A stretch of DNA of 64,000 nucleotides, taken from the NCBI GenBank assembly GCA_951406725.2, contig OX597823.1:25358001-25422000 (forward strand), read 5' to 3'. Shown here piece after piece: positions 1 through 64,000 of this stretch. The number at the start of each line of letters is the position of its first letter. The first letter of the stretch is position 1. The position numbers and the translations under genes were made by a program. Origin of the DNA: Octopus vulgaris. Its lineage: Eukaryota. The notes beneath the pieces are model-generated. The model worked only from the letters and a program-made list of their open reading frames with translations. It was not told where the DNA came from and searched no databases.

Positions 1-314
1 TTAAGATAGTGTTTAGCAAGTAATTTCCACCGAAGACTAACAGTATTTCTGTTTTTTTTTCAAAATGACACCGATAGAAATATTGGAAAGAACGCAACCG
101 GTTAAGAGAGAATGAAGTAAGAGAAGTAGTAAATAGTGTGTATATGTGTGTGAGAGAGAGAGTTATGAGAGGTAACATTGTATGAGAGAGAGTGAGTTCA
201 ATACGTAATATGCATATATGTGAGAGAGAAACATCAAAGTAATACCAAAGGAGATATGGAAAAGAGCACAACCGGTTGAGAGTAAGTTAAGAGAAGCAGT
301 AAATATGTTGGAAG

Positions 315-346
<32 letters not shown>

Positions 347-618
347 TATGAGAGGTAACATTATCAGCATTCTGTCAATAACCACTTCTCACACTACAGC
401 TCTCGATAAGAGAATGATGTAGTAATAATGAGGAATAGTAGGAGAGTCACCGAATAGTGAGAGAGGGGTAATTCGTTTTGTCGGATTTTACCAAACTGGA
501 ACCGGTCCGGTTAATTTTCGTGAATCCCATATAGATGTTGGCACTCTTCCAGTACCCACGGTTCTTTACGCCAAGTTTGGTCGAAATCGGTCCAGTGGTT
601 GCGCAATTATAGTATAGA
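1..618 (-). mobile_element. Non-autonomous Helitron-like element, 5' portion
   Basis: The minus strand starts A|TCTATACTATAAT, followed by GGACCGATTTCGACCAAACTTGGC, typical of non-autonomous Helitron/Helentron 5' regions. The other end is not seen. Confidence 0.4.
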
Positions 619-1853
619 TATGTGTGTGTGTACCAAAAAATAGTCGTCACTCGCGAGGGAATATGACTTGGTAAACCATACTTTCGCTAATTGTTTTAGG
701 TGCCAATATAGTTGCAAATAGGCATAGATACTGTCTAGGCCTTCCCATTCTTAAGTCGGTAGAACATCGAGAACGTGACAGCTGGGAGAACAGAGGGCTA
801 TTCCCACACTTGACTGAATCTCGTTTATGGCTAAGTAGACTGAAACAACGGGAGCTGAAATGCCTTGCTCAAGGATACAAGGCGCCGCTCGAGTTTATCT
901 TCTGTATTCTATCAGATATCCAAAATGTTATATTCCCTTATGTGCCTATTATTGGTGTTGCTTGCTCTATTGCTGAGTCTGTTTTCATTGGGGAATCTGT
1001 TTGATAGTTAACCTGATCTGTAGCAGCTTGTTGTTTTATATACTTCTATTACCGTCCTATTACTACGATTTAATCCTAGAATATTCATACTATTCACAAC
1101 TCCGACCAAAATTTTTAACAGGATTTGGCTTTCATATTTGCACCGGGATACTATCACATTTCTTTTGAGTAAGCATAAATTTCTGCGTAATGGTATTGAA
1201 TTTCTGTCGAGATGAATAGCGACTTTTTCCAAATCAATTTATATAATGCGCAACATTATTTACTTTTGCCCAAATATTTATACACATATTTTTCTCCCTT
1301 TGACCCCAAGCATGCCACATAACACGTGTTTTCCTTCTAGATAGGTCGAAGAAAGAATGCTGAAGCTAGGTATATCTATCTTTAAATATTCTGCTCGTTG
1401 CTCTGGCGCTGTTTTTATAGGTACATCCCTCATGCATTACCATGAATTTCTTTTTAATTCAATTCCCATTTAATTGATGTGTTCTCAATTTGTTAGAATT
1501 GTAACTACTTTCAGCCGAAGACAATAGTTGGCTTGCTATTTGGCATGCTTTTCGTTCTGTATACAACTAACATTTTTTTCCCTTTCTGTTAAAGAAATTA
1601 CCCTCGATGCTTGAGAAACGCTTACATAGTAACATGAAATCGGAAATATTTAGTCGTATCTGTTACTAAATATAAGCTGAATAGTGGGGCTAAAGTAGAT
1701 GTTCTCACCATTTTTTGCCGTTTCTATTAAGATTTTGCTTCGCTTGTTTAAATTAAACATTATTCTATTTATTTAAATCAGTAAAAAACAATTTAAAAGG
1801 AGCATTAAAATGTTTTAAATAAACGAAAATAATTCATTCAATGTGATTTATAG

Positions 1854-1859
1854 TTTATT
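1854..1859 (-). terminator. Candidate polyadenylation signal AATAAA of gene A
   Basis: AATAAA on the minus strand ~24 nt after the stop codon. The context is AT-rich, so a chance match is possible. Confidence 0.5.
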
Positions 1860-1882
1860 TATTACAGTATTCATTTTGTCGT

Positions 1883-11773
<9,891 letters not shown>

Positions 11774-12450
11774 TCCTAAACATAAAAGAAAAATATAAGA
11801 TAAAATATACATATGGAAGCAAATATATAGATAGTAAAACGTCGCAGTAGATGAGGTGTTGGTGAAGATTATTTGGAGGGCCGTGTGTATAAGGTACTGA
11901 ATAAACAACCGATTGGTAAGAAAAACTGTGTTGTGTATTATTGTTCGTAGGCAGGGGAGAACAACCGACAATTAAATGGCTACAGTTCCTCCCAGGGCTA
12001 AATGTATACGTATAGGTCAGAGAACAGCTTGCCTCTCCAAGCATCGGAGGTGGAAGCTATTCCTTAGCACATGTCAACTCATCAAAGCGTTCCAGCTACG
12101 ATCATTCCACCTTATTTTCAAGCAATTAATCCATGGTTACATTATTTACATTCCATTCCCTTTTTCTTTTTAAGATGTTAAAGTGCGGTTTAAAGGAGAT
12201 CTGACTAAAGGAAATCTGGCTGCTACTTCTAACAAGTTGCGTGACCATGCAGATGTTCGCTTGTTGGCCTCACTGAAACAATGTTTCATTATGTTACAGT
12301 GCTGAGTTGGACTTCTTTTTGCATATAACACACGCGCGTGCGCACACACAAACATACAAACACGCACGCATGCACACTCACACACATGAACACACACATA
12401 GTGAAAAAGAGAAGGAGAGTAAGAGAGCGTGAGTGAGCAAAAGAGGGAGT

Positions 12451-12488
<38 letters not shown>

Positions 12489-13234
12489 GAGAAAGATGGT
12501 GCATATTAGGCCATTAAAATTGGAGATTTAGTCGTTGGCAGCTATTGTAAAATGGTCACACGCAAAACAATGTACAACCTACTCTTGTTTCGAAATTTCA
12601 AATTTATTGTAGGCATTTTAGTGCGTTTTTTTTGTGGGGGTGAAGTGTGGGGAAGATAGAGTGAGGTTCCGAACGATTTTTTCCCCATATTTTATTGAGA
12701 ATAAAATCGAACCGCTCCGCTTGGCGAGTCACCTGTGAAAGGCTGGCATCTTATTTCCCTTTCGTCCTCTCTATCCAATTTCTGAATCAGAACGCTATGT
12801 TCTCAGATCATAGCATAATTCAGTAATAGGAAACGAAGCTAGACTGAGATGATTATAATTAAGCATCTTTGTCATGATCACAGTATGCAACACAACGCAA
12901 TGCTGATAGAAAGAAACAAACCGACAATCTTTCTGTTCGGTCGTTTGACATGCTATCGACTTGGTCACATTGTAGATTTCTCAGAAGGGCTTTTAAAGCA
13001 ATTATAATGGTTTAGTCTGAGGATGATTGAGAGTCACCAGGATTTTTTTGCAGGGCATCCCATGAATGGTGAATGGAAGGAAGGAAGGAAGGAAGGAAGT
13101 ATGGAAATTATTTGTTGACCAGTGACCGGATCAGAACTCTTGCAACAGCATCATCTTTACCAAAGTTTACCGCGGCCAAGATGTTGCAGCTAAACCGAGA
13201 GACGGATTAAGATCTTAGGGATAGCAAAATCTTC

Positions 13235-13338
13235 ACTTACCTTAAGTGATGAAAATATGAAGTTCATATGACACGAAATTGTTGTTTTATAGGCAGGTTA
13301 CAGAATGGGTTATACCACTTGACCTGCTCAACACGTGA
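13235..13338 (-). promoter_or_regulatory. Candidate core promoter and short 5' non-coding exon of gene A
   Basis: Minus strand: TCACGTG (13338-13332), TATAAAA (13291-13285), Inr-like TCATATT (~13260) and AAG|GTAAGT donor (exon end 13241). Coding exon 1 begins at an acceptor, implying an upstream exon. The same layout occurs upstream of gene B. Confidence 0.65.
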
Positions 13339-13561
13339 GAATCGAACTGATAAACAACTATTTTATCAGATAATTAGTTTAATAATAGATAAAAATTGAA
13401 CTACTACTAGTTTTAGTGGTAACTGGGACACGCTACTTGCAGTATCCATAATATAAGTAGATCTTTTATTATAATAGTATTAGTATTATTCGTAGTGCTG
13501 GTAGTCGAAGTAAAAGTTGACAGGATCAAATGATGCATCATGCGATCTTATCTCATGACCC

Positions 13562-13633
<72 letters not shown>

Positions 13634-14729
13634 GCAAAGTCACATAGTATAATGCTGATATGATTAGAAGACGTACAAAAAGAAAGACATTCTGAGAGAC
13701 GGCTGAGGGGGATGTGCGGATTCAATGTATAAGGAGAATCAGAGTAATATAAATATAATGGTAAAGAATTGTGAAGAGATGGAGAGAAAAAGGTTAAAAA
13801 AATTAGGGGAAAGAAGATGAGAGAGAAGGAGAGAAAGAGAGAAAGAAAGAGAGCAAGATTAGGGGAGAGATGAGAGATGGAAGGGGAAGACAGAAGGAGA
13901 GAGGAAGATTAGTGTACAGAATATGAGAGAGGCGTAGAAGATAGAATTGCCAGTTAAGAGTTAAATCAGTTTGTTTTTCGACGACATCTAGTATTGAACT
14001 AAAATCTCTTTTATTTTGTATATCAACGCTGTCGTGTAACCCCAAGTCGCCCTTGGTTAGTATCTATGATCAATGGGATTCCAGTGGCTTTCCAGTTATT
14101 TTTTCTCAAGAACAATGTATCTAGGACTATGTCATCCAATCTGTTTTTTGGTTGTTGTTTCTGTTGTTGCTGTTATTGTTGTTGATGCAGACCTTTTATC
14201 AAAAGCGCTCTAATAGTGGCCACCTGGTATATTTTTTCAAACACTATTTAGGATCACATTATTCAATGTGTTCTTCCCTATTTAAGTCGCAAATGTATTA
14301 TTATAGGGACATTTGATGGATATTTCTAGCAGTCGAGCGATCATGTAGTGATATTTCTAGTAGTCGAGCGATCATGTAGTAATTTACCTCGTTTGGTAAA
14401 TTATTGGTATTAACGTTTAACCACAGGTCAGTTCTGGATAAGCAAGCTTATTATCAAAGGGCTTTGTTCGTGTCCATTCTATCTTTTGTTTCCAGACATA
14501 GTGTATCAAAGACCATGTTATTCTCTATTGTTGTTCTGTGTGCTTCTCTATTGTTGTTGTTGTTGTTGTTGTTGGTGGTAAGTCAAAAGTCAGCTCTCGT
14601 TGGTTCATTTACGTAATTTTAAACTAAGTTCCAATTCAGACACGAATAATACTTGAAAGAGTCAAAACTGTAGTTTGAAGGGCAATAACTATTATTTACT
14701 GTTTAGCATTTTTTAAAAACAAGATCAAG

Positions 14730-17230
14730 GAAAAAATGTTGCCATTGTGGGTATCAAAACTTCTGAACTTTCGGAGAGCATGTTCCTCATTACTTGGTCT
14801 TTTACAGCTGATATTTTAGCTCTACCAGAAAGTTCTTTGCCGAATGCCAGCTGATTGAAAGTTGATTTTTACTCGCGTGGATGCATAAAAAATGAGCGCT
14901 GTAAATCTGGAGTTGGTTTTGCCATCAAATTAAACAGTATGCGCAAATAAGGAATCTAGCAAATGGTGTAAATGATCGTTCATATCCATTCATCTCCCTC
15001 TCAGTATCACACTAGTCAATGCCTGTCCACTAGCCATGTCCAACCATGAAGAATTTGATACACTCATCGCAAACGTCTCTTAAGAGATGTTAGTAATTTT
15101 GGGTGATTTCCAAGAGTGTGTATAGACTTTCAAGCATGTGAAAGTGTGATAATAGAAGACTCCCTTTCTTTCTTCTCAACGCCTAGTACACGTGAACTTT
15201 TGATACAAATACTATATTTCGCCTTCCAGGTTGCAACGAAGCAACATGGATGCATCCATGATCCAAGAATTGACACATTTTAGAATATGTCATCACGCGG
15301 CGGTGACAGGCAAGATGTTCTGGGCATTAACAAGATGTTCCGGCTGTGTGTGGAGCTCAACACTGGACCAATAACAGATTAGTGTTATTCAAACTTGCCA
15401 TCACTGTAGATTTAGAATCTCCCCTAGGAGCGTAACACAACAAAATTGAAACCAGTTGACACCGCTGACATAATTTGAAATAACTTCAACACTACGTTAT
15501 ACCATCTACTCAGTAAATGTTGAGGAAGAATGGAAAAACAAACACCTGAACCGAGCAATAAGGAAACACCTGGACTGATTTGACGAAAATGATAGCTGTA
15601 CTAAGAACCTTTCAAGAAGTTCAAGCTTTTTTTACAACATACTACTGAGATACACCTAACATATCTAAGAAAATAGCATTCATGGAGAAACGCTGGAATA
15701 TACAAACCGATTAAGGATCATGCAAGAAAGCGGATTACCAAACAATGTGAGGTGATTATGGTAATAAACATGACTAGAAGATTATCCATGACATTCAGTC
15801 GTATGTTGAAAAGAGGAACTGCAGATCTTCTAAGCGCTGATAGATCAACACCTCTCACGACAATAAATGAAACTGTAATCTGATTACAGCTCCTAAGTAG
15901 CCAATCATCCCATCCATGTAGAAATGGCAAAAGCCATCATGCTATTGTCTTGCCGCAAACCTCGTAGATAAGATATGCTATTCTATCGGAAATTTACAAG
16001 TTTGGAAAATGCTATGAATAATACCAAGATGCACACTTCACATTTGTTGATCTAACCAAGTCATTTGACACGATAAGTTATATTTAAGTTTCTTTGTCCA
16101 AACATATTCACTAATATTGTCAGACAGTTTCAAGACAGCATGATGGCTCATATCCTCAACGATGACGAATCATCCGTAGACTTTCTTGTTAACAATAGTT
16201 TAACCATAAATATATACTAGCGTTAACGTTGTGCACTATGATGTTCTCAACTATGCTCACAGATGCCCTCGAGGTTACAGAACGGATAGTGAACTTAACA
16301 ATCTTGTACACCAGAAATCAATTACTGAAGTTCAAACTGCCACTGTCTGTGACACCTCATTGCAGAACATGACTGTGCATTGAAACCAAACAATGCAAAT
16401 TATACGCAACGAACTATGAAATTTCTCTGTATCCTACGGTAACTGAGGTCACCATCAGCATTACAAAAACTAAAGTAGTGTATCGACTTTCACCAGGCTA
16501 CGAGTTCATTAAGCCAAAGATCATGATCAAAGATACTTGTGCCCTGGTAGCTGAGGAGTTCAACTATTAGTAGCATTTTCCCCCAGACCCGACTATATTG
16601 ACAATATCAGTTTTAAGGGAAATAAAAGAAGCTAACGATTTTTGAAATCTACACACCACTGTTTGGGAACATAGGAGTTTCATACCTTTCTTTACGTCTG
16701 CGAGGCATAGGCCATTTACAGCTGATGCATTGATAACTGAATTACTTTAATACAACATGTCTTTGCTGGTTATTCTTCTTACACGGCGAAACAAGACTTG
16801 TAGAACTGCTCATATCACTCGCATGAATAATGTGCACATAGCAAAGCAAGTTTGTTTTGGTGAACTTGAACACAGAAGGGAACAGTCTACGACTAGGAAA
16901 AATGCTACAAGGATAGCTTGAAAGTAACGTTGAAAGCTATGAGCATTGACACAGAATTCTGAGAATAGCTTTCTCAGAAAAGAGCCGTTTGATACCCATT
17001 CATCAACAGAAAGCACAAAATCTTCATAAGAGAAATGCATTTGTGCAACAAAAACCAAATTTGAGCTTCACAAGGCTAGGTCAGTCGACTCCTCAAATGA
17101 AGCTACATGCCACATGTGCCCTCTTTCCATTCCATAATCATAATTGGTCCATCAGCACAGTATGGATACATACGATCTAATCAACCAACTAGTCAAAGTC
17201 ATGGCCACCGTCGATTACCAATTGACGAAC
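14730..17230 (+). mobile_element. Highly decayed RTE-clade LINE (APE + RT remnants)
   Basis: Fragments SGVGFAIK, GVNDR, LVILGDF and FVDLTKSFDT occur in the order expected for an RTE ORF, with many stops and frameshifts. Confidence 0.7.
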
Positions 17231-18269
17231 TCACTTGTCCATTCCAGGCGAGACCATCCAGTCTCTTTTCATAAACCTTTTTGTCAGATATTATCCAATA
17301 TTTTCTGCACATTTTAAAGACAGCACAGTTTGATTTAAGTGAAATTTAGCTGCTATAGCAGCAGGCTCCTTCTGGGGGTTTGTCGATAGCAGAGGTTGCA
17401 GAGGTGGGTGTTGGGTAATGTTGACCCTGATGAGGTTGTTGATATTGGAGGTCATGAGAGGGACCTTGTTTATTTTCAAATTATCTCCTGACTTAGTATA
17501 TGTAGAGTTTTACTATTTAATGTGTTCCTATGTTTTTGAGAAAGTGAGATGTAATTTGGCGGCTACTTTTAGCTGGCCGGCCGAGCGAGCACAGAGACTC
17601 CTCGATGGTTCATGATGGTTGTTGTGTTGTTAATGTTGATGATGGTGGTGATGGTAATAGTATGGAAGATGGTGATGTTGTTGTTGTTTGTAGTAGTGAA
17701 GGAGGTTATGTGAATTATGATAATGATATTATTGCTAGTGGAGTTTGTGGTGAGTGTGGGGTAGGTTGAAGTGAAGATAAGTGGTAGATATGAGTATTTA
17801 ACTTTGATACTGAAAAGCAGAGATGCTGTCTGCAGTGGAATACATGTTTACAGGTTATCTACACCTCACATGATTATCATTTCAAGCTTCAGATGAGATA
17901 ACCCTTATCCTACCACCACACATACACAAACACACAGTACACTTCGCGAATATAAGGAGATCTCATTTGTATAGTTCATTTAAGAACTTTCACACGAAAT
18001 CTATTATGTTAGTTCTCGTGACTGATCAAATATGAATTATAATTACTTTAGAGGTAAACTATTAAATATAGATAGCGTAGAGCTGACCTAATTTGATCAA
18101 ATGTAATTAACTTAGATTTTAACATGTTCAAGATTGGTTGACTTCGACCTAAGCGAACCTCATTTGACATAACTAGCCTAGACTTAAGCTAACTTCATTA
18201 GACTAGATATAATTAGCTTAGGTCTCAGCTAATCCGAAAAAAAAATAGCGTTCATGATTGCTGATATTC

Positions 18270-20340
18270 GAAATTGCTCTCATATATGCTATCTAACGCC
18301 ACAACCTCTAATTATGACTATGAACTATCTGACCGTATGGTCTCTAATCCTATTGTCCATAATGGTCTGACCTGGTCTCTGATACAAAGACCTCTGATAT
18401 TCAAAGTGTCCCAGATCCCTAAGATAATTGATCACCAAACATGTTCACTATTGTTTAGACATGTTCTCAGACCTTAAAATCGCTGACCTCTAGATATGGT
18501 TTCTGATCTAATCGTCGCTGATCTACAAAGATGCTAGATGGCTCTACAATATTTAATCGACAGACATGCTCTTTGATGTCTGATCTCCAGATTTAATGTC
18601 TGGCCATAACATGATTGTCAAATAAGATTTCATATCCCGTGACATCTGATATCTGACATACTTCTAAACACTTGGGCTCTGGTCTCTGATTTCCAAATAT
18701 AGACTTTCTGGTCTCTGAATATAGACCACTTGGGATCCAAATATTGATCCTATGAAGTGTTTCCCAATATGATTTTCTTATCTCAGAACCTCTGATCGCC
18801 AAGTATGCTTTCCGACCTCATGAGCTCTGATCAACAGAAATATTCTAACACTACTTTCTTATGTTTAAACATTGGCTCAGACGCCATAAACTATTATCTC
18901 CAATTTTTCTCTATGATCCATAACGTCTGATCTCCAAGTATTCTTCATGAAATCAAGATATATGCTCTTTAGTCAATTATTCTGATCGCCAAACATAGCC
19001 TCTAACCTATGATCTCTGATCGCTAAATATAGTCTCGTTCCTGTGATCTCTAATCTTCAGGTATGGTTTCTGACCTCCACGACTTCAAGCTCTCTGACTC
19101 TATGTCCCCTGGTTTCCATTATAGTCTCTGATCTCCAAACATGATGTTTAACCCATAACATCAAATTTCCTAACATGCAAACTGACTTCAAGACATACAT
19201 CTAGCCAGAGTATCTAACCCCGTGAACTATGATCTCTTGTCATGGTCTCTGATTCCATAGTCTTCGACCTAGTAGCCTCTAATGTTCAGATATTATATCT
19301 ATTTCTGGTCTCCTGTTATAATCCCCGACCCTATGACATCTGGTCTCCAGACTATCTTTGTGCCCTGATGAACTCTTTCTCTGACACATAATATTATCTC
19401 CAGACTAGCTCTCTAACTCCATAAACTCAAAACATGCTCTCTATTTCATGATCTCTCATTTCCAGAAATCTTCTTTAAACCTATCGATTCTGAATTCCAT
19501 CCCGGCTCTCCAACTCATGATAAAGGTTCGATCAACAAGACCATTCACACTGGTTTCTAATCTAAAATGCTTTATGTTTCCAAAACCTGTCGTCTCTAAA
19601 CTTGGCTTCTGATCTCTGTGATCTCTTAACTTTACACATACTGACTGATTCTTGACATATGATACCCAAACAAATTTTTTTCAGGCTCCAAGTATAGCCT
19701 TAGGATTCCACTCGATATTGTCTGAACTCATGACCCACGATCTCCAGATATGGTATTTGAAATCCATGACATGTCACCTCCAGATATAATTATAGTTTCT
19801 GAATTTGACCCATTTTGTCTGACCATAGGGTCTTTAACCTTATGTCTTCTGATGTCGAGACATGGTTTCATTCTGCAAGACCTTGATATGCTCACTGACC
19901 TTGATATGCTCACCAGAAATGATCTCTGATTCATGACAACTGATCACCAGATAATGTTTGTAACCCCTCGTTCTCTAGTCCAATGGTCTCTGGTTTCTTG
20001 GCCATAGGCTCCCAACCCATGAACTCTGAACCTATTATCACTGATCGCCAGAAATACTCATACTTTTTGGCTTTAAAGTTCCAGGTTTGAACTTTGAACA
20101 CTGATATATGATTTTAAGACAGGGTCCCTAACTCTACAGTTACTGATCCCCAGCTTTGGTCTTTGATCGCAAGATATCCGTTATTATGATTTCTGATTCT
20201 ATAATCTTTAACACTCAAGGTTTCTCGACTTATGGTCTTTGATACTATAGTGTCTGATTTCTGTAGCCTTTCATTTCCAGATATGCTTTCTGCTTTCAGG
20301 ATCTCTCATTTCCAACACTCTTAGATTCCATGACCCTTCG
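18270..20340. repeat. Degenerate ~34-bp minisatellite array
   Basis: Recurring TCTGATCTCCAGATATGGTCTCTGACC..ATGATC-like unit; clear 34-nt period at 18981, 19015 and 19049. Confidence 0.7.
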
Positions 20341-20399
20341 TTTTATTTTGTTTGTTTTTTTATTGTTTTGGTCGGCATCAGATATTGTATTCTTGGATC

Positions 20400-20760
20400 T
20401 TACAAACTCTCTGGGCACCATTAACGTTTCACTTACACTCTTGTAAGTCGACACTAGCAAGTAAAGCATGGAAGGGGAGGTAATTCCAGGGAACCTATGT
20501 TCCAAAGATGAAGGGTTGGACATAGTAGTTAATGCGAAAGCTAGAGTGTATACAGTACGGGTAATAAGGGACACGAGAATCGAGCATTATTGAATGGAGA
20601 TGACACGAGACAAATGTTTTCCGAGGAGCAGAGGCTGCAGCAATAGCGGTAACAAAGCAGAGAGAGGAAACAGCATGTCTGTGACCCAGAGGTGTCTCGG
20701 TGAACGATTCCATGCCAATCAGTCTAGCTGATAGAGTGTGGGTCAGTGATGATTTAATCA
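20400..20760 (-). mobile_element. CR1/L2-group LINE 3' ORF remnant
   Basis: ARLIG...PLGHRHAVSSLCF..YRYC...CSSE...PWNYLP, similar to the post-RT C-terminus of CR1-group LINEs. Confidence 0.6.
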
Positions 20761-21976
20761 GCACACATTTTGAAAGTATAACCTGACTAAAAGCAACTGA
20801 CCTAAGAGCCAATAATTAGACAGAGTTCATCTGTTTTCTTAACAATAAATGAATATGATTTAATAGCAGATTTCTCACAATCAAAAGCTTTCTTGTGTTT
20901 GGCAGTGTTTTTATGAGCTAACAGCATTGATTTGTTAGCATTTTGAAGACAACGTCGCTAGAAACTCAGTAGCAGGTGTCAGGATTATTATCCTCTTGCC
21001 GTAACTAATCTTTAAGCTCAGCATCCTCCAACCACGACTTCTTTAAATTTTGGGTGTACCACTACCTCTTTTTGGACATACTATTGTCTGCCATTACTTT
21101 GCAAGGGGTTACAAAACAAAAACACCCACTCAAAATGTTGTTAAATTTTAAATCGCGGGTAACAATCGAAGCGTACACCATCATCACAGTCAAGCTGTCA
21201 ACTGACGGTGTTAGAGTTTCAGAAAAGTGTACAAGCGGCCACCAACGCGTTGTAACTTGTTGCCCGGTATGATACAAGTATAAACAAATAATGAACGCGT
21301 ACGATCGGTAATTACGTCACATACAATATTTGTATCGATAAATTCATTATGTGAGATGATTATGGATGATATATAGAAAGTTTACAAAGTATTAGAATAG
21401 GTGCAACTTTGGTACATATTGCATCCAAAGAGTATGACACTGAATTCTCTTTAAAAGACAAGTTTGCAGCTAAAACTAACTTAAAAACCCAGATTTACTG
21501 TAACTTTGGAAATTAAAACCCATAAACCCATCATTACTAAAAAAAAACCCAGATCTAGATGGGGAAAAAACCTATCAGTGGCATCCCTGAGTTACTAGAA
21601 GCACTACGCCATAGGATCTGGAAGGTGAGGAACATTGTGTAATATGTGGATGTTTGATGGTGAGTTTCGATAATCCAGTTGCTTGATTACCCGACAGGCG
21701 CAAAGACTGTGATATTATGGTTAAGATTGACTTCAGAGATAAGAAAGAGATGAACACTGAGTGGTGAAATTTTGTGTCAGTCTGGAATGTGTGTAGAACA
21801 GTGGTTGTCAATGTTTTCGATCTTAGGCTGTATTGGAACTAGTACAAAAATTACTGACGCATTTCGCATTATAACTTTAAAGTACATTGTATTTTGATGT
21901 TTAAAATTGAGAAAAATATAGAAAACTATTGCAAACTTGTGTATGAATTATGAATAATTTATAAATCATAAATAAC

Positions 21977-22064
21977 AGGCGCAGGCGTGATACTTTAGGC
22001 AAGAGTCGACCAAAGCGCATGAGTGGATTTAGTAGACGGAAACCAAAAAGAAACTTGTCGTGTA

Positions 22065-22099
<35 letters not shown>

Positions 22100-22290
22100 A
22101 TTTCTCACCACTGCCTGGAATCCGGTGTTAGTGTATTTATATCTCCGTAACTTAGAGGTTTAGCAAAAGTGACCGATAGAACAAGTACCAAATTTAGAAG
22201 AAAATATGTACTGGAATCAATTCAAGGCTGTGCCCCAGTATGGCCGCAGTCTAATGACTGAAACAAGTAAAAGATAAAAGATAAAAGATA
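21977..22290 (+). mobile_element. CORE-type octopus SINE with internal (TG)n and (GATAAAA)n tail
   Basis: GGCGCAGGCGTG...GACCAAAGC..TGAGTGGATTTAGTAGACGGAAAC...TGGCCGCAGTCTAATGACTGAAACAAGTAAAAG; same family as 34113-34472. Confidence 0.75.
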
Positions 22291-22389
22291 AAAAGCATGT
22301 TTTTCAAGATTCTCTTAAGCCTTAAATTTTATTTTTGAAAATCCATGAAACACCTAGATACTCTAAGCTGAGAAAACCGCTTTAGAACG

Positions 22390-22860
22390 ATTAGTGAAGA
22401 GAATGTAAGTGGTAGATGTAGTGAATTGAAGACTGGGAAGCATTTGATTTCTGTGCCGGCTACTTCAGCATAGCAAGAACTGTAAGAGGCAAGAAGAGTT
22501 GTGAGCATTGAATCCATCGAACACAATGATCTCGAAGTGTAATAGATGTTCTCAACGCAATAAATAATACGGTGGAAGTGTTATTGGTGGCTGGAGGAGT
22601 TTGATGAGCAGTACAGAAAATGTATTTGGAAGTATAGGGGAACTGGAATTCCTTGTGGGGTATGTGAGTGACTGGTAGAGCCACACATAGTTCCTGCTTG
22701 GAAATGCAAGAGACTCACCCTGGAGAGAGAAATTTACAAATGTGCTCATACCACAGAGGGACGTTTGAGTTATGTGTGCATACCAGACCATAGAGATGGA
22801 ATAGCAAGAGAGGTTGAGAAATTTGAGTCTCTAACAAGAATAATAAGTGTAGTTTACGTG
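22390..22860 (-). mobile_element. CR1-group LINE AP-endonuclease remnant
   Basis: Minus-strand translation includes KYIFC...PP...EIIVFDGFNAHN (GDFNAH-like). It may belong to the same element as 20400-20760. Confidence 0.5.
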
Positions 22861-23056
22861 TTAGTATGAAATGTTGCATAGAATACAGATCAGATCTGGT
22901 GTTGAACAGAGAACCATACTGTACACTCGTACATTAAGTAGTTTTTCCTATCGACTGGTGTGTGTTAGCCCAGGTAACTGTATTAAATCTACTAACTCAA
23001 AAATTCCTATTGGCTGGTGTGTGTTAGCCCAGGTATTATATCTACTAACTCAAAAA

Positions 23057-23263
23057 TTCTATGTTCTCACTAGCTGCTGGTGGGGCGATTTTCATTTCCC
23101 TCTTATATATATATTGTGATTTTGAACATTTAAACATAGCACGTCCATAAGAGATATTATCTCTAGACCTATACCGTAATAAATATATATACAGCTCTCT
23201 TTCTCTCTCTCCCTTCTCTCTCCCTCTCTCTCGTTCTCTTTTTCTCCCTCTCTCTCTTTCTCA

Positions 23264-23299
<36 letters not shown>

Positions 23300-26200
23300 T
23301 CACACACACACACGCACATACACACATAAATATATACACATGCATAGAAAAGTAGTAGCCGAATCAATTTTAAATACTTATTCGTTCAATTGTTATCCAT
23401 TAACATAAATATACTTGCAATTAATTTATAAAAATATCTACTACGCTGAATGCCAACAGTTTCTAATAATTCTCATACTGTAGGTAGGTAAGGGATACTT
23501 GGTAGGAAGAACGTAATTGGTTTTCATCTACATTTATTACTTGGAGGGATATGTTTCAATTCAGTTTTTGGGACGTTTCGAACAACTGTATTTCGTCAAT
23601 ATGGAAGGAAAAGTGAGGAAAATTGTTTTGAAGAAGGAAAAAATGGTGTATTATAGACAGCATCGGATTGGATGAGACAAAAGTTAACACAAGCTTGAGA
23701 AATCGGATAGCGATCGAAAATAAAGGGGTAAAAAGGCAGTTCGTGGTAGAGAGGAAATGCGTATTTTCTTCTTTTCCCGTATCCATTTCATTACCAGTCA
23801 CATTTCCTTCAGCCTTACCTCATGTTCCGTCATCCACTCTCACCAACGCACCAGCCTGCAAAATTTCGGCTTATTCACTTCAACCTCGCTATTTCGCCCA
23901 CCTTCCCTCAACATCTTGCTCTTTTTTCGACGCAAATGCAGCCTGACCGACCTTCTGTTGCTCAGTCTTTTCACCTCTCTCTACACTTAAACTGTATCAT
24001 TTTGCACTCGCTCCCGCTATCATATCTGTCACTTTGTCCAGAACATCACCAACCTTTTGATTCTTGTTTTCTCTTTGTATATTACAAATAGTTTCACCTC
24101 TGGAAATCTCTTCCTGCCCATTATTTCCCCATGCAGTTGTGAATTTGAAGTTTTTCATCAACTACGTCGATCTTGGAGTGTGATAGGTATAAGCACTGTC
24201 CCATCTCTAGAACAAACTATTAAAAAATGAGTGTATGTTTGTGTTTGAATGTGCGTGTGTAGGTGCGTGCGTGTGTGCATGCGCGTGTGCTTGTGTATGT
24301 GTGTGCGTGTGTGTGCGCGCGCGATCGATCGTTTGACTTCAAAAGTGAATAATGGTATATGAAACACGATCTCTCTCTATATAAAACTGAGAATGTGTGT
24401 GTATCTGTCTGTCTGTGTGTTTCCCTAAAACTTGAGAACTACACAACCAATTTCATTCAAATTTTACACATGCCTTACTTAGGGTCCATGTGGTTTCTTG
24501 AGCAAAAAAATTCAACTTTTTGCCTAGGGCGAGCCCATAGCAATATCATATCTTCTCCACTATTTCAGTATTACGTGTTAAAAGTGAAACAAAAATATTT
24601 CTCTATTTTATGTCAGATACTTTCACTTTCACAATAAAAATTAGAAATAATAATAACAATTGAATTATATGTAGTAAGTAATAATTAAAATCAAACTAAA
24701 GTATAATATAATCGTAACATAACAAAAGTAAAAATAGCAATTGGTATAAAATTGCATCAATGACTTGAACTTGAATAAGTGGTTTCACATGAATAGGAAT
24801 AAATGAAAAATAAAATTAGCGTGCAGACATGGAATAGTCCAGATGGAGCTGTGCACATACCGTTTACCACTACTTTTACATTAGATTATCTGCTAATTAG
24901 CTAGCATTAAGTATCTATATGAAGTTTGGCTGTATGTAATGTCTGTTTTCTCGAACAGCATCTTCTACTGAGTACTGCTGTTGGTTTATTTCTTATAAAT
25001 AAAGGACTATAGCTTCAACTGCGTACTGCTTTTTGATTCACCGTAAAGTTTGTTGTTATTATTATTACTGTTTAACTATTGTTGTCCCGTTTGTTGGGTT
25101 CTCGTAAGGGAAATATTGTTGTGTTGCATTTGTTAAATAATTGTAAACTGTAACCCTCCCCCTTTGGGAGAAGGAGATTTGGTTATTGTTTAAAAATTGG
25201 ATTGTGTCCCTGTTTGGGGAAATTGAGAATATTTTCAACGTTTACACGGAAGCATTTTTGTTAGAATGCCTTCGATAGAAGAAAGTCCAAAAATGAATTT
25301 CGCTGCAGCTGTCGGCGGGCCTCAGCTCATTAAAATTAAAATGGAAGAAATACAAACCTATTTCGGATTGATCACCGACAAAGACAGTGAATCTAGGATA
25401 ACACCACCAAATGAAATAAAAAATTAAATTAAAGAAAAGACTATTGTCTATAAAGTATACAATGTAGAGAATAAAAAAAAGATTTGAACACCTGGAGGAA
25501 AGCACAATCGAAAAATGTCTTGGTGCGACTATGAAAGATATCTAAACAGAGGCGGTAAATTCGCCACAATAGATGCAAGGTTCGAGTCAACGGAACTCGA
25601 ATCTTGCAAAGTGGAAATATTTTATTTTTACTTTTATATCTGGGACGTAGGACGTCCCGGATAAAAATTAAAAATGTCCCCCCCCCCCCACCAGAAGGCT
25701 GGATTTTAGGCTGGATTAAAAATGTCCCCCCCAGAAGGCTGGATGGTTGGCTGGATTGTAGCCACACTTCTATACAAGAGGGAGGACAAGATACAATTGA
25801 TCGAAATTGCAAGAGACGGGCCTACAATTCCAGTCTGTTATATATTTTGAGTATTGTTATCACTAGCGATATCAAGATATAACTTTGTATTTTGTATTTT
25901 ATGTGTAGATGTTTATATATAGATGTACATGTAATATGTACACATATATATACACATATATACATGCACTAGCACTATGACCCGGCAACGACGGGTCATA
26001 ATGCTAGTATACGATAAACTTTTGAGTTAGTGAAGTTATCTTCATCATCAGAGAAGGTAAAACAATCATCTGGTAACAATTGGAACCAACTTCTAATGGG
26101 AAGGAAAGATAATCTTAAGAATCAAGATTTTTCGAACTGACACGACGCGAAGGATAACTTCAATAAAACAAGAAATTAAACTTTATAGTATTTCATATGT

Positions 26201-26790
26201 TTTTAATTGTTTATTGTTCAAACTCATGCTACTGGCCACTCTGAATTAATTTTCTTCGCTTATTTTTGTTTTAATTATGCAAACCAGTCCAAGTCATAAA
26301 TGTTCTTTATAGTTTGTGTACATATCTGAGTTCTTTGTCTGCTGGAACTAATGTAGGACAACTGTTCTGCTGATAGTGCTGAGGTAGAAACACATGACCG
26401 TATCTGCCACGTTGTCTCCAGATAATCAGACTGTCTTCACCTTAAGCTGGATGGTCTAATTCAATTGTAATTAAGTGTTCTTTGACAGAAAACGAAAGAG
26501 TTGCATGCATGCTGGATCGTCAGTCGATTTGGCCTTTTTACTGAAACCAAAGAATCCTTCACAAACTGTTACTTACAGTTTAACGCAACCGTTCATCAGA
26601 CAATTATAATAATACGAATTCGTAAAAAACTTTTATAAATTAATTGTAAGTATATTTATGTTTATGGATAACAATTGAACGAATAAGTATTTAAATTGAT
26701 TCGGCTACTAATTTCTATGCATGTGTATATATTTATGTGTATGTGTGTATGTGGAGAGAAAGAGAGAGAGAGCGAGGGAGAGAGAGAGAA

Positions 26791-26821
<31 letters not shown>

Positions 26822-27005
26822 AAGAGTGAAAGAAAGAGAAAGAGGGGAGGGAGAAAAAGAGAGCGAACTGTATATATATATTTATTACGGCATATGTCTA
26901 GAGATAATATCTCTTATGGACGTGCTGTGTTTAAATGTTCAAAAGCACAATATATATAAGAGGGAAATGAAAATCGCTCCACCGGCGGCTAGCGAGAACA
27001 TAGAA
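23057..27005. mobile_element. ~3.95-kb region bounded by ~375-bp inverted repeats (23057-23433 / 26631-27005)
   Basis: The arms are reverse complements, as shown by mirrored ORFs 23092-23367(-) and 26696-27044(+). No transposase was recognised inside. Confidence 0.7.
24370..26007 (+). mobile_element. Non-autonomous Helitron
   Basis: 5' end A|TCTCTCTCTATATAAAAC...CTGTCTGT...AACCAATTTCATTCAAATTTT; 3' hairpin CCCGGCAACGACGGG then CTAG|T. Confidence 0.65.
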
Positions 27006-27401
27006 AACCACGTGTTTAGACGAGATTTGTCACCTCCAATATAAAGGAAACAGTAAATAAACCTCCGCTGCTATTGCGGATAGCCGCCCGGCTGAATAAA
27101 AATCCATTATAAGCAACAGAAGCAATATTAAATAAAAATAACCTTCAATGGCAATAAATCTTGTCAAAACATATGACTGGTTGTGCGTACTCACTATTGA
27201 TAAAACCTTATGAGGTTAAAATGCATCTAGAGTTCCTGTTAACCGCTGCTGGGATGTCCCTCCGATATATAGCATTTTTAAAAGCAGCACATCTGTTATG
27301 TGTTGAGGAATACCGCAATGATTTTACCTTTCAATGATGTATTTGCATTAAATATTAAACATAGATGAGTATTTTAATTTCATATTGCTTCTGTTGTCTA
27401 T

Positions 27402-27454
<53 letters not shown>

Positions 27455-27458
<4 letters not shown>

Positions 27459-28334
27459 TACCAAACGTAACCGGAAACATTCTCTGTGGAAAAGCTCATT
27501 GTAGTTCGAACTTTGCGCCGCTAGAAGTCACTTGATGCAACCCTCAGATATCAGTATGTCGACCGGCGTGGTCGAGTTAAGTCGTACTGCCACGGGGTGC
27601 ATCTTTGTTTTGCAGTGCTTCTCCCGTGTTCGTCGATTTTTGTAATGGTCGAAACAAAGAAACAAAGTGCTTCTGTGAACTTCTGTTTGCTGCTGGGGAA
27701 AACCGCGGCCGAAACAGTTATCATGCTTCAAACAGCTTATAAGGATGCTACCATGAGCAAAGTACAAGTTTACGAGTGGTTTTCACCCTTTGGAATGGTC
27801 ACTTGTCGCTTGAAGACCAACCTCGTTTATGGTGTCCGTCGATTTCCCGAACGAATGAAAACACCATGAAAATTCATGAACTGGCCTTGGGGGACTATCA
27901 CTCAACAACTGACGAACTTTTTGATATGACTGGTGCGCCTGGAGCTCCTGCCAACGAATTTCGAGCGAGGAATTGCGAGTGAAAAGAATTGCAGCAACAT
28001 TTGTAGCTCGCTTGCTCACAGAAGATCAAAAGCAATCACGACTAGATGCGTATCGTGAGCAGAAAGAACAGCTGGAAATTGATCCGGACCTTTTTTTCGA
28101 AAGTGACGAAAGCTGGCGCTACGGAATTTGCAAATATGGAAGGGGTGAAGAAATAAACGGTGGAGGCATTAACAGGCATCACTTTGCAAGAGTTCCAGCA
28201 GAGCTTCGAACAGTGGAAAACGCGTCTGGACCGATGCATTGCTTCAAACGGAGAATACTTTCAAGGCAACAGTGTAAACAGGTAAAACTAAGTGAATATT
28301 GCAAGATTCCGGTTTCCTTTGGGTATTCACTCGT
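27455..28334 (+). mobile_element. Mariner transposon remnant, internally deleted
   Basis: FCLLLGKTAAETVIMLQTAYKDATMSKVQVYEWF, EDQPR, FVARLLTEDQKQSR and SDESW; degenerate TIRs (..AACCGGAA / TTCCGGTTT..) inserted in (TA)n. Confidence 0.85.
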
Positions 28335-28341
28335 ATATATA

Positions 28342-29312
28342 TACAGGATATTCGGACTAAATTTCACGATTTTTTTATGTCTCCCCTGTTTAGGAACAGC
28401 TTCAATAGCGTTGGATAACATAATAATTAATTAAAGTTGTAGTTGAGAAAAAGTTAACTGAAATGTGGACTGAAAAAGCCTTTTGAATATTGAAAAAGAG
28501 TTACTTGTATCATGATGATTCGAGCAGGGTATGAAAATACTGACATCATAACTATTGCTCAATGTCGAAGGCAGCTGCAAAATCGACATTCGAGCGTGGG
28601 CCGCCATGGTTCGTGATGCCGTCAGGACCAGAGAAGAAGTCGGCTCAGCCCCTCCATAGGTGAACGTCGTCACAAGTACAAGTAAGTATTGTTCAATGCT
28701 CTATGAACACTGTAAAGGATGTAAGACATGACATGGACCGAGTTTCCCCAAAACAGTGATAGTTATGGCTGTGTCTCACAAGAGGGTGACATGCTACTCC
28801 ACGTCATTGAACAGGGTCTTAGACTCAATTCAGATAGCTTTGTGAAGCTACTGAATACTCTGATGAAACTCCGGCCGGAGAGATTTGCTGCTGGAAGGCC
28901 ATGTGTGGCAGTAAGATTCGGTTCCTTACCGTATCTCCAGAAAGAGTAAGAAATCGTTAACGGAGAATTTCTATTGCTTCACCAGGCCCCAATTTCTGGC
29001 CTCATAATCCCCCCATTGTAATCCCATGGATTACTATGTGTAGGGAGCGGTTGAGAAAGACACCGCTCTGTCTGCAAGCGCAAGGCCGAGCTAGTGGCCA
29101 AGATCGAGGAGGTATTCGAAGACCTTCCCAGGAACACGGTGAGGAACGCATGCACCAGAGGCCGTGGTGGTAGCTACAGGAGGATAATTTGAGTAAACTG
29201 TTATCTTTCAATCATAATCTAATGGATATTTTTTATTTTTTAAGTTTTATTTTTGAATGAGATAGTTTTTCTTTACCTTTTACGCAAACTGTAAAATTGA
29301 GCCCAAACACAC
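28342..29312 (+). mobile_element. Tc1/mariner-superfamily (maT-like) transposon remnant
   Basis: Decayed catalytic region ..SQEGDMLLHVIEQGLRLNSDSFVKLL...RPCVWQ*DS...CNPMDYYV*GAVEK; weak TIRs. Confidence 0.7.
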
Positions 29313-29333
29313 TCTCTCTCTCTCTCTCTCTCT

Positions 29334-29385
<52 letters not shown>

Positions 29386-29990
29386 CCGCGCCGCGAGAGG
29401 CCAAACGGAACACGAATCCAAGGCTTCAATATCAAGTTTGAACCAGAACTTCAAGGAATGGACGAACTAATTATTAATTAAACACCTATTTCTACGAAAA
29501 ATTGCTCTGAATTGTGTCTTCTAGACTCAAAAGTAGCATAGATTCGTATTGTGAATGTTATTTATTCCTTCTTGCTATTTTAACAACGTATGGAGATCGA
29601 CGTCCGAATTTTACCTAGCGGATATTCTTGTACATGTAAATTTGGAGTTGATTATCACCTCAGTTTCAAAGATATGGCATCACAAATATGAATAATTATT
29701 TATTTAGGCCAATTAAGTAAGATTTCAACTTATTCGTTGACCATTCAAATTGTCATATTTTCTAAAATATTCATTCAAATTTCACAATCAAGGTATCAAA
29801 ATATTTCTCTTTGTGTGCTCTTCAAGAAAAAGTTCAGTATAAATCACATTTAAATATTTTCAAAAATTCATAATGATATACCTATGTATTCCTGTATATA
29901 TCATCTGACCCAAAAAATCTTCGAGATAACACGTGCAACGACAGTAAAAACAATAACAACAACAACAAAAGACTTGCTGGAGTTTCTACT

Positions 29991-29996
29991 TTTATT
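29991..29996 (-). terminator. Candidate polyadenylation signal AATAAA of gene B
   Basis: AATAAA on the minus strand ~32 nt after the stop codon, a similar position to gene A. Confidence 0.5.
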
Positions 29997-30027
29997 CATT
30001 CTCATATAATCATGCTCACCATTATCT

Positions 30028-43607
<13,580 letters not shown>

Positions 43608-45261
43608 CTGGAAATGCAAAAAACCGTTCGTATGACATATTTACTAAACCAGCAACATCAAAAACAATAATTACAACAACGATGACGACGACAACAGCGC
43701 CGACAACAACTACAATAACAAGGCCGATGACAAGGACGATCAAGACAATAACAACAATCATAACAAAGACAACAGGAACAGCGGTGACGACGACGACATC
43801 AACAACGATAACGACAGCAACAGACACACCACCCACAAGAACAGCTACAACATACCGTCCACCATACACTTTTAACGGCGGTGAAGATTTGCTATATCAG
43901 GTATACCGGTATATCTATAGTTTCACGGATTCTGTAGAGCACGTCTACTTCAACTGACTATTCAGATAACATATTGCTGCTCGGTTATAAAATGATAATT
44001 TACAACGATGATTTTTTTAGAAGAAGAGTATACACCTAAGCCATAACTTAATTTATCAACTCCATCCTCTAGATAAGTGAAAACCAAAGTTGACTCCGGT
44101 AGGGTTTTATTCCAGAATATAAACGTATTTGAACTAAACCCCGCAAGACATTTTGTCCGGTGTTTTTCCGTTTGAGTCACTCTGTCAAATAGGTTCTAAT
44201 TCTCTCAAATCAAAACTGACCAACTAATAGAAGCGCAGTTGCGAGAATTTATGATAATGGGAATTAACCAAACACAAGTATTTGATATCATATATTGAGA
44301 CACGTGATATAACGTTAGGATTGATGAAAAAGAGATTGAAGACTAAAATATATTGGGCTGAATCAGTGAACTGAGAAACATTCTGGGAAATATAAGTATA
44401 AATTATTCATGTTCTTACAGTAAGCGGTAATAACAAAGGAGGTAGCTGTCTGAGAGATACTGGAATTGAGACGTGGATAATAGGTACAGAAGGCTGTCAT
44501 TTTATACTTTTATAACTGTCCTCAACAAAATCCTAGAGAGTTGAGATTTGTTGTCTCCAAATCTCAAAGCATGCAAGTTCCAGAAAATAACGAATATCAA
44601 TATCAGAATCTGTAAATATTATTAGGATATTTTCACATATCATTTCTTAGCCTTGAAGATTTGTGTTAACATTCGACATTTTTATGCATGTACTTAATTC
44701 TTGTTTTCAGAAAGCTAAACTTTCAAATTATGAATAATAAAGATTCCCCATGCTACAGGTAAGCTTCTTTTAACATTGGCTATCGTCGACATTTCTTAAT
44801 TTCCAAATCTTAGGACAGCATGCCTGCATCTTTCACATTTAATGCCAGACACAGTTTGAGACGGTTATAGAAAGTTGTTAGGGCATGCGGAGTTAACCAA
44901 AGATAATCAACGCAAGCAGCAGCAATAGTAACAGTTACTACAACAATAACAACAACGATGACTGAGACATCAAACACAAAAAGAAAACTGTAAGCAAATA
45001 AGTCCAATAGCTATAGTATATATAAAAACAATACTAATAACACGAACAATTACAATGAAAACATGAACAAAGTCAGAATAATTTCAAAAACATAAGAGCA
45101 GGTGAAAAAGTAACAATCAGAGTGAGCGAGAGAGAGAGGGGGTGAGAAAATTAGAGAGTGAGTGAGAGAGAAAGGGAGAGAGAGTGGAGAAAAGAAGGAG
45201 ATATAGAGAAAGGAGAAATAGATTGAAAGGTGATCTGCAATAGCAACAGTGAATCCAAAAT

Positions 45262-45444
45262 TGTTACCTTCAAATACCAAATGGAAATAATAATCTGTCG
45301 ATGTTTTTACAGTAATTTATAGCTATAATCTACTCAATGTATTTGAGCTGTTGTTTTAAAGTATCACGTGAGAGATAGCACATGTACGAGAGAATGAGTG
45401 AGGTTGAATGAGAGGGAGGGAGTAAGAAACACATGCTCATGTGA
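45262..45444 (-). promoter_or_regulatory. Candidate core promoter and 5' non-coding exon of gene B (copy 1, proximal)
   Basis: TCATGTGA (45437-45444), palindromic TCACGTGA (45364-45371), TATAAAT (45321-45315) and AAG|GTAACA donor (exon end 45268). The spacing mirrors gene A. Confidence 0.62.
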
Positions 45445-46244
45445 AAAATTGTTGATTACAGAGGATTCACAGGTGATAATACTTAATTGTTGGTGAATGT
45501 TATCGTACGGTTTACAGATAAAAATAAACTTGATAACAGGATCAAGCGTATTAAGATAAACGAATTGTGTACTAAGTTGACGTGTCGTTGAGTAAACAGA
45601 AATTCAATCCCGTAACTATGCTACAAGAAAAAAACAAAGTTCTTTATGAAAGAAAAGGGAACTAAAGAAAGCTTCTACAATATAGAAAGTTTTACAATAA
45701 ACCGTTATATTTCGGGCGCAAAGGCCTATCTTTAGAAGGAATATGTAATTACATCGTTTAGAAATTATATATTGCGCTCGAAATATAAGGTTTTCCTTTT
45801 GTAAAACTTTCTGCATTTTTAGAAGCGTTCTTTATTTCCTTTTCTTTCATTTTCTACTTCTATACTTCAATGATTAAAGCGAACTAGAATGCTAAGATTC
45901 TTTATAATGGAATACACGAATATCGTTTTAAAACCACATTGGTCTCTTCTGTCATTGACCAATACTTCCTAGTGAATGACAGAAGAGCAGGTTCTCAGCA
46001 AATCTGGCTTTGCAGAAGCCTTTTATGTACAAATTGAGGAGGAAGAGAGACTTCAGATGTAGGAGAAGATTATTAAAGAATGCTTCAATCACATTTATGA
46101 TGTTGGAAATCAGAGAGATATGATGATAGTTGGCAGGGTTATAGAGGTTACCTGTAGATGAAGTTTGGCTGAATGGTTAAATTAGCATTGCAAATACGAG
46201 TGTTCATCTGCGTGGCATCTTGAGAAAATGTCTTTTGCCATAGG

Positions 46245-47025
46245 TTCGAGTTAACTACTCCATGCTTCATAAGTGAAACTGAATAAATAGAAATTGTGCA
46301 GAAAACCGCCGGATGGATTGTGCCAATAATTCAAATGTACAGCCTTCTTACACACCGTATCACGCTAACTGTGCCTGTAAATTATATTAAGGCTACTCGT
46401 GTCTGTGTAATACTCTATCACTCGAAGTCTAATTCAATGAGCAAATAAAACTACCGAACCGCCATCATGAAGCCGACGGAGATCCATTACATTAAGAGGT
46501 TCTACTTATTTAAGAGGAGACACATTGTAGCAGGTTTCCAAATATTAGAGTATAGTGAAAAACATTACAAAATTTAGCAAGGATAAAGGCTCTCCTTTGG
46601 ACGCAACGTTAGAGCATAATAGAAGAGAAATTATTCGAGTTAACTACTCCATGCTTCATAAGTGAAACTGAATAAATAGAAATTGTGCAGAAAACCGCCG
46701 GATGGATTGTGCCAATAATTCAAATGTACAGCCTTCTTACACACCGTATCACGCTAACTGTGCCTGTAAATTATATTAAGGCTACTCGTGTCTGTGTAAT
46801 ACTCTATCACTCGAAGTCTAATTCAATGAGCAAATAAAACTACCGAACCGCCATCATGAAGCCGACGGAGATCCATTACATTAAGAGGTTCTACTTATTT
46901 AAGAGGAGACACATTGTAGCAGGTTTCCAAATATTAGAGTATAGTGAAAAACATTACAAAATTTAGCAAGGATAAAGGCTCTCCTTTGGACGCAACGTTA
47001 GAGCATAATAGAAGAGAAATTATTC
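46245..47025. repeat. 389-bp tandem duplication inside repeat unit 1 (also in unit 2, ~49702-50469)
   Basis: TTCGAGTTAACTACTCC... occurs at 46245 and 46634, with TTC microhomology at the junction. Confidence 0.93.
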
Positions 47026-48718
47026 CTGCAGGACATGGAAGCCAAGTCACCTGCACTTCTACGTAGCTATATGACTGAAATCACATTCTACACATTCTAT
47101 GCTATGGGTATGTTATGATCACTTTATGAGTGTTGGAAAAGGATGGCATCAAAATAACCACATGAAACAACTCTTTCTAGTTCAGAAAAGAATTTACGTT
47201 GATTCGGTTGTTAATCTGCCACCCGGACTTAACGGTATCGCCCTTGATTTATGAGCCAAGTATGAATCTATGAATCTTGAGTACAAGATAATTCGAAATA
47301 ATACCAGAAAACCAACGCCATCCTCTCTCTCTATCTTTATGTCGCTTCTGTATTTAAGCCAGTTTTGCGTATTAGAATTTAAGTCAAGTCCTTGTTCCTA
47401 AATAGTCTTCGGAGGCAGATTATTTCCTTCCTTTTCCTCAAGAATAATTTTTCTTGCCTTAAAAACAAAAAGCGCGAATTTTTGCAACAGAGGGGTGGAT
47501 TCCACTAATAGATGTTATGAAACAAGGTAGTGGTAATAAACCGAGAGACGAATTAAATCTTCTGCCTAAGTAAGTCTTGGTGACATTTGAACTCAGAACT
47601 CTAAGAGCAAGAACAAATGTAAGGAATCCCGTCCAATGTTCTAACGACATCGCCAGTTCACTACCCTAAACAGACTCTTTATCTATCAATTCCGGAAAGC
47701 TGAAAAATGAAATTGACTTCGGCGAGTTCGAACTCAGAACGAAGAGAGTCTGAATAAATACTGCAAGGCATTTCATCCTACGCTCTAACGACTTTTCTAA
47801 TTTGCCAAATAAATACACTTTACGAAACTTTTTGCGAGTATTTGAGTGTCTAAGTACGCTGAATAAAGCACACACACACACATAAGCAGACACATACAAG
47901 CATACATACGCGCACACACATATACACACACACGTACATACATACATACATACATACATACATACATACATACATACATACATACATACATAAGGTGGAT
48001 TTTAACAACGATTGCGACATGTGTCCAAGTTGTTCAATTATATATAACGAATATCAATATCAGAATCTGTAAATATTATTAGGATATTTTCACATATCAT
48101 TTCTTAGCCTTGAAGATTTGTGTTAACATTCGACATTTTTATGCATGTACTTAATTCTTGTTTTCAGAAAGCTAAACTTTCAAATTATGAATAATAAAGA
48201 TTCCCCATGCTACAGGTAAGCTTCTTTTAACATTGGCTATCGTCGACATTTCTTAATTTCCAAATCTTAGGACAGCATGCCTGCATCTTTCACATTTAAT
48301 GCCAGACACAGTTTGAGACGGTTATAGAAAGTTGTTAGGGCATGCGGAGTTAACCAAAGATAATCAACGCAAGCAGCAGCAATAGTAACAGTTACTACAA
48401 CAATAACAACAACGATGACTGAGACATCAAACACAAAAAGAAAACTGTAAGCAAATAAGTCCAATAGCTATAGTATATATAAAAACAATACTAATAACAC
48501 GAACAATTACAATGAAAACATGAACAAAGTCAGAATAATTTCAAAAACATAAGAGCAGGTGAAAAAGTAACAATCAGAGTGAGCGAGAGAGAGAGGGGGT
48601 GAGAAAATTAGAGAGTGAGTGAGAGAGAAAGGGAGAGAGAGTGGAGAAAAGAAGGAGATATAGAGAAAGGAGAAATAGATTGAAAGGTGATCTGCAATAG
48701 CAACAGTGAATCCAAAAT

Positions 48719-48901
48719 TGTTACCTTCAAATACCAAATGGAAATAATAATCTGTCGATGTTTTTACAGTAATTTATAGCTATAATCTACTCAATGTATT
48801 TGAGCTGTTGTTTTAAAGTATCACGTGAGAGATAGCACATGTACGAGAGAATGAGTGAGGTTGAATGAGAGGGAGGGAGTAAGAAACACATGCTCATGTG
48901 A
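48719..48901 (-). promoter_or_regulatory. Duplicate of gene B candidate promoter/first exon (copy 2)
   Basis: Same sequence inside repeat unit 2: TCACGTGA 48821-48828, TATA 48778-48772, exon end 48725. Confidence 0.5.
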
Positions 48902-51900
48902 AAAATTGTTGATTACAGAGGATTCACAGGTGATAATACTTAATTGTTGGTGAATGTTATCGTACGGTTTACAGATAAAAATAAACTTGATAACAGGATC
49001 AAGCGTATTAAGATAAACGAATTGTGTACTAAGTTGACGTGTCGTTGAGTAAACAGAAATTCAATCCCGTAACTATGCTACAAGAAAAAAACAAAGTTCT
49101 TTATGAAAGAAAAGGGAACTAAAGAAAGCTTCTACAATATAGAAAGTTTTACAATAAACCGTTATATTTCGGGCGCAAAGGCCTATCTTTAGAAGGAATA
49201 TGTAATTACATCGTTTAGAAATTATATATTGCGCTCGAAATATAAGGTTTTCCTTTTGTAAAACTTTCTGCATTTTTAGAAGCGTTCTTTATTTCCCTTT
49301 TCTTTCATTTTCTACTTCTATACTTCAATGATTAAAGCGAACTAGAATGCTAAGATTCTTTATAATGGAATACACGAATATCGTTTTAAAACCACATTGG
49401 TCTCTTCTGTCATTGACCAATACTTCCTAGTGAATGACAGAAGAGCAGGTTCTCAGCAAATCTGGCTTTGCAGAAGCCTTTTATGTACAAATTGAGGAGG
49501 AAGAGAGACTTCAGATGTAGGAGAAGATTATTAAAGAATGCTTCAATCACATTTATGATGTTGGAAATCAGAGAGATATGATGATAGTTGGCAGGGTTAT
49601 AGAGGTTACCTGTAGATGAAGTTTGGCTGAATGGTTAAATTAGCATTGCAAATACGAGTGTTCATCTGCGTGGCATCTTGAGAAAATGTCTTTTGCCATA
49701 GGTTCGAGTTAACTACTCCATGCTTCATAAGTGAAACTGAATAAATAGAAATTGTGCAGAAAACCGCCGGATGGATTGTGCCAATAATTCAAATGTACAG
49801 CCTTCTTACACACCGTATCACGCTAACTGTGCCTGTAAATTATATTAAGGCTACTCGTGTCTGTGTAATACTCTATCACTCGAAGTCTAATTCAATGAGC
49901 AAATAAAACTACCGAACCGCCATCATGAAGCCGACGGAGATCCATTACATTAAGAGGTTCTACTTATTTAAGAGGAGACACATTGTAGCAGGCAAATATT
50001 AGAGTATAGTGAAAAACATTACAAAATTTACAAGGATAAAGGCTCTCCTTTGGACGCAACGTTAGAGCATAATAGAAGAGATTATTCCTACTCCATGCTT
50101 CATAAGTGAAACTGAATAAATAGAAATTGTGCAGAAAACCGCCGGATGGATTGTGCCAATAATTCAAATGTACAGCCTTCTTACACACCGTATCACGCTA
50201 ACTGTGCCTGTAAATTATATTAAGGCTACTCGTGTCTGTGTAATACTCTATCACTCGAAGTCTAATTCAATGAGCAAATAAAACTACCGAACCGCCATCA
50301 TGAAGCCGACGGAGATCCATTACATTAAGAGGTTCTACTTATTTAAGAGGAGACACATTGTAGCAGGTTTCCAAATATTAGAGTATAGTGAAAAACATTA
50401 CAAAATTTAGCAAGGATAAAGGCTCTCCTTTGGACGCAACGTTAGAGCATAATAGAAGAGAAATTATTCCTGCAGGACATGGAAGCCAAGTCACCTGCAC
50501 TTCTACGTAGCTATATGACTGAAATCACATTCTACACATTCTATGCTATGGGTATGTTATGATCACTTTATGAGTGTTGGAAAAGGATGGCATCAAAATA
50601 ACCACATGAAACAACTCTTTCTAGTTCAGAAAAGAATTTACGTTGATTCGGTTGTTAATCTGCCACCCGGACTTAACGGTATCGCCCTTGATTTATGAGC
50701 CAAGTATGAATCTATGAATCTTGAGTACAAGATAATTCGAAATAATACCAGAAAACCAACGCCATCCTCTCTCTCTATCTTTATGTCGCTTCTGTATTTA
50801 AGCCAGTTTTGCGTATTAGAATTTAAGTCAAGTCCTTGTTCCTAAATAGTCTTCGGAGGCAGATTATTTCCTTCCTTTTCCTCAAGAATAATTTTTCTTG
50901 CCTTAAAAACAAAAAGCGCGAATTTTTGCAACAGAGGGGTGGATTCCACTAATAGATGTTATGAAACAAGGTAGTGGTAATAAACCGAGAGACGAATTAA
51001 ATCTTCTGCCTAAGTAAGTCTTGGTGACATTTGAACTCAGAACTCTAAGAGCAAGAACAAATGTAAGGAATCCCGTCCAATGTTCTAACGACATCGCCAG
51101 TTCACTACCCTAAACAGACTCTTTATCTATCAATTCCGGAAAGCTGAAAAATGAAATTGACTTCGGCGAGTTCGAACTCAGAACGAAGAGAGTCTGAATA
51201 AATACTGCAAGGCATTTCATCCTACGCTCTAACGACTTTTCTAATTTGCCAAATAAATACACTTTACGAAACTTTTTGCGAGTATTTGAGTGTCTAAGTA
51301 CGCTGAATAAAGCACACACACACACATAAGCAGACACATACAAGCATACATACGCGCACACACATATACACACACACGTACATACATACATACATACATA
51401 CATACATACATACATACATACATACATACATACATACATACATACATAAGGTGGATTTTAACAACGATTGCGACATGTGTCCAAGTTGTTCAATTATATA
51501 TAACGAATATCAATATCAGAATCTGTAAATATTATTAGGATATTTTCACATATCATTTCTTAGCCTTGAAGATTTGTGTTAACATTCGACATTTTTATGC
51601 ATGTACTTAATTCTTGTTTTCAGAAAGCTAAACTTTCAAATTATGAATAATAAAGATTCCCCATGCTACAGGTAAGCTTCTTTTAACATTGGCTATCGTC
51701 GACATTTCTTAATTTCCAAATCTTAGGACAGCATGCCTGCATCTTTCACATTTAATGCCAGACACAGTTTGAGACGGTTATAGAAAGTTGTTAGGGCATG
51801 CGGAGTTAACCAAAGATAATCAACGCAAGCAGCAGCAATAGTAACAGTTACTACAACAATAACAACAACGATGACTGAGACATCAAACACAAAAAGAAAA

Positions 51901-52172
51901 CTGTAAGCAAATAAGTCCAATAGCTATAGTATATATAAAAACAATACTAATAACACGAACAATTACAATGAAAACATGAACAAAGTCAGAATAATTTCAA
52001 AAACATAAGAGCAGGTGAAAAAGTAACAATCAGAGTGAGCGAGAGAGAGGGGGTGAGAAAATTAGAGAGTGAGTGAGAGAGAAAGGGAGAGAGAGTGGAG
52101 AAAAGAAGGAGATATAGAGAAAGGAGAAATAGATTGAAAGGTGATCTGCAATAGCAACAGTGAATCCAAAAT

Positions 52173-52355
52173 TGTTACCTTCAAATACCAAATGGAAATA
52201 ATAATCTGTCGATGTTTTTACAGTAATTTATAGCTATAATCTACTCAATGTATTTGAGCTGTTGTTTTAAAGTATCACGTGAGAGATAGCACATGTACGA
52301 GAGAATGAGTGAGGTTGAATGAGAGGGAGGGAGTAAGAAACACATGCTCATGTGA
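52173..52355 (-). promoter_or_regulatory. Duplicate of gene B candidate promoter/first exon (copy 3)
   Basis: Same sequence inside repeat unit 3: TCACGTGA 52275-52282, TATA 52232-52226, exon end 52179. Confidence 0.5.
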
Positions 52356-55300
52356 AAAATTGTTGATTACAGAGGATTCACAGGTGATAATACTTAATTG
52401 TTGGTGAATGTTATCGTACGGTTTACAGATAAAAATAAACTTGATAACAGGATCAAGCGTATTAAGATAAACGAATTGTGTACTAAGTTGACGTGTCGTT
52501 GAGTAAACAGAAATTCAATCCCGTAACTATGCTACAAGAAAAAAACAAAGTTCTTTATGAAAGAAAAGGGAACTAAAGAAAGCTTCTACAATATAGAAAG
52601 TTTTACAATAAACCGTTATATTTCGGGCGCAAAGGCCTATCTTTAGAAGGAATATGTAATTACATCGTTTAGAAATTATATATTGCGCTCGAAATATAAG
52701 GTTTTCCTTTTGTAAAACTTTCTGCATTTTTAGAAGCGTTCTTTATTTCCTTTTCTTTCATTTTCTACTTCTATACTTCAATGATTAAAGCGAACTAGAA
52801 TGCTAAGATTCTTTATAATGGAATACACGAATATCGTTTTAAAACCACATTGGTCTCTTCTGTCATTGACCAATACTTCCTAGTGAATGACAGAAGAGCA
52901 GGTTCTCAGCAAATCTGGCTTTGCAGAAGCCTTTTATGTACAAATTGAGGAGGAAGAGAGACTTCAGATGTAGGAGAAGATTATTAAAGAATGCTTCAAT
53001 CACATTTATGATGTTGGAAATCAGAGAGATATGATGATAGTTGGCAGGGTTATAGAGGTTACCTGTAGATGAAGTTTGGCTGAATGGTTAAATTAGCATT
53101 GCAAATACGAGTGTTCATCTGCGTGGCATCTTGAGAAAATGTCTTTTGCCATAGGTTCGAGTTAACTACTCCATGCTTCATAAGTGAAACTGAATAAATA
53201 GAAATTGTGCAGAAAACCGCCGGATGGATTGTGCCAATAATTCAAATGTACAGCCTTCTTACACACCGTATCACGCTAACTGTGCCTGTAAATTATATTA
53301 AGGCTACTCGTGTCTGTGTAATACTCTATCACTCGAAGTCTAATTCAATGAGCAAATAAAACTACCGAACCGCCATCATGAAGCCGACGGAGATCCATTA
53401 CATTAAGAGGTTCTACTTATTTAAGAGGAGACACATTGTAGCAGGTTTCCAAATATTAGAGTATAGTGAAAAACATTACAAAATTTAGCAAGGATAAAGG
53501 CTCTCCTTTGGACGCAACGTTAGAGCATAATAGAAGAGAAATTATTCCTGCAGGACATGGAAGCCAAGTCACCTGCACTTCTACGTAGCTATATGACTGA
53601 AATCACATTCTACACATTCTATGCTATGGGTATGTTATGATCACTTTATGAGTGTTGGAAAAGGATGGCATCAAAATAACCACATGAAACAACTCTTTCT
53701 AGTTCAGAAAAGAATTTACGTTGATTCGGTTGTTAATCTGCCACCCGGACTTAACGGTATCGCCCTTGATTTATGAGCCAAGTATGAATCTATGAATCTT
53801 GAGTACAAGATAATTCGAAATAATACCAGAAAACCAACGCCATCCTCTCTCTCTATCTTTATGTCGCTTCTGTATTTAAGCCAGTTTTGCGTATTAGAAT
53901 TTAAGTCAAGTCCTTGTTCCTAAATAGTCTTCGGAGGCAGATTATTTCCTTCCTTTTCCTCAAGAATAATTTTTCTTGCCTTAAAAACAAAAAGCGCGAA
54001 TTTTTGCAACAGAGGGGTGGATTCCACTAATAGATGTTATGAAACAAGGTAGTGGTAATAAACCGAGAGACGAATTAAATCTTCTGCCTAAGTAAGTCTT
54101 GGTGACATTTGAACTCAGAACTCTAAGAGCAAGAACAAATGTAAGGAATCCCGTCCAATGTTCTAACGACATCGCCAGTTCACTACCCTAAATAGACTCT
54201 TTATCTATCAATTCCGGAAAGCTGAAAAATGAAATTGACTTCGGCGAGTTCGAACTCAGAACGAAGAGAGTCTGAATAAATACTGCAAGGCATTTCATCC
54301 TACGCTCTAACGACTTTTCTAATTTGCCAAATAAATACACTTTACGAAACTTTTTGCGAGTATTTGAGTGTCTAAGTACGCTGAATAAAGCACACACACA
54401 CACATAAGCAGACACATACAAGCATACATACGCGCACACACATATACACACACACGTACATACATACATACATACATACATACATACATACATACATACA
54501 TACATACATACATACATACATACATAAGGTGGATTTTAACAACGATTGCGACATGTGTCCAAGTTGTTCAATTAACCGGATAACTTATCGAATTAGTGCG
54601 CAAAGTGATAGAATCCTCGTGAACAGTGTAATAAAGACGGACTTTTGAATTACAAAAAAGTGCATTCTATTGGCTTCGACACAATCAGCCAATTACTCTC
54701 TGTTGTAGCTAGCTCACTGGTAAACATATATATTGAATGCGTTTACAATGTTTGCATTTAAGAAAAAAATAATATTGTATTATATAATATATAATTGATT
54801 ACACAATCCCGAGTTCACGATTTCGTTTGGGGTTTGTGATCTCCTCTTGGTATGTGATCTCTTATAGTTCTATACAGATCACAAAAGAAATATTTAGAAC
54901 ATGACCTAATCTTATGACAATAATTAATCCTTTTGAGAATCTCAATGTCTGCAGTAGCCGATACTTATCTACACTTTCCGTATTGTTAAGCAGGAGAAAG
55001 ACAAACGTGCCCTTGGTTTGGCCATTGGTTTGAAGTCGGCACTTCGGGCTAGCAAACTGATCATCAGTTCCACAGCGCTGCCGCTGCAATGAAGTGGCAT
55101 CATACTAAGAGGATGGTTTATGTCACTCATCTGTTTACCATCATTAGAACGTTACTAACAGCCATTAACTATCCTGCAGTTGATTTTTTGCAAGATTAGA
55201 TTCTTGGTCATAGGCACAGAATTATGAATTATATCACATTGTCGTACTACTTTACAGCTAGGTGGACAGAGGTATAGAGTCTCAAGTATATGTCGATGGA

Positions 55301-56080
55301 TATAACAGGGGATAAGAAAGGATAAGATATGCACTACCGATCTTCTAGCATATTGTTCTATATCAGTGTCAAACTCGTTTGGCTTTGAGAGCCAGATTGC
55401 AGCTTAGATTTCACGGGTCGGATAGAGACAGTTATTCCGGAAAATCCCATTCAAAGTAACCGGACACACTGTACATATGACAACTTTATTAACATTAAAT
55501 CAAGGGAAGAATATGAGATGTTAGAAAAGTTTGTATGCAGAGATGTATAGGAAAACTCATCCACAAGCTGAGAAGTGAGATAAAAATTGTTCAAATGAAT
55601 GCATACAGTTCTTGAGACGACCAATGCTTGAGAGAAAGAATAGCATTTAACTATTTTAACACTAAACGTCGTAAAGTTTGATGTTAAGTTCCGTTAACTT
55701 TGGAGTAGCTCATTCTAGTTTACTTCAAACTAAATGTTTAAGTAAAATGCATAAATCAATTTGCATATACAGAGCGGCCTAAAGACTGCGTTATCGTTTA
55801 ATATATATGTACATATTAAGAAGAATATTGAAATTCAGACACAATTTCGATTGATAAATTACATGTGCTATCTTGCGTTTCATTGCTTTATAGTATTATG
55901 ATAGTATAGGAACTTTGTGTCAAGAACACATAATATATATGTGCATGTCTGTGTTTGTGTGAGTCCATGGTGTATGTATATTGGTGCAGGCGTGGTTGTA
56001 TTTTCAGAAGTGTGCTCTACAATGACTCCGGGCCGACCAAAGCCTTGTGAGTTGATTTAGTAGACAGAAACTAAAAGAAG

Positions 56081-56117
<37 letters not shown>

Positions 56118-56221
56118 CATAAAAGAAGTAAGGACCAAAATCCTTCAAAGGGATATTAAACATCCAAGTCCACCTATATTGTTTTCCTTTCCTTATACTT
56201 TATAAATATGCACATACGTAC

Positions 56222-56285
<64 letters not shown>

Positions 56286-56662
56286 AGTATATATATGTAT
56301 GTATATATATATATATATATGCAGAGAGAGAGGGAGACAGACAGACAGACAGACAGGCAAACAAAGACTTGTAGTGAAATGGTATACCCCTTCCCACATG
56401 ACAAAGTGTTATGAGAGCCGCTATAAAGTCAAAAGGGTCAGTCAGTAGTAGCCCGATATATATATATATATAAATGGATGAATGAATAATCCTTTGTTTA
56501 CCGTTAACATGGAAAATTCAATAAACAGTTACCAGGGTAGCAAAATTCACGCAAGTAACACGGATGAAGCGACCTATTCAAAGGTAGAAACTCCGGGTTA
56601 ATGTGCAATAATTTGTGTAGTGTAAGTAAATAAATAGAGTTGAACGCAGATGTTATTAAAAT

Positions 56663-56757
56663 TCTTTTATTTTCGACATATGTTTCGAAGACAACATTGG
56701 TTTTATTCCAAAGGAATAAACGGTGTAAAATGCAATCCTCTCATCAGGAGAGAAAGA
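56663..56757 (-). ncRNA. Type I hammerhead ribozyme motif (inverted copy, weaker stem I)
   Basis: Minus strand: CTGATGA (56747-56741) ... GAAACATATGTC (56686-56675); two mismatches in the proximal part of stem I. Confidence 0.58.
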
Positions 56758-57053
56758 GAGCCTATCTCAACAACATGACATTATAACATTTGCCAGTCTT
56801 TATAGTTTGAACAGTTAGTTTAACTTGCACTTTACTTCAATAGAGAAATCTACTTCTAAGCCTTTGAACATTTTTTCAACCAACGTATCCCTCTTTATTT
56901 GTTCTCTACTTATTATTTCTTTAACCCTCTCTTTCTGGTATCTGCTTTTGAGGTAGAATCTACAAACGGTTTTTAAAAATACTTAATAACGTTCTTTTTA
57001 TCATTTAGGCAGTCATCGTAATTGTTATAATGTCTTGTTGTTGAGATAGGCTC

Positions 57054-57149
57054 TCTTTCTTTCCTGATGAGAAGATTGCATTTTACACTGTTTATTCCTT
57101 TGGAATAAAACCAATGTTGTTTTCGAAACATTATGTCGAAAGTAAAAGA
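57054..57149 (+). ncRNA. Type I hammerhead ribozyme motif
   Basis: Stem I TCTTTCTTTC / GAAAG-TA-AAAGA; CTGATGA 57064-57070; stem II GAAGATTGCATT/AATGTTGTTTTC; GAAA 57125-57128; stem III ACAT-T-ATGT; GTC cleavage site after 57137. Confidence 0.72.
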
Positions 57150-57190
57150 ATTTTAATAACATCTGCGTCCAACTCCATTTATTTACTTTA

Positions 57191-57226
<36 letters not shown>

Positions 57227-57672
57227 CATAACTTTTATAACTTTTACCAAAATCCTTCAAAGGGATGTTGAACATCCAAGTCCGCCTATATTTTTTCCTT
57301 TACCTATACTTTATATATATGCGTATACTATACACACACACACACACACACATATATATATGTACATACATACATACACACACATATATATATATAAATC
57401 CCTTTCTGCGCGCGCACGTGTGTATATGTGTAAAAGATTATAACGGCCGTACTTTTCAACTGACTTTCTCCATATTGGGAACCTACATTACTTATGTTCC
57501 AGAGATGGTTTTAACACTTAAAACTTTTCACATAATGAGTAACGGGCTCCCTGGGGACAGAAAGTACCTGTTTCTGGGTTACGTGGAGAAGGGAGGTAAA
57601 TCTTTGCGAAGTAACTTTCAGAAATTGATTGTCTCCTTTACATCCATTGGTCAAAGACTTATCACAATATCA

Positions 57673-57830
57673 TCTAATATATAAAATAGAGACGTGTGTA
57701 TATTCGCATTTCACGCGTATCTCTATCTCTTTATATCTCTCCATCCATATCTCTCTATCGATCTCTATCTCTATATCTTTCTCTCTGTGTCTATTTTTCT
57801 ACATCCCATCTATCTATCTATCTATCTATC

Positions 57831-57868
<38 letters not shown>

Positions 57869-57881
57869 TCTAAATAGATAG

Positions 57882-57934
<53 letters not shown>

Positions 57935-59437
57935 ACTCACTCTCTATTGTTTTCATTTAAATTTTTTAGACGCTCTTGTTTTCATTTTAAGTTCAATTGC
58001 TATTGTCTTCACTGTAAGATTTCAATCGCTATTTACAAACAACAATGACAAATTACTGACAGAAAGAAGTTCACAAATACTGATAAAAGTAATTTCATAC
58101 ATAATTTATTGATAGAAGTAACTTCATAAATTTCACTTCAATCCGTACACTTCGTTAAGTTAGCCTACAATTTTTTATTTATTTTTGCCACATTTTGTGT
58201 TTTTTTGTTGTTGCCGGAATTACTGATAACAGAAAGATCATAATTTACTGACAGAAGTAACTTTAAAAATTCCACTTAAATCCGTACATTTAGTTAATTT
58301 CCCTAAAAATTTCTTTTTTACTTTTGCAACGGTTTTATATTTTTCTGTTGTTAACGGCTTTTTTCTGGTTCTTTCTATTCTGGCTCTTTGGTTCATTGAG
58401 TGAAAAATTTCGATTCAACATTTACATTTCTTTATTTCTCGTAAAAATTTCTTATTTACTTTCTGTCCGTCGTATCAAGAAATATAATTTCCGTTACCCA
58501 GTTATTTTCACTGTTTACTATCTTCTGCACCTGTGAATTTCTGCATCGCTATAGAACCATACCTAGAAGAAAAGTGTCAAATTTTACTACAATGTCAAGG
58601 TCAGCCAAAAGAATGTTTCTGCCCAGGGAAAGAGAGACAGCTGTAGAAAGGGAAGCATACCAAAAAACGAACAGACTGTGCACTACACAAGCCAGAGCAT
58701 CTCAAAGTGATGAACAGAGGTATGCACGGCTGACAAGGAATAGGCTCTTCACTGCAGAACGAAGACTGTTGCAACAGCTCAGAGTAGCAAATTCTATGAA
58801 GCAGCTTTCGATTATGATCCAGCAGCGCATTATGAAGATGACACTAGAGCTTCCATTGGTACAATGACAACTGAGTGCATACATTGTAAAGCAAGAAAGT
58901 GGTCGGGAGAGACACGTGCACTGTACTGCATTGGTGGAAAGGTTAAACTACTTGCAATCTCCAAACTCCAGAGCCATTGAAGAAACTGTTGTCATCAACT
59001 GACCAAGATTCCAAGCACTTCCAAAACAAAATTACACAATACAACGCTGCATTACAGATGACATCATTTGGAGTCACAAGAGCTATAACTGATCCAAGAT
59101 TCATGCAAACTTTCAAGATCCAAGGTCAAATTTATCATTGGATTGGCTCTCTACCACCTTTGTCAAATAAATCACCAAATTCAGCCTTTCATTGTTTATG
59201 ATCTGTACCTGTTTCTTGGTTACAAAATAAGCTACACAAAAGTGTTTTTGAATTACGTATATTTATCTTATATATATTCCACTTGATGTCTATGTTCTAT
59301 GCTGGTATGGGTTAGAGAGTTATTAATGTAGAAAGTTAGTATCTCAGTTACTAACAGTTGAGACCTGCGTAATCTGGACGGAGTTTTAAATTTTTATTAT
59401 TCTCTTTAAACCGGGCAACGCCGGGTATATGTGCTAT
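57673..59437 (+). mobile_element. Internally deleted Helitron with RepHel N-terminal remnant (58574-59200)
   Basis: 5' end A|TCTAATATATAAAA; AAFDYDP...CIHCKARKWSGE...GGKVKL...QYNAALQMTSFG...TFKIQGQIYHWIGSL; 3' end CCGGGCAACGCCGGG...CTAT. Confidence 0.85.
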
Positions 59438-59540
59438 TATATATATATATATATATGCGTGTATATATATATATGTATATGTATATATATATATGTGTAT
59501 GTATGTATATATATATATACATATATATATATATACATGC

Positions 59541-59596
<56 letters not shown>

Positions 59597-60039
59597 GGAG
59601 TGTTGTAGTGAAGTGGTACACCTCTTCCCACGTGACAAAGTGTTATGAGAGCCACTATGAAGTCAGAGAGGTCAGTCAGTAGTAGTAGATTCGTTGTACG
59701 AGTTTCTCAGTTAGAGTCAGTGATATATACGAGTTCGAGTTATCGTCAAGGTAGACGTTTCAAAGTCATTATCCTGCGGAGCTATCAGCGAGTCAGAGAT
59801 AATAAGACGCGGAATATCGCCACAACATGATAGTGGTGACAAGAATATTACAGTGTCGACGACAACATACAAGTGGACGAGGACCCACATTATAACAGTG
59901 AGAGAGAGAGAGAGAGAGAGAAGGAGAGAGGGAGAAAGAGAGAGAGAGGGGAGAGAAAGAGAGATAGAGTTACTCAAGACACATAGATTTTCCAGAAAGT
60001 AAGGAAAAAGTGGGTACTACTTATTTACTAGTTGATATT

Positions 60040-61210
60040 AGTCATCCAAAATGCGAGTTGCTAGAGTAACTCTTCTTTCTGTTCTTCATTGCAAGCAAAT
60101 AGCTTCCAAGCAGAAGCAACTTGTCTTCAATGAGTTCTTGGTGAAATAGGGGTAAAGGCTGTCCATCACCCACAGAAGGCTACATGCTGTTTACGGAGAT
60201 GGCACCTCAAATGAGAGCAATGTCACAGATGGATGAAGATGTTTAAAGAAGAAACCAATATTAAAGACTATACGGTGGGAGACAATCAACTGCGACCACT
60301 CACACTATCGCCATCGAATAGACGAATTGATTCGTGCTGACACATGAGTCGCAGTCCGTGAGTCTGCTATGCAACTGGACTATGTGGTTACAATTCGTTA
60401 CACAAAGTGGTGGAAGAATTTGGGTATCAGTAAGTGTGTGAAGAATTTGGGTATCAGTAAGTGTGTGAAGATACCTTGCTTGTTGGCACCCGATATGAAG
60501 GAGAGGAGTGTGGTGCAAGTCTGTTCTGATTTGTTGAAAGCGTTGGAAGACAATAAAGACACGTTTTCTTTTTACCGATCTGGTGGTAGGATATGAAATG
60601 TGGGTGTATCCTCATGTTTCGGAAATGAAAACGAAAGTTTAATCCATGGAATTGGATCATACCTTTCTCCAAGGCTTAATAAATTCAAAAGCCAGCGATC
60701 GGTACCGAATATCATAATGACTGTATTTTCGGATGACAAGGGCATCATTCCCCTTGATTTTCTGGAACGTGTTTGTCCCGTGAACCGCAAGCGGTACATT
60801 GAGAAATCCAGAGGACTTATGGTAGCCGTTAGAAGGAAGAGACCGAGTAAGAATGCAAAAATTATTCATGTTTACCACACACACTTTTGACAACAAATCA
60901 GGCAATCAGCAAATTGGGCCTGTTGCCGTTCTATTCGGATTTGGCACTCACCAACGTCCAATTGTTCAATCCAATAAAGAATAGTCGTCAGGGATAATGT
61001 CTTGATGATATAGATGGGTAAATGTGATTTTGCTGAAGTAGGCACAACAGTGCACACCTGAATTTTTGAATTTTTTCAAAGGGTATTCAAGAGTTGGGTC
61101 CAACGATAGTACAAATGCATCGCTTGAGATGAGGACTGTGTTGAGTAGTATCTTTATATAGAGGAAGAGTTACTCAAGCAACATGTGCAGTTTGAACGAC
61201 TTGTGCCACT
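60040..61210 (+). mobile_element. Decayed mariner transposon
   Basis: Remnants HRRLHAVYGD, LGISKCVKIPCLLAPDMKERSV and KFKSQRSVPNIIMTVFSDDKGIIPLDFLE; frameshifted, with an internal 27-bp duplication. Confidence 0.8.
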
Positions 61211-64000
61211 TTAAAAATATGTTATGTGCTTTTTTGCATTACTTTCGTAAGAATTTTTCTATGTATGCATATAGAGCTAATTAGTTGTATTCCAGCTGAG
61301 TAGCAATAACAGCAGCAGCAGCAACAACAAAACAAAACGAATGCATTAATAAACAAAACTGCTGATTATTGACTGATAGTGATTTCTGTCTGTATATTTC
61401 AATACTTTATCAAGCATCAGTTCAGATTTGTCAGCAAGGCGTGAAAATATGTACATATGTTATGTAATAAAAAATGAAATATGGACAGATAAAAATACGG
61501 AAGAGGATAAATCATGATAAATCTGATAAGCAAATCAAGAATTGCATTTTACAAAGTAGTTATGTAATCATCTTTATATGTCTAGTTACCTTTCTTTCTA
61601 CTTTTTTTGTATTTTGTTTTTGCCAACACCTAATAATATTTGAGAAAGTGAAGTCTGAATTATTGATCTCATCACGAAAACAGTGACAGACATTTAACTT
61701 GACACTGTTATTAAGATTGTAAACACATGCTCGTGATAAATAAGTACTTTATGATCCAGTTTAGTTAGCTGTGGTTATGTAATATGAGGAAGTGCAGTCG
61801 ATTGTATTACAAATAGTGTTTCATTAGCATGCAGCTGTGTGTTCAATCCCATTTCGCCGTTTTAGGGATGCTAGTTGGATATTGATGAAAAATGTATTAG
61901 AAACGTTTATGTATTTGTTTTGTAAGATTTGTGAAGTGAAATCGTGTGTTAAAAGATATTGTTATATTTCGGGATGATAATTTAATTTTATTTCTTTGGC
62001 AAAAAAAAAGATAAAAAATTACCATCCCGGACTGTAACAAAAGCTTTAGAAACTTTAATTAGATACAAAAATTCTTCTATGAAAGGATGTTTAGGTCCAA
62101 GATTATTAGTCGTAATTCATTCCCAAAGGAAAATTCTCGTTACCAAAGACAGCAGTAATGAAACGTCGACCTCATGTTTGCCTCGAACCCACCAGATGTA
62201 TATCGGAGGATAAAAGGAAGCCACATACTTAAAAATATGTTGAAGCTTCCATGATAATAAAGTTCTTTTCGTTCAAGATTGCACTCTCGGTGTATGAATG
62301 CCAGAAACAGCCACTATAAATATATTCTAACCTAAATCTATAACTAGAATTGAAACATGCACTCGCTCAAAAGGGTCATAATAAACCTTAATGTCATGAT
62401 AAACCTTAAAAATTATGGGACAAGCATTGTTGCTCAAAAATACTAGAATCACTATACGGTTTACATTCTGTGGCATCTTAAAACGAAAAGAGACGTATGT
62501 GTGAATTACGATGTCACGATAATTATTAAATCGAATTCTTAATATAAAAATTTGAAAACGTTCAAAATATCTTTAACTTCGAATAAGTAAATTCATAATA
62601 TAACTCTTCATACCAAAGTATATATAAAAAAACATATTTCACACTGCATGCAAATTACCATGATAATCTTTTCTACTCTAGGCACAAGGCCCGAAATTAC
62701 CATGATAATAAAAAAAACTGGATTTATGATAAAGTTGAATCTATGCTATAATGGAAAAAGCTGCTTATTAATTAGGTAAGTAACAATTACTAAAAGTACT
62801 AAAAGAAATATTTTTATGAATTCATGTTCAAGGAAATTTCCTATAATTCCGATTTCTCAAGTTTATTGAATTTTTAATTCCAATTTCTCGCAAATTTAAA
62901 TATTCACTGCATCCAGTTCGTCAAAAATTTAAATATTCATTGCATTCAGTGCGGTGTATTCCATTTTCATTTGCAAAGTCACTCACTTTCTCTTTTAAGT
63001 TTTAATTCGCTATTAATGTATACGTAATGTAAAAACATTATTTATTGAATGAAAACTTTTTAAAATATACATAATTTTTAAATGCGGGATATCTGTGAGA
63101 GGAGTCTAGAAAGTCGGGTAATTACTGTTAGAAGACGAAGAGAAAAAAGCAAAAAATTACTGACAAGTACTCGAAACTTTCACTTTATTCACAGTTTCCA
63201 AACACAACTTCAACAGTGACACACACACGCATATACACACACACACAGACACACAACAATACACACTCGCGCATACACATAGACACATAAATGAAAGGCA
63301 ATTAATGTGTGTGCGTCCGTGCGTGTGCGTATGCATGCGCGCGCGTGTTGTTCACTGACAAAATTTCGCGTTGCATCGCTTTTGTGAAGTATTGTCAGTG
63401 AACAGGTCGTGGTTTGGAAGCGATGAGAATATTTTAATACATATGAAGTTTTAATGTTGAAGTGAAACTAACGGTATTTGTGTGTTCTTGAATGGTTTAC
63501 AAACATCTTCCGTGCTGAAATTGTTTTTGTTTTAGCACATGATTTCAGATCAAGTCACTTGCTATGCAAGTACATCTCCGTAACTTTTTAAAAATCACTG
63601 TGGTTAAATGCCAGCAATGACCTTCTCACGCTCTCCAATATTTTAATTTCTAAACAGGAACAATCAGGGGCAGGGAGTGGGGTTCATAATTTCTCAAATT
63701 TTATTTTTTATAGAATATAAATGTATTTATGGGGAAAAATACTGAAGAAATCAATATATGCGAGAATGATAAAGCGACAACGTGGGTTGTCTTTGGATGT
63801 GCCCCCCCAAAAAAACAACAGCCAAATCGCCCTTAAATCACTTTTCCCTCTGAAAATATTAACAATTTAAAAACTTTTTTTTACCGAAAATGCTCTTCTC
63901 GTGGTTTTGAAGTGCAAAAATAAAAAATGTTGGCCAAAATATGTCCAGAGTGGGATGATGAGGGAGTGTATAAAAAAAAGAGCTTTCAAAACCTTTTTCA

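What the first reader, a model, noticed from the sequence alone, without database searches (positions are those of the whole stretch)
44587..54574. Tandem triplication of the promoter and first non-coding exon of cathepsin L gene B
Seen: three near-identical 3.1-3.5 kb units start ~1 kb upstream of the gene B ATG. Each carries, on the gene's strand, TCATGTGA + TCACGTGA + TATAAAT + an AAG|GTAACA donor (exon ends 45268, 48725, 52179). The same E-box/TATA/donor layout sits upstream of gene A. Inference: the repeat is not a satellite but an amplification of the promoter/exon-1 module without coding sequence. It would give three identical first exons able to splice to the single acceptor at 43607, so expression dosage could vary with promoter copy number. 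Near-identity means it is either very recent/polymorphic or an assembly artefact.
Basis: partly seen in the sequence, partly recalled or inferred. Interest (0 to 1): 0.75.

Follow-up and report, generated by a model that had tools for sequence, protein, structure and literature searches.

The report
Triplicated promoter of octopus cathepsin L
In an octopus genome, the predicted promoter and non-coding first exon of an intact cathepsin L protease gene lie in three near-identical head-to-tail copies; the exon is spliced onto the gene in an RNA-like run, and the copy number likely differs between animals, so this is probably a recent variant that would give one gene extra start sites, an arrangement already known from a plant gene and human BRCA1.

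Summary
Confirmed. Three tandem units (3,457, 3,456 and 3,075 bp) differ by 0-1 substitutions and share one junction with a 3-base insert. They start 980 bp upstream of an intact 332-aa cathepsin L and hold none of its coding sequence. One of two RNA-like runs splices the unit's donor (45268) to the acceptor at 43607. An assembly artefact is unlikely: DNA run X3 breaks at the unit's edge and steps from depth 68 to 177. Run X4, another sample with the same species label, crosses that edge unbroken, so it likely carries one copy. The junction itself was not seen in reads, the start site is only predicted, and nothing shows that the upstream copies fire or raise expression. Best reading: a young copy-number variant whose extra promoters likely add identical mRNA, less than threefold. 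Closest known cases: Arabis PEP1 (both exon-1 copies used) and a benign BRCA1 5' triplication.

The parts
44587..48043 (-). Unit U1 (gene-proximal): 681 bp of intron 1, exon 1, predicted promoter, about 2.7 kb upstream DNA; includes the 3-base junction insert at 48041-48043
48044..51499 (-). Unit U2 (middle); 0 substitutions against U1; four small deletions clustered at its inner duplication
51500..54574 (-). Unit U3 (distal); single copy of the 389-bp segment; 1 substitution against U1/U2
45268..45291 (-). Non-coding exon 1 in U1; donor end 45268 shown by a spliced contig; 5' end predicted from the TATA box (about 24 nt), not mapped
   Evidence: joint 45268 to 43607; 5' end inferred
48725..48748 (-). 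Identical exon-1 copy in U2; would need a 5,117-nt intron to reach exon 2; use not shown
52179..52202 (-). Identical exon-1 copy in U3; would need an 8,571-nt intron; use not shown
45315..45444 (-). Predicted core promoter in U1: TCACATGA (45444), TCACGTGA (45371), TATAAAT (45321); same boxes at 48901/48828/48778 and 52355/52282/52232
   Evidence: function predicted
46245..47025 (.). Inner 389-bp tandem duplication in U1 (perfect, TTC microhomology at the joint); imperfect counterpart in U2 at 49703-50471; overlaps an old interspersed repeat
45646..45850 (.). Nested inverted-repeat element (MITE-like, inferred) in each unit, about 330 bp upstream of the TATA box
   Evidence: high contig depth at this place
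48041..48043 (.). Junction U1/U2: 3-base insert TAT, no homology between the two breakpoints
51497..51499 (.). Junction U2/U3, identical to the first
30028..43607 (-). Gene B, cathepsin L, 7 coding exons (43607-43465, 42720-42615, 38953-38798, 35725-35602, 33256-33159, 30800-30529, 30127-30028), 332 aa, ATG is the first codon of exon 2
   Evidence: joints exon 1-2 and exon 2-3
13241..13338 (-). Gene A's predicted promoter and exon-1 donor with the same E-box/TATA/donor spacing (single copy)
   Evidence: not tested with RNA

Best explanation
Three near-identical tandem copies of the predicted promoter and non-coding first exon sit upstream of one intact cathepsin L coding region, likely as a young copy-number variant, and each copy would likely start transcription and splice to the same second exon, adding identical mRNA by less than threefold. 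Origin (inferred): one non-homologous break-and-join event duplicated about 3.07 kb and left a 3-base insert; a 389-bp segment then doubled inside one copy; unequal crossing-over copied that unit again. Shown: the array, the exon 1-exon 2 splice, and a depth step at the unit's edge in one DNA run. Inferred: single-copy alleles in other animals (about 0.8), firing and productive splicing of upstream copies (about 0.6), and a net rise in mRNA (about 0.45). The gain is expected to be sub-additive because upstream polymerases must cross the downstream promoters.
For: table 5: X8 contig (930 nt, depth 2,488) joins 45268 to 43607 and 43465 to 42720; neither joint is in the 2 DNA runs., table 8: in X3 the flank contig (depth 67.8) ends at 44616 and the unit contig (176.7) begins at 44587, exactly the unit's edge with a 30-base overlap; the next unit contig has depth 225. 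In X4 one 3,285-nt contig (48.5) crosses the edge unbroken and the next has depth 69. Copies differ by 0 of about 3,450 and 1 of about 3,070 bases, while X4's allele differs at 6 sites in about 1.5 kb of the unit, so the copies are more alike than two alleles. Junctions are identical and the breakpoints share no homology (score 18; 44 and 46 of 50 shuffles as high). Each copy keeps 2.4 kb or more of upstream DNA and an unchanged donor. Precedent: in Arabis PEP1 both exon-1 copies have start sites and splice to one exon 2 (PMC3527215).
Against: The unit-to-unit junction was not seen in any read set; the tandem order and the count of three rest on the assembly. The tool warns that contig depth is no copy number and that contigs show presence, not absence; X3 is flagged as a possible source of this DNA, and only 2 DNA runs were laid. 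The exon 1-2 joint appeared in 1 of 2 RNA-like runs. The X8 contig runs 499 nt upstream of the donor to 45766 (4 ATGs), so the predicted start behind the TATA box is not confirmed. Low-depth contigs of X8 and X13 cross 44587 without a branch, giving no sign of junction-bearing RNA (their genotypes are unknown). Each upstream transcript would cross an AATAAA (49293, 45836) and 76 ATGs per unit if the wrong donor is used. The BRCA1 exon 1-2 triplication was reported not to affect transcription (PMC8268747).
Confidence: 0.5

Rival explanations
1. The variant is real but expression-neutral: output is limited by shared activators, or upstream transcription occludes the downstream promoters, so one promoter's worth of mRNA is made and the allele drifts.
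For: BRCA1 5' triplication was classed benign with no allelic imbalance in mRNA (PMC8268747 passages). The cluster duplicates readily (a 95-98% identical block of about 40 kb nearby), so no selection is needed. No RNA across the junction was seen. Interference between tandem promoters is recalled knowledge, not tested here.
Against: Both PEP1 copies are used. Duplicated and triplicated promoter repeats go with higher TaALMT1 expression (review PMC6480313). A step from two to three copies is compatible with selection, though also with ordinary unequal exchange.
Confidence: 0.33
2. The extra copies lower useful output: upstream transcripts end at the AATAAA in the unit or use the gene-proximal donor, giving a multi-kilobase leader full of upstream ATGs, while also suppressing the proximal promoter.
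For: One AATAAA and one ATTAAA per upstream interval; 76 ATGs between the U2 donor and the U1 donor; the X8 contig extends upstream through the promoter and then uses the 45268 donor, as such a read-through product would.
Against: The native intron 1 also holds an AATAAA (44111) and the same ATTAAA (44843) and is spliced at high depth. The contig extension can arise from joining low-level upstream reads to an abundant mRNA.
Confidence: 0.1
3. The array is wholly or partly an assembly artefact (for example two copies, or two haplotypes, laid out as three).
For: Near-zero substitutions and identical junctions. X3's ratio of 2.6 is below 3. At 45837 X3 shows an extra C at depth 186.9, a form that only U2 has in the assembly, so unit-level detail in the assembly may hold errors. 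No junction read was obtained.
Against: Read-derived contigs of X3 break exactly at the unit's edge and are 2.6 to 3.3 times deeper inside it, against 1 to 1.4 in X4. A pure artefact predicts neither. An error in the exact count stays possible.
Confidence: 0.07

Closest known systems
Arabis alpina PEP1 partial tandem duplication (Albani et al. 2012, PMC3527215; abstract, passages and section 12 read)
   Same: Tandem copy of proximal promoter, exon 1 and part of intron 1; both copies splice to one exon 2 and give the same protein; presence varies among accessions; lies in a gene family prone to tandem duplication.
   Different: PEP1 has two copies, a coding exon 1 and diverged upstream sequences with different expression patterns. 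Here there are three copies, exon 1 is non-coding, the promoters are identical, and use of the upstream copies is untested.
Human BRCA1 tandem triplication of exons 1-2 and part of intron 2 (Caputo et al. 2021, PMC8268747; passages read)
   Same: Three tandem copies of a 5' gene segment of a few kb (7.3 kb), segregating in a population, last copy continuous with the intact gene.
   Different: It includes exon 2, which holds the start codon (recalled), and was classed benign with no effect on transcription reported. Here no coding sequence is copied.
Wheat TaALMT1 promoter repeats (seen only in the review PMC6480313, two passages)
   Same: Duplicated and triplicated promoter blocks associated with higher expression of an unduplicated coding region.
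   Different: The passage describes repeats in the promoter region, not a whole module with exon 1 and a splice donor; function is documented there and not here.
Cathepsin L1-like, Octopus vulgaris (P0020)
   Same: Identical to the 332-aa product of gene B.
   Different: A protein record only; it says nothing of the upstream array.

Membership tests
5' partial tandem gene duplication giving alternative first exons (PEP1 type) | Tandem copy of promoter, exon 1 and part of intron 1, without the downstream exons | tested here: met
   three units, no gene B coding exon inside
5' partial tandem gene duplication giving alternative first exons (PEP1 type) | The copied exon is a real first exon spliced to the shared exon 2 | tested here: met
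   joint 45268 to 43607 in X8 (1 of 2 RNA-like runs); that it is the first exon is inferred, the 5' end is unmapped
5' partial tandem gene duplication giving alternative first exons (PEP1 type) | Each copy has its own start site and yields full-length mRNA | not testable with these tools
   Copies are identical across exon 1; only contigs, no raw RNA reads, and the RNA runs' genotypes are unknown
Segregating copy-number variant | Multi-copy state present in raw sequence data, not only in the assembly | tested here: met
   X3 contig break at 44587/44616 and depth 67.8 to 176.7; the junction itself was not observed
Segregating copy-number variant | Copy number differs between individuals of the species | tested here: inconclusive
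   X4 crosses the edge unbroken with flat depth, which fits one copy; one run only, and contigs cannot prove absence
Expression-dosage promoter amplification (TaALMT1 type) | Expression rises with copy number | not testable with these tools
   No matched DNA and RNA from the same animals
Satellite or transposon array | Unit dispersed or high-copy elsewhere in the genome | tested here: not met
   3 full-length matches of 43 listed, all in the array; only partial 68-78% matches elsewhere among the 40 candidates scored
Cathepsin L (papain family C1A) | I29 propeptide plus Peptidase_C1 domain, catalytic Cys/His/Asn, ERFNIN-like motif | tested here: met
   (PF08246, PF00112); one search shows CGSCW, DHGV, NSWG and an ERWNVN-type propeptide (motif names recalled; PMC12032550 passages list the same hallmarks)
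CLEAR/TFEB-regulated lysosomal promoter | TCACGTGA close to the start site | tested here: met
   motif as given in PMC10069964 (one passage); the start site is predicted
CLEAR/TFEB-regulated lysosomal promoter | Binding and activation by a MiT/TFE factor | not testable with these tools
   The core is a general bHLH E-box (own knowledge); no binding data

The most novel reading that the evidence does not exclude
A wild octopus population is segregating a promoter-only gene amplification: one, two or three complete copies of a CLEAR-box promoter and non-coding exon 1 feed a single cathepsin L coding region, act as a stepwise dosage dial for a digestive protease, and are favoured by selection. 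It would be a natural allelic series for measuring how identical promoters in tandem add up or interfere.
Probability: 0.2. Interest if true: 0.62.

Novelty: new member of a known kind. Interest (0 to 1): 0.4.

Why it matters
If the upstream copies work, copy number raises enzyme output without copying the coding region, and the variant would be invisible to protein- or cDNA-based surveys. Cathepsins including L are named among the acid digestive enzymes of octopus (PMC12032550 passages), so a dosage allele could matter for growth in aquaculture; whether gene B is the digestive form was not tested. The locus also catches at its first step the process that leaves genes with several first exons, before the copies diverge as in PEP1. 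If it is neutral, it is an ordinary structural variant in a duplication-prone cluster.

Tried and rejected
Satellite or transposon array: rejected. Repeat-mediated origin of the first duplication: rejected, no homology between the breakpoints. Old duplication kept alike by gene conversion: considered after note e1-9351605; judged less likely because identity covers the whole unit and both junctions and X4 seems to carry one copy, but not excluded. Dog ASIP as an analogue: recalled as a promoter duplication, but the passages of PMC8484016 describe SINE insertions and deletions, so dropped. Drosophila plexus (PMC13322080 passages) copies coding sequence around a transposon, so not used. No RNA holder is on record (kinds are guesses); that blank is no evidence. 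X13 has no cover over 45266-45757 and no exon 1-2 joint; not used as evidence (an exon shorter than the 31-base word could be missed). X8's share of 0.71 of the words in 43400-48300 and its low-depth upstream contigs could be nascent RNA or DNA; no silent control stretch was laid, so not used. Of 24 listed runs only 4 were laid; the junction stretch, the right flank and the runs labelled organisms B-D were not examined. A possible cryptic acceptor (CAG at 45348, after an 87-nt AG-free stretch, 69% pyrimidine, no ATG before the donor) could make downstream exon-1 copies internal exons, but the last 15 bases are A-rich, so this is only noted. The strict promoter pattern finds no site at the four other paralogous loci in the 224 kb examined. 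Literature searches that found no description of this locus: (0 papers); the library lacks most subscription papers, and no supplements were read. Scan notes for this place and for 'cathepsin' in this genome: none.
Full report
Observation. Self-alignment of the window shows three head-to-tail units on 44587-54574. Global alignment gives U1 44587-48043, U2 48044-51499 and U3 51500-54574. U1 and U2 have no substitution and six indels; U3 differs from both by one substitution and lacks a 389-bp inner duplication. Both junctions are identical and hold a 3-base insert; the two breakpoints share no homology (score 18, reached by 44 and 46 of 50 shuffles on the two strands). A 501-bp piece of the unit has three full-length matches in G000 among 43 listed, all within the array.

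The gene. Seven exons on the minus strand, all with AG/GT ends, give a 332-aa open frame identical to P0020, named cathepsin L1-like of Octopus vulgaris, with I29 and Peptidase_C1 domains. The ATG is the first codon after the acceptor at 43607, so any upstream exon is non-coding. Gene B heads a same-strand cluster of six cathepsin L-like loci on G000:C10, about 25.237-25.402 Mb; one of them shows only its last two coding exons. Gene A has the same E-box, TATA and donor spacing. A pattern written after the fact hits four places in the window and none in 200 shuffles, but the two promoters do not otherwise align (142 of 300 shuffles score as well).

Exon 1 is real. Four of 24 listed runs were laid on 42560-46240. 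In X8, an RNA-like run, one 930-nt contig of depth 2,488 joins 45268 to 43607 (1,660 bases skipped, GT-AG on the gene's strand) and then 43465 to 42720. X13, the second RNA-like run, shows only the second joint; the two DNA runs show neither. The X8 contig continues 499 nt upstream of the donor to 45766. Contigs cannot show a start, so the roughly 24-nt exon implied by the TATA box is a prediction, and a longer first exon is not excluded. The three copies are identical here, so the contig cannot be assigned to one of them.

The array is likely real and polymorphic. In X3 (DNA, flagged as a possible source) the flank contig has depth 67.8 and ends at 44616; the next contig starts at 44587, the unit's first base, with depth 176.7; the one after has 225 (table 8). 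A break exactly at the edge with a 2.6- to 3.3-fold step is what a repeated unit gives in read-derived contigs, and an assembly error would give neither. In X4 (same species label, other sample and study) one 3,285-nt contig of depth 48.5 crosses the edge, and the next has 69, which fits a single copy. Limits: the tool states that depth is no copy number and that contigs show presence, not absence; only two DNA runs were laid; and the junction was not seen in reads, so tandem order and the count of three rest on the assembly. X3 also shows an extra C at 45837 at depth 186.9, a form that only U2 has in the assembly, so small differences between units may be assembly errors.

Age and origin (inferred). 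Copies differ at 0 of about 3,450 sites (95% interval 0-0.11%) and 1 of about 3,070 (0.001-0.18%), while X4's allele differs at 6 sites in about 1.5 kb of the unit (0.38%, 0.14-0.83%). The copies are thus likely younger than ordinary allelic divergence. One non-homologous join with a short insert made the first duplication. U1 and U2 share the inner duplication, a GA-repeat length and the single substitution, so the third copy likely came from a U1-type unit by unequal exchange; U2 matches U3 at the TATG repeat, which fits less neatly but is a mutable site.

How it likely works. Each unit carries 2.4 kb or more of upstream DNA, both E-boxes, the TATA box and an unchanged donor. TCACGTGA near a start site is the CLEAR element of TFEB targets (PMC10069964, one passage); binding here is untested. 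Transcripts from U2 and U3 would splice over 5,117 and 8,571 nt to the same exon 2 and give an identical mRNA. Against a simple threefold gain: upstream polymerases cross the downstream promoters (interference is recalled knowledge), each interval holds an AATAAA, and use of the wrong donor would leave 76 ATGs per unit in the leader. The native intron also holds an AATAAA and is spliced well. Low-depth contigs of X8 and X13 cross 44587 without a branch, so no junction-bearing RNA was seen, in animals of unknown genotype. I put a sub-additive gain at 0.5, neutrality at 0.33, a net loss at 0.1 and an artefact at 0.07.

Comparison with what is known. Arabis alpina PEP1 has a tandem copy of promoter, exon 1 and part of intron 1; both copies have start sites, splice to one exon 2 and vary among accessions (PMC3527215; abstract, passages and section 12). 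A 7.3-kb tandem triplication of BRCA1 exons 1-2 was classed benign with no effect on transcription reported (PMC8268747, passages). Duplicated and triplicated promoter repeats go with high TaALMT1 expression in wheat (review PMC6480313, passages). The octopus locus works like these in layout; it differs in copying only a non-coding exon, in having identical promoters, and in its youth. Searches found no description of this locus; most subscription papers are outside the library and no supplements were read. The scan has no note on this place; eight notes on other genomes were listed, two of them on copied promoter/exon-1 modules of a related kind.

Verdict. Observation confirmed; anatomy and splice supported by independent sequence data; artefact unlikely; polymorphism likely; dosage effect open. 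New member of a known kind, interest 0.4.

Noticed in passing
G000:C10:25231051-25322000 (L009-L018): A block of about 40 kb recurs about 52 kb further on at 95-98% identity within the cathepsin L cluster; one locus (25267684-25265205) shows only the last two coding exons and may be a 5'-truncated copy.
   Followed up: partly
window 40051-41592, + strand: Broken non-LTR retrotransposon fragment antisense within the intron between coding exons 2 and 3 of gene B; two frames hit RVT_1 (E 9.3e-08 and 0.00042).
   Followed up: partly
window 33853-33297, - strand: Inside a gene B intron, just before the exon at 33256, lie GTCACGTGA (33853), TCACATGAC (33444) and TATAAAA (33302): the same two E-boxes as in the promoter, possibly an intronic enhancer or chance.
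   Followed up: no
window 43780: A 12-bp insertion in the GTT/GTC-rich tract of intron 1 is seen in X3, X13 and, as a different allele, X4; the window lacks it.
   Followed up: no
window 49993-50088: Four small deletions within 100 bp at U2's inner duplication joint; either error-prone repair or a local assembly error.
   Followed up: no
window 1886-11775, - strand: Gene A: mature-domain exons 89-94% identical to gene B but signal and propeptide exons only 40-70%; either recent gene conversion of the 3' part or faster change of the propeptide.
   Followed up: no
window 7732-9090: Tandem run of several diverged copies of a common short interspersed repeat in a gene A intron.
   Followed up: no
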